DNA from: an uncultured Bacilli bacterium
Lineage (GTDB): Bacteria; Bacillota_I; Bacilli_A; RF39; UBA660
Direction of reading: 5' to 3'
DNA: 64,000 nucleotides
Assembly: GCA_910587775.1 (NCBI GenBank)
Contig: CAJUNF010000001.1
Coordinates: 34,770 to 98,769, forward strand
Shown here: positions 1-64,000 of the stretch, one piece after another
How positions within the stretch are numbered: position 1 is the first letter of the stretch
How the letters are laid out: each line of letters begins with the position of its first letter
The notes under the pieces: generated by a model
What the model saw: only the letters and a program-made list of their open reading frames with translations
Told to the model about the DNA's origin: nothing
Databases searched by the model: none
Position numbers and translations under genes: made by a program

Positions 1-146
1 TCAGATAGCACTATGTTATAGTCATAATTTTCTAATCTTTTTTTTGCATTTAAAAATTTTTGCTGTTTTTCTTTTTTATCAATTCCAGAAGATGGTGCTG
101 GTATACCAATTGTGTCACCTTTTTGGATAAAATTAGGATATTTCAT
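1..146 (-). CDS. LD-carboxypeptidase (peptidase S66 family), N-terminal fragment; the CDS runs off the window start
   Basis: Minus-strand ATG at 146..144 reads MKYPNFIQKGDTIGIPAPSSGIDKKEK.... The GDxIGxxAPSS N-terminus is typical of LdcA/MccF-type carboxypeptidases. The frame is open to position 1. It is absent from the ORF track because it is truncated. Confidence 0.45.
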   Translation of the reverse strand, partial: MKYPNFIQKGDTIGIPAPSSGIDKKEKQQKFLNAKKRLENYDYNIVLS

Positions 147-489
147 TTTAATTGCCTTTCTTAGTTATAATTATCTATTAAAAATCAAATGTTGTAAACT
201 ATAAAATTACATATCATATGTAGATAAAAATTGTTTTTATAGTAGAATACACGAATATGATAATATTATTAAATTATCGGAAGATTTTAAAAACATTTTT
301 ATTAAAAATGCAGTGATTAATAAATTAATTCCATTTGATTACAACTTATCTAATATTCAAATATATAAATACACTACCTCTCAAGAGCATATTAATGGTT
401 ATGAAATGCGAAATCACATAAATAGAGGGATATATAGTATTCTTTTATTTCTGACTCCATAATAAAGGTCTAATTTATTATAATTTGTA

Positions 490-1119
490 CTATTGTTTAT
501 CTTTCCAAAAATCATAAATTATATTAGAAAGTTCTTTGGGATTATCAATATTAACTTCATGTGAGGAATTATTTATTATTTTCAATTCACTATTTTCTAT
601 ATTATCATTTAAATTTTTAGCACTTTTTATATTCACATTATCTTTAGATCCACATACAATTAAACTCTTGCATTTTATTATTTCTAAATCTTTTGCAATA
701 TTAAGATTACTCATTGAATTTATTAAACCAATAAACTCTTTTTTAGAACATCCCATCTTTTCAAATATCCTTTTTGGCATGATATGAAATATTATGCTTT
801 GTATTTTAAAAATTATTTTAGGGATTTTATATGGAGTACCAATCAAAATAATGGAATTTACTTTTTCTGGGTATTCTTTTACAAAGTCTAATGCTAATAT
901 CCCTCCCAAAGAAAGACCACACAAATTAAGTTTTTCTTTTTGATTTATACAAAAAGCAGAAAAAGCAGAATACATCATTTTATACTCTTTTAAATCATTT
1001 TTAGTTATTTCGAATAAGTTTGGACATATTGTATCAATTCCTTTTTCTTTAAGATATTCATTTGTATTATTCCAACTTTGATTGTTTTGTCCTAATCCGT
1101 GTATAAGAATGTTTTTCAT
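490..1119 (-). CDS. alpha/beta-fold hydrolase (esterase/lipase-like)
   Basis: 209-aa ORF with a GLSLGG nucleophile-elbow motif (GxSxG), an N-terminal HGLGQN oxyanion region and a C-terminal His. This is the canonical alpha/beta hydrolase layout. Confidence 0.6.
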   Translation of the reverse strand: MKNILIHGLGQNNQSWNNTNEYLKEKGIDTICPNLFEITKNDLKEYKMMYSAFSAFCINQKEKLNLCGLSLGGILALDFVKEYPEKVNSIILIGTPYKIPKIIFKIQSIIFHIMPKRIFEKMGCSKKEFIGLINSMSNLNIAKDLEIIKCKSLIVCGSKDNVNIKSAKNLNDNIENSELKIINNSSHEVNIDNPKELSNIIYDFWKDKQ

Positions 1120-1123
1120 AACA

Positions 1124-1915
1124 TCAATCCTTTTTATTAAAAAACTGTTTTAATGTCAAATATGATGCAATTGCAGTCATTATTACAGCACTAATAAGAT
1201 TTGGAATATTACTATCATTATTTGAAATATCTAATACTTTAGCACAAAATTGATTTGTAAATATTGTAATAAATGCTAAATTAAATAAACTGAAAGAAAT
1301 TTTGTAGTAAAGATTTATTTTAGTAAGTGTGCATACTAAAATAATAATCCATAAAAATACAAAAACGAATGATGCTATTAGAAAACTGTCTAATAACCAG
1401 TTTGTATTATTAACATAATTTATAGTAAATAATAGCATATATACTAATATTGTAACAATAAGAGAAATTTTACAAAATCTATATTTATTTTTCTTAAGAT
1501 ATAAAGGTAAACTTGTTATTGAAAATGAAATCAAGATACCTAACAATACTATTAAAAACCAAGACAGTTTATGATCTATTACTAAATTACAAAGAAAGCA
1601 AGTAACAATTCCAATCAAATAGCCTAAATTTATTATATTGAAAATCCACTTTTTAATGGTTCTATATTTTTGGATTTCTATTTTTTCTCTTGTTAATGCT
1701 TCATCATCACAAGCACAAAAAAACTCATGTTCAGATATGTGTAATTCCTTACATAAATTTGTTATAACTGTTATGTCTGGATATGATATTCCTCGTTCCC
1801 ATTTTGAGATTGTTGAAGGAATTACATATAATTTGTTTGCTAATTCTTCCTGAGTTAAACCTTTTTCTTTCCTTTTTTCGGCAATATATTTACCAAAACT
1901 TTTTTTATCTTGCAT
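1124..1915 (-). CDS. XRE-family HTH transcriptional regulator with a C-terminal multi-pass membrane domain
   Basis: The N-terminus KGLTQEELANKLYVIPSTISKWERGISYP is a Cro/C1-type HTH. It is followed by about five hydrophobic helices. Confidence 0.6.
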   Translation of the reverse strand: MQDKKSFGKYIAEKRKEKGLTQEELANKLYVIPSTISKWERGISYPDITVITNLCKELHISEHEFFCACDDEALTREKIEIQKYRTIKKWIFNIINLGYLIGIVTCFLCNLVIDHKLSWFLIVLLGILISFSITSLPLYLKKNKYRFCKISLIVTILVYMLLFTINYVNNTNWLLDSFLIASFVFVFLWIIILVCTLTKINLYYKISFSLFNLAFITIFTNQFCAKVLDISNNDSNIPNLISAVIMTAIASYLTLKQFFNKKD

Positions 1916-2050
1916 AAAAAGCTTCTCCTTTCAAAATTATTTTATTATCTATATTTATTTTTAACAATGGCTAGTTGAGCCACCTACAAAATACTACTTA
2001 TGAATTTATCCTTTTTAAATAGTATATACTAAGATTTCATTTTGTAAGTA

Positions 2051-2078
2051 TAGAAAAAGATAGCATTTACGCTATCTT
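2051..2078 (-). terminator. rho-independent terminator downstream of secA
   Basis: AGATAGC (2058-2064) and GCTATCT (2071-2077) form a 7-bp perfect stem with a 6-nt loop. On the minus strand the stem is followed by a U-run. Confidence 0.4.
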
Positions 2079-2156
2079 AAATTTGTCACATTAATTTTTC
2101 ATTAAAAGAGTTTTAAAATATATTTTTTTAATTCTTGTAATTCCTTATGAAATAAA

Positions 2157-4643
2157 TTATTTACCACAACAATTCTTATATTTTTTACCTGAACCACAAG
2201 GACACATATCGTTTCTTCCTACCTTTTTCTCATTTTTAACGGTATGACCAACTTTTTCTTTTCCATCATTTGCAGTTCCTTTAATTACTTGTTTTCTTTC
2301 AATATTTTGTTCTATTTCTGCTTTTAGTAAGAACTGTGCAACATCACTATCAATTTTATCTAGTAAACGTTCAAATAATTCATAGCCTTCCATAGTATAT
2401 GCTTGAAGTGGATTTGTTTGTCCATATCCTCTTAACATAATTCCATCTTTTAAGTGTTCCATTTCATTTAAATGATTTACCCATAATGAATCTATTACAC
2501 GTAATGTGATTGCTTTTTCAAATTCTTCAAAAGCTGGGGCATCTTTTATTTTTTCTTCATAGTCTTCATTAATTTTATTAAATAATAAATCAATAATCTC
2601 TTCTTCTTTTTTATCATTCAGAGCTTCAACAGTTAACTTTTCACCTTTTATAAAATTAGTATTTACATATTCAATAATTTCTTGTTTATCATTATCAGTT
2701 AAATAACCTTCTGGAGCAATATGACTTTCTACAATATTTGTGATGGTATTTTTAAAAGTATCTTTAATAGTATCATGAATACTCTCTTGCTCTAAAACTT
2801 CATTTCTTTTATCGTAAATAATCAAACGTTGTTCATTTACTACATTATCATAATCAAGTAAGCTTTTACGCATGTCGAAGTTATTGCCTTCTACTTTCTT
2901 TTGAGCAGATTCAATACTTCTAGTTAATGATTTAGAACGTATGGATTGACTTCCTACCATTCCTAGTGCTTCTACCATTCTTTTTACTTTATCAGTTCCA
3001 AAACGACGCATTAATTCATCTTCAAATGACACAAAGAATTGACTCATTCCAGGATCTCCTTGACGTCCAGCACGACCACGTAACTGATTGTCAATACGAC
3101 GAGATTCGTGACGTTCTGTTCCAATTACACAAAGACCACCTAATTCTTTTACACCTTCACCAAGTTTAATGTCGGTACCACGTCCTGCCATATTCGTTGC
3201 AATTGTTATTGCTCCTACTTCTCCAGCTTTTGCTATAATCTCTGCTTCACGAGCATGATTTTTAGCATTTAAAATTTCGTGTTTTAATTTTGCTTTTGTA
3301 AGTAGTGAACCTAAATATTCATTTGCTTCAACTGAGATAGTACCAACTAAAATTGGTTGTCCTGTTTTATGAATTTCTTTAATTGTTTCTACAATTGCTT
3401 CATATTTTCCTGCCATATTTGAATATAATAAATCTGCTCGATCATCACGAATTACTGGTTTGTTAGTAGGGATTTGAATAACGTACATGTTATAAATATT
3501 TCTAAATTCTTCTTCTTCTGTTTTTGCAGTACCTGTCATACCAGATAATTTCTTATACATTCTAAATAAATTTTGGAATGTAATGGTTGCCATTGTTCTA
3601 GTTTCTTCATTAATTTTTACATTTTCTTTAGCTTCTATAGCTTGATGTAATCCTTCACTAAATTGACGACCTTTCATTAAACGTCCAGTAAATTGATCAA
3701 CAATGATAACTTCATTATTGTCTACAACATAGTCAACATCTTTTTTAAATGCATAATTTGCTTTTAGCGCTTGATTAACATGATGAACTAAAGCTGAGTT
3801 TTCTAAATCATATAAATTGTTGATATGAAAATATTTTTCTACTTTAGAGACACCATTTTCCATTAAAGATGTGTTCTTTGTTTTTGGATCAAAATCATAA
3901 TCTTCATTTTCAATTAGATTTTGAACTGCAGCATTTGCATCAATATATAAGTCTTTTGTATTAGATTTTCCACCAGAAATAATTAAAGGAGTACGAGCTT
4001 CATCAATCAAAATAGAGTCTACTTCATCGACAATACAGAAATTTAATGGTCTTTGTACTCGATCATTTTTTTGTACTACCATATTGTCTCTTAAATAGTC
4101 AAATCCAATTTCACTATTCGTTGAGTATAAAATATCAGCATTGTATGCTTCTTGTTTTTCTTTTGAACTCATTTCGCGTAAATTTAAACCAATTGTTAAA
4201 CCTAAAAATTCAAAAATACTTCCCATCCACTCTGAATCACGTTTTGCTAAGAATTCATTTACAGTAACAATGTGTACACCTTCTCCAGTTAAAGCATTTA
4301 AATATGCTGGCATTGTCTCTGTTAATGTTTTTCCTTCTCCGGTTTTCATTTCAGCAATATTACCAAAATGAATTGCTAATCCTCCTAAAATTTGGACAAA
4401 ATATGGTTTTTCTCCAATTACACGATAATCAGCTTCTCTTACAACTGCATATGCTTCTACTAAAATGTCGTCTAAGGTTTCACCATTTGCTAATCTTTCT
4501 TTAAATTCGGTTGTTTTATTTTTTAATTCGTCGTCTGATAAATTGCTAATTTTTTCTTCTAAGGCAACGATTTCATTTGCTAAAATTTCAAATCTTTTTA
4601 GCTCTTTGTATTCTGAGTCTATTAATTTTCTAAAAAATCCCAT
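2157..4643 (-). CDS. secA: preprotein translocase ATPase SecA
   Basis: 828 aa with DEAD-like motor motifs and a C-terminal zinc-binding tail CPCGSGKKYKNCCGK characteristic of SecA. Confidence 0.95.
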   Translation of the reverse strand: MGFFRKLIDSEYKELKRFEILANEIVALEEKISNLSDDELKNKTTEFKERLANGETLDDILVEAYAVVREADYRVIGEKPYFVQILGGLAIHFGNIAEMKTGEGKTLTETMPAYLNALTGEGVHIVTVNEFLAKRDSEWMGSIFEFLGLTIGLNLREMSSKEKQEAYNADILYSTNSEIGFDYLRDNMVVQKNDRVQRPLNFCIVDEVDSILIDEARTPLIISGGKSNTKDLYIDANAAVQNLIENEDYDFDPKTKNTSLMENGVSKVEKYFHINNLYDLENSALVHHVNQALKANYAFKKDVDYVVDNNEVIIVDQFTGRLMKGRQFSEGLHQAIEAKENVKINEETRTMATITFQNLFRMYKKLSGMTGTAKTEEEEFRNIYNMYVIQIPTNKPVIRDDRADLLYSNMAGKYEAIVETIKEIHKTGQPILVGTISVEANEYLGSLLTKAKLKHEILNAKNHAREAEIIAKAGEVGAITIATNMAGRGTDIKLGEGVKELGGLCVIGTERHESRRIDNQLRGRAGRQGDPGMSQFFVSFEDELMRRFGTDKVKRMVEALGMVGSQSIRSKSLTRSIESAQKKVEGNNFDMRKSLLDYDNVVNEQRLIIYDKRNEVLEQESIHDTIKDTFKNTITNIVESHIAPEGYLTDNDKQEIIEYVNTNFIKGEKLTVEALNDKKEEEIIDLLFNKINEDYEEKIKDAPAFEEFEKAITLRVIDSLWVNHLNEMEHLKDGIMLRGYGQTNPLQAYTMEGYELFERLLDKIDSDVAQFLLKAEIEQNIERKQVIKGTANDGKEKVGHTVKNEKKVGRNDMCPCGSGKKYKNCCGK

Positions 4644-4782
4644 AGTTTCTAACCTCCATCAAATGTATTTTATCATAAACTTAGAAAAAATAATATTTTT
4701 CTTTCTAATTTCATAGTATAAGTGATATTCTATCGCATTTTTTGTCAAATGAAAAGAAATACCCAACGATGAAAGAGTATTT

Positions 4783-6537
4783 CTAAATATTTATTTTTTT
4801 CTTTCCTTTTCCTTTTCTTTTTTGTTGTAAATATTCTTCAATTATATTAAAGACTTCTATTTCTTCTCCTTCTACTCTTTTTTCATAAATTACAAATTTA
4901 TCATTTTCTATTATTTTAGCATTTGCAAAAAAATCATTAAAATTTACATATTTAACTGAACCATCTTTATAGCTTACAAGTAATGTTGGAGTGATATCAT
5001 TATCTTCTTTTGGTATTTCAACTTTCCAATAAAATTCATTACTATCATTATCGTATTTTACTTTAAAGATTTTATAGTCTATTATTTGGGGAATTTGATA
5101 CAAATTATCATTTTTTATGAAAATAACATCATTTCTCCCAACTAAAGAATTATATTCTTCATACCCACAAAAAGCAAAATTATTTTGAATTACTTCTTTG
5201 AATTCAGTTAATATTCTTTTTATTGTTTCTTTTTGAAGATCATTTTCATATTCTTTGGTTTCAAAATATTTTAAAATATGATTTATTTCGCAAATACGAT
5301 ATAAGTCAATATCTCTTCTATTTAAGATGTCTAAATATATTTTTAAATATGTTATTATTGCTTGTTCATCATTTTTCTCTATTCCATAAATAATCCATTT
5401 TAAGTTAATGTCTATTGTTTGATAAAAGTTTGAAATTCCATAAATATATTCTTTTTTCTCATTTTCACTTAAATTATTATAATAGTATTCCATCATTGGA
5501 TTTTTATTTTGTAAGTAGCTTATTAGAGTTAAAATCTCACTATTTGAAGATAAAGAACTTTCTAAAAAATCATTTGTGATTCTATTTAAAACATTCGGTA
5601 TATTCTCAGGTAATGTTTTACTAGGTACATTGATTACTGTATTTAATGTATCATTCATTACTTTTATAGGATATTCATCTTTTCCTCTTGATAGAAAAGA
5701 CCCAACCGGAATAAAGTTTACTTCTTTATTTTGGATACAAGAAATAAGTAACTCTTTTTCTAATGGAATTGAATCGTAAGTATCTATAATCTTTTCTGTT
5801 ATATCAAAGTAAACGTAATTATCTAAATTTTTAGTACTATTAAGTGTGCTATTTAGTTTCATTAAATCTAGTAAAAGAATTTTTACTTTGTCAATCGTAA
5901 TACCAGCTTTTTCATGGATTAGGTCGATAAGCTTTTCTTCCTGATTTGTTAGTAATAAATAAATTGTTTCATCTTTTCCAACAATATCACAAATAATTGA
6001 TAAACGAATATTTCCAGTATAATCCTTTTTCTCTGAGGATACTATACTTTGTATACAATCTGAAACTAAGTTGTTTTTTTGAATTATGGTTTCATAGTCT
6101 TGTTCCAATAATTCAAATATTTTACGCATATCCATTAAATTAAGACGATATTTATAATTAGCTACTATATAGCGATAAATCGGTAGGTATTCTTCTTTTT
6201 TATAAATTTTTATATAACTTAATATTTCATCACAAATGATTTGATTTTCTGATTCATTATCTAAGAAACATTCTATTGAGGTTTTTACCATTTGATAGTT
6301 TGAATATCCATTTGTTTTCTTTAATAGACCTACTCCAAGTACTGTTAAAAATAAAGCTGTATATCCAGTTTTTTTGATATCATGCATTATTTCTTTTTTT
6401 AATTGTTCTGCGTAATCTTTTTTCTCTTTTTTACTGGCTTGACCAATTTTCTTCGTTTCTTCATCATAATAGTAAAGTTTTCCATTTTTATTTAGGCGAT
6501 AAACTCTTGTTTTTTTCATATAATCCTCTTTTTTCAA
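4783..6537 (-). CDS. hypothetical protein with a single N-proximal TM helix; no recognisable catalytic motif
   Basis: 584-aa ORF with a Lys-rich N-terminus and one hydrophobic helix (TGYTALFLTVLGVGLL). No Walker A, nuclease or other motif was found. It sits between secA and hpf. Confidence 0.5.
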   Translation of the reverse strand: MKKEDYMKKTRVYRLNKNGKLYYYDEETKKIGQASKKEKKDYAEQLKKEIMHDIKKTGYTALFLTVLGVGLLKKTNGYSNYQMVKTSIECFLDNESENQIICDEILSYIKIYKKEEYLPIYRYIVANYKYRLNLMDMRKIFELLEQDYETIIQKNNLVSDCIQSIVSSEKKDYTGNIRLSIICDIVGKDETIYLLLTNQEEKLIDLIHEKAGITIDKVKILLLDLMKLNSTLNSTKNLDNYVYFDITEKIIDTYDSIPLEKELLISCIQNKEVNFIPVGSFLSRGKDEYPIKVMNDTLNTVINVPSKTLPENIPNVLNRITNDFLESSLSSNSEILTLISYLQNKNPMMEYYYNNLSENEKKEYIYGISNFYQTIDINLKWIIYGIEKNDEQAIITYLKIYLDILNRRDIDLYRICEINHILKYFETKEYENDLQKETIKRILTEFKEVIQNNFAFCGYEEYNSLVGRNDVIFIKNDNLYQIPQIIDYKIFKVKYDNDSNEFYWKVEIPKEDNDITPTLLVSYKDGSVKYVNFNDFFANAKIIENDKFVIYEKRVEGEEIEVFNIIEEYLQQKRKGKGKKKINI

Positions 6538-6594
6538 GTAGCCTTATTGTAACGCAAGTTTCTATATTTAAAAAGGAAAATCTTTCGATTCCCC

Positions 6595-7128
6595 TTATTT
6601 TGCATTTATAATACCATAAGTATTATCTTTTCTTTTGTAAACAACAGATGTACATTCTTCTATTTCGTTTTTAAAAATGAAGAAATCGTGTCCTAATAAT
6701 TCCATTTGTAAAATAGCTTCTTCTTCGTCCATAGGTTTCATTTCAAAGTCTTTACGACGAACTATTTTTTTCTCTTCTTGTTCTTCTTCTACACTTTCAA
6801 AAGCCATATTTATTTCAAAGGATGGAACACTTTTGTATTTTCTATTTAATCTAGTTTTATTTTTTCTTATTTGTCTTTCTAGTTTATCCATTACTAAATT
6901 AATGGCAGCATATAAATCTTCATTTGTTTCTTCTGCTCTTAGCGTGAATTTTTTTGTTGGTATGGTTACTTCAACTGTTTGGTCCTTACCATTTACTCTT
7001 GCTAAAACATGGGCGGTTATTTCTTCTGGTATTTCAAAATAGTTATCTAATTTTTTTATTTTTTCCATTATTTGATTTTTAATGGCCTCTGTAATTTCTA
7101 TATTGCTACCACGAACATTTAATTTCAT
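6595..7128 (-). CDS. hpf: ribosome hibernation promoting factor, long form (RaiA/HPF)
   Basis: MKLNVRGSNIEITEAIKNQIMEKIKKLDNYF... is the typical sigma-54-modulation/HPF N-domain. It carries the C-terminal dimerisation extension, for 177 aa total. Confidence 0.85.
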   Translation of the reverse strand: MKLNVRGSNIEITEAIKNQIMEKIKKLDNYFEIPEEITAHVLARVNGKDQTVEVTIPTKKFTLRAEETNEDLYAAINLVMDKLERQIRKNKTRLNRKYKSVPSFEINMAFESVEEEQEEKKIVRRKDFEMKPMDEEEAILQMELLGHDFFIFKNEIEECTSVVYKRKDNTYGIINAK

Positions 7129-7180
7129 ATGATCACCTTCCTAGTTTCAGTATAGCAAAAATTGAAGAAAAAAACTACTG

Positions 7181-7399
7181 TTATTCTACAGTAGCTAAAT
7201 TTGTCTCCATTACATCAACGGCTTGTAATCCTTTAGATGTTTCTATTAATTTAAAATCTACAAGTTCGCCTTCTTTTAAAGTTTTATATCCTTCTTTAAC
7301 AATAGCGGAATAATGAACGAAAATATCTTCTAAGTTTTCGTATTCTATAAAACCATATCCTTTAGTATTGTTAAACCATTTTACTTTTCCTCGCAACAT
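7181..7399 (-). CDS. cold-shock protein (CspA family)
   Basis: MLRGKVKWFNNTKGYGFIEYE... contains the RNP1/RNP2 cold-shock domain motifs. Length is about 70 aa. Confidence 0.85.
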   Translation of the reverse strand: MLRGKVKWFNNTKGYGFIEYENLEDIFVHYSAIVKEGYKTLKEGELVDFKLIETSKGLQAVDVMETNLATVE

Positions 7400-7722
7400 T
7401 CACACCTCTCCTTCTTACTCTATTTACTGCTGATACTACCTTATCATGAATTTCTTTACAGACACAACATAAACCAGTCGACAAATATTTTAAATATTGG
7501 TATATGTTAAACTCATGACATAACTACCATACATTAAATTTTCTGTTTTATTTTTTTCTATGTCTTAAATGATTCAAAATACGTTCGAATTTCATTTTTA
7601 TGATTGTTAATTTTTTGGGAAATCTTTTTCGATTTTGTTTTTTCATTGTTCAAACTAAAAGTCGTTTTTTGCCTTTTTTCTGGGATATAATTCGACTGTA
7701 TTACAAGAAAGGGCAGTATTGA

Positions 7723-8337
7723 GTGAAGAAAAAATTTATAGAAAACGGATATCATTTTATAGCTCGCTACCAAGAGTGTGATCAAGTAAAAACGATTCGT
7801 ATTAAATATGGATTAGAAGCTTTTTATAATTTACTTACAAAAGCTATATTCTTATTATTTGTTACAATCTGTTGCGGTTTATTAAAAGAATATCTTCTGT
7901 TATGTATTATTTATTCTTTAACTAGAAGATATACTTATGGACTACATGCAAGATCAACTGTTATATGTTGGATTACAACTATTCCAATTTATCTTGGAGG
8001 ATGCTTTTTTATTCGTTTTGCTAGTATTCCAATTCAAGTTATCTTTGTAATTTGGATATGTGCATTTCTTTCTTTTCTGTTGTGGGCTCCAGCGGATACC
8101 CCATCTACTCCACTCATACGTTCTGAAGTTAGAAAAAAGCAGAAAATAAAAGCTTGTCTAACTTGTATTATTTTTTTGATCGTAATGTATTTCATTCCAC
8201 AAAAAATAATTATTAATACAATTTGTTATGCACTTGTAGTACAGTCAATAAGTATAAATCCTATTACTTACTGGCTTACTAATACGCCTTATCAAAATTA
8301 TAAGACGTATTTAAAAAATCATGGTTTAAATGGTTAA
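7723..8337 (+). CDS. agrB: accessory gene regulator B (AgrD-processing membrane peptidase)
   Basis: 204 aa with multiple TM segments. The signature RRYTYGLHARSTVICW aligns with the AgrB catalytic region R-R-x-x-x-G-x-H-A. It is followed directly by a small AgrD-like ORF. GTG start at 7723. Confidence 0.8.
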   Translation: MKKKFIENGYHFIARYQECDQVKTIRIKYGLEAFYNLLTKAIFLLFVTICCGLLKEYLLLCIIYSLTRRYTYGLHARSTVICWITTIPIYLGGCFFIRFASIPIQVIFVIWICAFLSFLLWAPADTPSTPLIRSEVRKKQKIKACLTCIIFLIVMYFIPQKIIINTICYALVVQSISINPITYWLTNTPYQNYKTYLKNHGLNG

Positions 8338-8377
8338 TATATATTTAAACAAAATTCAGTTTAAAGGAGGGAAAATT

Positions 8378-8494
8378 GTGAACATTTTTGCTAATGTACT
8401 TTCTGGAATTGCAGATTTATTTGCTAACGTTCCTACAGTTGCTTGTGCTTTCTTATTTTTTGATGAACCAGTAGCACCTGAAGAAATTTTATAA
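8378..8494 (+). CDS. agrD: autoinducing peptide precursor AgrD (38 aa). It is not in the ORF track.
   Basis: RBS AAAGGAGGG at 8364-8372, then GTG at 8378. The translation is MNIFANVLSGIADLFANVPTVACAFLFFDEPVAPEEIL. It shows an N-terminal amphipathic leader, a single Cys five or six residues upstream of a DEPxxPEE acidic tail (compare staphylococcal DEVEVPKEL), and a TAA stop at 8492. Confidence 0.65.
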   Translation: MNIFANVLSGIADLFANVPTVACAFLFFDEPVAPEEIL

Positions 8495-8500
8495 TTATCA

Positions 8501-8535
8501 AAAAAAGATCAAGGCCATATGATCTTTTTTATTTT
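8501..8535. terminator. bidirectional rho-independent terminator shared by convergent agrBD and agrCA
   Basis: An A6 run, then AAGATC (8505-8510), a loop, then GATCTT (8521-8526), then a T-run. On the minus strand the same hairpin is followed by a U-run and overlaps the agrC stop at 8529. Confidence 0.5.
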
Positions 8536-9788
8536 TTCTCAATACTAATTTCACTACGAAATAAATTATTAATTATTGTATTTTTTATTTTTATTTTCTT
8601 TCTTCCCATTATAGAGAATAGTCCTATACCATGGCCAGAATTTTTACTAGTATAGTGTAATTTTCCTAATTCATCTAGATCTAAAATATTTGAAAATGTA
8701 TTCATAACTTTAATTATATATTTTTCTTCTGTTTCAGATAAAGTAATAGCAATAATTTTATCTTTACTTTGAATAGAAGCTTCTAAGGCATTATCTAATA
8801 TTACACCTAAAGATTCACATAATAAATTGTAACTTCTTGCTGTTAGCATATCTACTACATTGGATTCAATGGTATTTTCAATATTTAAGTTTAATGACTC
8901 ACAATTATGGTTGTATATCTTTTCATAAACTAACCCATTAATACCAAGAGGCATCTTTTGCATTCCTTGTACACCTTGGAAACTTTTATTATATTCTTTA
9001 ATTAAATCATCAATTAATTCACATGATTTTTTATTTGAAACACTTTTTATTCCAATTAATTGATTAACAATATTATGTCGCATTATTTTATAATCGTTTA
9101 CAATATTTAAATAAAACTCGTTATTTTTAATCAGGTATTGATTCATTTCTTTTAATGTATAAATATTATATTCATTTACTACATAGAATATAAATAAAAT
9201 TAATACAACGATTAAAATCAAAAATATCATAAAATTATAAGATACTTTATCTAAATTTAAACTACACATAGTTCCACAAAAAATGATAATTCCTAGTAAA
9301 AGAACTGTTTTAGTATAAAATTGATTATTAGTTAAAATTTCATACAATTTTTGAAACATTTTTATAATCTTTTTTTGTGACATTAATAGATATAGGAATG
9401 TTTGATAACTCAGTGTAGATATAGCTTTAAAATAATTTATTGGGATAGTATTTGCTAAATGTTCTATTTTAATTAGTCCCATAATAATCATAATGGTAAA
9501 ATCAAATGCTATTGCTACACACCAAATAAATAACGTTTTATAAATTGCTTCGCCATATTTGACTTTAAAAAGATGTTTAAATAAAATAATAAAATATACA
9601 ATAGATAAGATTACAGTTAATGGTTGAGTCAATATTTTCTCACTATAAATTAATATTCCTGCTATTAAAGTATAGAAAATTAACATACTCAATTTCCATT
9701 CAACTTTTTTGGAAACTAATTTCCCAAAAATAATTGTGTATACGATTTGAGTAATGAAGCTTGAGAATAAATATAAGAGATCTGCCAT
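8529..9788 (-). CDS. agrC: AgrC-like membrane sensor histidine kinase (GHKL/HATPase_c_5 type)
   Basis: 419 aa with about six N-terminal TM helices. The H-box IMRHNIVNQL resembles the AgrC RHDY region. The C-terminal ATPase region carries GHGIGL. It is translationally coupled to the upstream LytTR regulator, with the stop and start sharing position 9788. Confidence 0.75.
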   Translation of the reverse strand: MADLLYLFSSFITQIVYTIIFGKLVSKKVEWKLSMLIFYTLIAGILIYSEKILTQPLTVILSIVYFIILFKHLFKVKYGEAIYKTLFIWCVAIAFDFTIMIIMGLIKIEHLANTIPINYFKAISTLSYQTFLYLLMSQKKIIKMFQKLYEILTNNQFYTKTVLLLGIIIFCGTMCSLNLDKVSYNFMIFLILIVVLILFIFYVVNEYNIYTLKEMNQYLIKNNEFYLNIVNDYKIMRHNIVNQLIGIKSVSNKKSCELIDDLIKEYNKSFQGVQGMQKMPLGINGLVYEKIYNHNCESLNLNIENTIESNVVDMLTARSYNLLCESLGVILDNALEASIQSKDKIIAITLSETEEKYIIKVMNTFSNILDLDELGKLHYTSKNSGHGIGLFSIMGRKKIKIKNTIINNLFRSEISIEKK

Positions 9789-10504
9789 TACTTCTCAACC
9801 TCCTTTTTATATTTCTTAGAAAGATATTCTACTTTTTCTCCATTGTCTAATATAAAATAATTTTTAGGCCAATTCCATTCATGAACTCTTTGTCTATTTG
9901 TTATACAACTTCTATGTGTTTGAATAAACCTTTCATCTAGTAATGTCATAACATCATTTAAATTCATATTTAACTTAAAAATATTGCTATCAGTATGAAT
10001 CAGTACTTTTCTCTCTTCTTTATCTCTTGATATATAAGTTATAGCACGATAATAGATTTGTAAATCAATATTACGATTAGAAACGCAAAACATTTTATTA
10101 TCAAAGTTCTTTTTAAAAATCAGTTCAATATCTTTTTCTAATCTTCTTTCCATATTGTAAAATTTTTCTATAAAATTAAATACTTGATAAACACTGCGAT
10201 AGACTGTTTCAAACATCTTATCATGAGAAGTAATAAATATTATTTCACTTTCCCAATCTTTTTCACGAATCATTTTTGCTATTTCTATCCCACTAGTTTT
10301 GGTTTCTAATTCTATATCCATAATATACACTTTTCTACAAGAATTGTCATCAATTATTTTCTTTAAATCTTTTGAGTACTTTGTAAAATATTTCACATTT
10401 ATGGTGTTATTTTTACTAATTACGACTCTTCTTAAAACATCTTTTATTGTTTCTTGTGTCTTTGGATCATCTTCTACCACAACAAAACTTATCAAACTCC
10501 TCAT
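9788..10504 (-). CDS. agrA: AgrA-like response regulator with a LytTR DNA-binding domain
   Basis: The receiver domain FVVVEDDPKTQETIKDVL parallels AgrA IFICEDDPKQREN. The C-terminal LytTR domain reads (...ITYISRDKEERKVLIHTDSNIFKL...FIQTHRSCITN...). The start is ambiguous: TTG at 10570, ATG at 10558, or ATG at 10504, which is chosen by alignment to AgrA N-termini. Confidence 0.7.
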   Translation of the reverse strand: MRSLISFVVVEDDPKTQETIKDVLRRVVISKNNTINVKYFTKYSKDLKKIIDDNSCRKVYIMDIELETKTSGIEIAKMIREKDWESEIIFITSHDKMFETVYRSVYQVFNFIEKFYNMERRLEKDIELIFKKNFDNKMFCVSNRNIDLQIYYRAITYISRDKEERKVLIHTDSNIFKLNMNLNDVMTLLDERFIQTHRSCITNRQRVHEWNWPKNYFILDNGEKVEYLSKKYKKEVEK

Positions 10505-10574
10505 CCTTTCTTTTTGTTTACTAATTGCAATTATATCATAAAAATTAAGATAATCCATAAAAAAACACAATTTA

Positions 10575-11186
10575 TTAGAAATTGTGTCGAAGAAACATTT
10601 TTATTAAGTATTGATCATAGTCTTCGTAATACAAGACTCTTTTTTTTACCATTATTTCAATTTTTTGTGATATATATGGGATAGTTTTTATAGATCCAAT
10701 ACATATTATCTTTTTTATTTTAGGATATTTTTCTATTATTCTTTGAATATTTTCTTCAATAGAATATTCATTTTCTTTCTGCCATAAAATTGTTTTCTTA
10801 TTTTTTTCATTTAAGAAAGTAATGTAAGCATAATTATCAAATATATTCACCCATATTGTATTTTTCTTACCCTGATATAAATTCACTTCTTTGAAAAATC
10901 TAACTTCACTTACCAAAAAATCTTCTAATGTAATTTGTATAATCTCTTTATCAATTTCTTCAAATGTTGGAGGAGTTAAAAAATATATTATATTTCGATA
11001 AAATTTTTTTAATATTTTTTCTTTTTTAAAAAATTTGTTTAACTCATTTTGAAATTTTGGTCGATGAATAACTTTTCCAAATTTTATTATTTTCGAATCT
11101 ATTTTCCAAGAAAAATATTTAGCTTCTTTTTTTTGATAACAAATGATTTCTTTATCAGTTAGATACATAATGAGTTCGTTTTTCAC
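10575..11186 (-). CDS. hypothetical protein, 4 nt upstream of agrA in the same orientation
   Basis: 203-aa Lys/Ile-rich ORF. No motif was recognised. Confidence 0.4.
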   Translation of the reverse strand: MKNELIMYLTDKEIICYQKKEAKYFSWKIDSKIIKFGKVIHRPKFQNELNKFFKKEKILKKFYRNIIYFLTPPTFEEIDKEIIQITLEDFLVSEVRFFKEVNLYQGKKNTIWVNIFDNYAYITFLNEKNKKTILWQKENEYSIEENIQRIIEKYPKIKKIICIGSIKTIPYISQKIEIMVKKRVLYYEDYDQYLIKMFLRHNF

Positions 11187-11209
11187 TCTTGCACCTATAG
11201 AAAATTTAA

Positions 11210-11860
11210 TTATTTATTTAAATCTTCTAAATTCATTTCAAAGAAATCGATTGGATTTACTAAGGTACCATTGATATAAACTTCAAATAGTAAGCAATTT
11301 TGTTTTTCATTCTCTAAAGAATTTGATCCACTTAAACCAATAATATCATTTGTTTTTACATTCATTCCTTTGGTTACTTTAACTTCACTTAAACTATAAT
11401 AGATTACTGTTACGTTCGTATTATATTCTATTGTTACAACAGAACCTAGTATTTCATCATCTTTAATCTCTTTTACTACACCATCAACACTTGCTAGTAC
11501 TTCAAATTGTTCATCACTACTATATAAAACTCCTGTATTTTGCATGTATGTATTTTGATAGTATATTAAAGATTTTTGTTGAAGTTCTTCTGTATCCTCT
11601 TGTTTATAGAATGATTTACTAATAGTTACGCCATCCTTCGTAAATGGAATAATAGGTTTTTCTGGGGTAGGACTAATAACTGTTATGTCACTATTTTCTT
11701 TATTATCTACATTAACTGTAACAGAATGATTGTTATCATCTACCTGTGGTGCTTTAAAATTTAAACTATTATTTAAAAAATATACTGTTAGAAATACACA
11801 AAAAACTACTAATCCATAAATACTTGGTAATACAAACTTTTTTAACTTTCTTCTTTTCAT
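11210..11860 (-). CDS. SpoIIQ-like membrane protein with a degenerate (non-catalytic) LytM/M23 domain
   Basis: An N-terminal TM helix, then an M23 fold. The HxxxD site reads IEYN (His replaced by Tyr). The HxH motif reads LLFEV in place of HLHFE. The domain ends with the typical INGTLVNP. It lies directly downstream of spoIID, as in Clostridia. Confidence 0.55.
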   Translation of the reverse strand: MKRRKLKKFVLPSIYGLVVFCVFLTVYFLNNSLNFKAPQVDDNNHSVTVNVDNKENSDITVISPTPEKPIIPFTKDGVTISKSFYKQEDTEELQQKSLIYYQNTYMQNTGVLYSSDEQFEVLASVDGVVKEIKDDEILGSVVTIEYNTNVTVIYYSLSEVKVTKGMNVKTNDIIGLSGSNSLENEKQNCLLFEVYINGTLVNPIDFFEMNLEDLNK

Positions 11861-11911
11861 GATCTCACCTTTCCTATTCCTAGTTTGACCATGAATACCA
11901 ATTTTATACAG

Positions 11912-12853
11912 TTATATTTTTGAAAATTCTATATTTTGATAATAATGTGTTAAAATTTCATGATATGTTTTTCCTTCTTTGGCCATACCATTTGCTCCAT
12001 ATTGACTCATTCCTACTCCATGACCATTTCCTCTTGTAGTTATTTTTACGTTTTCCATTAATTCAATGTCAAAATCAGTAGAACGTAAGGATAACTTTTT
12101 TCTTACTTCTGTTCCTTTTAATAATTTATCATTTATTTTTATTGTATTTATACGACCTGAGCTGGTACGATTTATATCACTTATAGAAATTTCTTCACAA
12201 GAAATGTTTAGTAATTCACAAAACTCTTCTTTTGAAAATTCTTTTGTTACTTGATAGTTATTTAAAGTTTCATTATCCCAACTAGAATCAACAGAACTTA
12301 AATATGGTAAAGATTCCTGAAAGACTAATTCACAATTTTCTGTTTGACCATTACTCATAGAAAAATAAAATGATTCAATTACTTTTCCTTCATAAGTCAT
12401 GACTAATCCTCTAGTATCATTTACGGCATTTTTAACTTTTTCATAATTTTCTTGATAAGCATTTTCCCATTTTTTTTGCATTTGTTCTATAGTATTATAT
12501 GCTTGATCGGCAACTCCTATTATGACATCATAATCTAAGTTTTGATGTTCCATTTTATAACTTGCAAATGTTCTTGCTGCAATTGCTTGAGCTTTTAGCG
12601 CTTCTATTTCGAAAGAAGCAGGCATTTCTGCTGCTACAACTCCCAAGATATAATCTTCTAGTGGCATGTTAGTGATTTTAGTGGTAGATGGGTCATACAC
12701 ACGAATTGTAGAATCTATATATTCTTCTTTTGGCTTTTCTTGATCATTTTTTGGAAGATCAAAAGAAAAGTTAGTTTTATTTTTTAAACTAACTTCTATC
12801 ATTAAAATTATGCTTAATACTATTATCACTACAATAAGAATTTTATTTTTCAT
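11912..12853 (-). CDS. spoIID: stage II sporulation protein D / SpoIID-LytB family lytic transglycosylase
   Basis: YILGVVAAEMPASFEIEALKAQAIAARTFA matches the SpoIID signature (E-x-P-x-S-x-x-x-EALKAQAVAAR-TYA). There is an N-terminal TM helix. Confidence 0.8.
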   Translation of the reverse strand: MKNKILIVVIIVLSIILMIEVSLKNKTNFSFDLPKNDQEKPKEEYIDSTIRVYDPSTTKITNMPLEDYILGVVAAEMPASFEIEALKAQAIAARTFASYKMEHQNLDYDVIIGVADQAYNTIEQMQKKWENAYQENYEKVKNAVNDTRGLVMTYEGKVIESFYFSMSNGQTENCELVFQESLPYLSSVDSSWDNETLNNYQVTKEFSKEEFCELLNISCEEISISDINRTSSGRINTIKINDKLLKGTEVRKKLSLRSTDFDIELMENVKITTRGNGHGVGMSQYGANGMAKEGKTYHEILTHYYQNIEFSKI

Positions 12854-12862
12854 ATGAGCTCC

Positions 12863-13078
12863 TTAAATAATACGGCATGTATTTAAAAAATCTAATGTAA
12901 AATTGGTAAGAAGATATCCCATAACAATACTTAGTATTATTACCAAGATTCTAGCTTCCCAAATTTTATTTTTTTTCATCCATTTATCAAAATTTACTCC
13001 TGTTAAAGAATATGCACAAAGCATTACAAAAAAGACATATAAATAAACTTTAATATTCACGTTCATCCATACTTTCAT
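12863..13078 (-). CDS. possible small membrane protein (71 aa); weakly supported
   Basis: The only support is an ORF with two hydrophobic helices. It overlaps the rpiB start by 29 nt. Confidence 0.25.
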   Translation of the reverse strand: MKVWMNVNIKVYLYVFFVMLCAYSLTGVNFDKWMKKNKIWEARILVIILSIVMGYLLTNFTLDFLNTCRII

Positions 13079-13502
13079 AAAAAGCTATTTTATTAATTCT
13101 TTTTAGGTGACGTTCTTCTGAGGCAGGTTTAGTGCTTATAAACATGTCTACAATTTCTTTAGCTGCTTCATCACTTAATCCTCCTAAAGCGATTACATTA
13201 GCTCCATTATGATTTTTAGCTTTAAATGCATCATCGTTATTGATTACTCTAGCACAACGTATTCCTTTTACTTTATTTGCTGCAATACTAATTCCTATTC
13301 CATTACCACAAATTAATATTCCTAAGGCTCCTTCTTCTTTTAATACTTTTTCACAAACATCAAAAGCAAAATCTGGATAATCATCTAAACTATGATTTGG
13401 TAATGAGGAAACTTCTACTTCTAATCCTTCTTTTATTAAATAATCTTCTAATACGTTTCTTAACTCTACACCTTGATGATCTGCTCCAATTATAATTTTC
13501 AT
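13050..13502 (-). CDS. rpiB: ribose-5-phosphate isomerase B (RpiB/LacAB family)
   Basis: MKIIIGADHQGVELRN...CGNGIGISIAANKVKGIRCA...NVIALGG is the canonical RpiB. Confidence 0.85.
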   Translation of the reverse strand: MKIIIGADHQGVELRNVLEDYLIKEGLEVEVSSLPNHSLDDYPDFAFDVCEKVLKEEGALGILICGNGIGISIAANKVKGIRCARVINNDDAFKAKNHNGANVIALGGLSDEAAKEIVDMFISTKPASEERHLKRINKIAFYESMDEREY

Positions 13503-14515
13503 TCTTCAAATTTCCTTTCTTCTGCTTCTTTAAATATTGGCAATAATCCTGTGTTATTTTTTCGATGTGGTGGTAAACCATAAATATCATGTCCAGGAAA
13601 TTCATTTGCTTCTATGAAAAAGCATTTTTCTTTCCCAACGCAAACATCCCATCCAACATAACCAACTTGAGGAATTTCAAGTGAAGCATTTTCACATAAT
13701 TCGATTATTTCTTCAAACCTTGGTATTTCTAATCCTACAATTGTTTTTTTTGTTAATGGATGAGATTCATAAAGGTTTCCTGATTTATCAATCGCTGGAT
13801 ATATGATTTTTCCACTTTTTAACTCAACAGGCACAACCATTCCACCATGATTAAAATTATCTACAGTATTATGATTATTTCCTATTCTTAAGTAACATGC
13901 TACTACACTTCCTAATAAAGTTACTACTCGTAATGTGTTAATACTATCCGGATGAAGATCACTTATTTTTTTACACTGGATTGCAACCTCTTCAATTAAA
14001 GTTTGGTTATTCTCCATTAGTTCTTCATATAAATCTTTTAATTTTCGATTTGAAACGTCTATTTTTTCAATATCTTTACCACATTGTGCTCCAACTGGTT
14101 TTACAATAATATTGTTATGTTTTAAACAAAAGTTGGCAAATTCGTTTTTATTTTTTCCATTTAAATAAAGCCATTCTCGATTTAAATATTTATCAAATTG
14201 TTTATTAAATTCTACTTTATTATGAAATACATGAATAAATTTTGGATCATTATATTTCACCATAAAAGAATTATTTATTCCTCTTGTAATTATAGTTTTT
14301 CTTTCAAAATTGTTCATATTATACATTTCAAATAATGCATAGTCCATATATCCAGCTTGATACTTAAATCCACAATTTATCATATCAATAAAGATAATAA
14401 ACCGACTTTTTTTTGTTTTTTGATGAACTTCATTAATTACTCGAAAAAAAGAGCTAAAGTCCATATTAATAATACGTTTTATTATATATTTTATTTTTGC
14501 CATATAAATCTCCAA
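13499..14515 (-). CDS. sugar-transfer-associated ATP-grasp family protein (ATPgrasp_ST-like)
   Basis: The C-terminal region reads RIGNNHNTVDNFNHGGMVVPVELKSGKI...HPLTKKTIVGLEIP...VGYVGWDVCVGKEKCFFIEANEFPG. This matches the conserved ATP-grasp_ST pattern. Confidence 0.5.
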   Translation of the reverse strand: MEIYMAKIKYIIKRIINMDFSSFFRVINEVHQKTKKSRFIIFIDMINCGFKYQAGYMDYALFEMYNMNNFERKTIITRGINNSFMVKYNDPKFIHVFHNKVEFNKQFDKYLNREWLYLNGKNKNEFANFCLKHNNIIVKPVGAQCGKDIEKIDVSNRKLKDLYEELMENNQTLIEEVAIQCKKISDLHPDSINTLRVVTLLGSVVACYLRIGNNHNTVDNFNHGGMVVPVELKSGKIIYPAIDKSGNLYESHPLTKKTIVGLEIPRFEEIIELCENASLEIPQVGYVGWDVCVGKEKCFFIEANEFPGHDIYGLPPHRKNNTGLLPIFKEAEERKFEE

Positions 14516-14565
14516 TAATATTATATCACGATCTTAGCTTTCTTGAAATATAGTGTTTATCAAAT

Positions 14566-14595
14566 AAAAAAAGCTTATGCAGCTTTTTGGTTTAA
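14566..14595. terminator. bidirectional terminator overlapping the rpmE stop
   Basis: AAAAAGCT, a TATGC loop, then AGCTTTTT. This is an 8-bp stem flanked by an A-run and a T-run. Confidence 0.45.
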
Positions 14596-14787
14596 ATTAT
14601 ATTTACGGTTAAACTTTTCAATATTACCAGTTCTCTTGGCATTTCCTTGTTTTCCTGTATAGAATGGATGACATTCGCTACAAATTTCTACATCAATCTT
14701 TTCTTTTGTAGACATAGTTTTAAAAGATGCTCCACAAGCACATTTTACTTCGATTTCTTTCATTTCAGGATGAATGTTTGCTCTCAT
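14575..14787 (-). CDS. rpmE: 50S ribosomal protein L31
   Basis: MRANIHPEMKEIEVKCACGASFKTMSTKEKIDVEICSECHPFYTGKQ carries the CxxC...CxxH zinc ribbon of L31. The start is set at ATG 14787, which has an AAAGGAG RBS 8 nt upstream, rather than the longest ORF. Confidence 0.85.
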   Translation of the reverse strand: MRANIHPEMKEIEVKCACGASFKTMSTKEKIDVEICSECHPFYTGKQGNAKRTGNIEKFNRKYNLNQKAA

Positions 14788-14967
14788 AATCAATCTCCTT
14801 TCGCCATACCTAAATTTAGGCATAGTAATTTCATTTCTAATGTATTATATCATAGATTCTCTTGGTTGCAAGTGAAAAAACTACTATTTTAATTATATGT
14901 TGCATTAATTTTTTAAATACATTAAAAATGTTTTTTAAGCAAATTTATTTATTGTAAAGTTTTTTAC

Positions 14968-15477
14968 TTATTTTATATGTAATATATGCTTTATTTTTCC
15001 AGCAAAAAAAACTAAACTATCACTCTTTTTCATAGCGATTTGTTTACCAACTGCCTTTCCCCCAACTGTTAATGCTGAAATTAATGAAGTTACTAATACT
15101 GTGATCCATATCGCATTTGCATTTAATTTTAACGTAATATAAGCTGTTAACACTGCTCCCAGAGATCCACTTACAATTCCACAAATATCTCCTATTACAT
15201 CATTACAAACACTTGAAACAACATTTCCATTTCTTAATAAAGAAATAGATTCTTTTGCACCAGGTATTTTTTTGGCAGACATGGCATGAAATGTCGCTTC
15301 TTTACTTGTTAGTGCTGCAACTCCTATCATATCGAATAGAATTCCTATTAAAATAACTATAATCATAATCATTAATAGTATAAAAACATTCATATCACTA
15401 CAAAAGCTAGTTAAAGCACTAAAAATTGCTGCTAAGAAAAAAGATAAGAAAAAAACCTTTAATGGCCAAAATTTCAT
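14968..15477 (-). CDS. oapA: small four-TM membrane protein with a DxxxD motif; candidate OLE-associated protein A (OapA)
   Basis: 169 aa with about four hydrophobic helices. The motif NDVIGDICG (D-x-x-x-D) lies in a membrane segment. The RBS AAAAGGAG is 7 nt upstream. It is immediately downstream of a ~530-nt structured, higher-GC noncoding region that has its own promoter. Confidence 0.5.
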   Translation of the reverse strand: MKFWPLKVFFLSFFLAAIFSALTSFCSDMNVFILLMIMIIVILIGILFDMIGVAALTSKEATFHAMSAKKIPGAKESISLLRNGNVVSSVCNDVIGDICGIVSGSLGAVLTAYITLKLNANAIWITVLVTSLISALTVGGKAVGKQIAMKKSDSLVFFAGKIKHILHIK

Positions 15478-15499
15478 AATACACTCCTTTTAACATTTT

Positions 15500-16028
15500 A
15501 CCATGAAAAAAGATTCTTTTTAAGAACCTTTTTAAGCTACAATGGTTTTTGTTGTGGTAAATTATAAATTAATTTTACGGCTTAGGTCGAGTTGAATTTC
15601 TCTACTTTCTACCTTTGGTTACCCGAGGGCGATTTCTCTTTCAAGAAAGCAACTAAGTGTTACCATCTTAATTACTCGATTACCACTGAGTCCGCACTTT
15701 AATCCTTATAATTATAACATTCTAGAGGTTTTCCCTGACACTCACTATCCAATAATTATTCGCTTTTGCAAATACGATTTTGATAACCATCTAATTTTAG
15801 ATTCATTCGTTATCTCCCACGCATTCACTCACGACATGCACTTTTTTTATTTCTTGCGGGATTTCAGGAGGTTCATTATATGCCATTATAACTTTCCTAA
15901 AATCTTAAATTATATAACCGCCCCAACTTGGGCAGAAGAAGCGAATTATATAAAGTGCTTTCATGCAATTAGTAGATTTTTAGCCCTACCTTCATATTGT
16001 GTGTGTGACTAGAATAATGCACCACATG
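15500..16028 (-). ncRNA. ole: large structured noncoding RNA candidate (OLE-like RNA), about 530 nt
   Basis: No ORF on either strand. GC is visibly higher than the surroundings. It has a consensus sigma-A promoter (TTGACA-17-TATAAT). It lies directly upstream of, and is co-oriented with, the DxxxD membrane protein. It shows no tmRNA features (no GGGG start, no CCA end), no RNase P P4 motif (GGAAAGUCC) and no T-box features. Confidence 0.4.
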
Positions 16029-16029
16029 G

Positions 16030-16064
16030 TTAAGGATTATACACTATTTTTGCGTATTTGTCAA
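16030..16064 (-). promoter_or_regulatory. consensus sigma-A promoter driving the noncoding region and oapA
   Basis: Minus-strand TTGACA (16064-16059), a 17-nt spacer, then TATAAT (16041-16036). Confidence 0.55.
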
Positions 16065-16080
16065 ATTTGCCAGTTTTTTT

Positions 16081-16764
16081 CTAGTTATTAATTGTTGCTA
16101 GAATTCTATTTGATATTTCTTTATGACCTTTGTAATTTAAATAATAACTGTTGTTTAAAAGAAAAAATTGTGGATTTTCTATCAAGTTTTCTGTATCAAT
16201 ATAAATTATATGATATTTTGTAGCTATACTTTTTAAATGAGAATTAATACTATTTAATTCTTCATCTGTAATATTATATGCTTTGTAAAGTCCTAATAAA
16301 TATATTTTTTTATCATTAAAATTGCGAATTAGTTTTAGCATATGTTCTATATCTTTTTTATAATCTTCAATTTCTTTTGTCGGAATATTGGCTTTTAGAG
16401 ACATATTGGCTAATTCATCTAATCCAATCCCAATTGTAATAATAGAAGATTTAGATAACGCTTGTTGTATTGTAAGGTTTGCTTCTTCTAATAAATAATT
16501 ATTTTCTATGGTTGTAATTAAGTTTTCAATAGTTTGATCCGTTTTAGAAAAACCAGAAATATATTTTTCTAATTTATGTTCTGATTCTAAATAGTCTCTT
16601 ATGTAATCGTTATAGCTATATCCTTCTACATTATAAGCTGTCATACCTGTTGCAATTCCATCACCAAGTGATAAAAAGTAAATGTTTTTATTTTCATTTT
16701 GTTGATAAATATAGAATGTTATTAAAATTCCAACTAATATAATTAGAAATATCTTTTTTTTCAT
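16081..16764 (-). CDS. SGNH/GDSL-like hydrolase with an N-terminal membrane anchor
   Basis: 227 aa. An N-terminal TM helix is followed by FLSLGDGIATG, a GDS-type block I. Confidence 0.5.
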   Translation of the reverse strand: MKKKIFLIILVGILITFYIYQQNENKNIYFLSLGDGIATGMTAYNVEGYSYNDYIRDYLESEHKLEKYISGFSKTDQTIENLITTIENNYLLEEANLTIQQALSKSSIITIGIGLDELANMSLKANIPTKEIEDYKKDIEHMLKLIRNFNDKKIYLLGLYKAYNITDEELNSINSHLKSIATKYHIIYIDTENLIENPQFFLLNNSYYLNYKGHKEISNRILATINN

Positions 16765-16799
16765 ATTTCCCCCAAAAGAAAAGTAGAGACTCTTCTCTA

Positions 16800-18056
16800 C
16801 TAATTTATGTCATGTAATTCGATTTTAGCACCCACATTTGTTAACTTTTCTACTATTTTCTCGTATCCCCTTAAGATATGATCAGCGTCATTTATAATTG
16901 TATTACCTTCTGCAATTAATCCTGCAATTACTAAAGATGCACCAGCTCTAAGATCAGATGCTACTACTGTTTGCCCATGTAAATTTGTTGGGCCATTTAT
17001 GTATATAGTTTGTTCTTTAACTGTCATATCTGCTCCCATTTTATTTAAATATGGAACATGTCCCATACGATTTTCATATATTGTTTCTTCAAAAATAGAA
17101 GTACCATTACATTGTGATAATAATACACTCATAGGTTGACCCCAGTCCGTTACAAAACCAGGAAACACTAATGTTTTTACATTAATTGCTTTTAAAGATT
17201 CATGACCATGGATTGTAATTTCATTATCTTTTATATCCATTTGTACTCCAGAAGCTATTAATTTTGATAATAAAGCATCTAAATGTTCTTTTACAATATT
17301 AGTGATTTTAAGTTCTTTTCCAATTAGAGATCCTAATATTAAATAAGTTCCTGCTTCAATACGATCAGGTAAAACTTCAATTTCTGCTTTGTGTAAATAA
17401 TCTACACCATCAATTATAATTTTATCTGTTCCAGCTCCAGTAATTTTGGCTCCCATATTATTTAAAAAATTAGCAACGTTTATAATATCTGGCTCTTTAG
17501 CTGCATTTTCAATAATAGTTCTTCCTTTTGCTTTAGTTGCGGCAAGCATTATATTAATTGTTGCTCCAACACTTGCAAAATCAAGAGGAATTGTTGCACC
17601 TTTTAATTCTTCGGCATGTAATACGTATTTATCATCTACTTCTTCAATTGTTGCACCTAATAATTGAAATCCTTTTAGGTGAAAATCGATTTTTCTATTC
17701 CCAATATTACACCCACCAGGAAAATAAATTTCAACATGTTTTTTTCTTCCTAAAAGGGCTCCCATAAAATAATAACTTGCACGTAATTTACTAGATAGTG
17801 ATTCAGGTATTGTTGCATTTTCAATTTGAGAAGTATCAATTTCTAAAGTCGATCCATTTTCTGAAACTTTTCCATTTAATAGTTTTATTATCTCTACTAA
17901 AGCAGATTTGTCTGATATATTTGGGACATTTGTAATAGTTAGTTGTTCATCACATAAAATACTTGCGGGTATTAAGGCAACTGCAGCATTTTTCATTCCA
18001 GAAATAGCAATAGTACCAGAAAGAGTGTTTCCCCCTTCAATTTTAATTTGTTTCAT
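16800..18056 (-). CDS. murA: UDP-N-acetylglucosamine 1-carboxyvinyltransferase
   Basis: MKQIKIEGGNTLSGTIAISGMKNAAVALIPASIL... shows full-length MurA architecture at 418 aa. Confidence 0.9.
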   Translation of the reverse strand: MKQIKIEGGNTLSGTIAISGMKNAAVALIPASILCDEQLTITNVPNISDKSALVEIIKLLNGKVSENGSTLEIDTSQIENATIPESLSSKLRASYYFMGALLGRKKHVEIYFPGGCNIGNRKIDFHLKGFQLLGATIEEVDDKYVLHAEELKGATIPLDFASVGATINIMLAATKAKGRTIIENAAKEPDIINVANFLNNMGAKITGAGTDKIIIDGVDYLHKAEIEVLPDRIEAGTYLILGSLIGKELKITNIVKEHLDALLSKLIASGVQMDIKDNEITIHGHESLKAINVKTLVFPGFVTDWGQPMSVLLSQCNGTSIFEETIYENRMGHVPYLNKMGADMTVKEQTIYINGPTNLHGQTVVASDLRAGASLVIAGLIAEGNTIINDADHILRGYEKIVEKLTNVGAKIELHDIN

Positions 18057-18123
18057 TTAAACTCACCTCGTTTATTCCTTTTTAATATATAAAAATAGAT
18101 TCATTTTGTAAAGCTTTTTCCCT

Positions 18124-18672
18124 TTATTTCAATAAATGAGAAATTCCAATCACTATTAAAAGTAATGCTCCAAAAAAACTAGCATATACTCCTAGTATTT
18201 TATTAGCGTATTTTCCAATTAATAATCCTAGTAATGTAAAGAAAAAACTTGTTATAGAAAATGTAAGCATTGCTAAAATGATGTTATTTGTTATAGCTGT
18301 TAATCCAAGTCCAGTAGAAAAAGCATCAATGGAAACACCAATAGCAAAGAAAAGCATTCCAAAAATACTAAAATCAATCGTAGTTTCTTCTTTTACAAAT
18401 ATTTCATATAGCATTTGACCTGCTATAAATATTAAAATAATTCCTAGTAATAAATTACTGTTAATTTGAAAGAAGTTTCTTAAATTTTTGCCAATTATAA
18501 TTCCCAAACAAGGCATGATAAAGTGCATAATTCCTACTATACCTGATAAGGCTAGACTTTTTTTCTTTGAAAGACTACATGTACCTAAACCTAGAGATAG
18601 TGAAAATGTGTCCATACTTAAAGCAACTGCAATTGTTAAAATTGTAATAATTTCAATCATAAAAAAAGTCAC
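18124..18672 (-). CDS. mntP: manganese efflux pump MntP (DUF204 family)
   Basis: Six TM helices. Two ALSMDTFS / GVSIDAFS-type repeats are characteristic of MntP/YebN. The start may instead be the internal Met (MIEIITIL). Confidence 0.7.
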   Translation of the reverse strand: MTFFMIEIITILTIAVALSMDTFSLSLGLGTCSLSKKKSLALSGIVGIMHFIMPCLGIIIGKNLRNFFQINSNLLLGIILIFIAGQMLYEIFVKEETTIDFSIFGMLFFAIGVSIDAFSTGLGLTAITNNIILAMLTFSITSFFFTLLGLLIGKYANKILGVYASFFGALLLIVIGISHLLK

Positions 18673-18702
18673 CCTACCAAATTATATGGTAAGAAGACTA
18701 TT

Positions 18703-19212
18703 TCATGATAAATATTTATCTAAAACGTTCTTTACAAAAAACTGGTATTCTACATTATCTAAATCTGTTTCTTCTGCTTCTAAAAGACATAGAGGCGGAA
18801 ACATTACACACCACCAATTTTCTCCTAATCCACTTCCTAAAGTAATAACTAATGATTCATATTTTCCTGCATCATATGTAATTCCTTTATATTCTTTTTC
18901 AGGAAATTCATTCATTCCATAATTCATTTCAAAATCTACATGATAATTATTTACGACATTTTGAATTAACGGAAGAGAATCTTGAATTAATTTTTCTGCT
19001 TCTTCTTTTGAATTTGCGGTAGCCATTAAACGATTTAATTCTTTTTCTACTTCTTTTTTTATTTCCATTTTTAAAGATTGATCTTCTATTGAATTACTAT
19101 TTGCAATCACCCGAAATCTAATAGAGTCATCTGGAATTAAAATTTGGCTTTGTTTATTTGTTACACAAATAACTACTGTTATAAAAAATAATATTAATAT
19201 AATCTTTTTCAT
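18703..19212 (-). CDS. spoIIR: stage II sporulation protein R
   Basis: IRFRVIANSNSIEDQSLK...GENWWCVMFPPLC matches the SpoIIR signature IRLHVIANSD...NWWCVLFPPLC. The start is set at ATG 19212, which has an AGGTGA RBS. Confidence 0.8.
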   Translation of the reverse strand: MKKIILILFFITVVICVTNKQSQILIPDDSIRFRVIANSNSIEDQSLKMEIKKEVEKELNRLMATANSKEEAEKLIQDSLPLIQNVVNNYHVDFEMNYGMNEFPEKEYKGITYDAGKYESLVITLGSGLGENWWCVMFPPLCLLEAEETDLDNVEYQFFVKNVLDKYLS

Positions 19213-19244
19213 GATTTCACCTAAATTAATCATGAATAGTCTTT

Positions 19245-20861
19245 TTACTTTTTATTCAATTTATTAGTATTTTCATAAAATTCTACAATTTTTTTATCAT
19301 AATACATAACTTCTCCACTTGGTAAAAGTAAAATTCTTTCTATTCCCAAATTATCTACGAAAGCTGGATTATGACTAACTAATAACATGGATCCTTGATA
19401 ATTTTTTAAAAATTCTGCAATAATAACTTGTGTTTCAGGATCTAAATGGTTTGTTGGCTCATCTAATAATAATAAATTGGCACCTGAAAGAGTTAATTTC
19501 GCAAGAGCTAATCTACTCCTTTCACCAGGAGATAACACAGAAACTTTTTTATAGACATCATTATTTGAAAATAAGAAAGATCCCAAATGAGCTCTTAAAG
19601 CTCCTTCACTTAATCCATATTCTTTTAAATTTTCTAGTAAATTTTTATTTTGATCTAATGTCTCATGTTCTTGAGCATAATAACCGATTTTTGTTTTATC
19701 TGATAGTTTTATATTTCCTTGAAAATTTTCTAGTTGTTTTGAAATTAGTTTTAAAAGGGTCGTTTTCCCTGCACCGTTTTCTCCAACAATTAAAAATTTT
19801 TCTCCACGATAAATTTCAAAATTTATATTATCGTATAATAAATTATTAGTGTATCCAAAAGACAAGTCTTCAATTTTTAATGGTATAGTACTACCAATAT
19901 TATCTAATTTCATTTTAACTTTAACTAATTTATCTGCTGGTCGTAACTCAATTTTCTTTTCTAATAGTTTATTTAATGTTTTTTCACGAGATTCAGCCAT
20001 TCTTTTTCTTTTACCAGATGAGTTACTATATAAGTTAACAATACTTTTTAATTTAGCAATCTCTTTTTGTTCTTTTTGATATTGCCCTTCTAATTGCTTT
20101 TCTTTTTCTTCTTTTTTTCTTTTATAATCATCATAATTTCCAGAAATTAATTCCATTTTTTTTGATTTTTTATCAATCCATATAGTTTTATTTGTTACTT
20201 CATTTAAGAAAGATTGGTCATGAGAAATCACTAATACCATTCCAGGATAATTTTTTAAATAATTAACAATTTGTTCTTTTGTTTCTAAATCTAAATGATT
20301 GGTTGGTTCATCTAAAAGGAGAATTTCAGGCTTACTATATAGTAATTTAGCAAAAGCAATTTTAGATTTTTGTCCCCCTGAACATTCTTTTAGCTTTTGA
20401 TTCAAAAGATTATCTGGTATTTTTAACATTTCTATTAATCTTATTAAAATACTATCTGCTTCATAATAATCCCAATAATCTAATTCAGATTGCAAATATG
20501 AAATTCGTTTATTTATTTGCATATTATTTGGATCTTCTGCCATTTTTAAATATAATTCATTAATTTCTTTTTCTATTTTTAGGATTGGTCGACCACTTAA
20601 TAAATAATCAAATACAGTGATATCTAAATTTGGAATTTCATCTGTTATTACTTGTGGTAAATATGAGATTCGGTAATTTGGTTTTATTTTTATTTTTCCG
20701 TAATCTGGGGTTAATTCTTTTAATATTAATTTAAAAAAGGTACTTTTTCCAGCACCATTTACTCCTATTATCCCAATATGATCTTTATCATTTAATTCAA
20801 TGGATACATCATCATAAATAAGTTCATCATTGTATGAAAATGTTAAATTAGTTATGTTCAT
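19245..20861 (-). CDS. ABC-F family ATPase with two tandem ABC domains and no TM domain
   Basis: Two Walker A motifs (GVNGAGKST and GENGAGKTT) and two LSGGQ signature motifs, joined by a charged linker. Confidence 0.85.
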   Translation of the reverse strand: MNITNLTFSYNDELIYDDVSIELNDKDHIGIIGVNGAGKSTFFKLILKELTPDYGKIKIKPNYRISYLPQVITDEIPNLDITVFDYLLSGRPILKIEKEINELYLKMAEDPNNMQINKRISYLQSELDYWDYYEADSILIRLIEMLKIPDNLLNQKLKECSGGQKSKIAFAKLLYSKPEILLLDEPTNHLDLETKEQIVNYLKNYPGMVLVISHDQSFLNEVTNKTIWIDKKSKKMELISGNYDDYKRKKEEKEKQLEGQYQKEQKEIAKLKSIVNLYSNSSGKRKRMAESREKTLNKLLEKKIELRPADKLVKVKMKLDNIGSTIPLKIEDLSFGYTNNLLYDNINFEIYRGEKFLIVGENGAGKTTLLKLISKQLENFQGNIKLSDKTKIGYYAQEHETLDQNKNLLENLKEYGLSEGALRAHLGSFLFSNNDVYKKVSVLSPGERSRLALAKLTLSGANLLLLDEPTNHLDPETQVIIAEFLKNYQGSMLLVSHNPAFVDNLGIERILLLPSGEVMYYDKKIVEFYENTNKLNKK

Positions 20862-21597
20862 CTTGGTTCCTTTCTAAGAATACAAATCGATCTCTATTTT
20901 GATAATCTTTTTCTAACGAGAACTGATATTCTGGTAATAATCTTTTATGTAAATCTTCTAAATCTTTTCCTTGCAAGCATCCTATTTCAAAAGCAATTAA
21001 ATGTGGTTTTTTCTTTAATTTACTAATATTATTCATTATAATCTCATAAAAATATAGACCATTTCTGTCTGCAAAAAGAGCATTTTGTGGCTCATATTTA
21101 GTTTCAATTCCAACAAATTCATCTTTTCTTACATATGGTGGATTGCTTATTATAATATCATATTCTTCTAAATTAAAGTCCTCTATTTTAGAATTTATAA
21201 ATGTAATCTCTGTATGATTTAATTTGGCATTTTCTTTTGCAACGTTTAAAGCTCTCTTGCTTATATCAATTGCTGTCATATTTATATTTAGATTCTTTTT
21301 TAAAGCAATTGCAATGCAGCCACTTCCTGTTCCTAAATCTAATGCTTTTTTAATTTTTTTATTTTGAAGTTTTTTTATTAATTTATCTACTAATAACTCT
21401 GTTTCAAAACGAGGAATTAAAACGTTCTCGTTTACTTGTATAATGCAATCATAAAAATCAACGTTTCCTATTAAATACTGAACTGGATAATTTTTTTTTA
21501 TTTTATTTACAACTTTTTCTAATTGATTTGGATATTTTTCTTTCAATAATTTCCAATCTATGTCACTTATATTTTCTGGTTTCATATTAACCTTCAA
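20848..21597 (-). CDS. prmC: release factor glutamine methyltransferase PrmC/HemK
   Basis: An NPPY motif (IISNPPYV) and a SAM-binding LDLGTGSG. It lies downstream of prfA. Confidence 0.85.
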   Translation of the reverse strand: MKVNMKPENISDIDWKLLKEKYPNQLEKVVNKIKKNYPVQYLIGNVDFYDCIIQVNENVLIPRFETELLVDKLIKKLQNKKIKKALDLGTGSGCIAIALKKNLNINMTAIDISKRALNVAKENAKLNHTEITFINSKIEDFNLEEYDIIISNPPYVRKDEFVGIETKYEPQNALFADRNGLYFYEIIMNNISKLKKKPHLIAFEIGCLQGKDLEDLHKRLLPEYQFSLEKDYQNRDRFVFLERNQDEHN

Positions 21598-21707
21598 TTT
21601 TTGATTTTATATCTTTTATAATACTCTTATATATATCATCCCTATCCAAGGCAGTATTATAAATTGAATATTTTTCTTTCATTTTTATCTCTCTTTTCTC
21701 TTGTATT

Positions 21708-21760
21708 ATAAAGAAAAAAGAAAGTTAAGGCAATCTATTTCTCACCAGCTAACTTTCTTT
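21708..21760 (-). terminator. hairpin with a U-run between prfA and prmC; possible attenuator or terminator
   Basis: AAGAAAGTTA (21718-21727) pairs with TAACTTTCTT (21750-21759) in a 10-bp stem. It encloses the prfA stop and is followed on the minus strand by a U-rich run. Confidence 0.3.
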
Positions 21761-22802
21761 TTAAGTCTTCTGTTATCAACGCTTCAATAATTGGTTCTAC
21801 TTCTCCATCCATTACACGATCTAAGCTCATTACCGAAAAATTAATCCGATGATCTGTAACTCTATTTTGTGGATAGTTGTAAGTTCTAATTTTTTCAGAA
21901 CGATCTCCTGTACCAATTTTACTTTTTCTTTCACTTCCTAATGATGCTTCTTTTTCTTGATTTAAATTATCAAATAATTTAATTTTTAATAGTTTCATTG
22001 CTTTATCTTTATTTTTTAATTGGCTTCTTTCATTTTGACAAGTTACTACTGTATTAGTTGGTAAGTGAGTAATTCGAACTGCCGAGTTAGATGTATTTAC
22101 AGATTGTCCACCTGCTCCACTACTATGGTAAACATCAATTTTTAAATCACTTTCTTTAATCTCTATATCTACATCTTCTACTTCAGGCATTACTAAAACT
22201 GTAGCTGTTGAAGTATGGACTCTTCCTGCAGTTTCAGTTACTGGAACTCTTTGTACACGATGTGCTCCACTTTCATATTTTAATTTAGAATAAACATTTT
22301 CCCCTTTGATCATGCATTCTACATTTGAAAATCCTCCACTTGTTCCAGGAATTTCATGAATCATTTCTATTTTCCAACCATTTTTCTCAGCATAATAAGT
22401 ATACATTCTTAGTAAATCTCCAGCGAAAATATTAGCTTCATCTCCACCAGCTGCACCACGAATTTCCATAATAACATTTTTACCATCATTCTCATCTTTA
22501 GGAATCAAAAGTAATTCTAATTCATGATTTAATTTTTCTAGTTTTTCTGTATTTTCTGATAATTCTATTTCAGCCATTTCTTTTAATTCCGGATCTTGTA
22601 TTAAAGTTTTTGCTTCTTCAATGTGTTCTTTTGTTTTTTTATATTCTTCGTATTTTTCTACTGTTTCTTTTAAATCACTTTGTTCTTTTGATAACTTTTT
22701 TACTTTATTAAAATCAGACATAACATCTGGATCCATTAGTTCTTTGCTAATTAATTGGTATCTTTCTAAAATAGATTCTAATCTTGTTTCCATGTAGTCC
22801 AT
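21735..22802 (-). CDS. prfA: peptide chain release factor 1
   Basis: GGQSVNTSNSAVRITHLPT (GGQ motif) and RVQRVPVTETAGRVHTS (PxT tripeptide region). 355 aa. Confidence 0.9.
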   Translation of the reverse strand: MDYMETRLESILERYQLISKELMDPDVMSDFNKVKKLSKEQSDLKETVEKYEEYKKTKEHIEEAKTLIQDPELKEMAEIELSENTEKLEKLNHELELLLIPKDENDGKNVIMEIRGAAGGDEANIFAGDLLRMYTYYAEKNGWKIEMIHEIPGTSGGFSNVECMIKGENVYSKLKYESGAHRVQRVPVTETAGRVHTSTATVLVMPEVEDVDIEIKESDLKIDVYHSSGAGGQSVNTSNSAVRITHLPTNTVVTCQNERSQLKNKDKAMKLLKIKLFDNLNQEKEASLGSERKSKIGTGDRSEKIRTYNYPQNRVTDHRINFSVMSLDRVMDGEVEPIIEALITEDLKRKLAGEK

Positions 22803-22821
22803 CCTTTCTTTTTAGGGCTGG

Positions 22822-23244
22822 TTATAGATTTTCTCCTTCTTCATCTTCATCGATTACGACAAGATCTTTTAAATCTTCATCAGAGTCATCATCTTCCTCT
22901 TCATCATAGAAATCATTATCTTCATTTTCTTCGTCTTCTTCATCTGCTTCTTCTACAAATACTTCATCATCATCTTCATCGATAACTACTTTTTCACTAT
23001 GTTTTTCTTTTAAATCCCAGTATCCGTCTGTTAGCATTGTAAATCTTTTATCGGTTGTTAAAATTTCAAAGAAATCAGCGATACGATCTTCAAATTCGCG
23101 TTCACTTAAACCTAAGGTATCACAAACTTTTTTGAACAGATCATTAATTTTCATTTTCTTATTTGCATCTTGTAAAATCAAGTATGCTATATCATCATAA
23201 CTCATTAACTCTAATTCTTCTTTAGAAATATCTTTTAGTTTCAT
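22822..23244 (-). CDS. rpoE: DNA-directed RNA polymerase delta subunit
   Basis: An N-terminal HARE-HTH (LSYDDIAYLIL...RIADFFEILTTDKRFTMLTDGYWDL) is followed by a long poly-acidic D/E tail. This is diagnostic of RpoE from Firmicutes. Confidence 0.8.
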   Translation of the reverse strand: MKLKDISKEELELMSYDDIAYLILQDANKKMKINDLFKKVCDTLGLSEREFEDRIADFFEILTTDKRFTMLTDGYWDLKEKHSEKVVIDEDDDEVFVEEADEEDEENEDNDFYDEEEDDDSDEDLKDLVVIDEDEEGENL

Positions 23245-23388
23245 TTTTTATTCCTCCTAAAATTAATCGTCTATAATAGGTTATAAAAACCGTTCAACAT
23301 TATACGATATTTTTTTATTTTTATGATTTTTTTTATTTCAATAATCATTCTACGCCATTATATGCAATAATTGTTGTTCTGTCTATCC

Positions 23389-23730
23389 TTAATTGATAAA
23401 ATTAATAATTATTTTACTCTTTTCATCTTCTGTTTCAATTACATAATGAATTTCTAGATTATTTTTTTCATAAATCCAATTTGAATCATCTACTATAATG
23501 TCAAAATTCCCTGGAATTTCTTTTAGTTTATAACTACATTTTTCATTTTCAACATCTAGTATGAAACAAAATTCATCCGACTCTCTTTTAAATATTTTTT
23601 TTGTACAATCAATGTAGTGATCAAAATTTTCTAATTTAAAATGAATTATATTATCATTCTTTTCATAAGTAATATTATTTTCTTCCAACATGATTTGATC
23701 ATTTTTTAAAAGCTTTATATTTAAGAACAA
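23389..23730 (-). CDS. hypothetical small protein (113 aa)
   Basis: Supported only by an ORF with an intergenic gap to its neighbours. No motif was found. Confidence 0.35.
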   Translation of the reverse strand: MFLNIKLLKNDQIMLEENNITYEKNDNIIHFKLENFDHYIDCTKKIFKRESDEFCFILDVENEKCSYKLKEIPGNFDIIVDDSNWIYEKNNLEIHYVIETEDEKSKIIINFIN

Positions 23731-23876
23731 TAATAGCCCTCCTTTTTTCTTTCCGAATTATAGCATAGTGAATCTAGATCTGCAATCTCTTTTTTTATAA
23801 TATTTTTATTGCAATATTTTTAAAATTTTAGGGATAATTTAACGAAAAGAAATCATAATAATTTTAGGTGGGTCAC

Positions 23877-25811
23877 ATGAAAAGAAAATTGATATTTAGT
23901 GGACGTTTGACTCTATTTATTTTACTTGCAGGAATTGTAAGTCTTATTGGAATTTATACTTATGCATTTTTTAGCCCTAGGTTGGAACTAACTAACTTGG
24001 GAAAACTTTATTTATATGATAATAATGAACAATTAGTTTTTCAAGGTACAAAGGGGCAAGAATGGGTTTCTTTAGAAGATATGTCTGAGAATTTAATTCA
24101 TGCAGTTATTAGTGTGGAGGATAAAAACTTTTATCATCATCATGGATTTGATTATTTTCGTATTGGAAAAGCTCTTTTAACTAATTTTGTTAAAAATACT
24201 AGACAAGGAGCTTCCACAATAAGCCAACAATATGTTAAAAATATGTTTCTAACTTTTGATCAGACATGGAAAAGAAAAATTGAAGAAGCTTTTTTAACGG
24301 TTGAGTTAGAAGTTCACTATTCAAAAGATGATATTTTAGAGGGATATATTAATACAATCAATTATGGTGAAGGAAATTATGGAATTGGTAGTGCGAGTCA
24401 ATATTATTTTAATAAATCTGCTAAAGATTTAACACTTGAGGAAGCTTTAATGTTAGCAGGTATTCCAAAAAGTCCTAATCGTTTTAACCCTGTGGTTGAT
24501 TATGATGCCTGTATTAGAAGAGCTAAAATAGTTGCTAGAGCAATGAAAGATAATAAATACATTAGTGATGAAGTTTATAACCATTTATTTGAAAATAAAA
24601 TTGAAATTTATGGAAAAGATGAGCAAAATCATTCTCAAATGATTCAATATTACCAAGATGCGGTTTTAAATGAATTAAAAAGTATTAGTGGTATTCCAAG
24701 TAGTTTGATGGATGCTGGTGGATTAAAGATATATACTACACTTGATAGTTCTGCTCAAAAAAATATGGAAGAATCTATAAAATCAAATATAGGATCGGAA
24801 GATTTACAAATTGCAAGCGTTTTGATTCATCCAAATACTGGAGGTGTACTAGCACTTACTGGTGGATTTGATTATTCCAAAAGTCAATATAACCGTGCTA
24901 CACAGTCAAAAAGACAAGTAGGAAGTACTATGAAACCATTTCTTTATTATGCAGCATTAGAAAACGGATTGACTTCATCTTCTACTTTTTATAGCAGTGA
25001 AACGACTTTTACGTTTTCAAACAATAAAACTTATAGTCCATCTAATTATAATCAAATTTATGCAAATAAAGATATTACTATGGCCGCTGCTTTAGCATAT
25101 TCTGATAATATATACGCTGTAAAAACTCATTTATTTTTAGGAGAAGAGGCATTAGTAGATATTGCTAAAAAAGTAGGAATCGATGGATCTTTACAAGCAA
25201 ATCCTTCTCTTGCTTTAGGAACTAGTGAACTTAATATGATGGACTTTGCTCATGGTTATTCTACTCTTGCGAGTGGTGGATTTAAGCGAGATTTGTATTT
25301 TATTGAAAAAATAGTAGATATGGAAGGAAATTTAATATATCAGCATAAACAAAAAAAAGAAATGGTACTTAATAGTAATTATGTATATATATTAAATGAA
25401 ATGCTAACTAATACTACTAATTCTGCTTTTAATTCCTATACAACTCCTACTGCTTTATCTTTGAGTGTTAAAATGTCTCGTAAATACGCTTTAAAAACAG
25501 GAACTACTAATACTGATTGCTGGAGTGTTGGATATACACCTGATGCTTTAAGCTTAGTTTGGGTTGGTAAAGATGATAGTTCAGAAGTTGGGAGTATTGC
25601 AAGTAGAATTTCTAAAAATGTATGGTTAGAAACAATGGAAGGATATTTAAAAGATAAAGACCCAATTTGGTATGAAACCCCTCGTAACGTTGTAGGACTT
25701 GTCAAAGATGCTATTACAGGACATGAAGTAATTGATAAAAAAAATTCTACTATTTTTTATTATGAAAAGGGAACTGAATTAAATAGTATTACTGTAAATC
25801 AAACAGAATAA
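23877..25811 (+). CDS. class A penicillin-binding protein (glycosyltransferase GT51 plus transpeptidase)
   Basis: An N-terminal TM helix. The GT51 motifs are EDKNFYHHHGFD and GASTISQQYVKN. The transpeptidase region has STMKP (SxxK) and KTGT. The start is set at ATG 23877, which has a GGTGGG RBS. Confidence 0.8.
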   Translation: MKRKLIFSGRLTLFILLAGIVSLIGIYTYAFFSPRLELTNLGKLYLYDNNEQLVFQGTKGQEWVSLEDMSENLIHAVISVEDKNFYHHHGFDYFRIGKALLTNFVKNTRQGASTISQQYVKNMFLTFDQTWKRKIEEAFLTVELEVHYSKDDILEGYINTINYGEGNYGIGSASQYYFNKSAKDLTLEEALMLAGIPKSPNRFNPVVDYDACIRRAKIVARAMKDNKYISDEVYNHLFENKIEIYGKDEQNHSQMIQYYQDAVLNELKSISGIPSSLMDAGGLKIYTTLDSSAQKNMEESIKSNIGSEDLQIASVLIHPNTGGVLALTGGFDYSKSQYNRATQSKRQVGSTMKPFLYYAALENGLTSSSTFYSSETTFTFSNNKTYSPSNYNQIYANKDITMAAALAYSDNIYAVKTHLFLGEEALVDIAKKVGIDGSLQANPSLALGTSELNMMDFAHGYSTLASGGFKRDLYFIEKIVDMEGNLIYQHKQKKEMVLNSNYVYILNEMLTNTTNSAFNSYTTPTALSLSVKMSRKYALKTGTTNTDCWSVGYTPDALSLVWVGKDDSSEVGSIASRISKNVWLETMEGYLKDKDPIWYETPRNVVGLVKDAITGHEVIDKKNSTIFYYEKGTELNSITVNQTE

Positions 25812-25840
25812 AATTTATATGTTTTTCTGTTTTTTTTACT

Positions 25841-25875
25841 AAAAAAACACATACGTTGATGTGCTTATTTTTTTA
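25841..25875. terminator. bidirectional terminator between the convergent PBP and parB-like genes
   Basis: An A7 run, then CACAT (25848-52), loop ACGTTG, then ATGTG (25859-63), then a T-run. Confidence 0.45.
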
Positions 25876-27091
25876 TTTTAATATTCATTTGATAATTATC
25901 ACTTAAATCTAGTTCTTCTATCTCAACTACAAAACCTTGATCATTCATTTGATTTATTAAATTTCTTACAGTGTTAATTGCAGTTTTTAAATCAAGTCCT
26001 TTTTCTTCCTCTAATTTTTGTTCATATGAGGGATCTAGTTTCATAATAGAAGAAACAGGGTCAATAATCATTTCCTCTTCTAATGGTTCTTTTATTTCTT
26101 CAATTGTATTTGTTTTATCATTTATATTATTATTTCCAAAGAAAAATGGTGTTTCTTCTGTTTTGTCTTCTTTTAAAGATGATTCTTCTAATCCATCATC
26201 CAAAACTTCCATATCATCACTCAAAGGATTTGTATTTTCTAATTTTGAAGATGAAAATAAACCATCCATCATATTCATATTAGCTGCTTCATCTTCTAAA
26301 AAGTTAAAAAATTTATTTGGAACAGCAGTTGGTTGTTCTTCTATTGTATTTGTTTTTGATTCTTCCATAGGTTTTAACATACTTTCTACATCATGTAATT
26401 CACGAACTGGATTGATATCAGTTGCATTATTTACAATTGATTCTAAGTTTGGAGTTAAATTTACAAGTGGAATATCTTCTCCAGCAGTTTCTTCTTTTAA
26501 TTTTTTTAATTCCATATCCAATTGACGTACGGTCATTCTTTTTTCAATTATTTTTTTCAACCATTTTTTTTGTTCATCTTTGGATAAAGTTAATAAAGCT
26601 CTTGCATGTCTTTCTGAAATCTTTTCATTTAATAGAGCATTTTGGACATCTTCATCAAGATTTAAAAGTCTTAATTTATTTGCTACTGTTGATTGTGAAA
26701 CGCCCATTTTCTCTGCTAATTGTTCTTGCGTTAGATATCCTCTATCTAATAAGCTTTTATAAGATTTTGCTTCTTCTATTGCAGTTAGATTTCTTCTTTG
26801 AATATTTTCTACTAATGCTACTTCTGCGCTTTTATTATCATCTATATTTGAGATGATAGCTGGAACTTTTTGTAATCCTGCCATTGTTGCGGCTTTATAT
26901 CGTCTTTCTCCTGCTATGATTTCAAATTTATCTCCCAAACGTCTTAAAACTAAAGGCTGTATAATTCCATGTTGCTTAATTGATTCTGATAATTCTGTTA
27001 ATCCGCCCTCATCAAATGCTAATCTTGGTTGAAATCGATTTGGAATAATATCCTCAATCGGAATTAGCTGAATATCCTTCTCCATATTCAC
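25865..27091 (-). CDS. parB: ParB/Spo0J-family (or Noc-like) protein with a long acidic low-complexity C-terminal region
   Basis: The N-terminal ParB domain carries GERRYKAA (box II). The HTH reads LTQEQLAEKMGVSQSTVANKLRLL. The roughly 200-aa C-terminus is D/E/N-rich rather than a canonical dimerisation domain. It lies directly downstream of rsmG, and no ParA/Soj gene is adjacent. Confidence 0.75.
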   Translation of the reverse strand: MNMEKDIQLIPIEDIIPNRFQPRLAFDEGGLTELSESIKQHGIIQPLVLRRLGDKFEIIAGERRYKAATMAGLQKVPAIISNIDDNKSAEVALVENIQRRNLTAIEEAKSYKSLLDRGYLTQEQLAEKMGVSQSTVANKLRLLNLDEDVQNALLNEKISERHARALLTLSKDEQKKWLKKIIEKRMTVRQLDMELKKLKEETAGEDIPLVNLTPNLESIVNNATDINPVRELHDVESMLKPMEESKTNTIEEQPTAVPNKFFNFLEDEAANMNMMDGLFSSSKLENTNPLSDDMEVLDDGLEESSLKEDKTEETPFFFGNNNINDKTNTIEEIKEPLEEEMIIDPVSSIMKLDPSYEQKLEEEKGLDLKTAINTVRNLINQMNDQGFVVEIEELDLSDNYQMNIKIKK

Positions 27092-27132
27092 ATTAATCAG
27101 CCCCTTATGCTATAATTTATTTTAACCTAGAA

Positions 27133-27849
27133 TTATGCTTTTTTCAATGGTTTTTTCAAAATAGTCGCATATGCTCTTGGATAGTTTTTTGGAGTACTTT
27201 GAAGTTTTTTTATTTTTATGATATTTCTTTCCCCAGCATTTAATGGTAAAGAGAAATTTTCTATCTTCTCTATCACTCCATTTATTTGAATTAAAATACC
27301 TTCTGAAGATTTTATTTCTTCTTCTATACTAGATTTCATAGCGATTAATGATCCGTTAATTTTTAATAATGGAAAGGAAGTTTCTATTAAGATACGTAAT
27401 GGAGCTACTGCTCTTGATGTAATAAAATCATATTCTTCTTTTTTTATATTAGCTAAATTTTCTGTACGATCATGAATGGTCTTAACATTTTTTATATTAA
27501 TTTTAGCTATCATTTCATTTAGAAATTTGATTTTTTTATTATTAGAATCCAGTAAATGGACTTCGATTTCTTTAAAGCAAATTGCTAACACTAATCCTGG
27601 AAACCCAGCACCAGTACCAATATCTAATATTTTTAAAGGTTTATTTAAGTCTAGTACTTTAACTATCGTTAATGAATCATAAAAATGTTTTAAATAGACT
27701 TCTTCTTTCGTTTTAATTGCAGTTAAATTTGTGTGAGTATTGTATTTTAATAAAAAGTTACAGTACTCTTTTAATTGATCTTGTATTTCATTTGATAATT
27801 CTATTTCTAAGTCTTCTTTAATTTTATTTAAAAACATTTCTTCAGTCAT
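27133..27849 (-). CDS. rsmG: 16S rRNA m7G527 methyltransferase
   Basis: 238-aa GidB-family protein with a SAM-binding DIGTGAGFPG. It is in the conserved mnmG-rsmG context. Confidence 0.85.
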   Translation of the reverse strand: MTEEMFLNKIKEDLEIELSNEIQDQLKEYCNFLLKYNTHTNLTAIKTKEEVYLKHFYDSLTIVKVLDLNKPLKILDIGTGAGFPGLVLAICFKEIEVHLLDSNNKKIKFLNEMIAKINIKNVKTIHDRTENLANIKKEEYDFITSRAVAPLRILIETSFPLLKINGSLIAMKSSIEEEIKSSEGILIQINGVIEKIENFSLPLNAGERNIIKIKKLQSTPKNYPRAYATILKKPLKKA

Positions 27850-29725
27850 TTTTACTATACTCCTTTTTTAAATATACTGCTAAAATTGAGATATCAGATG
27901 GATTTACACCACTTATTCTAGCAGCTTGTCCAATGGAAAGAGGTCGAACTTTTTTTAGTTTTTGACGAGCTTCTGAAGCAATATTTTTGATATTATCATA
28001 ATTAATATCTGTAGGAATTAATTTTTCTTCTAATTTTAACATTCTTTCTATGTCACGTTCTGTTTTATTTATGTATCCTTCATATTTAATTGCAATCTCT
28101 ACTTGTTCTTTAATTAAATTTTCATAAGGAATTTCTAAAAATTCTTCTGTTATTTTCAAGTTAAAATCAGGACGTTTTAATAATTCATAAAAACTTTTTG
28201 AAGCTGATAAATCAATATTCAATTGTTTCAATTTATTTTTATTTTCTTCGTTTAGTTTTATTTTTTCATTTTTTAGAAGTGTTATTAAAGATGAAATTTC
28301 TTCTTTTTTCTTTTTTGTTTTTTCGTATTGCTCTTTGGTAATACTTCCTATTTTCCAAGCAAGATCTCTCAAACGTAAATCAGCATTATCATGACGAAGA
28401 ATTAAACGATATTCTGCTCTTGATGTTAACATACGGTATGGTTCATTTGTTCCTTTTGTTACTAAATCATCAATTAATACTCCTATATAAGCTTCATTTC
28501 TTTTTAAAATAAGAGGTTCTTTTTCTTTCAATTTTAAAACAGCATTGATTCCTGCAATTAATCCTTGTCCAGCTGCTTCTTCATAACCACTAGTTCCATT
28601 AATTTGACCAGCCGTAAAAATACCATCAATTACTTTGGATTCAAGAGATGGTTTTATTTGTAGAGGGTTAATTGCATCATATTCTATTGCATAAGCATAT
28701 TTGGTAATTTCAGCATTTTCGAGTCCCTGTAAACTATGAACCATTTTTTCTTGAATATCTCTTGGCATGCTAGTAGAAAATCCTTGTAAATACCATTCAT
28801 CATAGTAAAGGCTTTCTGGCTCTAAAAATAGTTGGTGGCGCTCTTTATCTTTAAAACGAACTAATTTATCTTCAATGGAAGGACAATATCTTGGCCCAAT
28901 TCCAGTTACATATCCTCCATACATTGCAGATTTTTCTAAATTATCTAATATTACTTTGTGAGTATTTTCATTAGTGTACAATAAATAACACTTTTGTTGA
29001 TCATTTATTTTGTAAGTAGGTTCATTATCCCAACTAAATGTATAGTACTCTTGATCACCTATTTCTTCTTTTAACTGTGAAAAATTAATTGTAGAATGTT
29101 TGATTCGTTGAGGAGTTCCAGTTTTTAATCGTTGAATTTCAAAACCAAGTTTCTTTAAATTGTCACTTAAATAATTACTTCTAGGTTCTCCATGAGGTCC
29201 ACCTTCCGTATTTTCATTTCCAATTAAAATATTACTTTTTAAATAGGTACCAGTTGTAAGTATTAATGTTTTGGTATTAATAATTTGACCTGATTTCAAG
29301 ACCACAGCTTCTATTTGATTATCTTTTGTTACAATATTTTCTACTGTACCTTCCATTATTTCTAAATTTTGAGTCTTCTTTAATTCTTCTAACATATTTT
29401 TGGGATAAGTTATTTTATCTGCTTGAGCTCTTAAAGATCTAACTGCTGGACCCTTGGCACTGTTTAGCATTTTTATTTGAAAATGAGATTTATCTGCAAT
29501 ACGGCCCATTAAACCACCTAAAGCATCAATTTCTCTTACTATTATTCCTTTTGCAGTACCACCAATTGAAGGATTACATGGCATATCAGCTATATTGTTG
29601 ATATTCATGGTAATTAATAATGTTTTAATACCCATAAAAGCAGCAATATGAGCTGCTTCACATCCAGCATGCCCTCCTCCTACTACAATACAATCAAAAT
29701 TCATTTTTATCACTTCCCTAAACAA
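27842..29725 (-). CDS. mnmG: tRNA uridine 5-carboxymethylaminomethyl modification enzyme MnmG (GidA)
   Basis: FDCIVVGGGHAGCEAA (FAD-binding). 627-aa full length. Confidence 0.95.
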   Translation of the reverse strand: MFREVIKMNFDCIVVGGGHAGCEAAHIAAFMGIKTLLITMNINNIADMPCNPSIGGTAKGIIVREIDALGGLMGRIADKSHFQIKMLNSAKGPAVRSLRAQADKITYPKNMLEELKKTQNLEIMEGTVENIVTKDNQIEAVVLKSGQIINTKTLILTTGTYLKSNILIGNENTEGGPHGEPRSNYLSDNLKKLGFEIQRLKTGTPQRIKHSTINFSQLKEEIGDQEYYTFSWDNEPTYKINDQQKCYLLYTNENTHKVILDNLEKSAMYGGYVTGIGPRYCPSIEDKLVRFKDKERHQLFLEPESLYYDEWYLQGFSTSMPRDIQEKMVHSLQGLENAEITKYAYAIEYDAINPLQIKPSLESKVIDGIFTAGQINGTSGYEEAAGQGLIAGINAVLKLKEKEPLILKRNEAYIGVLIDDLVTKGTNEPYRMLTSRAEYRLILRHDNADLRLRDLAWKIGSITKEQYEKTKKKKEEISSLITLLKNEKIKLNEENKNKLKQLNIDLSASKSFYELLKRPDFNLKITEEFLEIPYENLIKEQVEIAIKYEGYINKTERDIERMLKLEEKLIPTDINYDNIKNIASEARQKLKKVRPLSIGQAARISGVNPSDISILAVYLKKEYSKND

Positions 29726-31068
29726 AATTTTTGAAATAAGTTATCTATTAATTCGTCTTCGTATGTTTCACCTATAATAAGTCCTAAATTATTCCATGCT
29801 TCTTTTAACTCTATTTCTAATACATCTATTGGAATATTTTGTTCAATTTGTTTTTTAACATTTATTATATTTTGTAATGCCTTTTTTGCTAAAGTAATTT
29901 GACGAACATTAGATAAATAATTCATATCTTTACTTTCTATTTCATTTAAATGGAACATTTCGATTATTTTATTTTTTAATTCTGTTAATCCATCTGCATT
30001 AGTTGTATTTCCTGTGGTTATGTTCGAATATTCATATATTTTTGATTCTATATTTAATTCTAAATCATTTTTATTTAGGAAAATAATACTTTTTTTCTTT
30101 TCAATTTTAGAAAGTAATTCATAATCTTCTTTAGCTAATTTCTCATTAGAATTTAATACTAAAACTATTAAGTCTGCGGTATCAAATACTTTTTTACTTT
30201 TATCTACTCCTATTTTCTCTACGATATCTTCTGTTTCACGAATACCAGCTGTATCTATTAAATTTAAGACTATACCATTTAAAACAGTTGACCCTTCTAC
30301 AATATCTCTTGTTGTACCACTTATATTGGTAACAATTGCTTTTTCCTCTTCTAAAAAGGCATTTAATAAACTACTTTTTCCTACGTTTGGTCTTCCTATA
30401 AAAGCAACATTTATTCCACTTTTAATTAATTTTCCATTTTCAGATTCTTTAACTATTCTTTCTAATGCTTTAGAAATTTCTTTTAATTCTGGAAGAATAT
30501 TTTCATGCGTTATTACTTTTTCATCTTCATATTCTGGATAATCAATATTTACTTCAATATTTGTAAGAAGAGTAACAATTTGCTCTCTTAAATCTTGAAT
30601 AAGTTTGGTTAAAGATCCTGAAACACCTTTCATTGCAAGACTTCTTGCAGCTTCATTTTTTGCTTCTATCAAATCTTCTACTGCTTCTGCTTCTAATAAA
30701 TTAATTCTACCATTTAAAAATGCTCTTTTTGTAAATTCACCAGGTTCTGCCAATTGTGCTCCATTAAGTATTAAAATTTCTAATATTTTATTTGTAGTAG
30801 ATATACCACCATGACAATTTATCTCTACGATATCTTCTGTTGTATAAGTTTTTGGAGAAAGCATTTTCATAACTAAAACTTCATCTATTTTTTCTTCTTT
30901 ATTTAAAATATATCCATAATGTATTGTATGAGAAGGAGCTGTTTTAAAATTTTTATTACTAAAGATTTTGCTTGTAATATTAATTGCTTCTGGCCCACTC
31001 ATTCTCACGATTGATATTGCACCTTCATTTCCAGAAGGCGTTGAAATTGCACAAATTGTTGTTTCCAT
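29710..31068 (-). CDS. mnmE: tRNA modification GTPase MnmE (TrmE)
   Basis: The G-domain carries GRPNVGKSSLLN. The C-terminus ends in the FCLGK motif. Confidence 0.95.
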   Translation of the reverse strand: METTICAISTPSGNEGAISIVRMSGPEAINITSKIFSNKNFKTAPSHTIHYGYILNKEEKIDEVLVMKMLSPKTYTTEDIVEINCHGGISTTNKILEILILNGAQLAEPGEFTKRAFLNGRINLLEAEAVEDLIEAKNEAARSLAMKGVSGSLTKLIQDLREQIVTLLTNIEVNIDYPEYEDEKVITHENILPELKEISKALERIVKESENGKLIKSGINVAFIGRPNVGKSSLLNAFLEEEKAIVTNISGTTRDIVEGSTVLNGIVLNLIDTAGIRETEDIVEKIGVDKSKKVFDTADLIVLVLNSNEKLAKEDYELLSKIEKKKSIIFLNKNDLELNIESKIYEYSNITTGNTTNADGLTELKNKIIEMFHLNEIESKDMNYLSNVRQITLAKKALQNIINVKKQIEQNIPIDVLEIELKEAWNNLGLIIGETYEDELIDNLFQKFCLGK

Positions 31069-31134
31069 AAATCACCACTCGCCGGTATTATATCACGTTT
31101 TTAGTATTTTTTTTCTTCAAATGAAAAAAGCAGT

Positions 31135-31740
31135 TTACTCTGCTTTAATTATAATATGGCGATTAGGTTCTTCACCTTCACTAGTAGTTTTAATTCCTTT
31201 GAATGTAGATAATTTATTATGAATAATTCTTCTTTCATAGGAATTCATATTCTCAAGAGTAACATCTACTGATGTATCTCGAACTTCCTTTGCTAACCTT
31301 ATTGCTAATTTTTCTAAGTATTCTATTCTTTTTTCTTTGTAATTTTCTACATCTAAATTTATTTTTAAGAAATTATTCCAATCATTAAAATATTTTTGTT
31401 TCATTAATGTTTCTAAAGATTTTAATGTTTGTCCATTTTTTCCAATTAAAATTTGATTGTTATCAGAATACATATTTATTTCAAAAGTATCTTCATGAAT
31501 GCGACTTTCCATTTCAACCTTTATTCCCAAACCCTCTACTAAAGTTTTTAAATATGTTTTCATATCTTCTAGTAAATCTCTTTTTGTTATAGCTGTAACT
31601 GTAATTGTCGCAGATTTAAATAATTTACCTGTTTGTTCTTCATATTTATAAATTACTTCGCTTTTATTTGCATTTAATGAAATTAAAACATTTTCTAAAG
31701 CTTCATTTAATGATTTGGCTTGACTGGCTACTACATTCAT
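31135..31740 (-). CDS. jag: Jag/KhpB RNA-binding protein (KH plus R3H domains)
   Basis: The R3H motif SYERRIIHNKLS. It is in the conserved position downstream of yidC. Confidence 0.8.
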   Translation of the reverse strand: MNVVASQAKSLNEALENVLISLNANKSEVIYKYEEQTGKLFKSATITVTAITKRDLLEDMKTYLKTLVEGLGIKVEMESRIHEDTFEINMYSDNNQILIGKNGQTLKSLETLMKQKYFNDWNNFLKINLDVENYKEKRIEYLEKLAIRLAKEVRDTSVDVTLENMNSYERRIIHNKLSTFKGIKTTSEGEEPNRHIIIKAE

Positions 31741-31742
31741 GA

Positions 31743-32777
31743 TTATTTTCCTTCTTTCTTATTCACTTTCTTTATTTTAGCATTTGGAATTTTTTCTTTT
31801 TTGACAGATTCAACTTTAGGTTCATCTTTTGCTATTATTTTTTTCATTAAGAAATTTTGAATTACGATAAATCCATTTGTAACAATCCAGTAAAATGCTA
31901 AAGCGGTTGGTAAGCTAAATGATGCAACAGATATCATTATGATCATAAATTTAAACATAAAGTCCATTTGTTTCATCACTTCATTATTACCCATTCCATT
32001 ATTTTGATTCATAGAATGTTTGAAAGAAAAATAGGTTGTTAAAATTATTAATAATATTAAAATAATATAAATGTATTGTCCATTTGCGATTCCTTTTCCT
32101 GGAGTCATTCCAAGATTCATTCCAAATAATTCTCCCTCAAAAATTGCTGGGACACGATTAATCGCTTGTAAAAAAGCAAAGAATAATGGAATTTGTAAAA
32201 AAGAAACAAGACATCCACTTACTGGGTTAATTTTATATTTTTGATAAATTAGCATTGTTTCTTGACTTTTCATCATCATACTTTCACTATCAGTACGATT
32301 TGCATATTTTTTTTCAATTTTTTGAATTTCAGGATTTGCCTTTTTCATATTTTCTGTTTGACGCATTGTCTTAATTGATAAAGGAAATAAAATAAAACGA
32401 ATTAACAATCCTACTAGCATTACCGCAAGTCCAAAATTCTTTAAAAAATATCCTGCCTTTAAAATAATCCATGCTAAAGGTTTTACAAAAATAGATTCCC
32501 ATAAACTATGATAAGCTATTTTATTTGGAGTAAAATCTTCACATGATGGTAATGTTTCTAATTTAACTCTTAATTGATCATTGTATTGTTCATAAATTTT
32601 ATATAACCCTTCTTCTGTTGGTTTACATAATATGTCTTTTTGAACACTTTGACCTGTTTCTTCATTAATTACAACCTTATTGTCTTGATCTTTAATATAA
32701 TTACTATTACCACAACCACTTGTACTAAAAACTAAACTAGCCAACAACACACTCATTACGATTTTTTTATATTTCAT
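31743..32777 (-). CDS. yidC: membrane protein insertase YidC/SpoIIIJ (lipoprotein)
   Basis: The lipobox reads LVFSTSGC. The 60-kDa-IMP core has five TM helices. It is in the rnpA-yidC-jag context. Confidence 0.85.
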   Translation of the reverse strand: MKYKKIVMSVLLASLVFSTSGCGNSNYIKDQDNKVVINEETGQSVQKDILCKPTEEGLYKIYEQYNDQLRVKLETLPSCEDFTPNKIAYHSLWESIFVKPLAWIILKAGYFLKNFGLAVMLVGLLIRFILFPLSIKTMRQTENMKKANPEIQKIEKKYANRTDSESMMMKSQETMLIYQKYKINPVSGCLVSFLQIPLFFAFLQAINRVPAIFEGELFGMNLGMTPGKGIANGQYIYIILILLIILTTYFSFKHSMNQNNGMGNNEVMKQMDFMFKFMIIMISVASFSLPTALAFYWIVTNGFIVIQNFLMKKIIAKDEPKVESVKKEKIPNAKIKKVNKKEGK

Positions 32778-32786
32778 ATTTTCTCC

Positions 32787-33104
32787 TTATGACAAAAGAT
32801 CTAAAAGCATTTGTTCTAATTCTTCTAATTTTGCTTCTTTGGTCTTTTCTTTCATTATTATAATATAATCTAAGCCGTTTTGAAACTGTTTCTTTTGATT
32901 TGTCAAGATAACTCTCATACGACGTTTTAGTTTATTACGAAAAACAGCATTGCCTAATTTTTTTCCAACTGCTATTCCAAATCTAGAAATATGTAAATTG
33001 TTTTTCCTTATATATATATTATAGTATTTATTTTTTAGACATTTACCTTGTTCAATAACACTTCTAAATTCTTCATGGGTTTTTACTATTTCATATTTTT
33101 TCAT
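32787..33104 (-). CDS. rnpA: ribonuclease P protein component
   Basis: MKKYEIVKTHEEFRSVIEQGK...RNKLKRRMR is the RNR motif region. The start is set at ATG 33104 with an AAGGA RBS. The longer ORF beginning MAFFIKG was rejected. Confidence 0.8.
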   Translation of the reverse strand: MKKYEIVKTHEEFRSVIEQGKCLKNKYYNIYIRKNNLHISRFGIAVGKKLGNAVFRNKLKRRMRVILTNQKKQFQNGLDYIIIMKEKTKEAKLEELEQMLLDLLS

Positions 33105-33144
33105 ATGATCAATTCCTTTTATAAAAAAAGCCACATATCGTGGT

Positions 33145-33267
33145 TTATTTACATAATTGTTTGCGTCCTTTTCTTCTTCTTCTTTTTAAAATATTTGTTT
33201 CTTTACGTGCGAAGAAGCCATGTTTTTTCGCTTTTTTGCGATTATTTGGTTGATAAGTTCTTTTCAT
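33145..33267 (-). CDS. rpmH: 50S ribosomal protein L34 (40 aa). It is not in the ORF track.
   Basis: Minus-strand ATG at 33267 with an AAAGGAGG RBS. It encodes [40 protein letters not shown]. The L34 N-terminal signature is MKRTYQP..RK..K.HGF. TAA stop at 33145. Confidence 0.75.
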
Positions 33268-33340
33268 ATTTGTACCTCCTTTTTCCTTAAAGCTCCCTTA
33301 TTATAAACTTACCACTATTAAAAAGTCAAGAAATAACGGG

Positions 33341-33446
33341 TTATACACAAATTCACATTGATGTTTATAAGATTACACATTATCAACGTTGATAATTATT
33401 CTATGTTGATAATTTCTAAAATCAAAGTTGTGGATAATGTTGATAA
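33341..33446. promoter_or_regulatory. oriC DnaA-box cluster upstream of dnaA
   Basis: One perfect TGTGGATAA at 33429-33437. One-mismatch boxes are TTATACACA (33341), TGTTGATAA (33404) and TGTTGATAA (33438). Weaker matches are TTATCAACG (33380) and GTTGATAAT (33388). Confidence 0.6.
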
Positions 33447-33582
33447 CTATATTTTTATCTGTTAGAATATGAAACCAAGACTGTTTATAAATTGTTAATT
33501 ATGTGTGAATTGTTCTTTCGTACTTGTTTTTAAAATCACAACTGAGTTAAAATGAAGTTGATAAAACGTGAGGGATTGTGGG

Positions 33583-34971
33583 GTGAAGTGGTTGAAAACA
33601 GAAACCGAAACATTATGGCAAAATTTCTTAGATCTTATTTATAAAGAAATCAACGCAGCTTCATTCCATGCGTGGTTTCACGATTTACTTTTACTTAGTA
33701 TAGATCGTTATCAACATAGTATTAAAATTCAGGTACCAATGGAAATTCATCGTAGAATTCTTGGTGAAAACTACTATTCACTCATTGAAGAAACTTTTTT
33801 AAAACTAACTGGTATTACTTTTGATATTGAATTTTTATTAGAAGAAGAAAAAGAAACAATTGTGGATAACTTTCAAAAAGAAATTATTTCTGATGAAAAT
33901 ATTCCTAATGTTATTGCAAAAGATTGGGAATCTAACTTAATTCCAGAACTTAATTTTGATAATTATGTAGTTGGAGATTCTAATCGACTCGCTAAAGTTG
34001 CTGGTATGGCTGTTGCTGAAGCACCTGGCAAAATACATAATCCTTTGTTTATTTACGGAAAAAGTGGACTTGGTAAAACTCATTTAATGCATGCTATTGG
34101 TAATTATATTGTTGAGCATTCTAATAAAAAAGTATTGTATACAACTAGTGATATGTTTATGAATGATTATACTGGAATTGCGAACTTAGAAAATAAAAAT
34201 AATACCGTTGAATACGCGAATAATTTTAAAAATAAATATCGTAATGTTGATGTTTTAATTATTGATGATATTCAATATTTAGTTGGGGCAGAGAAAACAC
34301 AACAAGAATTCTTTCATACATTTAATGCCTTACAACAAGCAAATAAACAGATTATTATAAGTTCTGACCGATCGCCAGATGATTTAAAATTATTAGAAGA
34401 ACGTCTTCGAAGCAGGTTTATGTGGGGATTGCCTGTGGATATCTATCCTCCAGATTTTGAACTTCGTTGTAAAATTATAAAGCAAAAAGTCAAAAATACC
34501 AGTATTGCTAATAAACTTGATGAAACTGTTGTTGAATTTATCGCAAATAGTTGCCAAAATGATGTAAGGTTTTTGGAAGGAACTATAAATCGTTTAATGG
34601 CTTATACTGCTATGGTCGTTCCTGATCATATTGATCTAGAATTTGCTAATGAAGCTTTAAAGGACTTTATTAATAAAAATATTTATTCAGAAAATAGTAT
34701 TGAGGGGATTCAGAATGCAGTAGCAGAGTATTATAATATTACGATTGCTGATCTTAAAGGAAAGAAAAAGAGTGCTAATATTGCTTATCCAAGGCAAATA
34801 GGAATGTATCTTTGTAGAATGCTAACTGATGAAACTTTTCCTAGAATTGGCTTAGAATTTGGTGGAAGAGACCATTCTACTGTAATTCATGCTTGTGATA
34901 AAATTGAAAAGGATTTAAAAACGAATCCGACACTATCAAATACATTAAAAGAAATTAAAAATAAAATATGA
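33583..34971 (+). CDS. dnaA: chromosomal replication initiator protein DnaA
   Basis: The AAA+ Walker A is GKSGLGKTHL. The C-terminal domain IV is ...IGLEFGGRDHSTV. Start candidates are GTG 33568 (longest), GTG 33583 (GAGGGA RBS) and TTG 33592. Confidence 0.95.
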   Translation: MKWLKTETETLWQNFLDLIYKEINAASFHAWFHDLLLLSIDRYQHSIKIQVPMEIHRRILGENYYSLIEETFLKLTGITFDIEFLLEEEKETIVDNFQKEIISDENIPNVIAKDWESNLIPELNFDNYVVGDSNRLAKVAGMAVAEAPGKIHNPLFIYGKSGLGKTHLMHAIGNYIVEHSNKKVLYTTSDMFMNDYTGIANLENKNNTVEYANNFKNKYRNVDVLIIDDIQYLVGAEKTQQEFFHTFNALQQANKQIIISSDRSPDDLKLLEERLRSRFMWGLPVDIYPPDFELRCKIIKQKVKNTSIANKLDETVVEFIANSCQNDVRFLEGTINRLMAYTAMVVPDHIDLEFANEALKDFINKNIYSENSIEGIQNAVAEYYNITIADLKGKKKSANIAYPRQIGMYLCRMLTDETFPRIGLEFGGRDHSTVIHACDKIEKDLKTNPTLSNTLKEIKNKI

Positions 34972-34972
34972 T

Positions 34973-35100
34973 TGTGGATAAATATTTAAAAACTGGATAG
35001 GAATTCACATCAGAATTTTAAAATCTGCTTAGGAAATATCAATGATTTGAAACCTATGCACATTATAAACTGTATTATTATAATTAATATTAAATTAATA
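34973..35100. promoter_or_regulatory. dnaA-dnaN intergenic oriC half: a perfect DnaA box plus an AT-rich candidate unwinding element
   Basis: TGTGGATAA at 34973-34981 lies 1 nt after the dnaA stop. A near-pure A/T run at about 35065-35100 precedes dnaN. Confidence 0.45.
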
Positions 35101-35120
35101 AAAAGAAAGAAGGAAACAAA

Positions 35121-36239
35121 ATGAAATTTTCAATTGATAAAAATATAATATTAGAAAACTTAAGTAATGTAATAAAAGGGGTATCTACAAAAAATGTGAT
35201 TCCAGTATTAAATGGAATTAAATTTGAATTACGTAGTGAAGGTTTGTATTTAACTGCAAGTGATTCTGAATTAGTCATTCAATCTTTTATTGAACGGAAA
35301 TTAATTAAAAATGTAGAAACTGAAGGAGTTATTATAATTGGTAGTAAATATATTTTAGAAATTTTACGAAAGATGCCAAGTGATGTTATTAACTTTGAAG
35401 TTATCGACAGTTTAAAAATAAAAATTTATTCTGATTTTAATCAATATAATTTAAATTGTTTAGATCCTAGTGAATATCCTAATTTAAGATTAGAAGAACA
35501 CAAAGATCCAATTGTATTACAAGGAGATTTATTTAAAACAATTATTAATCAAACAAGTTTTGCTATTTCAACACAAGAACTTCGTCCGCTTTTAACAGGT
35601 GTTAATATTAAAATAACTGGGGATCTTTTAGAATGTATCGCAACAGATTCTTATCGACTTGCAAAGAAGAACATTAAACTTGATACGCCAGTCTTAACAG
35701 ATATTAACATTGTAATTCCAGGAAAAAATATTATAGAATTAGAGAAAATTATTGTTGATAACGAAAACATAGAAATGCATATCTTTAATAATAAAGTTTT
35801 ATTTAAATATAAAAATATTATATTTCAAACTAATTTATTATCAGGAACTTATCCGAATACTTCTAATTTAATTCCTACTGAATTTGAAATTATCGTTCAA
35901 ACTAAAAAAGAAGAATTTGCATCTGCCGTTGATCGTGCTGCTTTGTTAACACAAGGGAAAGATAAAAATATCATAAAAATGCGCATTGAGAATAAAGAGA
36001 TGGTTATTAATTCTTATGCATCTGAAATAGGTAAGACAGAGGAACGTTTGATTGTTGAAACAAGTGAAAATTCAAATATTGATATTTCTTTTAGTGCAAA
36101 ATACATGTTAGAAGCTTTAAAAACTTTAAAAGATGAGGATATTTTAATTTTACTTAACAATGATGTTAAGCCAATAGTTATGAAATCATTGAAAGATGAG
36201 TCATTAATTCAGTTAATTTTACCAATTAAAACATATTAA
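35121..36239 (+). CDS. dnaN: DNA polymerase III beta sliding clamp
   Basis: 372-aa protein with a three-domain beta-clamp layout. It is in the conserved position after dnaA. Confidence 0.95.
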   Translation: MKFSIDKNIILENLSNVIKGVSTKNVIPVLNGIKFELRSEGLYLTASDSELVIQSFIERKLIKNVETEGVIIIGSKYILEILRKMPSDVINFEVIDSLKIKIYSDFNQYNLNCLDPSEYPNLRLEEHKDPIVLQGDLFKTIINQTSFAISTQELRPLLTGVNIKITGDLLECIATDSYRLAKKNIKLDTPVLTDINIVIPGKNIIELEKIIVDNENIEMHIFNNKVLFKYKNIIFQTNLLSGTYPNTSNLIPTEFEIIVQTKKEEFASAVDRAALLTQGKDKNIIKMRIENKEMVINSYASEIGKTEERLIVETSENSNIDISFSAKYMLEALKTLKDEDILILLNNDVKPIVMKSLKDESLIQLILPIKTY

Positions 36240-36324
36240 GACATGAAAATGTCTTTTTTTTGACATTTTTTTCATAAGTTCTGTATTAATATAAGGCCAA
36301 TTTTCCAAGTCAGGGGGTGAATTA

Positions 36325-36783
36325 ATGGAAAATTATGAGATTAATACAGAAACACTTGCTTTAATTTCTTTAAAAAATAAAACAGAGGTATTTGAAGAAA
36401 ATGATCATTTTTTTATTGATAAAGTAGCAAATGAAATTATGGAATCAAGTTGTGAGTATTTTGGAAGTTCATTATCAGGAAGACAGAAGGGAACTGAGCG
36501 GTTAATTGGGGTAAGTTATAAAGCTCCAGTTATAGTGGAAGAGACAGAAGAAATGATTTTTTTTCCGACTGAATCTCCTAGAAATGACAGTTGTTCTTGG
36601 ATTTCACTTCAAAAGATTAATAAATATTTTCGATGTGGAGAAAAGATGGTTATTGAATTTAAGAATGGAAGTAAAGTAGTTTTAGATTTATCATATGGAA
36701 AGCTAGATAATCAAGTTTTACGTGCAACTCGATTGGAGTCTGTTTTAAGAGGGCGAAAAAGCAATAAAAATAGTTTTAAATAA
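36325..36783 (+). CDS. comK: ComK-family protein (competence transcription factor fold)
   Basis: CEYFGSSLSGRQKGT aligns with B. subtilis ComK CRFFGSSYAGRKAGT. KAPVIVEETEEMIFFPTESPRNDSCSWIS aligns with KPPIMVDPSNQIFLFPTLSSTRPQCGWIS. FKNGSKVVLDLSYGKLDNQVLRATRL aligns with FSNGKTMELPISYNSFENQVYRTAWL. Confidence 0.7.
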   Translation: MENYEINTETLALISLKNKTEVFEENDHFFIDKVANEIMESSCEYFGSSLSGRQKGTERLIGVSYKAPVIVEETEEMIFFPTESPRNDSCSWISLQKINKYFRCGEKMVIEFKNGSKVVLDLSYGKLDNQVLRATRLESVLRGRKSNKNSFK

Positions 36784-36868
36784 GCTATTCGTGTGATATA
36801 ATGTTGATAGGTATAGAGGTACATATATACCTATTATTTTTGTATATGGCTTAAAAAGAGGCAAAATT

Positions 36869-39884
<3,016 letters not shown>

Positions 39885-39894
39885 GAGGTAGAGT

Positions 39895-42360
39895 ATGGAT
39901 AGAATAATTGAAAATAATATTGTTAATGAAGTAAAAGATTCTTTTTTAGATTATGCTATGAGTGTTATTACAGCTCGTGCTTTACCAGATTTGCGTGATG
40001 GATTAAAACCTGTTCATCGTCGTATTTTGTATTCGATGTATGAATCTAGTTATACTCCTGATAAACCTCATCGTAAAAGTGCAAGAATTGTTGGAGATGT
40101 AATGGGAAAATATCATCCTCATGGAGATTCTTCTATTTATGATGCAATGGTTCGTATGGCACAACCTTTTAGTTTCCGTCATATGCTTGTAGATGGACAT
40201 GGTAATTTTGGTAATATGGATGGCGATGGTGCCGCTGCAATGCGTTATACAGAGGCAAGACTGTCAAAGTTATCTCTTGAGATGATAAGAGATATTAATA
40301 AAGAAACAGTAAATTTTAGTCCGAATTTTGATGAAACAGAGAAAGAACCTGAAATTTTGCCTAGTAGATTCCCTAATATTTTAGTAAATGGAACTATGGG
40401 AATTGCAGTTGGAATGGCTACTAATATACCTCCACACAACTTGGGTGAAGTAATTGATGGTTGTGTAGCTTATATTGATAATCATGAAATAACAACTGAT
40501 GAATTAATGCAATTTATTAAAGGTCCAGATTTTCCGACTGGAGCGACTATTTTAGGTAATAGTGGTATTAAAAAAGCTTATGAAACAGGTCGTGGATCAA
40601 TCACAATTCGTGGAAAAGTTGAAATTGAGGAAAATAATGGCAGATCTCGTATTATTGTTACAGAATTGCCATATCAAGTGAATAAAGCTGAATTTCAGTC
40701 ACGTATTGGAGAACTTGTTAGAGATAAAATTATTGATGGTATTAGCGAATTACACGAGGAATCTAATCTAGAAAATCCAGTGCGAGTTGTTATTTATTTA
40801 AAAAGAGATGCAAATGCAAATGTTGTTTTGAATAATTTGTATAAGCATACACAGTTACAAACAACTTTTGGTATTAATTTCTTGATGTTAGATCAGCAAT
40901 CTCCTAAAATTTTACCATTAAAAGATATTATTTCTAAATACATTGATTATCAAAAAGAGATAATTATTCGAAGAACACAATATGATTTGAGAAAAGCACA
41001 AGAACGTGTACACATTTTAGAAGGCTTAAAGATTGCTTTAGATCATTTAGATGAAGTAATTAAGATAATTAGAGAATCTAAAACAGATGTGATCGCAAAA
41101 GAACAATTAATGCAACGTTTTGGTTTAGATGATATTCAAGCTAATGCTATTCTTGAAATGAAATTGCGTCGTTTAACTGGATTAGAACGAGAAAAGATAG
41201 AAAATGAGCTATCGGAATTATTAAAGACTATAGAAGAATTACAAGCAATATTAGCAAGTGAAGAGAAAGTTTTAGCTATAATAAAAACTGAACTTTTAGA
41301 AATAAAAAATAAATATGCTGATGAGCGACGTACAAATATAGATATGACTGCAATTGAATATATTGAGGATGAATCTTTAATTCCAGTAGAAAATATAATG
41401 ATTGCTTTGACAAATAAGGGTTATATTAAACGTACTACTGTAGACACCTTTAAATCTCAAAATAGAGGTGGAGTTGGTGTTAAAGGTATGGGTACAAACG
41501 AAGAAGATTTTGTAGATCATTTAATCAACTTATCCACACACGATTACGCTTTATTTTTTACAAATAAAGGTAAAGTATATAGATTAAAAGGATATGAGAT
41601 TCCTGAATTTAACCGTCAATCAAAAGGATTACCAATTATTAATTTGTTACAAATTGAAAAAGATGAGATGATTAATAGCGTAATAAGTATTGGCAATGAA
41701 CACGATTATAAATATTTATTATTTGTAACTAAAAATGGAATTGTTAAGAAGACTGCTATTAATGAGTTTGATAATATTCGAACATCTGGTAAAATATGCA
41801 TTAATTTAAGAGATAATGATGAGTTAATAGCAGTGAAAAAAACTACAGGAAATAATTTGATATTATTGGGCTCTAGTGCTGGTAGAATGGTTAAATTTGA
41901 TGAAAATGAGCTTAGAGTAATGGGAAGAACAGCAACAGGTGTACGAGGTATTAATTTAACTGAAGCATTCTGTGTAGGTGCAGAAATTGCAACTGATGAA
42001 GATAAAGTATTAATAGTAACTGAAAAAGGATACGGAAAACAAACGAATGTTTGCGAATATAGAGGCACTAAACGAGGAAGTAAAGGAGTAAAAGCTTTAA
42101 ATGTAACTGAAAAGAATGGTAATATATCAGCATTTAAAGTAGTTAGAGAAAATCAAGATGTAATAATCATTACTGATACAGGTATGTTAATTAGAATGCC
42201 TTTAGATCAAGTTTCAACTTTAGGTCGTGTTACCCAAGGTATTCGTTTGATTCATTTGAAAGATAATCAAAAAGTATCAACTATAAGCTTGGTGGATCAT
42301 GAAGAAAAAACAACTTGTGAAGATTCATCTATACCAGAAAACTTTTTAGAAGAAGAATAA
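39895..42360 (+). CDS. gyrA: DNA gyrase subunit A
   Basis: An active-site Tyr region ([10 protein letters not shown]), a QRDR and C-terminal beta-pinwheel repeats. 821 aa. Confidence 0.95.
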
Positions 42361-42372
42361 TAATTTTAAGAA

Positions 42373-42388
42373 TGTTCCACGTGGAACA
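42373..42388. promoter_or_regulatory. parS site 1
   Basis: TGTTCCACGTGGAACA is a perfect 16-bp palindrome. It is one symmetric position off the Firmicutes parS consensus TGTTNCACGTGAAACA. Confidence 0.75.
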
Positions 42389-42572
42389 TTCTTTTATGTT
42401 GATAACTTCTTTTTTGCGATAAGAGAAGAATTGATTATAAATTTTTATTTTTCTTAAACAATCATATAGTTTAATATTTAATTTAATATAATATATCCTT
42501 AACTATTAGAATTTTTTTGGTAAAATACATTATTTTTAACCTTTTTTATCTGTAAATTTAGTAAATCTATTA

Positions 42573-42588
42573 TGTTCCACGTGGAACG
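42573..42588. promoter_or_regulatory. parS site 2
   Basis: TGTTCCACGTGGAACG matches site 1 at 15 of 16 positions. Confidence 0.7.
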
Positions 42589-42663
42589 TGTGCATAACTT
42601 GTATTTAATAAACATCAAATAAGTTAGATATTGGATACAAAATAAAACTATTGTTGATAAATA

Positions 42664-42679
42664 TGTTTCACGTGGAACA
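42664..42679. promoter_or_regulatory. parS site 3
   Basis: TGTTTCACGTGGAACA matches the consensus TGTTTCACGTGAAACA at 15 of 16 positions. Confidence 0.75.
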
Positions 42680-42690
42680 TATAAGAAAAG

Positions 42691-42719
42691 TTGATAAATA
42701 AATCTTTATTTGCTAAAAT
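42691..42719 (+). promoter_or_regulatory. sigma-A promoter for the SRP RNA
   Basis: TTGATA (42691-96), a 17-nt spacer, then TAAAAT (42714-19). The TSS is predicted at about 42726. Confidence 0.5.
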
Positions 42720-42723
42720 GTAC

Positions 42724-42803
42724 TTGTGCAACAAATATATTGCAAACTGGTCAGGATCGGAAGATAGCAGCCAATGTAATCCCTGTTTGTGTGCACTTTT
42801 TTT
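42724..42803 (+). ncRNA. ffs: signal recognition particle RNA, short 4.5S-like form
   Basis: GGUCAGGAUCGGAAGAUAGCAGCC matches the universally conserved domain IV motif GUCAGGUCCGGAAGGAAGCAGC. This comprises a GGAA tetraloop and CAGG/AGCAG loops. The 5' end (GUGCAACAAA) pairs with the 3' end (UUUGUGUGCAC) to close a single hairpin, followed by a U7 terminator tract. It lies in the tadA-dnaX neighbourhood, where ffs sits in Bacillus. Confidence 0.6.
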
Positions 42804-42817
42804 ATTGAGGTGTAACT

Positions 42818-43231
42818 ATGAATAAATACTTTGAAATTTGCTTAAAATTATCAAAAAAAGCTTCCAAAATAGGAGAAGTACCTATTGGAGCAGTAATCGT
42901 TTTAGATGGTAAAATTATAGCAAAAGCATATAATTTAAGGGAAAAAAAGCATGATATAACAGCACATGCTGAGATTTTGGCTATAAAAAAAGCTTCTAAA
43001 TTATTAAAACGCTGGAATTTGAAAGAATGTGAATTATATGTCTCTTTGGAACCTTGTTCAATGTGTGCAAGTGTAATACAACAAGCTAGAATTTCAAATG
43101 TTTATTATTTGTGTGAAAAATTGGATTATAAAAAAGAATACAATAAAACAAAGTATTTTAATAATAAGGACCAAAAATTATTAATAGAATATCAGGGTAT
43201 TTTATCTAGATTTTTTTCAAGTAAAAGATAG
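42818..43231 (+). CDS. tadA: tRNA-specific adenosine deaminase
   Basis: HAEILAIKKAS (HAE) and LEPCSMCA (PCxxC) zinc-deaminase motifs. 137 aa. Confidence 0.85.
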   Translation: MNKYFEICLKLSKKASKIGEVPIGAVIVLDGKIIAKAYNLREKKHDITAHAEILAIKKASKLLKRWNLKECELYVSLEPCSMCASVIQQARISNVYYLCEKLDYKKEYNKTKYFNNKDQKLLIEYQGILSRFFSSKR

Positions 43232-43273
43232 TATTTTAGAAGTAATATGATATAATTATTGTGGTGATTTTAT

Positions 43274-44932
43274 ATGGAATACAAAGTATTTTATAGAAAA
43301 TATCGTCCTGATAGCTTTAAAAATATCATTGGACAAGATTATTCTAAAAATATGCTTCAAAATGCAGTAAAAAACAGTAAAATTTCTCATGCTTATATTT
43401 TTACTGGACCAAGAGGGACTGGTAAGACTAGTACTGCTAAAGTATTTGCTAAAGCTATAAACTGTGAACAGCCAATTAATGGGGAAGCATGTGGGAAATG
43501 TAATTCTTGTATAAATTTTTCAACAAGTTCAGATATTATCGAAATAGATGCTGCATCTAATAATGGAGTAGATGAAGTTAGAGAATTAATTAATAATGTC
43601 AAAATTGCTCCTACTAATAGTAAATTTAAGATTTATATTATAGATGAAGTTCATATGATGACACAAAGCGCATTTAATGCTTTACTTTTGACTTTAGAAG
43701 AACCACCTAAACATGTAATTTTTATAATGGCTACAACTAATATAGAAAGCGTTCCTATTACTATTTTATCAAGATGTCAGCGTTTTGATTTTAAAAAATT
43801 TAGTATAGAAGAATTAACGTCACAAATTAATTATGTTTGTAGTGAAGAAGGTATACATATTGCTCCAGAAGCAGCATTAGAAATTGCTTATATTTCTGAA
43901 GGTGGTATGCGGGATGCTTTGAGTTTACTAGATCAGCTTTCTTCTTCGAATAATGAAATTACGATAGAAGATATATTATCAAGCTATGGTTCTATTTCTA
44001 CTGTATTTATCAAAAATATGCTTAGTAATATTTTATCTGGAAATGTTGGAGCAATACTTGAACAATTTAATGAATTGAAGAATTCTTCTAGTGATTATAA
44101 AATTTTTATAAAGAAATTAATTCAAGAATTAGTTCATTATGCAATTCAGTTAAAAACAGAGTATGTATCATCTAATTTAACTTATGAGCAAATAAAAAGC
44201 TTAGTTTTTGATTTAAATGAATGTATGAATCGTACTAATATAAATATTAATCCATATATTTTGATTGAGCTTTCTGTGCTTAATTATGTTAAATCATCTA
44301 ATTTAGAAAAAAATGAAAATGATAGTTTTCAAAATAAAGAAGAAGCATTGGAAAATGAAATAAGTATTGTAAAAGAAAAGGTAGAATTCCAGAAAAAAGA
44401 GGAATCGAGTCCATTAAGTATTATAGAAGATACTCAAGAATCTCATGAGATTACAACGGAAACACCAAATTTTATGGAACTAAAAAGTATAAGAGTTAAT
44501 AACTGCTTTTGTAGTGCTCAAAAAAATATCTTGGCAGAATTAAAAAATGTTTGGAAGGATCTGGCATTATCTCCAATACCAGATGACATTATCAGTTTAT
44601 TACTGGATTCAAATATCGTTGCTGCTTCTTCAACTTATGCCATTATTTCTACTAATCTGGAGAGTACTTCAATATTGATTAATAACCGTATTACTGAAAT
44701 AGGAGATTATCTTTGTGAATTATTTGAAAAAGAAATGAAATTTATTGCTTTGAGTGAAGAGGAGTGGCAAAAAGAAAAAGCGAATTATGTAAGTAATATA
44801 AAAAATGGAAAAGTATATCAGATTATTTCTGAAAAAGAAGAATTAAATGTACCTACTGATGTATCCGATAAATCTAATTTAGAAAAAGTTGCTCAAGAAT
44901 TATTTGATCATGATAAAATAGAAATTGTTTAG
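43274..44932 (+). CDS. dnaX: DNA polymerase III subunit gamma/tau
   Basis: Walker A GPRGTGKTSTAK, a zinc module CGKCNSC, and a DEVHMM box. Confidence 0.9.
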   Translation: MEYKVFYRKYRPDSFKNIIGQDYSKNMLQNAVKNSKISHAYIFTGPRGTGKTSTAKVFAKAINCEQPINGEACGKCNSCINFSTSSDIIEIDAASNNGVDEVRELINNVKIAPTNSKFKIYIIDEVHMMTQSAFNALLLTLEEPPKHVIFIMATTNIESVPITILSRCQRFDFKKFSIEELTSQINYVCSEEGIHIAPEAALEIAYISEGGMRDALSLLDQLSSSNNEITIEDILSSYGSISTVFIKNMLSNILSGNVGAILEQFNELKNSSSDYKIFIKKLIQELVHYAIQLKTEYVSSNLTYEQIKSLVFDLNECMNRTNININPYILIELSVLNYVKSSNLEKNENDSFQNKEEALENEISIVKEKVEFQKKEESSPLSIIEDTQESHEITTETPNFMELKSIRVNNCFCSAQKNILAELKNVWKDLALSPIPDDIISLLLDSNIVAASSTYAIISTNLESTSILINNRITEIGDYLCELFEKEMKFIALSEEEWQKEKANYVSNIKNGKVYQIISEKEELNVPTDVSDKSNLEKVAQELFDHDKIEIV

Positions 44933-44949
44933 AAAGAAGGAGTTTTTTT

Positions 44950-45249
44950 ATGAATATGCAAAATATTATGGCGCAAGCTCAAAAAATGCAAAGAGACTTA
45001 CAAAAAAAGAAAGAAGAATTAAATCAAGAATTATTTCCCGGGAAATCTGATTGGGTAGAAGTTGTGTTTAATGGTAAAAAAGAATTAATTTCTGTTAAAA
45101 TTTTATTTGATGGAGATATTACTTCAGAAGATAAAGAAATGTTAGAGGATATGTTTTCTTTAGCGGTAAAAGATTCTATGAATAAAATTGACAAAGCATT
45201 TCAAGATAAAATGGGATCTTATGCAAGTATGCTTGATGGTTTAATGTAA
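44950..45249 (+). CDS. ybaB: nucleoid-associated protein YbaB/EbfC
   Basis: 99 aa beginning MNMQNIMAQAQKMQRDLQKK. It is in the conserved dnaX-ybaB-recR arrangement. Confidence 0.85.
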   Translation: MNMQNIMAQAQKMQRDLQKKKEELNQELFPGKSDWVEVVFNGKKELISVKILFDGDITSEDKEMLEDMFSLAVKDSMNKIDKAFQDKMGSYASMLDGLM

Positions 45250-45250
45250 T

Positions 45251-45853
45251 ATGATATATCCAGAAAAATTAGAAAAAATAATTGAATTTTATAAAAAGTT
45301 ACCTGGCATAGGTGAGAAAAGTGCTGAGAGATTGGCTTTAGCTACTTTAGATATTAAAGAAGCAGAGATTTTGGATTTTGCTGAAGGTATAAAGGAAGCA
45401 AAAAAGTATTTACATCCTTGTAGCATTTGTGGTCATTTAACTGATCAGGAAATTTGTTCTATTTGTTCTGATAGTGGGAGAGAAAAAAATTTAATTTGTG
45501 TAATTGAAGATTACAAAAGCGTTTTTTCTTTTGAAAAAGTTGGTAATTATCGTGGTGTATATCATGTTTTAAATGGTCTTATTTCTCCTATGGAAAATAT
45601 CGGAGCAGATGATATTAATTTATCATCTTTAGCTCAAAGAGTTGATCATTTAGAAAATCCAGAAATTATTTTAGCTTTAAAATCTTCAATTGAAGGAGAA
45701 ACGACAACACTTTATATTAAAAAGATATTTGAGGGCAAAAATGCAGTTATTTCTCGTTTATCATATGGATTGCCAATGGGAGCAGAAATAGATTATATAG
45801 ATACTATAACTTTGGATAGAGCATTAAGTGATCGTAAGCAAATTTCGTCATAA
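45251..45853 (+). CDS. recR: recombination protein RecR
   Basis: A C4 zinc finger (CSICGHLTDQEICSIC) and a Toprim domain. 200 aa. Confidence 0.9.
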   Translation: MIYPEKLEKIIEFYKKLPGIGEKSAERLALATLDIKEAEILDFAEGIKEAKKYLHPCSICGHLTDQEICSICSDSGREKNLICVIEDYKSVFSFEKVGNYRGVYHVLNGLISPMENIGADDINLSSLAQRVDHLENPEIILALKSSIEGETTTLYIKKIFEGKNAVISRLSYGLPMGAEIDYIDTITLDRALSDRKQISS

Positions 45854-45891
45854 ATTATAAAACTTTTTCATATATCTTACAGAGGGATATT

Positions 45892-46080
45892 ATGATAAAA
45901 CTAATAATAAATATATTAAAAAGAATAGTAATCAGCTTTTTTATACTTTATGGATTTAATTTATTAGTAAATTCTATTCAGATTTTTATTCCTATTAATG
46001 TTGTAACAATCGGAACTGTAACATGTCTAGGTTTTGCTGGTTTATTATCTTTAGTGGCTCTATTTTTTTTAGTTAAATAA
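45892..46080 (+). CDS. bofA: BofA-like small membrane protein (pro-sigma-K processing inhibitor family)
   Basis: Two TM helices. IFIPINVVTIG resembles BofA IHVPINLVT. It is in the position that bofA occupies after recR in Bacillus. Confidence 0.5.
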   Translation: MIKLIINILKRIVISFFILYGFNLLVNSIQIFIPINVVTIGTVTCLGFAGLLSLVALFFLVK

Positions 46081-46095
46081 TAGTAGGTGGTAGTA

Positions 46096-46923
46096 ATGCA
46101 AAGTAGTCAAATTAGTCAAATTCTTGATCATTATCATGAGAATCGTCTTTCTCATGCTTTTTTGATTGAAACTAATTCTCAAGAATCTTGTTTAAAGGAT
46201 TTAAAAAAATTACTTTCAGAACTTAATTGTGATAGTACTTATCAAGAAGAATGCAATCAATGTAATTTATGTCATTTAATTCAAACAGAAAGTTTGCCAA
46301 GTTTGATTATTGTACGTCCTGATGGTTTAAATATTAGAAAAGATCAAATTTTAGAATTAAAAAAAAGATTTAGTATGAAGCCTATTTATTCAAAATTTAA
46401 TATGTATGTTATAATGAATTCTGAAAAATTAAATGTTTCTTCTGCAAATACTATTTTAAAATTTTTAGAAGAACCCGAAGAAGGAATATTAGGATTTTTT
46501 TTAACAAATAATAAAGAGAATATAATAGATACTATAAAAAGTCGATGTCAGATTATTGTTAATAACTATTCTGATTTTGAAATTCAGCAAGATGAAGCCA
46601 TTTTAAATGAAACAATTTCTTTGATAAAAGAAATTCATTTATCAAAAGAGAAAGCAATGTTATATGTTAAAAGTCATATTGGTAATTTTGGCAAAGATCG
46701 CTTATCATTAATCTTTCAAAAGATGCTTGATATATACATGTATTTTTATGAATTGAAGTTTAATCAGATGAGTGTTATGTATTCTGATTTATCATTTCTT
46801 CTTCAGAAAAGTGAAGAATTGCTGTTATTTCAAATGAATTTAATTCAAACTTTAGAAAAAGAAATAAATTCGAATGTAAATATAAATCTTTTATTGGATC
46901 GCTTAGTTTTAGAAACGAGGTAA
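46096..46923 (+). CDS. holB: DNA polymerase III delta-prime subunit
   Basis: A degenerate AAA+ clamp-loader fold with HAFLIE... and a zinc module. The start is set at ATG 46096, which has an AGGTGG RBS. Confidence 0.8.
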   Translation: MQSSQISQILDHYHENRLSHAFLIETNSQESCLKDLKKLLSELNCDSTYQEECNQCNLCHLIQTESLPSLIIVRPDGLNIRKDQILELKKRFSMKPIYSKFNMYVIMNSEKLNVSSANTILKFLEEPEEGILGFFLTNNKENIIDTIKSRCQIIVNNYSDFEIQQDEAILNETISLIKEIHLSKEKAMLYVKSHIGNFGKDRLSLIFQKMLDIYMYFYELKFNQMSVMYSDLSFLLQKSEELLLFQMNLIQTLEKEINSNVNINLLLDRLVLETR

Positions 46924-46925
46924 TT

Positions 46926-47717
46926 ATGAATGTTTATGGTGTAATATTACGAGAAAAAGGTAAAATATACTATTTTGATGGTGGCAATTTGAAGTTATCT
47001 AATAATGTTACTGTCATAGTAGAAACAGAAAAAGGCTTACAATTTGGAAAAGTAGTAATGAAATTGTCTCAAGATAAAGCTGATGAATTTAAAGAAAATT
47101 TGAAAACAATTTTACGAGTTAGTACAAAAAAGGATTTTGATCAGTATTTAAAAAATTTAAAAGATGCTAAGATATCTTTAAATAAAGCAAAGGAAATTGC
47201 TGCTAATTTAGGATTGAATATGCATTTTTTAGACGCTGAATACACATTTGATCGAAAACAGTTACTTTTTAGTTTTTATGCTGATGAGAGAGTTGATTTT
47301 CGTGATCTTGCTAAAAAGTTAGCAAGTATTTATAGAACAAGAATTGAATTACGTCAAGTAGGAGCTCGTGATAAAGCTGAACAAATTGGTGGTATTGGTC
47401 CATGTGGAAGAGAACTTTGTTGTTCTAGTTTTTTAACTCGTTTAACTCCTGTTTCTATGAATATGGCTAAAAATCAAAATATTGCTTTGAATCCTTCCAA
47501 AATTAATGGTTGTTGTGGAAGATTATTATGTTGTTTAACTTATGAAGATGATGAATATGTTCGTTGTCTTAAGGGGTTACCATCTGTTGGGCAAAAACTT
47601 CAAACAAAATATGGGCTTGGTGTGGTAAAAAGTATTGATATTTTACAACGTAAATATTCTGTTATGATTGATGGTGAAGAAAAGGAATTTACAATGGATG
47701 AAAAAGATATTAAATGA
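46926..47717 (+). CDS. ricT: RicT/YaaT (PSP1 domain) regulatory iron-sulfur protein
   Basis: A Cys cluster (GPCGRELCCSSFL...NGCCGRLLCCLTYE) typical of YaaT/PSP1. It lies downstream of holB. Confidence 0.85.
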   Translation: MNVYGVILREKGKIYYFDGGNLKLSNNVTVIVETEKGLQFGKVVMKLSQDKADEFKENLKTILRVSTKKDFDQYLKNLKDAKISLNKAKEIAANLGLNMHFLDAEYTFDRKQLLFSFYADERVDFRDLAKKLASIYRTRIELRQVGARDKAEQIGGIGPCGRELCCSSFLTRLTPVSMNMAKNQNIALNPSKINGCCGRLLCCLTYEDDEYVRCLKGLPSVGQKLQTKYGLGVVKSIDILQRKYSVMIDGEEKEFTMDEKDIK

Positions 47718-48411
47718 TTTATATGATTATAAAGATATGAAAATTTATCAATATGAAGAAGCTTTTAAATTTTCTTTAGATTCTATTTTGTTAGCAGAAT
47801 TAGTTCAAATACATAAAAATGATAAAAATATTTTAGATTTATGTACAGGTAATGCGGTTGTTCCTTTAATTTTATCTACTAAAACTGATTTACCTATTAC
47901 TGGAATCGAATATCAAACTCTTATTTGGGATCTTGCAAATTTATCAATAAATTATAATCATAAGGAGAAACAAATAATCTGTATCAATGATGATATTTTA
48001 AATCTTGATAAATATTTCCCGGGAAATAATTTTGATATAATAACTTGTAATCCTCCATATTTTAAATATCACAGTAAAGACTTCTTAAATCAAGAAGAAT
48101 TGAAACAAATTGCACGTCATGAGGTTAAAGTAACTTTAGAGAATGTAATACAAATTGCATCCATGAATATAAAAAATAAAGGTAACTTTTATATGGTTCA
48201 TATTTGTGAAAGATTACAAGAAATTTTAATTTTGTTAGAAAAGTATCAGTTTCGTATGAAAGATCTATATTTGGTATATCCTAATAGAAAGAGTAAATCG
48301 TTTTTAGTCTTGTTTCGTGCCATAAAGGGCGGTAATATAGGTATGAAAGTTCATGAACCAATTTTTTTAGATGAGCTAAATACTTATCAAAATATGTTTA
48401 AAGGAGAATAG
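47698..48411 (+). CDS. tRNA (adenine37-N6)-methyltransferase-like protein (YabB/TrmN6 family)
   Basis: SAM-binding DLCTGNAVVP and the catalytic NPPY (ITCNPPYF). The start is uncertain between 47668, 47698 and 47737. Confidence 0.65.
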   Translation: MKKILNDLYDYKDMKIYQYEEAFKFSLDSILLAELVQIHKNDKNILDLCTGNAVVPLILSTKTDLPITGIEYQTLIWDLANLSINYNHKEKQIICINDDILNLDKYFPGNNFDIITCNPPYFKYHSKDFLNQEELKQIARHEVKVTLENVIQIASMNIKNKGNFYMVHICERLQEILILLEKYQFRMKDLYLVYPNRKSKSFLVLFRAIKGGNIGMKVHEPIFLDELNTYQNMFKGE

Positions 48412-48413
48412 AT

Positions 48414-48965
48414 ATGAAATTAATTGTTGGTCTTGGAAATCCAGGACAGGAATATTCTAATACTAGACATAATGTGGGTTTTATGGTTTTAGACTCTTTT
48501 TTAAATGATGTATCTTGGCAATCAAAATTTAATGGTTTGTATTATAAGACGACTATAGAAGGTGAGTCAGTTATTTTTCTAAAACCAACAACATACATGA
48601 ATCTTTCTGGACAATCAGTACAACAATTTACTAATTATTTTCATATAGATATTTCTGATATTTTGATTATACATGATGATTTAGATTTACCATTAGGAAA
48701 TTATAAGCTAAAACGGAATTCTTCGTCAGGTGGGCATAATGGATTAAAATCTATTATAAATTGTTTGCATAGTGAAGCTTTTTTGCGCTTGAAAGTTGGA
48801 GTTACTTATCATAGAAATGAAAATACTATTGATTATGTATTAGGAAAATTTTCAAAAGCAGAATTAACACTTTTAGAAGAGAATTATTTACATTATCATA
48901 AAATTATTTGTTCATTTATTCAAAATGGTGTTGAGAAAACATTAATGAATTTTAGTAAAAAATAG
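48414..48965 (+). CDS. pth: peptidyl-tRNA hydrolase
   Basis: MKLIVGLGNPGQEYSNTRHNVGF is the canonical Pth N-terminus. Confidence 0.9.
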   Translation: MKLIVGLGNPGQEYSNTRHNVGFMVLDSFLNDVSWQSKFNGLYYKTTIEGESVIFLKPTTYMNLSGQSVQQFTNYFHIDISDILIIHDDLDLPLGNYKLKRNSSSGGHNGLKSIINCLHSEAFLRLKVGVTYHRNENTIDYVLGKFSKAELTLLEENYLHYHKIICSFIQNGVEKTLMNFSKK

Positions 48966-48967
48966 AG

Positions 48968-51900
48968 GTGTATATGAATTTATTGGAACAGTTTTCATTT
49001 GAGAATGGTACAATTATTCAAGGTTTAACAAATGAGTTAAACGTTTTTTACATGTTAGAATGCTTTAAAAGGTTACAAAGTAATTTGCTTATTGTAACAA
49101 GTAGTCTTTATGAAGCTAATCAAATTTATAACTCACTAGAAACGTATACTGATAAAGTGTTACTTTTTCCTATGGATGATTTTTTAACTTCAGTTGCAGT
49201 GGCAATTTCTCCTGAATTACAAATGAAACGTTTAGAAACATTAGAAAGATTATCATCTGGTTCATGGATTGTTGTAACTAATTTAACAGGATATTTAAGA
49301 TTTTTACCTAATAAACAAAAAAAGGATCAATTAAAACTATCATTAAAATTAAATGATATGGTTGGTCGAGAAAAACTACATGAGATATTGGAACAGTTTG
49401 GATATAAGCAAGAGTCTATTGTTACAGCAACTGGAGAATATGCGATTCGTGGATTTGTGTTAGATGTTTTTCCTATGTATGAAGATCATCCTATACGTAT
49501 TGAATTTTTTGGTAGTGAGATAGAATCTATTCGTTATTTTGATGAATCAAATCAGTTATCGTTATCGGCTGTTAATGAGTGTGTGATTCATCCATATCAA
49601 GAGATTATCACTGATGATAAGAGTTCACTTTATGAGTTTATGAATTCACCGATAGTTATATTTAAAGATTATCATCAGATATTTGCGAGTAATACAAAGT
49701 TAGAAGAGGATATTTTTCAGTATCAACTTTCTAAAAATGAAAAAAATATCAAATATATGTTTTCTTTGGATGAAATAAGTGTTAGCTATCAAATACAATT
49801 AAACACTTTTGATAATAATGTAAAAAAGACAGGTGCTATTAGCTATCAATCTCAAGAGATAGAAAATTTTAATGGAAATTTTGATAATTTAAAAGACTTT
49901 GTGTTGAAGCACTTTTTGAATCATAAAACTATTCTTTTTTGTTTATCTCGTGATAATCAAGTGAAGCAAATTAAAGAGTTGTTATCTGATTGTTCTATTT
50001 ATGCTAAATTAGGAGAGTTAAGAAATGATTCTATTAATATTTGGAAGAAAAAGATTAATCAAGGCTTTATCTTTCAAAATTATGTTGTAATATCAGAGTT
50101 TGATATAGAAAAAGTAAAGGATGCAACAATTCGTTATAAGAACAATTATCGTATGGGACGGAAAATTAATGCTTTAAATGCATTAAAAACAGGTGATTAT
50201 GTAGTTCATAGAATGCATGGTATTGGAATTTATCATGGAGTAGTCACATTAACGCAATATGGTTTAAAGAAAGATTATATTCAAATTGATTATTCTGGAA
50301 ATGATAAAGTTTATATTCCTGTAGAAAAAATTTCAACGATTTATAAATATACTGATAAAGATGGAATGAAACCTCAAGTAAATAAATTAAATTCAACAAC
50401 TTGGGTGAATAAAAAAAGAGCTATTCAAAAACGAATTCATGATATTTCAGAGGAATTGATTAAGCTTTATGCAGCTCGAAATAGTATTAAAGGGGAGCAA
50501 TATCAAGATTATGAAGAAGAAGAGGTATTTGCGTCATATTTTCCTTATGAACCTACAAAAGATCAAGTTCGAGCAATACAGGATATTGATCATGATTTAA
50601 AAAGACCAGTTCCAATGGATCGTTTATTATGTGGAGATGTTGGTTTTGGTAAAACTGAAGTAGCTTTTCGTGCAATTTTTAAGGCAATTTTAAATAATAA
50701 GCAAGTATTTTATTTGTGTCCTACTACAATTTTAAGTAAACAGCAATATGAGTCTGCTTTAGAAAGATATTCCGATTATCCTATTGAAATTGCATTATTA
50801 AATCGTTTTACTTCTCAAAAAGAAACGAAACGTATTTTAGATGGCTTATCTTCTGGAGAAATTGATTTAGTTTTTGGAACTCATAGGTTGTTAAGTGATG
50901 ATATTAAGTTTAAAAAATTAGGTCTTTTAATTGTAGATGAAGAACAGCGTTTTGGAGTTACACACAAAGAAAAAATTAAGAAATTTAAAAATGATGTAAA
51001 TGTTTTAACTCTTTCTGCTACTCCAATTCCAAGAACATTAAAAATGGCACTTAGTGGTCTTCGAGACTTATCAATTATTGATACTGCTCCAGTAAATAGG
51101 TATCCAGTTCAAACTTATGTTGTAGAAGAAAATCCAATTTTAATAAAAGATGCAATCTATAAAGAGTTATCTCGTAATGGGCAAATATTTATTTTATATA
51201 ATAAAATAGCTACAATTGAAAAAAAATTACATGAGTTATCAAAATTAGTACCAGAAGCACGTATCACTTTTGCACATGGTCAAATGTCTAAAACTGAATT
51301 AGAAGATATTATGTCTTTGTTTATTAATCATGAATTTGATATTTTACTTTGTACAACAATAATAGAAACAGGTATTGATATTCCAAATGCTAATACTTTA
51401 ATTATTTATGATGCAGATCATTTTGGATTAAGCCAGTTATATCAACTACGTGGTCGAGTTGGTAGAAGTAATAAGATTGCCTATGCTTATTTACTTTATA
51501 ATCATGGTCGTATTTTAAATGAAATAGCAGTAAAACGATTACAAGCAATTAAAGAGTTTACAGAGCTTGGAAGTGGTTATCGTATTGCAATGCGAGATTT
51601 AGCTATCCGTGGTGCTGGAGATTTACTTGGAAGTGAGCAGGCAGGATTTGTAGATACAGTCGGAATATCTCTATATATGAAAATGGTAGAGGAAGAAATG
51701 AAGCGTCTACAAGGTGAAATCGTAGAAAATGAAGAGCTTGAAACTAAATCCTTATTAAATGTAGAAACTCATATCAGCGATGATTATGTAAGTGATGAGG
51801 ATTTAAAAATTGAAATTCATCAGAAGATTAATGAAATTGATAGTTATGATCATTTATTAAAAGTAAAAATGGAGTTAGAAGATCGATTTGGAAAAATTAA

Positions 51901-52210
51901 TGAAGCATTAGAAATTTATATGTATGAAGAATGGTTTGAAAAAATAGCCAAAAGATTAGAAATTCATAATGTGCGTCAAACAGAAAAAGAAGTAATGATA
52001 GAGTTGCCAGAAAAAATTAGTTCTCAAATTAAAGGTGATAAGCTGTTTTTGGAAATATATAATATAAGTCAGAATTTTCGTTTAAAATATGAAAATAAGA
52101 AAATTATAATAGTTCTTTCTTTAAAAGGATTAAAAGATCATTTTGTATATTACGTTGTTCCTTTAATGGATAAAATCTTACATGAATTTTTAATAAATTG
52201 TAATGATTAA
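48968..52210 (+). CDS. mfd: transcription-repair coupling factor Mfd
   Basis: 1080 aa. It has a UvrB-homology N-terminus, a superfamily-2 helicase core (GDVGFGKTEVA and a DEEQRFG DExx box) and a TRG motif region. Confidence 0.95.
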   Translation: MYMNLLEQFSFENGTIIQGLTNELNVFYMLECFKRLQSNLLIVTSSLYEANQIYNSLETYTDKVLLFPMDDFLTSVAVAISPELQMKRLETLERLSSGSWIVVTNLTGYLRFLPNKQKKDQLKLSLKLNDMVGREKLHEILEQFGYKQESIVTATGEYAIRGFVLDVFPMYEDHPIRIEFFGSEIESIRYFDESNQLSLSAVNECVIHPYQEIITDDKSSLYEFMNSPIVIFKDYHQIFASNTKLEEDIFQYQLSKNEKNIKYMFSLDEISVSYQIQLNTFDNNVKKTGAISYQSQEIENFNGNFDNLKDFVLKHFLNHKTILFCLSRDNQVKQIKELLSDCSIYAKLGELRNDSINIWKKKINQGFIFQNYVVISEFDIEKVKDATIRYKNNYRMGRKINALNALKTGDYVVHRMHGIGIYHGVVTLTQYGLKKDYIQIDYSGNDKVYIPVEKISTIYKYTDKDGMKPQVNKLNSTTWVNKKRAIQKRIHDISEELIKLYAARNSIKGEQYQDYEEEEVFASYFPYEPTKDQVRAIQDIDHDLKRPVPMDRLLCGDVGFGKTEVAFRAIFKAILNNKQVFYLCPTTILSKQQYESALERYSDYPIEIALLNRFTSQKETKRILDGLSSGEIDLVFGTHRLLSDDIKFKKLGLLIVDEEQRFGVTHKEKIKKFKNDVNVLTLSATPIPRTLKMALSGLRDLSIIDTAPVNRYPVQTYVVEENPILIKDAIYKELSRNGQIFILYNKIATIEKKLHELSKLVPEARITFAHGQMSKTELEDIMSLFINHEFDILLCTTIIETGIDIPNANTLIIYDADHFGLSQLYQLRGRVGRSNKIAYAYLLYNHGRILNEIAVKRLQAIKEFTELGSGYRIAMRDLAIRGAGDLLGSEQAGFVDTVGISLYMKMVEEEMKRLQGEIVENEELETKSLLNVETHISDDYVSDEDLKIEIHQKINEIDSYDHLLKVKMELEDRFGKINEALEIYMYEEWFEKIAKRLEIHNVRQTEKEVMIELPEKISSQIKGDKLFLEIYNISQNFRLKYENKKIIIVLSLKGLKDHFVYYVVPLMDKILHEFLINCND

Positions 52211-52265
52211 GGTATAAAATTTTATGTAATCTCCAAAACTATAAGTAGATTGGAGTGAACATATT

Positions 52266-52793
52266 TTGAAGTCAACGGGTGTTATTAGAAGGATTGATGA
52301 ATTAGGAAGGATTGTAATTCCAAAAGAGATAAGAAGACATTTAGGTATTCGAGAAGGAGAAAATTTAGAAATTTTTACAGAAGAAAATCAGATAGTTTTA
52401 AAAAAGTATTCTAAAATGCTAGAATATGGAGATTTTTCCTCTAAGTTATGTGAAATTGTACCAGCTACAATGGATCTAGCTTTAGTAGTTACTGATCGTG
52501 ATAAAGTTGTTTCTTTTTCTTCAAACATTGTATTAGAAATTGGTAATAGTGAGATTAACAGCCATTTGTTATCTTATATCCAATCAAGAGAATCTTATGA
52601 ATCAAATAATTTTGAAAAGATAGAAATAGGCGATCATGAAATTGAAGGTTATTTTTATATTCAGCCAATTATTTCATCTATTGATTGTTTGGGATTAATT
52701 ATTTTAATAAAAGATCAGTCATTTTTAAAAGAAGAAAAACAATTTGCAAAGTTTCTAGCGCAAATGATTGCAAATAAAATTGACATTTCTTAA
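52266..52793 (+). CDS. spoVT: stage V sporulation protein T (AbrB-type swapped-hairpin N-domain plus GAF domain)
   Basis: (M)KSTGVIRRIDELGRIVIPKEIRRHLGIREGENLEIF aligns closely with B. subtilis SpoVT. The 175-aa length fits SpoVT rather than AbrB. TTG start with a GGAGTG RBS. Confidence 0.8.
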   Translation: MKSTGVIRRIDELGRIVIPKEIRRHLGIREGENLEIFTEENQIVLKKYSKMLEYGDFSSKLCEIVPATMDLALVVTDRDKVVSFSSNIVLEIGNSEINSHLLSYIQSRESYESNNFEKIEIGDHEIEGYFYIQPIISSIDCLGLIILIKDQSFLKEEKQFAKFLAQMIANKIDIS

Positions 52794-52799
52794 ACTAAT

Positions 52800-53025
52800 G
52801 TGTTAGAATTTTCGTAAATTTAGTGATGAAAGAAAGAGAAATATGAATTCTTTTTAAGAGAGTCTATATTGGTGAGAGTAGATAAAGAATAGTATGGAAG
52901 ATGGTTCTGGAACTAAAACGGAGCAACACGTTACGAAGAGAAAGTGCATGAAAAGTCATGAATAAAGGTGGTACCACGGGTTATCTCGTCCTTTTGTTCA
53001 AGGCTTTTTTTATTGGAAAGAAGGG
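52800..53025 (+). promoter_or_regulatory. T-box riboswitch-like leader upstream of the SDR-metG genes
   Basis: The conserved T-box sequence AAAGGUGGUACCACGGG lies at 52963-52980 (consensus AANNNGGGUGGNACCGCGG). A stem-I-like GUGAGAGUAGAUAA is upstream. AUGG (Met codon plus purine) occurs twice in the candidate specifier region (guAUGGaag and gAUGGuu). The canonical terminator helix is not obvious. Confidence 0.45.
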
Positions 53026-53030
53026 AATAT

Positions 53031-53765
53031 ATGAGTCAAGTTGTATTAGTAACTGGTGCAAGACGAGGGCTTGGAAAATCAATAGCTTATGAGTTTGCTA
53101 AAAAGGGTTATGATGTCATTTTGAATGATAAAGAAGATAAAATTATTTTGGAATCTATTAAAGCCGATTTAGAATTTCAATATTCTGTTAAAGTTATTGT
53201 TGGTTTTGGAGATATTTCAAATGAAGATATAGTGTTGGAATTATTAGAAATGATAAAAAAAGAATTTGGTACTTTGGATGTTTTGGTAAATAATGCAGCG
53301 ATTGTAAGTGATATGGAATTATCCTTACGTTCTACGGAAATTTTTGAGAATACAATGCATAATAATGTGACAGGGACTTATTTAATGTGTAAATATTTTG
53401 GACAGTTTATGTTTGATCAAGAGAAGATAACCAGAATTATCAATATATCTAGTACAAATGCTATAGATTGCAATTTTCCAACTAGTATAGATTATGATGC
53501 TTCAAAAGCTGCAGTTATATCTTTAACTCACAATTTTGCATTACAGTTTGCGCCAAAAGTTTTAGTAAATGCCGTCGCACCTGGTTGGATGAATACAGAA
53601 ATGAATGCGGATTTGCCTAAAGAGTTGGTACAAGAAGAAACTGACAAAATATATTTGAAGCGTTTTGCTGAACCTTCGGAGGTTGCAACACTTGTCTATT
53701 ATTTAGGAAGTAAAGAAAATACTTATGTTAATAACGAAGTCATCGTTATTGATGGAGGGTATTAA
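53031..53765 (+). CDS. short-chain dehydrogenase/reductase (3-oxoacyl-ACP reductase-like)
   Basis: The Rossmann motif VTGARRGLGKS (TGxxxGxG). The catalytic region reads NISS...YDASKAA (YxxxK). The start is set at ATG 53031 with a GAAGGGAA RBS. The longer ORF would begin inside the T-box motif. Confidence 0.7.
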   Translation: MSQVVLVTGARRGLGKSIAYEFAKKGYDVILNDKEDKIILESIKADLEFQYSVKVIVGFGDISNEDIVLELLEMIKKEFGTLDVLVNNAAIVSDMELSLRSTEIFENTMHNNVTGTYLMCKYFGQFMFDQEKITRIINISSTNAIDCNFPTSIDYDASKAAVISLTHNFALQFAPKVLVNAVAPGWMNTEMNADLPKELVQEETDKIYLKRFAEPSEVATLVYYLGSKENTYVNNEVIVIDGGY

Positions 53766-53777
53766 GGAGGATAAAAA

Positions 53778-55298
53778 ATGAAAGAAAAATTTAGTATATT
53801 TACAGCAATTGCTTATACTTCTGCTAAGCCACATATTGGTAATACTTATGAAATCGTTCTTGCAGATGCAATTGCACGATTTAAACGTTTGAAAGGTTAT
53901 GATGTTTATTTTCAAACAGGTACAGATGAACATGGAGAAAAAATAGCTCAGAAAGCTTTAGAAAATGGCTTAACTCCTCAAGAATATTGTGATAATATTT
54001 CCCAGGAAATACAAAATATTTGGGATATAATGAATACTTCTTATGATCGTTTTGTAAGAACTACAGATAAGAATCATGAACGTGTAGTTGCGCGTATTTT
54101 TGAAAAGTTGCATGAGCAAGGAGATATTTATCTTGGAAAGTATGAAGGATTGTACTGTGTTCCTTGTGAATCTTTTTTTACTGAAAGTCAGTTGGTAGAA
54201 GGAAAATGTCCTGACTGTGGTCGTGAAGTAGTAGAAAAAAGTGAAGAGGCGTACTTCTTTAAAATGTCAAAGTATCAAAAACAATTAGAAGATTATTTAG
54301 AAGCACATAAAGACTTCATTCAGCCAGAGTCTCGTAAGAATGAGATGGTAAATAATTTTATTAAACCTGGTTTACAAGATTTATGTGTCTCTCGAACTTC
54401 TTTTGATTGGGGTATTAAAGTTCCAATGGATCCAAAACATGTTGTATATGTATGGTTAGATGCGTTAACCAATTATATTACTAATATAGGTTATGATGTA
54501 GATAGCCAAACCGATGAATTTAATAAAATCTGGCCGGCTGATTTGCATTTAGTTGGAAAGGATATTATTCGTTTTCATATGATTTATTGGCCAATTTTCT
54601 TAATGGCTTTAGATTTACCACTACCAAAGAAAGTTTTTGGACATCCTTGGCTTTTAATGGCAAATGATAAAATGAGTAAGAGTAAAGGTAATGTAATGTA
54701 TGCTGATGATTTAGTATCAATTTATGGAGTAGATGCTATTCGTTATTATGTTTTACATGAAATTCCGTTTGGTCATGATGGTAATATTACCGATGAATTA
54801 ATTGTTGAGCGAATTAACTCTGATTTAGCTAATGTATTAGGTAATTTAGTAAATCGAACTATTTCTATGGCTCAAAAGTATTTTGATGGGGAAGTAAGTA
54901 ATCAAAATGTATTAGATCAATTTGATTCAGAACTGGTAGCTTCTATTAATTCTCTTGATGAACGAGTTACTAAAAGAATGGATGAATTAGAAATTGGTAA
55001 AGCAATTGATGAAATTTTTGAACTTCTTCGTCGTAGCAATAAGTATATTGATGAAACAATGCCTTGGAGTTTAGCAAAAGATGAAAATAAGCGTGCTAGA
55101 TTAGAGACTGTTTTATATCATTTACTTGAAGCAATTAGAGTTTCGGCAATATATTTAAGTTCTTTTTTGCCAGATACTAGTAAAGAAATATTACGACAAA
55201 TTAATCAAGAAAATAATAGTTTTTCTTTTGAAAGTACTTTAAAATATCAAGTTTTAGAACCTAAAATACTGTTTCAAAGAATAGAAAACAAAGGTTAG
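53778..55298 (+). CDS. metG: methionine--tRNA ligase (short form)
   Basis: The class I motifs PHIGN (HIGH-type) and KMSKSKGN (KMSKS). A zinc knuckle CPDCG. 506 aa, without the C-terminal tRNA-binding appendix. Confidence 0.9.
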   Translation: MKEKFSIFTAIAYTSAKPHIGNTYEIVLADAIARFKRLKGYDVYFQTGTDEHGEKIAQKALENGLTPQEYCDNISQEIQNIWDIMNTSYDRFVRTTDKNHERVVARIFEKLHEQGDIYLGKYEGLYCVPCESFFTESQLVEGKCPDCGREVVEKSEEAYFFKMSKYQKQLEDYLEAHKDFIQPESRKNEMVNNFIKPGLQDLCVSRTSFDWGIKVPMDPKHVVYVWLDALTNYITNIGYDVDSQTDEFNKIWPADLHLVGKDIIRFHMIYWPIFLMALDLPLPKKVFGHPWLLMANDKMSKSKGNVMYADDLVSIYGVDAIRYYVLHEIPFGHDGNITDELIVERINSDLANVLGNLVNRTISMAQKYFDGEVSNQNVLDQFDSELVASINSLDERVTKRMDELEIGKAIDEIFELLRRSNKYIDETMPWSLAKDENKRARLETVLYHLLEAIRVSAIYLSSFLPDTSKEILRQINQENNSFSFESTLKYQVLEPKILFQRIENKG

Positions 55299-55310
55299 AA
55301 GGTAAAATAA

Positions 55311-55544
55311 ATGAAATTAAATTTAAGAAAAATAGCAATTGGAGCTACAATAACAGGAATTTCTTTTGTAGCAATTTCTAAAATGTTTCACGTGAAACGT
55401 CCAAAAGTAGGAAGTCATGATTATTCATCTAAAAATAGTTCTACATCTAATATGGCATTTTTAAGTGAAGAGCACTTTGTAGTTGAAAAGCCGAAAACAA
55501 GAATATTAAAAAAAACTTCTTTAGATGAAGAAAATGGTGAGTAA
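55311..55544 (+). CDS. small hypothetical protein with an N-terminal hydrophobic segment; it contains a parS site
   Basis: 77-aa ORF in the metG-tatD gap. Coding status is uncertain. Confidence 0.35.
   Translation: MKLNLRKIAIGATITGISFVAISKMFHVKRPKVGSHDYSSKNSSTSNMAFLSEEHFVVEKPKTRILKKTSLDEENGE
55384..55399. promoter_or_regulatory. parS site 4, inside the small ORF
   Basis: TGTTTCACGTGAAACG matches the perfect parS palindrome TGTTTCACGTGAAACA at 15 of 16 positions. Confidence 0.7.
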
Positions 55545-55550
55545 TCATTT

Positions 55551-56306
55551 ATGAATTTATGGGATACTCATTGTCATATTTATAAAGATTATTATCCTTC
55601 TATTTCTGATGAAATAATAAACGCTAATCAGGTAGGGGTTACTAATTGTATAGTTAGCGGCTGTGATGCTAAAAGTAATGAAGAGGTTTTATCTATTATT
55701 TCTAATTATTCTTCTTGTTTTGGTGTTATTGGAATTCATCCTGAAGAAGTGGATCATTATTCTAATCAAGATGTTCAATATATATTAAATAATATCCATA
55801 ATGATCGTATTATAGGAATTGGTGAAATTGGCTTAGATTATCATTATACAGAGGATAATAAAGAAGAACAAAAGAAATTGTTTGAACTTCAGTTATCTTT
55901 AGCTGAACAATCTAATTTACCAGTAGTAATTCATTCTCGTGAAGCTACACAAGATACTATAGATATTTTAAAAAAACATAAGGTAAAAGGAGTCATTCAT
56001 TCATTTTCAGGAAGTTTAGAAGTGGCACAGATTTATATAAAAATTGGATTTAAATTAGGTATAAATGGTGTTGTTACTTTTAAGAATAGCAGATTAAAAG
56101 ATATTTTACCTTTCATCAAAGATCATATTGTTTTAGAAACGGATAGTCCTTTTTTGACTCCACATCCTTATCGTGGAACAAAGAATAGTCCTAAATATAT
56201 TCGAAATATTGCTGAATTTGTTGCATCAGAGTTAAAAATCTCAATTCATGAATTAGAAGTAATTACCAATAAAAATATTGGACTCATTTTTGACAAAATA
56301 AAGTGA
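55551..56306 (+). CDS. tatD: TatD-family metal-dependent DNase/hydrolase
   Basis: The N-terminal DTHCH and later HSR/HSF histidine motifs of the TIM-barrel TatD family. It lies downstream of metG, as in Bacillus yabD. Confidence 0.85.
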   Translation: MNLWDTHCHIYKDYYPSISDEIINANQVGVTNCIVSGCDAKSNEEVLSIISNYSSCFGVIGIHPEEVDHYSNQDVQYILNNIHNDRIIGIGEIGLDYHYTEDNKEEQKKLFELQLSLAEQSNLPVVIHSREATQDTIDILKKHKVKGVIHSFSGSLEVAQIYIKIGFKLGINGVVTFKNSRLKDILPFIKDHIVLETDSPFLTPHPYRGTKNSPKYIRNIAEFVASELKISIHELEVITNKNIGLIFDKIK

Positions 56307-56318
56307 TTATGCTAGAAT
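56290..56318 (+). promoter_or_regulatory. candidate sigma-A promoter inside the tatD 3' end for the downstream 3D-domain gene
   Basis: TTGACA (56290-95), a 17-nt spacer, then TAGAAT (56313-18). Confidence 0.4.
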
Positions 56319-56343
56319 GATTTTATGATTTGAGGTGAACATT

Positions 56344-56886
56344 TTGGGATCTATAGGTCATAAAATTTCTCAAATGCTTCGTGTTGCTACTATTGTAGGT
56401 GTAATTTTCGTCGCTAAATCAAGTACTAATTTAGTAGAGACCAAATTAGAAAATAATGCTACAAATCGAGTTATAGATTTGTCAACTATGGCTTTGAAAT
56501 TAGAGGAAGATATAAAAAACGATTTATATAGTGCTAAAGATACTTATACTGGAGATTTAACTGGTTATGGTGCAGATTGTCCACTTTGTGGAGGAACTCT
56601 TGCTTGCAAACCAAGTTATTATATTAAAGATGGTACAGATACTTATCCTGATTCAGTATATGGAACGGTTCGAATTGTAGCTTCTAGTCGCAATTTACCA
56701 TGTGGTACAATTGTTAGATTTCATCATGCAAGAATTTCTAGTGATCCAATTATTGCAATTGTATTAGATCGTGGAGTTTTAGGAAATGATTTAGATTTAT
56801 TGTCACCAAGTGAGGAATATGCACTTCAAAATGTTGGTAGAAAATCTATTACATATGATATTTTAAGACAAGGTTGGGGATCCTAA
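56344..56886 (+). CDS. membrane-anchored 3D-domain protein (YabE/MltA-like C-terminal domain)
   Basis: An N-terminal TM helix, then GYGADCPLCGG...TVRIVASSRNLPCGTIV with the conserved Asp residues of the 3D domain. It is in the YabE position between tatD and ksgA. Start is TTG 56344, or alternatively GTG 56335. Confidence 0.6.
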   Translation: MGSIGHKISQMLRVATIVGVIFVAKSSTNLVETKLENNATNRVIDLSTMALKLEEDIKNDLYSAKDTYTGDLTGYGADCPLCGGTLACKPSYYIKDGTDTYPDSVYGTVRIVASSRNLPCGTIVRFHHARISSDPIIAIVLDRGVLGNDLDLLSPSEEYALQNVGRKSITYDILRQGWGS

Positions 56887-56941
56887 TCTTGTTTTTTGTT
56901 CTGATTTTTGATATGTTCATGGAAAGAAAAGATGTGATTGT

Positions 56942-57718
56942 ATGAATAATATTCCTGCTAAGAAGAGTCTTGGGCAAAATTTTTTAAAGGATGAAATAAT
57001 ACTTCAAAAAATAGCAAATAGCATTTCTGTTAAACAAAATGATCTCATTTTAGAGATTGGTCCAGGTAAAGGAGCTCTTACTAAATATTTAATTCAAAAA
57101 GGGTCTAATTATTTAGCTTATGAAATAGATAGTAGAATGAAACCTGTTTTGGCATCTTTAACAGATAAAATTCTATGGAAGGACTTTTTAAAAAGTGATT
57201 TGAAAAACGATTTAGAACAAATTACATATGATAATTTTTATGTTATTGCTAATATTCCTTATTATATAACTACTCCTATTATTGAGCATGTTATACAGTC
57301 TGATATTTTAATTAGTGAAATGGTATTATTAGTTCAGAAAGAAGTTGCTGATCGTTTTTGTGCTAAACCACATACAAAAGATTATGGCTACTTTACAGTA
57401 TATTTGAATTATTATTTTGAAGTTTTTAAAGAATTTGAGGTTTCTCGTAAATGCTTTGATCCGGTTCCTAATGTAGATAGTTGTGTTGTTCATTTTAAGC
57501 GTAAAAAGTCAATTTCTTTAGATCAAAAGTTGTATTTTTCTTTTTTAAAACAATGTTTTTGTAATAAACGTAAAACATTACACAATAATTTAAAAAGTTA
57601 TGATTGGAATCTCATTCAAAGCATTTTAAAAAAATATGATATTTCTTTAAGTGTTCGTGCTGAAGAATTACCGTCTTATATTTTGGAAGATCTTTTTCTT
57701 TGTTTATATAAAAACTAA
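56942..57718 (+). CDS. rsmA: 16S rRNA (adenine1518/1519-N6)-dimethyltransferase
   Basis: KKSLGQNFLKD is the canonical KsgA N-terminus. The SAM motif is EIGPGKGALT. Confidence 0.9.
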   Translation: MNNIPAKKSLGQNFLKDEIILQKIANSISVKQNDLILEIGPGKGALTKYLIQKGSNYLAYEIDSRMKPVLASLTDKILWKDFLKSDLKNDLEQITYDNFYVIANIPYYITTPIIEHVIQSDILISEMVLLVQKEVADRFCAKPHTKDYGYFTVYLNYYFEVFKEFEVSRKCFDPVPNVDSCVVHFKRKKSISLDQKLYFSFLKQCFCNKRKTLHNNLKSYDWNLIQSILKKYDISLSVRAEELPSYILEDLFLCLYKN

Positions 57719-57800
57719 TTATAGTTAAGTGAATATTTTTTAGATTATCTTAATGGTAATCTTTTTTTTCTTTTGGCATAAATTGATAGTGGTGAAGTCT

Positions 57801-58100
57801 ATGGAAGTTAAAAAGGGTGATTATGTTACTCGTAATAGTTATCAGAATGATACTATTTTTAAAGTTATTAATATTAAGGGTGATATTTGTTATTTAAAGG
57901 GTGTAGATGTTAGATTGTATGCTGATAGTGTTTTGGATGATTTAGTACTTACTAAAAAACCAGATAAAGTAGAAGATGTTATAAGTGAGGTACAGATTGA
58001 TGAAGAGAATATGATGCGTGGAGATTTTTTTTATTTACCTGGCAAAGTTTTACATATTGATGGAGACTATCACTTAAGTAACTATATAAAATCTTTGTAA
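57801..58100 (+). CDS. yabG: YabG N-terminal-domain-only protein (truncated homologue of sporulation protease YabG)
   Basis: GDYVTRNSYQNDTIFKVINI...VRLYADSVLDDLVL...FFYLPGKVLHIDGDYHL aligns with B. subtilis YabG GDMVARKSYQMDVLFRIIGI...VRLIADSDFSDLV...HMPGKVLHLDGD. The ORF stops after about 99 aa. Full YabG is about 290 aa with a C-terminal protease domain. It is in the conserved position after ksgA. Confidence 0.5.
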   Translation: MEVKKGDYVTRNSYQNDTIFKVINIKGDICYLKGVDVRLYADSVLDDLVLTKKPDKVEDVISEVQIDEENMMRGDFFYLPGKVLHIDGDYHLSNYIKSL

Positions 58101-58240
58101 AATAGAGGATTTCGATAATTTTAATTCATGAAATAACCTAAAAAAATAAAAATTAAATAAATTTTATAAAAAGTCTTCATTGAATTGAAAAAGGAGACAA
58201 AGTTCTAAGTAACTTCAATTATTTAATTAGTAAAAAATCC

Positions 58241-58268
58241 TTGATTTTTTCTTTTTTAGTGTTATAAT
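58241..58268 (+). promoter_or_regulatory. strong sigma-A promoter with an extended -10 for the giant surface-protein gene
   Basis: TTGATT (58241-46), a 16-nt spacer, then TGtTATAAT (TG at 58260-61, TATAAT at 58263-68). Confidence 0.5.
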
Positions 58269-58300
58269 ATACCATTAAAAAGAATGGGTGGTTTTGAGTT

Positions 58301-64000: not shown

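Follow-up and report, generated by a model that had tools for sequence, protein, structure and literature searches.

We identified a real and complete four-gene agr peptide quorum-sensing locus in an uncultured mouse-gut bacterium. It is probably a functional agr-type system built as two convergent transcription units, in which agrB-agrD would make the signal and agrA-agrC would supply the receptor and the regulator. The convergent layout is not the staphylococcal one of the textbooks, and it is common to a whole clade of gut Bacilli. Judged from its sequence, the locus is probably an ordinary, working agr system of a well-known kind. This reading is built on gene identities, conservation, co-variation, a hairpin and repeat geometry; the ring size of the peptide, the protein binding the repeats and the regulation of the neighbouring csp gene are predictions.

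The analysis covered a 64-kb stretch of DNA as a whole (the window) and a comparison set of 80 related loci, all from metagenome-assembled uncultured gut Bacilli or 'Tenericutes'. The initial annotation had proposed a complete agr-type system, and both the HMM searches and the comparison set support this. The ORFs of agrB, agrD, agrC and agrA were all intact and were found at the coordinates it had given. The features are:

7181-7399, - strand: csp, cold-shock-domain gene, divergent neighbour of agrB (Pfam CSD, E 1.3e-24)
7526-7531, - strand: probable csp -10, TATGGT (4/6 positions match; relatives have TGGTATAAT at the aligned position)
7559-7592, toward csp: direct-repeat pair 1, cores TGTCTTAAA (7561-7569) and CGTTCGAAT (7582-7590), 21-bp period
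7624-7658, toward agrB: direct-repeat pair 2, cores TTTTCGATT (7626-7634) and GTTCAAACT (7648-7656), degenerate in the window
7686-7691, + strand: agrBD -10, TATAAT, with neither a TG extension nor a -35 match
7723-8337, + strand: agrB, membrane endopeptidase/cyclase processing AgrD (Pfam AgrB, PF04647)
8378-8494, + strand: agrD, 38-aa autoinducing-peptide precursor, GTG start (TIGR04223 match, conserved ORF); leader 1-22, Cys23 (codon 8444-8446), variable core C23-F28, recognition tail D29-L38
8501-8530, both strands: bidirectional intrinsic terminator (A-run, 11-bp stem, 8-nt loop, T-run)
8529-9788, - strand: agrC, polytopic sensor histidine kinase (HATPase_c_5 match)
9788-10504, - strand: agrA, REC + LytTR response regulator, first gene of the agrA-agrC operon
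10516-10538, - strand: promoter of agrA-agrC; its extended -10 is TGATATAAT (10530-10538, reverse-complemented), and the conserved element TGCAATTAGTAAAC comes next (10516-10529, reverse-complemented)
10566-10588, - strand: upstream hairpin, ACACAATTT-N5-AAATTGTGT and then a T-run, read from the sequence
11912-12853: SpoIID, host sporulation gene

The agrBD unit on the + strand and the agrA-agrC unit on the - strand converge, with their stop codons 34 nt apart. This arrangement was seen in essentially every related locus long enough to show the layout. The response operon had been given as agrCA; agrA in fact comes first, and the two genes overlap in a TAATG at 9788. No Rfam family match was obtained in 6500-11500. 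The neighbours of the agr genes comprised an M23 peptidase, SpoIID and an ORF without a known domain, and the order of the neighbourhood was secA-hpf-csp-agr-M23-spoIID.

AgrB matched PF04647 with an E-value of 3.8e-27 (95.3 bits, cut-off 23), confirming the gene as annotated. Four to five hydrophobic segments indicate a polytopic membrane protein, and no relative with a solved structure was found by sequence. H75 and C82, presumably the counterparts of S. aureus H77 and C84, were invariant in 31 homologues. With these catalytic residues, AgrB would cut the acidic tail DEPVAPEEIL off the 38-aa AgrD and then join Cys23 to the new C-terminus as a thiolactone.

The agrD ORF starts 40 nt downstream of agrB on the same strand, and its ribosome-binding site AAAGGAGGG (8363-8371) lies 7 nt upstream of the GTG, in agreement with the initial annotation. 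The product is MNIFANVLSGIADLFANVPTVACAFLFFDEPVAPEEIL. The proposed AgrD parts, an amphipathic leader, a single Cys and an acidic DEPxxPEE tail, were borne out: the product scored 22.1 bits against NCBIfam TIGR04223 (cut-off 19, E 1.2e-4). The match did not extend to Pfam PF05931, a model centred on staphylococcal sequences, where the score (14.5 bits) stayed under the gathering score of 22.7. In 74/80 related loci, agrB was followed by an AgrD-like ORF whose ribosome-binding site is of the GGAGG type, and 38 of 40 sampled clade peptides matched TIGR04223 (best E 1.3e-10). Cys23 is followed by AFLFF and then by DEPVAPEEIL, a pattern with an equivalent in 74/80 loci. In the clade alignment, the nucleophile column was fixed and EP was invariant; leader and tail were conserved, and the core was hypervariable (71 distinct cores in 75). 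Thr occupied the cyclisation position in 33/75 precursors. The peptide had been called previously unlisted, which does not hold. The identical 38-aa product was found on 8 public contigs (public protein collection; NCBI and Logan assemblies), 16 further ones have the same ORF called as 54 aa, and the core TVACAFLFF also occurs in a second species (L001). Within the species of the window itself, the agrD leader of one public assembly (L081) was 42 nt shorter through an in-frame deletion.

The kinase and the LytTR regulator were confirmed on the opposite strand by domain matches. For AgrC, HATPase_c_5 gave an E-value of 3.2e-12 (46.7 bits, cut-off 22), and the best PDB matches were the S. aureus AgrC kinase module 6e52 (E 1.5e-9) and 4bxi. 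The score against the staphylococcal equivalog NF046015 was 20.7 bits with a cut-off of 500, meaning the same class and not ortholog level. About six hydrophobic segments were found in residues 1-205, and the H-box MRH(238)NIVNQL, the N-box DNALEAS and the G-box GHGIGL were all identified. The sensor half of AgrC diverges together with the AgrD core. Compared with the window, one related locus (L002) was 26% identical in the AgrC sensor half, 53% in the kinase half and 84% in AgrA; in L001, with its identical peptide core, sensor identity was still 72%.

AgrA matched LytTR (E 2.7e-12, 47.2 bits) and Response_reg (E 4e-10, 40.3 bits), both above the cut-offs, and the NCBIfam AgrA model with an E-value of 9.2e-13, under the equivalog cut-off. 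It aligned with ComE (4cbv) through the MDIE region, including the acceptor Asp. The alignments of its homologues start at residue 4, and the true start may be the TTG at 10495. agrA and agrC are translationally coupled through the TAATG, and their operon, which has an extended -10 promoter and no repeat boxes, would probably provide receptor and regulator at a basal level. The hypervariable six-helix sensor of AgrC would detect the peptide, and the kinase would then phosphorylate AgrA (Asp63).

The two units had been proposed to converge on one bidirectional terminator, and the hairpin at 8501-8530 did fold on both strands: the energies were -9.9 kcal/mol (z -3.2) and -10.3 kcal/mol (z -2.1), one per strand. 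It overlaps the agrC stop codon (8529-8531). A simple terminator scan gave no call at 8501-8530, the stem being too poor in G-C pairs for it. In 67 related loci, the median gap between the agrD and agrC stop codons was 39 nt, and 85% had a hairpin with z < -2 in differing sequences; across the clade the structure is kept and the sequence is not. This single A/T-flanked hairpin between the stop codons would terminate agrBD and agrA-agrC alike. It is A-U rich and weak (~-10 kcal/mol), which counts against the main reading.

The -10 of agrA-agrC was present in 56/56 loci and TG-extended in 30, and the element T[GA]C-N5-AGTAAAC stood 3' of it in nearly all loci. No direct-repeat pair was detected upstream of agrA-agrC (1.8% above threshold). 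The hairpin at 10566-10588 ends an upstream 203-aa ORF, from which it would insulate the agrA-agrC promoter. Equivalents were found at the same place in related loci.

In the spacer between csp and agrB lie two pairs of direct repeats that face opposite ways; the repeats are 9 bp long with a period of 21 bp, and each pair is ~29 nt upstream of one of the divergent -10 hexamers. This architecture is a new finding of our analysis. In S. aureus, the divergent promoters P2 and P3 are preceded by direct-repeat pairs to which AgrA binds (PMC4227749), and by analogy the spacer resembles P2/P3 with a cold-shock gene in place of RNAIII. The repeat motif itself is A/T-rich and not a close match to the S. 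aureus AgrA box. Pair 1 reads TTTnAGACA on the - strand, and its units are candidate LytTR (AgrA) boxes. At least 13 of 16 consensus positions matched in 47/80 loci (1.65 expected), and the pair score of 19.7 in the PWM scan was the best in the whole window; the second unit in the window matches at only 4/8 consensus positions. The csp -10 block is conserved at a fixed distance from the repeats, with a modal gap of 29 nt between the proximal repeat and the hexamer (17/31 loci).

The proximal core of pair 2 ends 29 nt upstream of TATAAT, and the modal gap to the agrBD -10 was 29-30 nt (23/41 loci). Across the clade, 67.5% of loci had a pair in this orientation that scored higher than the 95th percentile of shuffles, compared with 8.75% for the wrong orientation. 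In the window itself pair 2 scored weakly (-1.4), and its support is geometry and block conservation in the closest loci only. The TATAAT at 7686-7691 was invariant across the nine closest loci and TATACT in distant ones. The poor -35 noted in the initial annotation proved general, with at least 4/6 matches in only 4/53 loci. A 15-bp palindrome reported in 7600-7660 was not recovered: no inverted repeat with a 6-nt seed occurs in 7590-7670. As for the reported ATTGTT(A/C)A repeats, the ATTGTTAA copy at 7603 is not conserved, and the copy at 7646 overlaps a conserved block.

We infer that AgrA~P binds the TTTnAGACA repeats (12-bp spacer) ~29 nt upstream of the -35-less agrBD -10, which would give autoinduction. 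The better-conserved pair is equally far from the csp -10; through it, the system would have the cold-shock-domain protein as an output, and csp is a candidate output gene. It was the divergent upstream neighbour of agrB in 78/80 related loci. This adjacency may reflect only the vertical synteny of the whole neighbourhood. In relatives the csp -10 is extended, so the csp promoter may not need an activator.

Alternatives were weighed for the ring, for the repeats and for the locus as a whole. In 75/75 clade members the nucleophile precedes the conserved [DE]EP tail by exactly 6 residues, a clade-wide spacing that is new here; a 6-residue ring like that of the C. acetobutylicum type, CAFLFF, is therefore the most likely. 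The same C+5-then-YEP spacing occurs in C. acetobutylicum, which is listed with a 6-residue ring, [CVLVTL] (PMC12312760), and whose synthetic peptide R6T0 was active (PMC10301443). The usual 5-residue ring CAFLF, with AgrB cutting between F27 and F28 and a tail starting FDEP, is unlikely. Macrocycles of 5 residues are by far the commonest among characterised autoinducing peptides (PMC12312760), and the initial annotation had kept both CAFLF and CAFLFF open; however, the residue before [DE]EP varies (F30/W25/Y10/L9/A1 of 75), unlike the conserved recognition tail. The calculated [M+H]+ values are 729.343, 800.380 and 899.448 for the CAFLFF-ring species and 582.275, 653.312 and 752.380 for the CAFLF series. 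It is possible but doubtful that the repeats (TGTCTnAAA on the opposite strand) are not AgrA sites but part of the csp promoter or targets of another regulator, with agrBD expressed constitutively from TATAAT. Pair 1 has a canonical activator spacing to the csp -10 but not to that of agrBD, pair 2 scores weakly in the window, and the motif is not close to ACAGTTAAG. The absence of a pair upstream of agrA-agrC and of any other above-chance repeat site in the PWM scan of the 64-kb window points the same way. On the other side, 9-bp repeats with a 12-bp spacer are a hallmark of LytTR regulators, and no LytTR protein other than AgrA is encoded nearby (64-kb window). Moreover, the same motif in opposite orientation precedes the -35-less agrBD -10 by 29-30 nt in two thirds of the loci, and the 24 top-scoring pairs across 673 kb of related loci all fell in the csp-agrB spacer.

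It is highly improbable that the locus is a decaying or silent remnant in which AgrD is not made, or in which kinase and regulator answer another signal. The leader deletion in L081 speaks for it, as does the frequency of agr-defective variants in staphylococci (PMC12312760). Against it stand the four intact ORFs with their catalytic and phospho-transfer residues, the conservation of the agrD ORF, its ribosome-binding site and the terminator across the clade, and the co-variation of the AgrC sensor with the peptide. Neither a second agr paralogue nor another peptide system was found within the 64-kb window, consistent with the pairing of kinase and regulator with this AgrD.

The functional two-unit agr system that we favour shares with S. 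aureus the AgrB, AgrD, HPK10-type AgrC and REC + LytTR AgrA families, a three-part AgrD whose tails align as DE-x-E-x-P-x-E-L, a hypervariable peptide core and sensor, and a spacer between divergent promoters with a direct-repeat pair before each (PMC4227749). S. aureus has a single agrBDCA operon under P2, whereas agrB-agrD and agrA-agrC converge here, agrA precedes agrC, and the receptor operon is served by an extended -10 promoter of its own that lacks repeats. The divergent gene is csp instead of RNAIII (under P3), with no Rfam match here; the nucleophile-to-tail spacing is 6 instead of 5 residues, and the scores against staphylococcal equivalog models are far under the cut-offs.

Separate agrBD and agrCA operons and 6-residue rings have already been described for clostridia (PMC10301443, PMC12312760). 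The C. acetobutylicum type likewise keeps signal production and response in separate units, lacks an RNAIII-like RNA and belongs to a host with sporulation genes; its AIP has a 6-residue ring, and a 6-residue macrocycle is predicted here. In contrast to the present locus, its units run in the same direction, and a LanM-like gene lies downstream, with none adjacent here. The hosts here are not Clostridium but uncultured gut Bacilli/'Tenericutes' with metagenome-assembled genomes. Read from the - strand side, the order A-C-D-B, with agrA before agrC, equals that of Clostridioides difficile agr2 (agrACDB; PMC3754575). Compared by description, agr2 is reported as a single transcript (PMC3754575), whereas agrBD and agrAC lie on opposite strands here.

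A broader reading can be offered only tentatively: a distinct clade-wide agr design, in which agrBD and the divergent csp are both activated by AgrA via their own LytTR-type repeat pairs, the Csp RNA chaperone replaces RNAIII, the receptor operon is constitutive and insulated by the bidirectional terminator, and Thr precursors yield threonine-lactone peptides. Thr at the cyclisation position would then give threonine-lactone autoinducing peptides, of which our literature search found no description. If this reading is true, the Csp RNA chaperone would be a functional stand-in for RNAIII.

The four agr open reading frames were found at the positions given in the initial annotation. Its observation of an agr-type locus is confirmed, and its interpretation is supported with corrections. 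The relevant features (window coordinates) are as follows:

7181–7399, − strand: csp, the divergent neighbour
7686–7691: −10 element TATAAT of the agrBD promoter, invariant among the nine closest loci
7723–8337, + strand: agrB (Pfam AgrB, E 3.8e-27)
8378–8494, + strand: agrD, a GTG-initiated ORF 40 nt after agrB, encoding MNIFANVLSGIADLFANVPTVACAFLFFDEPVAPEEIL
8501–8530, both strands: hairpin (A-run, 11-bp stem, T-run) between the agrD and agrC stops, folding at −9.9 and −10.3 kcal/mol
8529–9788, − strand: agrC, a kinase of the HATPase_c_5 type; among solved structures, closest to the S. aureus AgrC kinase module
9788–10504, − strand: agrA, a REC+LytTR regulator
10530–10538 (reverse complement), − strand: extended −10 element TGATATAAT of agrA-agrC
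32787–39884: replication origin region with rnpA, dnaA (33568–34971), dnaN, recF and gyrB

The GTG start of agrD is preceded by AAAGGAGGG at 8363–8371. The peptide passed the NCBI model TIGR04223 (22.1 bits, cut-off 19), so an AgrD match exists, and 38 of 40 sampled peptides from related loci matched the same model. The score against the Pfam AgrD model, which is staphylococcus-centred, was 14.5 and thus below 22.7. The exact 38-aa AgrD is already among public data, as is the gene caller's 54-aa version starting from an ATG at 8330. In AgrC, some six hydrophobic segments were seen; its H-box reads MRH238NIVNQL, and it also has an N-box and a G-box. The response operon had been described as agrCA; the order is actually agrA-agrC, with agrA upstream and a TAATG stop/start overlap at 9788. 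None of the four proteins reached the staphylococcal equivalog cut-offs, though all four belong to agr families. A sequence search of AgrB against the PDB gave no match, and no second agr gene or paralogue was found elsewhere within the 64-kb window.

The protein collection contained 59 AgrB relatives, one of which was labelled 'accessory gene regulator B'. Scanning with one genome per species yielded 80 related loci. All came from metagenome-assembled uncultured gut 'Bacilli', 'Tenericutes' or 'Mycoplasma sp. CAG:776', and the metagenomes originated from mouse, rabbit, chicken and human hosts. Using tblastn with the window's proteins, the arrangement agrB(+), agrD(+), agrC(−), agrA(−) was recovered wherever the contig was long enough. 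In 74 of the 80 loci, agrB was followed by an AgrD-like ORF whose ribosome-binding site is of the GGAGG type; the small ORF is thus conserved beside agrB in relatives. The locus lay next to csp, with a syntenic spacer, in 78 of the 80 loci, which argues for the agr system as a core trait of the lineage and not a mobile accessory. The peptides shared a common leader (M..LANLLSGIANLFA) and a conserved tail ([DE]EPxx[PD]E[ED]L[LI]). The core was hypervariable, with 71 distinct 6-residue cores in 75 peptides.

Individual loci departed from this pattern. L026 carried two tandem agrC genes and L039 two agrA copies, and in L048, L054 and L064 0.5–2.2 kb were inserted between agrD and agrC. The identical AgrB sequence was present in two NCBI assemblies of the same species, GCA_948814925.1 and GCA_951801145.1. 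The locus of the former (L081) had a 42-nt in-frame deletion in the agrD leader at about position 6670, corresponding to window 8393–8434; this could be a naturally signal-negative variant or else an artefact of assembly. The locus of the latter (L082) tracked the window as far as the agrD stop codon and then, with a 17-nt overlap, passed into inverted spoIID, where the contig ended (L082:6757–6883; window 8478–8494 and 12071–12197). The junction reflects either a chimeric assembly or inversion of the stretch from agrC to spoIID.

Over 30 loci, the mean identity to the window was 56% for AgrA, 44% for the kinase half of AgrC and 25% for its sensor half. In locus L001, with an identical peptide core (TVACAFLFF), sensor identity was 72%. 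In L002, where AgrA was 84% identical and the core differed (SSKCWGFVW), it was 26%, with 53% for the kinase half. Judged from these sequences, the joint divergence of sensor and core is that expected of an agr pair. The kinase and regulator thus appear cognate to AgrD rather than paired with another peptide system.

The residue predicted to close the ring (Cys, Ser or Thr) was located exactly 6 residues before [DE]EP in all 75 peptides. The residue directly before [DE]EP varied (F/W/Y/L/A) and therefore behaves like a core residue rather than a tail residue. In S. aureus AgrD-I, the corresponding interval is 5 residues (CDFIM|DEVEVPKEL). For C. acetobutylicum, the ring listed is the 6-residue [CVLVTL], and activity is described for the synthetic peptide 'R6T0' (PMC12312760, PMC10301443). 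Because of the constant 6-residue spacing, the variable residue before the motif and the C. acetobutylicum ring, the predicted ring is probably CAFLFF, not CAFLF. The exocyclic N-terminal cleavage site cannot be predicted. The cyclisation column comprised 41 Cys, 33 Thr and 1 Ser. Thr types included L025, L030, L035, L041, L044 and L050–L065 among others, and every one of the 33 had a tail Cys (DEPxCPEE). Such precursors would give threonine-lactone peptides.

The stop codons of agrD (8492–8494) and agrC (8529–8531) are 34 nt apart. A simple terminator scan of 7300–10800 gave no match, the stem being too poor in G-C pairs, and was replaced by folding and locus comparison. Both stops could be placed less than 200 nt apart in 67 loci, with a median gap of 39 nt. 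A hairpin beating shuffled sequences (z < −2) was found in 85% of these loci, with a median of −13 kcal/mol. An A-run and a T-run bordered it in nearly every case, while the hairpin sequence changed from locus to locus. As the structure is kept while the sequence changes, there is good evidence that the shared hairpin would work as a bidirectional terminator. The proposed layout of convergent units with one shared terminator recurs across the clade.

The agrBD −10 has neither a TG extension nor a −35, which fits a promoter that would depend on an activator. The spacer between csp and agrB contains two candidate repeat pairs. Pair 1 (7559–7592 in the window) has the consensus TGTCTnAAA-N12-TGTCTnAAA with a 21-bp period and lies ~160 nt before agrB. 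It matched the consensus at 13 or more of 16 positions in 47 of 80 loci (1.65 expected). Across 673 kb from the relatives, the best 24 repeat pairs were all located inside this spacer, compared with 0–1 expected, and the window's own pair 1 was the top match of the entire 64 kb. On the − strand, the modal distance from pair 1 down to the csp −10 is 29 nt. No conserved + strand −10 exists just downstream of it, so pair 1 was read as belonging to csp.

Using a weight matrix built from the clade's pair 1, pair 2 was found in the opposite orientation, preceding the agrBD −10 by a modal 29–30 nt. In 67.5% of loci its score exceeded the shuffles' 95th percentile, compared with 8.75% in the wrong orientation. 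The window's pair 2 (7624–7658) is degenerate (score −1.4), and its support is geometry and local conservation only. Consensus counting within the window was discarded, as repeat-pair matches were at chance level and the window's own copy was missed; the clade weight matrix did better. The palindrome previously suggested for this region did not hold up, as no inverted repeat was found there, and the suggested repeat copy ATTGTTAA at 7603 was not conserved among relatives.

Two divergent promoters, each with an AgrA 9-bp repeat pair and a 12-bp spacer, are known from S. aureus P2/P3 (PMC4227749). Paired repeats precede two divergent promoters here too, but a cold-shock-domain gene stands at the RNAIII position. 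An Rfam search for an RNAIII-like or csp leader RNA gave a single match, to cspA, which was below threshold and lay within the coding sequence of csp. A Spo0A box (TGTCGAA) or a CodY box was rejected by eye as an identity for the repeat: where a G would be needed, the matrix has T or any base. On balance, we infer that AgrA may well bind the spacer repeats.

An agrA-agrC −10 was found in each of 56 loci examined, 30 of them showing a TG extension, with no repeat pair upstream of this promoter. A conserved T[GA]C-N5-AGTAAAC follows directly after the −10 (10516–10529, − strand) and occupies the same place in ~50 related loci; the position is operator-like. Just upstream of agrA, a 203-aa ORF (10575–11186, − strand) ends in its own terminator and has no Pfam domain or NCBIfam match. 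At least 23 of 64 loci had a detectable counterpart at this site.

The window has ~26% G+C and carries spoIID. The GC skew changes sign near 34 kb, and agr lies ~25 kb left of oriC, with agrBD head-on to replication and agrA-agrC co-directional. The locus is chromosomal, because the origin genes share the window. A 584-aa ORF (4783–6537, − strand) has no Pfam domain. A 263-aa protein adjoining secA (1124–1915, − strand) carries an XRE-type HTH (HTH_3) at its N-terminus, with no further recognised domain; it is conserved in the species' other assemblies.

Earlier work has described agrBD and agrCA as separate operons, and also 6-residue rings and Ser lactones (PMC10301443, PMC12312760). AgrD mining is routine, with 29,921 precursors in RefSeq (PMC12180512), and AgrD has been mined by tens of thousands, gut microbiomes included (PMC12180512, PMC11953309). 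The locus is otherwise ordinary for agr: a textbook system with a peptide that is one of thousands. The literature searched described no convergent agrBD/agrCA layout with one common terminator, no agr-csp link or csp-side repeat pair, and no Thr-containing AgrD or threonine-lactone peptide; absence there is no proof. The layout, the repeat pair on the csp side and the Thr cyclisation position would be modest variations on known agr.

The predicted CAFLFF thiolactone, either alone or bearing a short tail, is a synthesisable candidate signal for a small-genome gut Bacilli lineage with no cultured representative in these data. As agrD does not adjoin the half of agrC that encodes the sensor, a single hypervariable cassette like that swapped among staphylococcal agr groups is impossible here. 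With peptide gene and sensor half split, evolutionary constraints differ from those on staphylococcal agr. If the boxes are AgrA sites, the output of the system would be simple: a cold-shock-domain protein rather than a regulatory RNA.

Follow-up and report, generated by a model that had tools for sequence, protein, structure and literature searches.

The minus-strand segment 16041-15538 of the window (the whole stretch of 64,000 nt analysed here) is, with a probability that we put at about 95%, a short-type OLE RNA lacking P7 and P8, and the gene that follows it at positions 14968-15477 is that of its membrane partner OapA. OLE (ornate, large, extremophilic) RNA is a large structured bacterial RNA that acts at the cell membrane, and few bacterial noncoding RNAs whose biochemical role is still undefined are as large or as well conserved. 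The locus is a further member of an already published short OLE form and not a new class.

An OLE-like RNA had been proposed for this region by a sequence-only reading, and a covariance-model search bears out that proposal. The Rfam OLE model RF01071 matches positions 16041-15538 (minus strand) with 241.6 bits (E = 5e-67), compared with a gathering score of 50, and the alignment spans model positions 1-616 from end to end, without truncation. By the Rfam delimitation the ole gene thus comprises 504 nt (15538..16041, minus strand); the conserved core, from the 5' strand to the 3' strand of P1, occupies 472 nt (16025-15554), and the predicted primary transcript would run from ~16029 to ~15506 (~524 nt). 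Of the 119 base pairs shown in the model, 112 are present, 104 of them canonical, and 177 of the 234 upper-case consensus positions are identical in the window OLE. Highly conserved nucleotides have been described to make up about 25% of OLE positions, and an alignment of 40 short OLEs from relatives has over 150 columns without any change. A permissive local Rfam search of the element left the OLE score unchanged and rendered no second match. The absence of a tmRNA, an RNase P RNA or a T-box was equally upheld, as no other Rfam family reached its gathering score in the flagged region and none appeared at E <= 1 except an L31 leader; this small leader sits upstream of rpmE.

The element is indeed shorter than a classical OLE RNA, as had been noticed, although the shortfall was put at 70-80 nt below ~600 nt and we found it to be ~112 nt below the 616-position model. 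This shortness is that of the published variant without P7 and P8 (PMC11332333) and does not point to a new class. Its raised GC content was also confirmed: 34.5% versus 27.1% for the window, so that it ranks, at some 2.3 SD above the mean, within the highest 2.4% of segments of 504 nt. Some coding regions, such as gyrB/gyrA, equal the element in GC. With regard to coding capacity, no ORF of at least 60 aa is found in the interval bounded by the stop of the GDSL-like gene (16081) and the start of the 169-aa ORF (15477), but the description of the region as free of ORFs in any frame was a slight overstatement, given a 58-aa antisense ORF at 15836-16012 (plus strand) and a 138-codon stop-free antisense stretch.

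The gene directly downstream, on the same strand (14968..15477), starts 61 nt past the end of the RF01071 match and is preceded by a Shine-Dalgarno sequence, GGAG, at 15487-15484. Its product corresponds well to the four-helix, 169-aa membrane protein with a DxxxD motif that had been anticipated: the hydropathy profile shows four segments (roughly residues 3-27, 30-58, 94-116 and 118-143), an AlphaFold2 model (pLDDT 83.5) places helices at 4-26, 31-57, 84-118 and 122-150, and the motif reads N92-D93-V-I-G-D97-I-C-G. Both D93 and D97 are invariant among 28 homologs, down to 54% identity, and a conserved DxxxD has been used as a criterion for OapA, being absent from CNNM domains (PMC11332333). 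In a Pfam search the CNNM family (PF01595) scored 17.4 bits, below its cut-off of 28.4, and no unrelated family was matched; a PDB sequence search with the 169-aa protein rendered nothing at E <= 1, and no NCBIfam model matched it. The top Foldseek matches of the predicted structure were MtCorB (7M1T/7M1U) and CorC (7CFF, 7CFG), with TM-scores of ~0.5 and probabilities of 0.8-1.0, and the OapA of H. halodurans has likewise been described as having DxxxD, four helices and a CorB/CorC-like structure (PMC11332333). OapA homologs adjoining full-length OLEs are 41-47% identical to the window protein. It is by way of these homologs, and so indirectly, that the 169-aa protein would be linked to the experimentally studied OapA of H. 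halodurans. An OLE is located immediately upstream of the oapA homolog in 78 of 80 species-level genomes.

A sigma-A promoter precedes the RNA at 16036..16064 (minus strand), with a -35 box TTGACA at 16064-16059, a -10 box TATAAT at 16041-16036 and a 17-nt spacer. The textbook quality that had been attributed to it holds, since it scores 12/12 and is the sole perfect match in 14500-16900, and its position is conserved in the 40 relatives: a promoter of at least 10/12 is present at all 40 short OLE loci, the spacer is 17 nt in 39 of them, and at each locus the -10 box ends 6-13 nt ahead of the GUGGUGCA element, while the spacer sequences differ. This arrangement predicts a transcription start near 16029, the earliest conserved nucleotides of OLE following about 4 nt later. 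Between ole and oapA, at 15506..15533 (minus strand), folding detected a terminator-like element, AAAAAGGUUCUU-AAA-AAGAAUCUUUUUU and then a run of U, with a free energy of -12.2 kcal/mol and z = -2.3. The window and its seven closest relatives share this succession of A-tract, hairpin and U-tract, though the stem sequence is changed; no hairpin was seen in the ole-oapA spacer, of 23-40 nt, of about 25 more distant relatives. A scan for consensus terminators made no call at 15506..15533, because the stem has just two G-C pairs. A second promoter, for oapA itself, was considered at 15523..15495 (TTAAAA-17-TAAAAT, 9/12) and discarded, there being no equivalent in the ole-oapA spacers of the relatives.

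Transcription of ole would start near 16029 from the sigma-A promoter. The weak terminator at 15533-15506 would probably stop most transcripts and so yield an abundant RNA of ~520 nt, and oapA mRNA would arise in lower amounts by read-through. Downstream, rpmE would be transcribed separately, from a promoter of its own and with the L31 leader. Partial termination is put forward as a hypothesis, because the stem has so few G-C pairs and the hairpin is absent from distant relatives.

An alternative is that the element is a cis-acting leader, such as a riboswitch or attenuator of the M-box type, that controls the membrane-protein gene and is not a stand-alone RNA. It lies directly upstream of that gene on the same strand, the two are set apart by a terminator-like hairpin, and OapA is distantly similar to CNNM, a family tied to Mg2+ transport. 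We consider this explanation very improbable, however. Within 15478-16080 no riboswitch or leader family is found at E <= 1, OLE alone being matched, and it is the whole 472-nt core that matches OLE. In the majority of relatives the ole-oapA spacer is devoid of a terminator, which means that the function conserved here cannot be control of termination. The OLE of H. halodurans is an abundant trans-acting RNA with several protein partners (PMC12265935, PMC9723947). Finally, in two relatives, L028 and L068, the OLE lies 2-3 kb away from oapA.

The fold of the RNA was analysed by projecting 112 model pairs onto 40 related short OLEs from species-level genomes. Paired cells amounted to 88.3% across the 40 sequences versus 38-44% in controls in which the partners were slid, pairs changed on both sides numbered 70 versus about 30 in the slid controls, and none of 500 shuffles reached the observed values. 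In these 40 species, what remains of the OLE fold is thus kept up by compensatory substitutions.

Of the long-range helices, P1 joins 16025-16020 (GUGGUG) to 15558-15554 (ACCAC), and P2 joins 16015-16009 (AUUCUAG) to 15725-15719 (CUAGAAU), all on the minus strand. The structure line of the Rfam model does not include P1 and P2, and the names P1 to P3 were inferred from the published domain description (PMC12265935). In P1 and P2, 96% of cells are paired, versus 28-58% with slid partners, and one P2 pair is seen as UA, GC, AU and CG among relatives. P3/P3.1, with its 5' strand at 15994..16007 and its 3' strand at 15756-15738, is supported by duplex folding, the segments of the 40 relatives rendering a mean of -8.5 kcal/mol versus -4.3 kcal/mol with shuffled partners, and compensatory change between species is visible in both sub-helices. 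P3/P3.1 has been proposed to be a membrane-spanning helix, and recent models propose a membrane-spanning OLE RNA.

The next three hairpins were placed by the RF01071 alignment and by covariation or invariance in the relatives. P4 (15971..15990) has a helix in which all cells (100%) are paired and two pairs covary, and a conserved A-rich loop, CUAAAAAU, that is invariant in the 40 sequences; in cryo-EM models this loop is a dimerisation contact. P5/P5.1 (15954-15909), with the loop GCCCA, and P6/P6.1 (15904-15860), with the loop AAUGGCAU, both combine an invariant loop with a covarying stem, and the P5.1 and P6.1 loops make intermolecular kissing contacts in the published structures. In the 3' domain (15560..15715), formed by P12, P12.1, P12.2, P13, P14 and P14.1 according to the RF01071 alignment and covariation, the helices numbered 11-16 in our analysis are 70-100% paired and show many double changes. 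P13 (15672-15652 in the alignment) carries a GUAA tetraloop of the GNRA type and a single bulged G; its loop is GNRA throughout the relatives (GUAA, GCAA, GUGA, GCGA or GAAA). Since the GNRA loop and the single-nucleotide bulge in P13 are the OapB-binding determinants (PMC7936274), the OapB site is, as judged by sequence, retained in the window OLE.

Other parts are missing. The window OLE has P1-P6, a shortened P9, P10 and P12-P14.1, and is devoid of P7, P8 and the hairpin P11. Model positions 198-277 (80 nt) are reduced to 14 nt, with an identical gap in 40 of the 40 relatives, so that, in the RF01071 alignment, a short A-rich linker, CCGCAAGAAAUAAAAAAAGUGCAU, located within 15836..15859, replaces P7 and P8. 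P9 (15759..15835) has covarying basal helices and a shortened tip, a distal model segment of 26 nt being represented by 2 nt, and the length of this distal part ranges from 0 to about 50 nt in the clade. The J4a/5 strand upstream of P5 does not bear the C-GAU-GA k-turn signature; in its place CACUUU(A/G)UAUA is found in the window and in 39 of the 40 short OLEs, and a k-turn strand of the AUCGAUGAAG type is carried by each of the five full-length relatives read, of six examined. In H. halodurans the k-turn that OapC requires is formed by J4a/5 (U84, C85, the GAU bulge and the G-A pairs) and J5/6.

It could be thought that the loss of P7, P8, P11, the P9 tip and the k-turn reflects erosion, and that the element is a decaying, non-functional OLE remnant in a reduced genome, as might be suggested by its ~112-nt deficit, by its score when compared with the 376-455 bits of full-length relatives and by the published view that carriers of variant OLEs have reduced genomes, often without OapB and OapC, but this is even harder to credit than a cis-acting leader, given that the short architecture is kept in 40 species-level genomes with 88% pairing, abundant compensatory changes and its numerous invariant positions, that the strong promoter is conserved, that oapA is intact and conserved, and that, according to the cryo-EM work (PMC12265935), P7 and P8 make no contacts in dimerisation.

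The short OLE and oapA are part of a murA-OLE-oapA-rpmE arrangement that is common to ~15 or more genomes of uncultured gut Bacilli, and this block lies between spoIIR/mntP and spoIID, ~18 kb from dnaA. The suggestion that the position between an SGNH hydrolase gene and rpmE would be a new neighbourhood needs to be corrected: the arrangement is lineage-wide in uncultured gut Bacilli, and cell wall, translation, sporulation, metal homeostasis and central metabolism, the categories of the genes found around the window OLE, are already listed as ole-associated (PMC12265935). In our literature search no paper was found that named both OLE RNA and rpmE. As for the other partners, a Pfam analysis of ten mostly small or unassigned window ORFs detected no KOW or L7Ae protein of the OapB or OapC type, and an oapB gene was not found within the window. 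Among these ORFs the same analysis recognised ComK, a cold-shock protein, a Jag-like protein and a fragment resembling YabG. As to related genomes, the nearest were assembled from gut metagenomes and are labelled Bacilli, Erysipelotrichaceae or Tenericutes; Mycoplasma sp. CAG:472 is one of the close relatives. An oapA of exactly this sequence is present in the sequencing runs SRR9276250, SRR10593851 and SRR30018207. We infer that the host is an anaerobic member of the Bacillota, anaerobiosis being deduced from the gut origin.

By analogy with the work in H. halodurans and with the Clostridium cryo-EM structures, the window OLE would dimerise and be bound by OapA dimers, and the cytoplasmic membrane would be the place at or in which the complex is retained. 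This ribonucleoprotein, again by analogy, might aid tolerance of excess Mg2+ or Mn2+, cold, short-chain alcohols and poor carbon sources, with OapA probably acting as a CNNM-like divalent-cation transporter. In the lineage of the window, the complex would probably work without OapC. The composition of the complex, and perhaps its function, may differ from those in H. halodurans, because the k-turn strand, P7, P8 and P11 are absent and P9 is cut short.

The locus illustrates clearly how an OLE has been trimmed in nature, within a well-defined transcription unit. Compared with full-length OLEs, evolution has kept P1-P6, the dimerisation loops, the P12-P14 domain and oapA, whereas P7, P8, P11, the P9 tip and the OapC k-turn can be lost, a comparison that helps both the design of minimal constructs and the annotation of gut metagenomes. 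In gut metagenome genomes the OLE region is usually an unannotated gap. A more particular and rather doubtful idea is that we are dealing with a near-minimal OLE of 472 nt that combines the OapB site and an autonomous strong promoter with a leaky terminator, specific to a sub-clade, that sets a high ratio of RNA to OapA, and with a fixed position in the murA-OLE-oapA-rpmE order. Were this true and not yet catalogued, it would define the dispensable parts of OLE and, if true, it would provide a compact construct for structural study of the OLE-OapA complex.

With respect to known systems, the closest is OLE 'variant 2', described by Fernando and Breaker (2024, mSphere; PMC11332333), which is frequent in RF39 and in further uncultured Bacillota of the gut. 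The window OLE resembles it in having no P7 or P8 at all while keeping the other highly conserved nucleotides, in belonging to the low bit-score cluster and in being hosted by an uncultured low-GC gut member of the Bacilli. It differs in that sporulation genes are still present in the host, the window carrying spoIID, spoIIR and a yabG-like gene as well as comK, and in that the P13 OapB site is retained. With the full-length OLEs of Halalkalibacterium halodurans and Clostridium it shares the framework of P1-P6, P9, P10 and P12-P14.1, the A-rich loop of P4, GCCCA in P5.1, UGGC in P6.1, the GNRA loop and bulge of P13, and an oapA gene located immediately 3'. It departs from them in its core of ~472 nt, versus ~580-600 nt, in the lack of P7, P8, P11 and the C-GAU-GA k-turn strand, and in the truncated P9 arch. 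In addition, it has its own sigma-A promoter and is flanked by murA/GDSL and rpmE, whereas full-length OLEs are embedded in long polycistronic operons with isoprenoid or DNA-repair genes as neighbours. The window OapA, for its part, is similar to the known OapA in its ~170 aa, four transmembrane helices, DxxxD in the third of them and basic residues in the loop and the C-terminal tail, and to CNNM domains in its sub-threshold Pfam match and its closest solved folds; it differs from MpfA, CorB and CorC in having neither CBS nor CorC_HlyC domains.

The non-coding element lying upstream of oapA is an OLE RNA, a large structured bacterial RNA, as the sequence-only reading had proposed; that finding is real and its interpretation correct. 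When all 4227 Rfam families were searched over the entire window, two matches emerged, OLE (RF01071) at 16041-15538 on the minus strand and the bacterial small SRP RNA (RF00169) at 42715-42811 on the plus strand (54.6 bits versus a gathering score of 40). The OLE match, with 241.6 bits versus a gathering score of 50 (E = 5e-67), spans model positions 1-616 without truncation. When the model structure is projected on the window sequence, 112 of the 119 pairs shown are present, 104 of them canonical, and the RNA is identical to the consensus at 177 of 234 highly conserved positions. The raised GC content noticed earlier was also found, the non-coding stretch having 34.5% GC versus 27.1% for the window, which is in the top 2.4% of same-size windows. 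The claim that no ORF exists on any frame holds for ORFs of at least 60 aa, none of which occurs in the ca. 560 nt between the promoter and the 169-aa ORF (15477-14968, minus strand), but not for shorter ones, since an antisense ORF of 58 aa (15836-16012, plus strand) and an antisense stop-free stretch of 138 codons are present over the element; both are most likely by-products of composition. The models for tmRNA, RNase P and 6S, which had been suggested as a check, were included, and these classes as well as T-boxes and riboswitches can be dismissed, as a permissive local Rfam search (E <= 1) gave no family other than OLE inside the element.

The 169-aa product behaves as OapA, the predicted membrane-protein partner of OLE. 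A search against NCBIfam gave no match, and the only Pfam match was a sub-threshold one to CNNM (PF01595; 17.4 bits versus a cut-off of 28.4), the same behaviour as published for OapA, whose CNNM search scores group just under those of MpfA (PMC11332333). Homologs with E <= 0.001 amount to 6655. All 28 homologs aligned, with identities as low as 54%, share the motif N-D-x-x-G-D-x-C-G, including D93 and D97, without change, and DxxxD is the published hallmark distinguishing OapA from CNNM domains (PMC11332333). Four long helices are predicted both by hydropathy and by an AlphaFold2 model (pLDDT 83.5), in which the C-terminal tail and the loop following helix 2 carry basic residues. In a Foldseek comparison of the predicted fold with the PDB, MtCorB (7M1T, 7M1U) and the CorC transmembrane domain (7CFF, 7CFG) rank first, the rest being far behind; 7M1U is also the top structural match reported for H. 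halodurans OapA (PMC11332333). The four-helix, OapA-like protein with a DxxxD motif that had been described from the sequence is thus substantiated.

The fold of the RNA was assessed in an alignment of the window OLE with 39 non-identical short OLEs (n=40), in which pairs were counted on the Rfam-derived structure. Standard pairs make up 88.3% of cells, versus 38-44% after shifting the partners by 1-3 columns, and both sides have changed in 70 of 112 pairs, versus 28-37 after such shifts; the observed values were reached in none of 500 shuffles. Two long-range helices absent from the Rfam structure line, GUGGUG with ACCAC and AUUCUAG with CUAGAAU, are 96% paired and, by the published domain layout, should be P1 and P2; one position of the latter varies as UA, GC, AU and CG among the short OLEs. 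The P3/P3.1 segments, proposed to form the membrane-spanning helix of OLE (PMC12265935), give duplexes of 11-13 bp with compensatory changes visible in both sub-helices and a mean duplex energy of -8.5 kcal/mol, versus -4.3 for shuffled partners. The loops of P4 (CUAAAAAU), P5.1 (GCCCA) and P6.1 (UGGC), which are used for dimerisation in cryo-EM models (PMC12265935), are invariant.

The match is 504 nt long versus a model of 616 positions, and the losses are discrete: in place of model positions 198-277, which form stems P7 and P8, there is a 14-nt A-rich stretch inside the linker 15859-15836, P9 has 2 nt instead of its distal 26 nt, and the small hairpin P11 (model positions 426-437) is missing. 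Fernando and Breaker (2024, PMC11332333) sorted GTDB OLE matches into full-length, variant 1, with short P7-P9 and in many cases no OapB site, and variant 2, which has neither P7 nor P8 and is common in RF39 gut organisms; the window OLE fits the last. Two length classes are also found in our sample of related loci, short OLEs of 472-519 nt (212-260 bits) in uncultured Bacilli MAGs, including Mycoplasma sp. CAG:472, and full-length OLEs of 610-680 nt (376-455 bits), mostly in Oscillospiraceae and related Clostridia. According to a 2025 review (PMC12265935) P7 and P8 are not among the dimerisation contacts, which may be why they can be lost.

With respect to the sites for the other OLE-binding proteins, P13 (15672-15652) keeps the GNRA tetraloop (GUAA) and the single bulged nucleotide that OapB binding requires (PMC7936274), and its loop variation among relatives is confined to GNRA. 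The J4a/5 strand, which in full-length OLEs forms the OapC k-turn (U84, C85, GAU bulge, G-A pairs; PMC9723947), reads (A/C)C(G/U)(A/G)UGAA in five readable full-length relatives, and is replaced by CACUUU(A/G)UAUA in the window and in 39 of 40 short OLEs. This loss agrees with the published observation that organisms with variant OLEs often have neither OapB nor OapC (PMC11332333). The scanned ORFs of the window include no gene for a KOW or L7Ae protein, and the complex in this organism probably works without OapC.

The textbook sigma-A promoter reported for the element, TTGACA-17-TATAAT at 16064..16036 (minus strand), was confirmed as the sole 12/12 match in the 2.4 kb scanned. A promoter with at least 10/12 matches is present at all 40 short OLE loci, with a 17-nt spacer in 39; the spacer sequences differ, and 6-13 nt separate the end of the -10 box from the conserved GUGGUGCA. 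These sequences provide good comparative evidence for a predicted dedicated transcription start ca. 4 nt upstream of P1, in contrast to H. halodurans, where ole lies within a long polycistronic transcript (PMC12265935). Between OLE and oapA, an A-tract, a hairpin and a U-tract are found at 15533-15506 (minus strand; -12.2 kcal/mol, z = -2.3). The seven closest relatives have an equivalent element with different stem sequences, and in ca. 25 more distant relatives the OLE-oapA spacer has only 23-40 nt. We infer that it is a weak terminator acquired in the sub-clade of the window, which would allow OLE to build up to higher levels than oapA mRNA. The downstream gene rpmE has its own promoter (14871..14844, minus strand, from a promoter scan) and a candidate L31-Firmicutes leader (RF03156; 14825-14795, minus strand) with 30.4 bits versus a gathering score of 33.3, which is above threshold in relatives L036 and L015 (L numbers denote related oapA loci from other genomes). 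This places rpmE outside the ole-oapA unit, and the leader position implies that its start is ATG 14787 (70 aa) and not 14823 as in the longest ORF.

Scanning one genome per GTDB species with an OapA alignment gave 80 loci, in 78 of which a sequence search located OLE immediately upstream of oapA. The oapA homologs of L018 and L086 had no OLE in the flanking DNA fetched, and in L028, L064 and L068 the gap ranges from ca. 0.4 kb to 3 kb, so that the adjacency is very common, not absolute. In L003, L004, L005, L007 and L008, independent metagenome contigs with this oapA break off within the 3' portion of OLE, leaving 96-230 nt upstream of oapA; these are most likely assembly breaks at a sequence nearly identical among co-resident strains or species.

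The closest genomes are gut MAGs from mouse, rabbit, goat, buffalo and human, labelled Bacilli, Erysipelotrichaceae, Tenericutes or Candidatus Coprovivens. The order spoIIR, mntP, murA, (GDSL-like), OLE, oapA, rpmE, (ATP-grasp), rpiB, spoIID is wholly or mostly kept in ca. 15 or more species-level genomes, and also in several metagenome contigs with an identical OapA protein. The neighbourhood, which the sequence-only reading took as potentially new, is therefore a trait of the lineage and not peculiar to this genome. The neighbours belong to cell wall, translation, sporulation, metal homeostasis and central metabolism, the same categories as given for ole-associated genes in the OLE literature (PMC12265935). 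The GDSL-like gene, earlier called an SGNH hydrolase (16081-16764, minus strand), has a hydrophobic N-terminal segment, matches GDSL families of Pfam only below cut-off (27.2 versus 32.9 and 21.6 versus 23.6 bits), and is upstream of OLE only in some relatives (L010, L011, L029). The manganese exporter gene mntP (18124-18672, minus strand) is the third gene upstream of OLE, separated from it by murA and the GDSL-like gene, and keeps this position in about nine related genomes. Suppressors of OLE-complex defects in H. halodurans map to Mn2+ homeostasis genes (PMC10898510); the proximity may reflect a functional link or be a coincidence.

The window also carries dnaA, dnaN, recF, gyrB and gyrA, which places the OLE locus ca. 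18 kb from the replication origin region. The origin neighbourhood (32787-42360), in which dnaA is ca. 18 kb away from OLE, comprises rnpA on the minus strand, then dnaA, dnaN, a comK homolog (36325-36783), recF, gyrB and gyrA on the plus strand, the position of comK between dnaN and recF being unusual. At the end of the window, an open frame of at least 1901 codons (58298-64000, plus strand), with a signal-peptide-like start and Asn/Asp-rich linkers, continues past the window and probably encodes a giant surface protein.

OLE elsewhere dimerises via P4, P5.1/P6.1 and P9 contacts, is bound to dimers of OapA and is located at the membrane, which in the current model it crosses via P3 (PMC12265935). 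H. halodurans without the OLE complex copes poorly with ethanol, cold, excess Mg2+ and poor carbon sources. Except for the full P9 arch, the window OLE keeps the elements for dimerisation, OapA binding and membrane localisation, and P3 passage. By analogy, it likely shares this mode of action: it would dimerise, be bound by OapA dimers, sit at the membrane and cross it via P3. Of modest interest are the promoter that OLE has to itself, the terminator specific to the sub-clade, the retention of the OapB site despite a lost k-turn strand, and the conserved position adjoining murA and rpmE near the origin. The locus represents no new RNA or system; it adds a member to the known OLE class, within a sub-type published in 2024.

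Follow-up and report, generated by a model that had tools for sequence, protein, structure and literature searches.

A large clade of Bacilli, uncultured, host-associated and low in GC, encodes a resident short ComK-family protein between dnaN and recF, beside the replication origin. The representative described here is encoded in 64,000 nucleotides of DNA from an uncultured Bacilli bacterium; this whole stretch, with a G+C content of 27%, is referred to below as the window. Almost certainly, the protein is functional and binds DNA as a member of the ComK family, and its residence in the slot is ancient. The overall reading that we favour, with moderate confidence, is that of a Spo0A-controlled, origin-linked short ComK transcription factor.

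Within the window, yidC and rnpA point leftwards and are followed by dnaA, dnaN, the comK open reading frame, recF, gyrB and gyrA, all pointing rightwards. The neighbouring genes were recognised as open reading frames, and their Pfam domains were recorded on Logan contigs that carry the identical gene; the identical ComK protein is present on 19-22 contigs. The origin and gene block comprise the following features:

33341-33446, no strand assigned: DnaA-box cluster on the oriC side, 5' of dnaA, with TTATCCACA at no more than one mismatch at 33341, 33404, 33429 (exact) and 33438
33568-34971, forward strand: dnaA (Bac_DnaA domains)
34973-34981, reverse strand: exact DnaA box in the dnaA-dnaN spacer, from the TTATCCACA scan
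35121-36239, forward strand: dnaN (DNA_pol3_beta domains)
36325-36783, forward strand: the short ComK-family gene, with an ATG start, 152 aa, stop included, between dnaN and recF
36869-37969, forward strand: recF (SMC_N and AAA_23 domains)
37962-39884, forward strand: gyrB
39895-42360, forward strand: gyrA

The sign of the GC skew switches between about 28 and 36 kb of the window, and comK is separated from the DnaA-box clusters and this switch by about 1.3-3 kb. The two markers therefore put the gene at that distance from oriC, at most 3 kb away, which agrees with the preliminary description of this DNA, where the gene had been situated at the replication origin.

By its sequence, the product is a ComK-family protein, genuine though short; it is no S4/YaaA protein. 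An HMM search matched it to the Pfam ComK model, PF06338, with an E-value of 4.9e-40 and a score of 137 bits (the cut-off of the model is 22.3), spanning positions 1-150 of the 152 in the profile. The Pfam scan showed no S4 domain, even at E≤10, and there was no NCBIfam model fitting the protein. In BLASTP, it is 31% identical (E 2e-25) to P0121, a B. subtilis-group ComK of 192 aa that was fetched with a ComK query sequence and is 97% identical to that query; window residues 1-144 align with P0121 residues 9-157. The core motifs FGSSxxGRxxGT, KxPIxV, FPTxS, CxWIS and NQVxR all align between the two proteins of this Pfam family, and the aligned blocks (window/P0121) include SCEYFGSSLSGRQKGT/SCRFFGSSYAGRKAGT, SCSWIS/QCGWIS, FKNGSKVVL/FSNGKTMEL and NQVLRATRL/NQVYRTAWL. 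The preliminary description had called the gene a ComK-family member that has no S4 motif, aligns block by block with ComK, is shorter than the B. subtilis protein and lacks its C-terminal extension, and in all of these respects it was right. That the window protein is a competence regulator we infer from its family membership.

The window protein ends about 8 residues past the aligned core, so that the C-terminal tail of P0121, some 35 residues, is absent, and it is about 40 residues shorter than B. subtilis ComK overall. All 76 clade homologues are of similar size, at 146-165 aa. In Bacillus, the ComK tail contains the FMLYPK signal that targets the protein to MecA, and a short ComK from which the tail and its signal are absent would thus escape MecA/ClpCP-ComS control. 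The tail is also needed at comGA, since B. subtilis ComK minus its last 25 residues keeps DNA binding but loses comGA activation (PMC3128618). B. cereus ComK2, compared here by its description only, likewise has its C-terminal region missing, being naturally short by 22 residues, and lowers comG expression (PMC3128618). Unlike the short ComK, which is found clade-wide as one copy per locus, ComK2 is a paralogue that occurs alongside a full-length ComK1, and there is no report of it from the dnaN-recF slot.

A PDB sequence search found no ComK relative with a solved structure. An AlphaFold2 model of the window protein, made from a 23-sequence alignment (mean pLDDT 77.6, pTM 0.77), shows a core rich in beta strands, followed by a long helix at the C-terminus (residues 124-150). 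Residues 49-56 and 61-64 are modelled with low confidence, in a stretch that includes the invariant G52-R53-x-K55-G56-T57. The predicted structure has a LytTR beta fold and thus resembles the LytTR DNA-binding domains. With these domains (AgrA, ComE and 3d6w), the predicted model has only the fold in common: sequence identity is 10-13%, LytTR (PF04397) is not among the Pfam matches of the protein at E≤10, and a receiver domain is absent. The short ComK may bind DNA through this LytTR-like fold, with the invariant GRxKGT loop as the likely contact, and may multimerise via the long C-terminal helix.

Relatives of this protein are numerous. The protein database contains 387, and the best 120 of these 387 are 138-176 aa long, nearly all about 150; a few carry the NCBI name 'competence protein ComK [Bacilli bacterium]', and public MAG annotations already name such proteins ComK. 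When one genome per GTDB species was scanned, 286 relatives came to light. Of these, the best 80 loci are all from MAGs of uncultured bacteria of the gut or rumen (mouse, rabbit, goat, chicken and human), which were submitted as Bacilli, Tenericutes, Erysipelotrichaceae, Ca. Ventrenecus and, for about 10, Muribaculaceae. Block order is kept in all 80 of these best loci, as seen by tblastn with the window proteins, and the order dnaN-comK-recF is present in every one of the 76 that reach both neighbours, although the loci share ancestry and such counts are not independent events. Identity to the window proteins drops across these genome loci to 47% for DnaA and about 53% for ComK.

The same arrangement extends beyond these genomes. 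A profile search of 1.84 billion cluster representatives recovered 1487 ComK-family clusters at E≤1e-3, the best 150 of which are mostly 145-157 aa long. Context was looked up for eight short representatives that are divergent, with 34-46% identity to the clade: seven have dnaN upstream and/or recF-gyrB downstream, and the eighth, P0306, is on a contig of 921 nt with neither dnaN nor recF on it. A metagenome scan with the recF-promoter motif described below gave 120 loci, 66 of them with comK upstream and recF downstream. Over the wider locus set, identity to the window ComK falls to about 25-30%. In locus L089, the ComK is 29% identical to that of the window at 60% identity for DnaA and 62% for DnaN, which argues that the slot is old and that ComK evolves fast. 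Substitution rates indicate that comK is under purifying selection, with a dN/dS of 0.10-0.16 against the closest relatives at a dS of about 1.1, which is near saturation. In contrast to the short proteins in the dnaN-recF slot, two long ComK forms (196 and 202 aa) are encoded mid-chromosome beside IDEAL-domain and YhjD genes, which we take to be the Bacillus comK neighbourhood. In a rough neighbour-joining tree, forms of at least 175 aa, including the Bacillus ComKs, mostly cluster at one end.

In the light of these comparisons, some parts of the preliminary description have to be given up or find no support. It had viewed the gene as inserted at the usual place of yaaA (rqcP), as an unusual disruption of a core syntenic block, yet the same order is found in 76 of 76 genome loci, in all seven informative divergent cases and in 66 metagenome loci. 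It had also spoken of a paralogue, but there is one ComK-like sequence in the window and one per related genome locus, which makes the short form probably the only ComK of these genomes, with no long ComK for it to modulate. The designation yaaA (rqcP) itself conflates two S4 proteins, as RqcP is the former YabO and not YaaA (PMC8012679). YaaA of B. subtilis does occupy the same slot, but it is an S4-domain protein. A tblastn search with YaaA and YabO queries, at low sensitivity, detected nothing similar in the window or in the 80 loci. Some relatives have enlarged spacers, in which a deaminase-family gene or membrane proteins are encoded and an S4 gene never occurs.

The gene forms a monocistronic unit, apart from the dnaN and recF transcripts, since it has its own promoter, a strong ribosome-binding site and hairpins on either side. 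The elements around the coding sequence are as follows:

36240-36261, forward strand: terminator-like hairpin of dnaN, GACAT-GAAA-ATGTC followed by T8, read from the sequence
36259-36265, forward strand: TTTGACA, the window counterpart of TTCGACA with one mismatch, containing a perfect -35, TTGACA, at 36260-36265
36284-36292, forward strand: comK -10 region, either TATTAA 18 nt past TTGACA or TAATAT at the 21-nt spacing of the relatives
36298-36320, forward strand: leader block CAATTTTCC and strong Shine-Dalgarno AGGGGGTGA (36312-36320), from the upstream alignment
36794-36802, forward strand: recF-gyrB-gyrA promoter, with TGaTATAAT as an extended -10 that almost every related locus has kept
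36805-36841, forward strand: hairpin TGATAGGTATA-GAGGTACATA-TATACCTATTA followed by T5, with an MFE of -11.0 kcal/mol and conservation of pairs and loop

When 77 upstream regions are aligned, four conserved blocks are seen amid divergent AT-rich DNA, namely TTCGACA, an extended -10 (TGnTAnnnT), CAATTTT and the Shine-Dalgarno AGGGGGTGA. The hairpin and T-run after dnaN are also found in relatives, in the same place and with different stem sequences. The hairpin 3' of comK has an 11-bp stem (36805-36836), is unique within the window and contains the clade-wide core GTATAG(G/A)(A/G)GTAC; Rfam has no match to it or to the comK flanks, even at E≤10. Judging from the spacing, this hairpin probably terminates comK transcripts, and the recF transcript would start inside its 5' arm. 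A simple promoter and terminator scan of the window found 42 promoter-like sites against 35.5 expected and is uninformative at 27% GC. The recF-promoter motif was also considered as a ComK site and was rejected as the main reading. At locus L106, the motif lies before recF-gyrB with a membrane protein upstream in place of ComK, and so it belongs to recF and not to ComK. Its other non-recF matches look like chance.

The first of the four blocks provides the candidate regulatory input. TTCGACA is the reverse complement of TGTCGAA, the core of the Spo0A 0A box, which is conserved between Bacillus and Clostridioides (PMC3485338, PMC2731898). In 56 of the 76 loci, an exact copy precedes comK by no more than 110 nt, always on the same strand and mostly at -64 to -70; a perfect 0A box no more than 100 bp from a start codon is a predictor of Spo0A binding (PMC3485338). 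Its density upstream of comK is 6.9 per kb compared to 0.13 elsewhere in the loci, a 53-fold excess. The promoters of most relatives have one to three copies. In five loci (L085, L076, L078, L080 and L068), tandem copies are found at 10-13 bp, and L095 has TTCGACA-ATA-TGTGACA-TAT-TTCGACA, three 7-mers 3 bp apart; tandem 0A boxes with this 3-bp separation have been described (PMC2731898). Among 67 independent metagenome loci, in which ComK is 25-68% identical to that of the window, 48 have an exact box, and their 72 boxes in total are often about 10 bp apart.

The box also has a preferred position relative to the promoter. The distance from the end of the box to the best -10 is modally 21 nt (37 of the 56 box-carrying loci), which is too far for a normal -35, and a TG is found upstream of the -10 in 31 of the 56. 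Such a spacer resembles that of Spo0A-activated sigma-A promoters such as spoIIG, where the spacer is 22 bp. Spo0A~P binds PcomK of B. subtilis directly (PMC3297582), and the clade relatives mostly carry a box of the 0A type. The spo0A gene is not in the window, but the window contains the sporulation genes for SpoIIR, SpoIID, BofA and SpoVT (Pfam and NCBIfam scans), which makes a Spo0A-type pathway plausible here. TTCGACA is, however, one base off a sigma-A -35, and its conservation could partly reflect promoter function. Other matches to TTCGACA or TGTCGAA in the related loci are mostly codon coincidences inside dnaA, and in about 10 relatives TTCGACA lies next to the DnaA box in the dnaA-dnaN spacer. 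On balance, we lean towards reading the box of the clade comK promoters as a Spo0A site.

The window itself departs from this pattern. The mismatch of TTTGACA falls on the Spo0A-contacted G (G5), and TTGACA is an 18-nt spacer away from TATTAA. The closest relatives (L001 and L003-L008) retain TTCGACA, from which it appears that the window species may have moved toward Spo0A-independent expression, so that its comK, with a perfect -35 at this spacing, may depend less on Spo0A. Exact TTCGACA is found twice in the window against 4.3 expected, the box at comK being a one-mismatch copy only, and TYGACAWW is not enriched in the window.

In the reading that we favour, Spo0A~P would switch comK on, or gate it, at stationary phase or at entry into sporulation, acting as it does at sigma-A promoters of the spoIIG/spoIIE type and at B. 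subtilis PcomK. The short ComK would then run a stationary-phase programme, most likely including DNA-uptake and recombination genes. Without the B. subtilis tail, it would probably not be handled by the MecA/ClpCP-ComS circuit, and it may activate differently or act as a repressor. Whether its targets would include DNA-uptake genes is close to an even call, tilted slightly towards no. The preliminary description had proposed that late competence genes and K-boxes be sought, and neither gave support in the window. No gene of comG, comE, comF or comC, the late competence operons that B. subtilis ComK activates, was recognised among its open reading frames, by eye or in the Pfam and NCBIfam scans, frames outside those scans being assigned by their first residues only. 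K-boxes, which mark the target promoters of B. subtilis ComK and its own promoter, were defined as A4N5T4 twice with an 8- or 18-bp spacer and up to 2 mismatches; the two patterns gave 6 matches each against 5.6 and 5.7 expected, which is the chance level, and none is at the comK promoter, although at 27% GC the power of this count is low.

Several other explanations have to be weighed against this one. A recent insertion, a pseudogene or a chance open reading frame was suggested only by the impression gained from a single window, together with the unrelated inserts that some relatives have in both flanking spacers. It is refuted by the clade-wide synteny, held as DnaA identity drops to 47%, and by the dN/dS; the conserved promoter and Shine-Dalgarno and the occurrence of the identical protein on 19-22 contigs point the same way, and its probability is negligible. 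Another possibility is that the protein behaves like ComK2, as an antagonist or as a regulator of something other than competence, repressing or governing, for example, stationary-phase or sporulation functions. The absent tail fits such a role, as do the truncated B. subtilis ComK that binds without activating and the ComK2 that lowers comG (PMC3128618); the fast evolution of ComK (29% identity where DnaA has 60%) and the failure to recognise late competence genes in the window also fit. Yet short forms dominate the best 150 of the 1487 ComK clusters, and the Pfam core spans the whole window protein. We regard a ComK2-like role as rather unlikely, though deserving of some weight.

The remaining alternatives make use of the position of the gene. 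As the preliminary description had proposed, and by reasonable analogy, comK could serve as an origin-proximal dosage sensor, its copies rising with fast growth or replication stress and so coupling the ComK regulon to replication. The DnaA-box clusters and the skew minimum are 1.3-3 kb away and the position is frozen across a wide clade, both of which fit this idea, and competence control near the origin and hard-wired effects of location are known from elsewhere (PMC8394987, PMC5034851). The precedent is pneumococcal comCDE, a competence master switch beside the origin whose dosage answers replication stress (PMC8394987, PMC5034851); only the position is in common with comK, as comCDE belongs to an unrelated family (a two-component system plus peptide) and the dosage effect has been demonstrated there. 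Against the dosage idea, the dnaA-gyrA block is syntenic in Firmicutes whatever its members do, and position alone therefore proves little. YaaA, for instance, is an S4-domain protein that is not known to be related to replication. Switching by dosage also depends on positive autoregulation, and the comK promoter showed no ComK-type boxes; the conserved cis element points instead to a classical transcription-factor input, albeit one compatible with dosage effects. A dosage sensor is accordingly judged unlikely. Alternatively, ComK might act at oriC or at the recF-gyrBA promoter, tuning gyrase and RecF, or initiation, when Spo0A is active. In its favour, comK is tightly linked to the highly conserved recF promoter and leader element, about 10 relatives have TTCGACA adjoining a DnaA box between dnaA and dnaN, and 0A boxes at the B. 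subtilis oriC affect copy number (PMC5295017). Set against this are the recF motif without ComK in L106, the failure to detect a repeated ComK-type site and the dependence of the idea on position alone, and we consider it improbable. Equally improbable is a mixed case in which the short ComK would be induced by Spo0A without being primarily a competence switch, its oriC-side position being functional through dosage or through action on the origin or recF-gyrBA. If it acted on the origin, ComK would adjust initiation or the state of the chromosome at stationary phase or sporulation entry. A loose analogue of such a role is SirA in Bacillus, which to our knowledge is not expected outside that genus.

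Within the searchable literature, searches for ComK with dnaN and recF or with Erysipelotrich* returned nothing relevant, a search for yaaA with RlbA returned nothing, and we found no paper on a short, origin-linked ComK subfamily or on ComK in the dnaN-recF slot. Work on ComK has so far been almost confined to Bacillus, Staphylococcus and Listeria, whereas in the ComK family search most of the top-ranking matches are of the tail-less kind, about 150 residues long. For genome annotation, the dnaN-recF slot need not hold yaaA, and this should not be assumed.

For the biology of the group, a broad range of gut Bacilli that are uncultured have a short ComK locked into a highly conserved Firmicutes block beside oriC, and the conserved Spo0A-type box offers a concrete, testable regulatory input for comK. 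From the box it would seem that the Spo0A-to-ComK link of B. subtilis is an old one, and that it takes a more direct form in the gut lineages. If the position of the gene matters, comK would be the second case, and an independent one, in which a competence master regulator is tied to the origin, and if the bacteria of this clade are naturally transformable, the finding would bear on gene flow in gut communities.

The promoter region of recF-gyrB-gyrA (window 36794-36841) is strikingly conserved, and occupies the same position in the related loci L001-L096 and in 66 metagenome loci. An extended -10 sequence (TGnTATAAT) is followed after 5-8 nt by GTATAGGAGTAC, which usually lies inside a hairpin that is itself followed by a T-run. 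The loop positions G113, T117 and A118 are invariant among 71 unique sequences. The element occurs once in the window, has no match in Rfam, and is also found upstream of recF-gyrB in one further locus (L106) that has no ComK gene upstream. The element may be a terminator that overlaps the promoter or, alternatively, an undescribed recF/gyrase leader.

The spacers on both sides of comK act as insertion spots in some relatives. In L003, L004 and L005, a gene for a 162-aa protein of the cytidine/dCMP-deaminase family, whose top NCBIfam match is ComEB (44.5 bits versus a cut-off of 219), is found between dnaN and comK. Further comK-flanking inserts, in L041, L048, L053, L071, L076 and L050, encode membrane proteins or unknown ORFs, and none of the inserts in these relatives is an S4 gene.

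Elsewhere, the window harbors an OLE RNA, which spans the whole RF01071 model in only 504 nt, and an agr-like quorum-sensing cassette (7723-10570), together with an SRP RNA and several large or unmatched ORFs.

15538-16041, minus strand: OLE RNA (RF01071; 241.6 bits, E 5e-67)
14968-15477, minus strand: gene for a 169-aa membrane protein, directly downstream of the OLE RNA
7723-8337, plus strand: AgrB
8330-8494, plus strand: AgrD-like ORF of 54 aa, overlapping the AgrB gene
8529-9788, strand opposite to AgrB: GHKL histidine kinase
9788-10570, strand opposite to AgrB: LytTR response regulator
42715-42811, plus strand: SRP RNA, directly upstream of the tadA-dnaX-ybaB-recR-bofA block
58298-64000, plus strand: ORF of at least 1901 aa, open at the window end, its stop codon not reached inside the window
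4783-6537 (minus), 10575-11186 (minus) and 56335-56886 (plus): ORFs of 584, 203 and 183 aa

The membrane-protein gene, for which Pfam gives just a weak CNNM match, lies where oapA would be expected. The SRP RNA and the gene order after it closely mirror the origin-proximal region of B. subtilis. The ORF of at least 1901 aa probably encodes a giant surface protein, as judged from a signal/TM segment at its N-terminus and from stretches of low complexity rich in N, D and S. The three sizeable ORFs listed last, the 584-aa one flanked by hpf and secA, have no match in Pfam or NCBIfam, and the 64-kb window contains no tRNA genes.

In the window, this 27% GC, "Tenericutes-like" MAG lineage has genes for SpoIID, adjoined by an M23 peptidase gene, SpoIIR, BofA and a SpoVT-like protein (a label assigned by eye), as well as a YabG ORF (jointly 11210-12853, 18703-19233, 45892-46080, 52266-52793 and 57753-58100). 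The latter may be a pseudogene, since it is just 115 aa long and its match covers only positions 1-67 of a 280-position profile.

The dnaA-dnaN spacer of some 10 relatives (L041, L045, L047, L049, L051, L053, L066, L070, L072 and L075) contains an exact TTCGACA, the 0A-box complement, 7-8 nt past a DnaA box, an arrangement that the window itself lacks. This proximity in the relatives recalls the oriC of B. subtilis, where Spo0A boxes overlap DnaA boxes (PMC5295017).

Follow-up and report, generated by a model that had tools for sequence, protein, structure and literature searches.

Which protein reads the four near-identical 16-bp palindromes that lie to the right of the replication origin in this chromosome, three of them packed into the short gap between gyrA and the gene for the small SRP RNA, and are they indeed the parS centromere sites that they resemble? 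The DNA that we analysed, called the window below, is a stretch of 64,000 nucleotides from an uncultured member of the Bacilli. It is about 27% GC and also encodes spoIIR, spoVT and the gene for the RNA polymerase delta subunit. In our opinion the four palindromes are almost certainly genuine parS sites, judged by their letters, their position and their conservation. We further consider it very likely that they are chromosomal centromere sites read by a parS-specific ParB, which would be encoded outside the window.

The sites and their genomic setting

A preliminary description of this DNA had named four 16-mers as parS sites, and each of them is present exactly where it was placed. Site 1 (42373-42388, TGTTCCACGTGGAACA) is a perfect palindrome located 12 nt past the gyrA stop codon. 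Site 2 (42573-42588, TGTTCCACGTGGAACG) and site 3 (42664-42679, TGTTTCACGTGGAACA) follow at spacings of 200 and 91 bp, and site 3 ends 11 nt 5' of the -35 hexamer of the SRP RNA gene, ffs. Site 4 (55384-55399, TGTTTCACGTGAAACG) is found within a 77-aa open reading frame, where it encodes M-F-H-V-K-R; none of the four is assigned to a strand. Sites 1 to 3 are thus all inside the 355-bp gap that runs from the gyrA stop (42360) to the start of ffs (42715). The gene 5' of the cluster, gyrA, occupies 39895-42360 on the forward strand (NCBIfam NF004043, 1184 bits), and ffs occupies 42715-42811 on the same strand (Rfam RF00169, 54.6 bits, the gathering score being 40).

A search of the whole window with the pattern TGTTNCACGTGNAACA, allowing at most one mismatch, returned four matches, which are sites 1 to 4 and nothing else, with 0, 1, 0 and 1 mismatches respectively; the chance expectation, from 100 dinucleotide-preserving shuffles of the window, is 0.00. 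Matches with two mismatches are absent from the window. Eight parS-like 16-mers with three mismatches are scattered over it (at 14864, 29764, 30232, 36714, 38465, 39713, 47396 and 62410), and the shuffles give 1.98 +/- 1.21 matches in total at up to three mismatches. These eight could be weak sites, half sites or plain chance.

The parS sequence of B. subtilis is TGTTNCACGTGAAACA, present there at 10 sites of which 8 are origin-proximal, and the 16-mer of the window is the universal parS sequence (PMC7022226). A fit of 15 to 16 out of 16 positions had been claimed for all four sites. This figure stands if the symmetric consensus is used, in which position 12 is also N (scores of 16, 15, 16 and 15), but it does not stand for site 2 against the strict consensus TGTTNCACGTGAAACA, where the score is 14 of 16. 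Position 2 is G and position 7 is A in all four sites; hence they are of the parS class and not of the NBS class (TATTTCCCGGGAAATA), in each half-site of which these positions are A and C respectively. A reading of the four palindromes as NBS was therefore rejected.

The GC skew changes its sign between 32 and 34 kb of the window. The dnaA gene is located at 33568-34971, and DnaA boxes are clustered on both sides of it, at 33341-33490 and at 34973. Together, the skew switch, dnaA and the boxes place the origin region at about 33.1-35.1 kb (33135-35120, no strand), so that the parS sites are 9 kb and 22 kb away from it. This bears out the earlier statement that all of them are within 22 kb of oriC. 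A second origin between gyrA and ffs was considered as well and rejected, because the sign change of the skew is at dnaA and not at 42 kb. In the same neighbourhood, between dnaN and recF, there is a ComK-family gene (36325-36783, forward strand, E = 4.9e-40) in a slot that in many Firmicutes is held by the small S4-domain gene yaaA; the relative L163 has this gene in the same place.

Conservation in related species

For comparison we used 80 loci that a scan with DnaA had recovered from species-representative genomes of uncultured gut Bacilli (DnaA 67-95% identical). Titles such as 'Mycoplasma sp. CAG:776', Ca. Caccenecus and Ca. Ventrenecus occur among them, and rabbit, mouse, chicken and human are the sources of many MAGs in this set. 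Wherever a locus spans the end of gyrA, which is so in 54 related species, parS is present at that point (55 of 55 with the window), in 2 to 14 copies per species with a median of 4. In 1.35 Mb of origin-proximal DNA there are 269 sites with at most one mismatch, and 266 of these are at the gyrA end, that is, from 20 nt before to 2.2 kb after the gyrA stop. The control DNA, 1.1 Mb from 80 metG-centred loci of a metagenome scan with MetG (mostly unrelated Firmicutes of 36-59% GC, plus a few low-GC relatives), has no parS at all. The preliminary description had conceded that the same palindrome at high frequency throughout the genome would point to a generic repeat or to the site of another regulator. 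What is observed is an empty control, a single locus for nearly all sites of the relatives, and one window site, site 4, outside the cluster.

In the three closest genomes the conserved islands of the gyrA-ffs spacer are the parS cores, the hairpin formed around site 1 and the ffs promoter only, the remainder being unalignable. An orthologue of site 1, as the first site of the cluster, is found in relatives. Close relatives also have a middle site like site 2, at a position that does not align and is different in each, and site 3 is conserved together with its flank in L012 and L002. Species differ in copy number as a result of tandem duplication. The extreme is L045, where 13.5 tandem units of 40 bp (18987-19527, 95% matches) have one perfect parS each and the total between gyrA and ffs is 14 parS; L029 and L072 have 11 parS each, in longer repeat units.

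The fourth site is located, as claimed before, in a small ORF between metG and tatD (55311-55544, forward strand). The predicted 77-aa product has a hydrophobic N-terminal stretch, and neither Pfam nor NCBIfam gave a match to it. Its homologues form two clusters only, in which the N-terminal 30 residues, KMFHVKR included, are conserved and the rest is not. In the syntenic ORF of L166-L169, which are four assembled contigs of one related species, the 16-mer is identical and spans the same codons (M-F-H-V-K-R), and the protein there is only 47% identical. In the more distant low-GC metG loci L081-L084 site 4 is absent.

Taken together, the position of the cluster, the confinement of the copies, the divergence of the spacer and the identity of site 4 are strong evidence that it is the 16-mer itself that is under selection. 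The identification of the palindromes as parS, which had been proposed from the window alone, is supported by the match to the universal parS sequence, by proximity to the origin and by the absence of further copies both in the window and in the 1.1 Mb of control DNA; the conserved gyrA-ffs cluster and the base-for-base conservation of site 4 in a relative now back it too.

Which protein reads the sites

The window encodes one protein of the ParB family, of 408 aa (25865-27091, reverse strand; Pfam ParB_N and HTH_ParB), directly downstream of rsmG. Its best NCBIfam model is nucleoid_noc (TIGR04285), which is matched in its N-terminal and C-terminal parts with 289 bits, below the cutoff of 315, and the best solved structures are those of Noc (7NG0, 7NFU and 7OL9). 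The specificity residues are Q-K-N-R; the same four residues are Q-K-K-R in B. subtilis Noc, with an alignment that agrees with the structure match, and R-H-T-G in B. subtilis Spo0J. With residues of the NBS-specific set (Q173, K179/K184, R201) and with rsmG as its neighbour, this is a Noc-type protein, predicted to read NBS and not parS.

Its N-terminus has no amphipathic membrane-targeting helix. About 16 residues precede the motif PNRFQPR, and an in-frame stop lies 6 codons upstream of the start; the protein is on record with a GTG start (P0001), and the ATG-start form is not on record. A short N-terminus is common to nearly all of 270 homologues, in which PNRFQPR starts at residue 14-21 with four exceptions. 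Further downstream there is an acidic low-complexity linker of about 150 residues, followed by a Noc-like C-terminal domain, and the lengths of the 270 homologues range from 227 to 740 aa. Two database searches with the Noc-type protein as query supplied these homologues, as the best 120 of 8000 in one and the best 150 representatives of 87,814 in the other. Among the 270 listed, the fourth specificity position is R in all, the first is Q in all but one, and Q-K-x-R is found in 265. There is no Spo0J-type protein among the best 120 of 8000 and the best 150 of 87,814, a range that such a protein of this lineage could not reach with a Noc-type query.

Three NBS are present in the window, again with no strand assigned. 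One (45032-45047, TATTTCCCGGGAAATC) is within ybaB; the second (48013-48028, TATTTCCCGGGAAATA) is a perfect match and has an orthologous site in L166; the third (53996-54011, TATTTCCCAGGAAATA) is within metG and has orthologous sites in L166 and L167. They are consistent with a working Noc, which would have targets of its own here. In relatives, some NBS are located upstream of dnaA, at a distance of about 2.5 kb, and others within recF/gyrB; downstream of ffs they occur in pairs spaced by 90 bp. In L027, L028, L031, L071 and L072 there is an NBS 24-37 bp from a parS within the array. When palindromes of both kinds were counted in the 1.35 Mb, 219 were pure parS, 72 were pure NBS and none was a hybrid combination of half-sites. 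Two pure classes would fit two separate readers, yet this is weak evidence, since two mutations separate a hybrid from either class.

Where, then, is the parS-type ParB? A second ParB-family ORF was not found in the window, either by phmmer with Spo0J, Noc and Soj or by hmmsearch with a ParB profile at E<=10, among ORFs of at least 80 aa; phmmer likewise gave no Soj/ParA among these ORFs. In the 80 dnaA and 80 metG loci phmmer returned Noc-type genes or nothing, with no second ParB or ParA. Neither was present in L161, which extends 4.8 kb past the left edge of the window, in L163, with 20 kb around noc on a relative's 387-kb contig, or in L166. In 26 relatives the sole ParB-family gene at up to 10 kb from dnaA is again of the Noc type with Q-K-N-R, and a ParB with R173 and G201 occurs neither in the window nor in the 80 dnaA loci, the 80 metG loci, L161, L163 and L166. 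The most economical view is that the reader of parS is presumably the product of an orphan parB elsewhere in the genome. A precedent exists in S. aureus, which has noc beside the origin and parB elsewhere.

A different answer would be that canonical Spo0J and Soj were lost, and that the helix-less Noc-type protein reads both NBS and parS, binds the centromere and loads SMC. We regard this as quite unlikely. In its favour, neither the 64 kb that surround oriC nor any related locus has a ParB-family gene other than the Noc-type one, and after noc, where soj and spo0J usually follow, both are missing. The N-terminal extension of about 25 residues that B. subtilis Noc has is absent in all or nearly all relatives, and position 184 is N, not K, throughout the lineage. 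Dual specificity can be obtained in the laboratory, as the 82 variants from a deep mutational scan illustrate (PMC7383237), and the Mycoplasmataceae, which are relatives of this lineage, are reported to be without par genes (PMC7022226).

On the other hand, according to Jalal et al. (PMC7383237), NBS-specific binding needs no more than Q173, R201 and one permissive lysine, R173 does not vary among parS-specific variants (nor do R173 and G201 among ParB orthologues), and at position 201 dual-specificity variants have mostly T or S, not R. The variant QKNR itself is not in the supplementary tables of PMC7383237. The two sharply distinct classes of sites, with no hybrids, also speak against a single reader, and the DNA in which no second ParB was seen covers about 5% or less of a genome. 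We therefore stay with a separate, parS-specific ParB.

Terminator and promoter contexts

Two of the intergenic sites have a second aspect, and it has to be weighed whether that aspect could be the main one. Site 1 is the centre of a perfect palindrome of 26 nt (AAGAA, parS 1, TTCTT) which is followed by TTTATGTT (candidate gyrA terminator, 42368-42401, forward strand). The hairpin begins 7 nt past the gyrA stop and has a stem of 11 pairs and a loop of 4 nt; its RNA fold has -18.3 kcal/mol with z = -3.9, and it is the one terminator-like site in 42200-42900. In about 20 related species the arms beyond the 16-mer vary and yet remain complementary, with a T-run after them. The arm pairs include AAGAA/TTCTT, AATAGAA/TTCTATT, TAGCAA/TTGCTA and TACGAA/TTCGTA, and the T-runs are found in the clade of the window. 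A hairpin that contains GC, a U-run and compensatory changes in the arms are the marks of an intrinsic (Rho-independent) terminator. Most likely, site 1 doubles as the predicted intrinsic terminator of gyrA.

Site 3 is beside the promoter of ffs (42691-42719, forward strand), which consists of the -35 hexamer TTGATA, a spacer of 17 nt and the TG-extended -10 hexamer TAAAAT. Fifty-three species share the architecture TTGnnn, 17 nt, TAnnnT, 6 nt, GTGCAAC. The last parS is 1-14 nt 5' of the -35 hexamer in 43 of these 53, where uniform placement within each spacer would give 6.5, and none of 200,000 simulations approached 43; part of this signal is inherited proximity, since the species share ancestry and insertions have few targets in so short a gap. 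In the window the gap of 11 nt puts site 3 at about -62 to -47. The preliminary description had remarked that the sites are upstream of the ffs promoter and that expression of SRP RNA could be influenced by spreading of ParB. The result goes further as to position, the last parS being beside the -35 hexamer in most species. On a connection of parS with SRP RNA, a search of the literature turned up nothing relevant. The sequence GTTGATAAATA is present on both sides of parS 3 (42639-42700, repeat family D2), and its 3' copy includes the -35 hexamer of ffs, a pair that suggests local duplication of a unit made of parS and the promoter edge.

One could argue from these contexts that the palindromes are mainly transcription signals, site 1 a terminator and site 3 the operator of an ffs regulator, and that their likeness to parS is incidental or secondary. 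The extended arms of site 1 with their T-run and compensatory changes, and the last site at no more than 14 nt from the -35 hexamer in so many species, are what such a reading would predict. However, the conserved core is the exact universal 16-bp parS in all 269 copies, and most copies (site 2, site 4 and the internal members of the arrays) have neither a T-run nor an adjoining promoter. Neither terminators nor a single operator would call for arrays of up to 14 copies, and site 4 is within coding sequence. The terminator and promoter contexts are in keeping with parS sites that were put to a second use, and in our opinion a primarily transcriptional role is very improbable. To the idea that the palindromes belong to a short dispersed repeat of the REP or MITE kind, which no protein would bind specifically, we give practically no credence: there are several copies in AT-rich intergenic DNA and tandem duplication does change their number, but the copies share the 16-bp core alone, the flanks in the window being mostly unrelated and 63-73% identical at best, and they are at one locus near oriC in every species and nowhere in the control DNA.

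DnaA-box-like motifs beside parS

Each of the three intergenic sites has a DnaA-box-like 9-mer within 0-8 nt, in all cases on the reverse strand. The first (42397-42405, TTATCAACA) is 8 nt past parS 1; the second (42589-42597, TTATGCACA, which fits TTATNCACA) abuts parS 2 directly; the third (42652-42660, TTATCAACA) is 3 nt ahead of parS 3. The cluster upstream of dnaA uses the same variants of the 9-mer. The one after site 1 is kept in L012, and L002 has a perfect TTATCCACA there; in the place of the one before site 3 there is TTATTCACA in L012 and TTATGCACA in L002. A strict TTATNCACA box is within 10 nt of parS at 52 of the 269 sites, and the relaxed motif at 114, both counts being inflated by tandem copies. 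Of the 45-nt flanks of parS, 12.5% contain the strict box; for 45-mers drawn at random from these loci the figure is about 2%. The preferred offset from the edge of parS is 1-3 nt, the association is not universal, and part of the motifs overlap -35-like TTGATA sequences. The motifs beside parS may be a DnaA-binding cluster at the centromere.

It is tempting to combine these observations into something larger. Either the lineage is devoid of Spo0J and Soj and a Noc-type clamp serves both parS and NBS, or the gyrA-ffs array is an integrated origin-proximal control module, or both are true. If it is such a module, ParB beside the -35 hexamer of ffs may tune the synthesis of SRP RNA, and DnaA on the flanking boxes may couple initiation of replication to segregation, in analogy to the Caulobacter centromere. 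We consider this combined proposal unlikely, and prefer to treat the array as parS sites for a ParB encoded elsewhere.

How the sites would work

With a parS-specific ParB, the following course of events can be proposed. A ParB of the Spo0J type (R173 and G201, in Caulobacter numbering) would bind each 16-mer as a dimer and, with CTP, would close into a clamp that slides onto the flanking DNA. Three loading sites in about 300 bp and a fourth one 13 kb off would then create a dense zone of ParB 9-22 kb to the right of oriC. Since no ParA is visible, the main job of this zone would probably be the loading of SMC-ScpAB and the organisation and segregation of the origin, as in S. pneumoniae. Sites 1 and 3 would have a second function each. 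Site 1 would be the stem of the gyrA terminator, and ParB at site 3 could touch or block RNA polymerase, or else the polymerase could be a barrier to sliding clamps. ParB binding, clamp loading, recruitment of SMC and any effect on ffs or gyrA are what we infer from the presence and placement of the sites.

Relation to known systems

The closest likeness is to the parS/Spo0J-SMC system of B. subtilis, with the same consensus TGTTNCACGTGNAACA, proximity to the origin and a host that also belongs to the Firmicutes/Bacilli; the gene order dnaA-dnaN-recF-gyrB-gyrA ... dnaX-ybaB-recR ... metG-tatD-ksgA is shared as well. The arrangement is different. The 10 sites of B. subtilis are dispersed and mostly intragenic, whereas here three sites are in one intergenic region of 355 bp, in agreement with the greater density that the preliminary description had noted. 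Further, B. subtilis has noc, soj and spo0J together beside oriC, and here soj and spo0J are not beside noc.

S. pneumoniae has 4 parS sites and an orphan parB, and modulation of the development of competence by its ParB is described in work cited in the same paper (PMC7022226). In common with the window are the small number of origin-proximal parS, the apparent lack of ParA, SMC loading as the likely main role, and a parS beside a promoter which may affect transcription. In the window, unlike in S. pneumoniae, a Noc-type gene is beside the origin and no parS-type ParB is in view. The pneumococcal parB is immediately beside the origin, and S. pneumoniae is not known to have a Noc.

Several parS in a short origin-proximal stretch are also seen in Caulobacter, Corynebacterium glutamicum (10 sites), Myxococcus and Mycobacterium. 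The clustered centromeres of these four are at or beside the parAB operon, whereas the cluster of the window is between gyrA and ffs, away from par genes. DnaA is reported to bind in the centromere region of Caulobacter, which the DnaA-box-like motifs flanking parS in the window would parallel. With the Noc-NBS system the window shares a Noc-type protein with Q-K-N-R and three NBS, parS and NBS differing at two positions per half-site, but the N-terminal amphipathic helix with which B. subtilis Noc binds the membrane has no counterpart here. In plasmid F, sopC consists of 43-bp repeats bound by the ParB-family protein SopB. The 13.5 tandem 40-bp units of L045, with one parS each, are reminiscent of it, but that array is chromosomal and made of the universal chromosomal parS, and the window has no tandem array.

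Origin-proximal parS are textbook knowledge, so the basic finding adds just another lineage to those with an ordinary set of such sites. What is distinct is the address between gyrA and ffs, the reuse of a site as a terminator, the site at the side of a promoter and the absence of a visible parB. In addition, there is now a comparative set from a single uncultured order of gut Bacilli, 54 species with 2-14 sites each, in which the array has a fixed address (gyrA-ffs) and parB is away from its usual place. Such a small genome allows one to ask whether, at a defined promoter, ParB clamps and RNA polymerase influence each other, and whether a Noc-type protein that lacks the membrane helix could stand in for ParB. 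The identity of the reader protein is the point that could raise interest further.

Other features of the window

Two further features are recorded here for completeness. An OLE (ornate large extremophilic) RNA gene is located at 15538-16041 on the reverse strand (241.6 bits, a match to the full model), and the 169-aa ORF downstream of it (14968-15477) has no Pfam match. At the right end of the window, an ORF of at least 1901 codons (58298-64000, forward strand) continues past the edge; it has an N-terminal segment that looks like a signal peptide or a transmembrane segment, and it is probably the gene of a giant surface protein.
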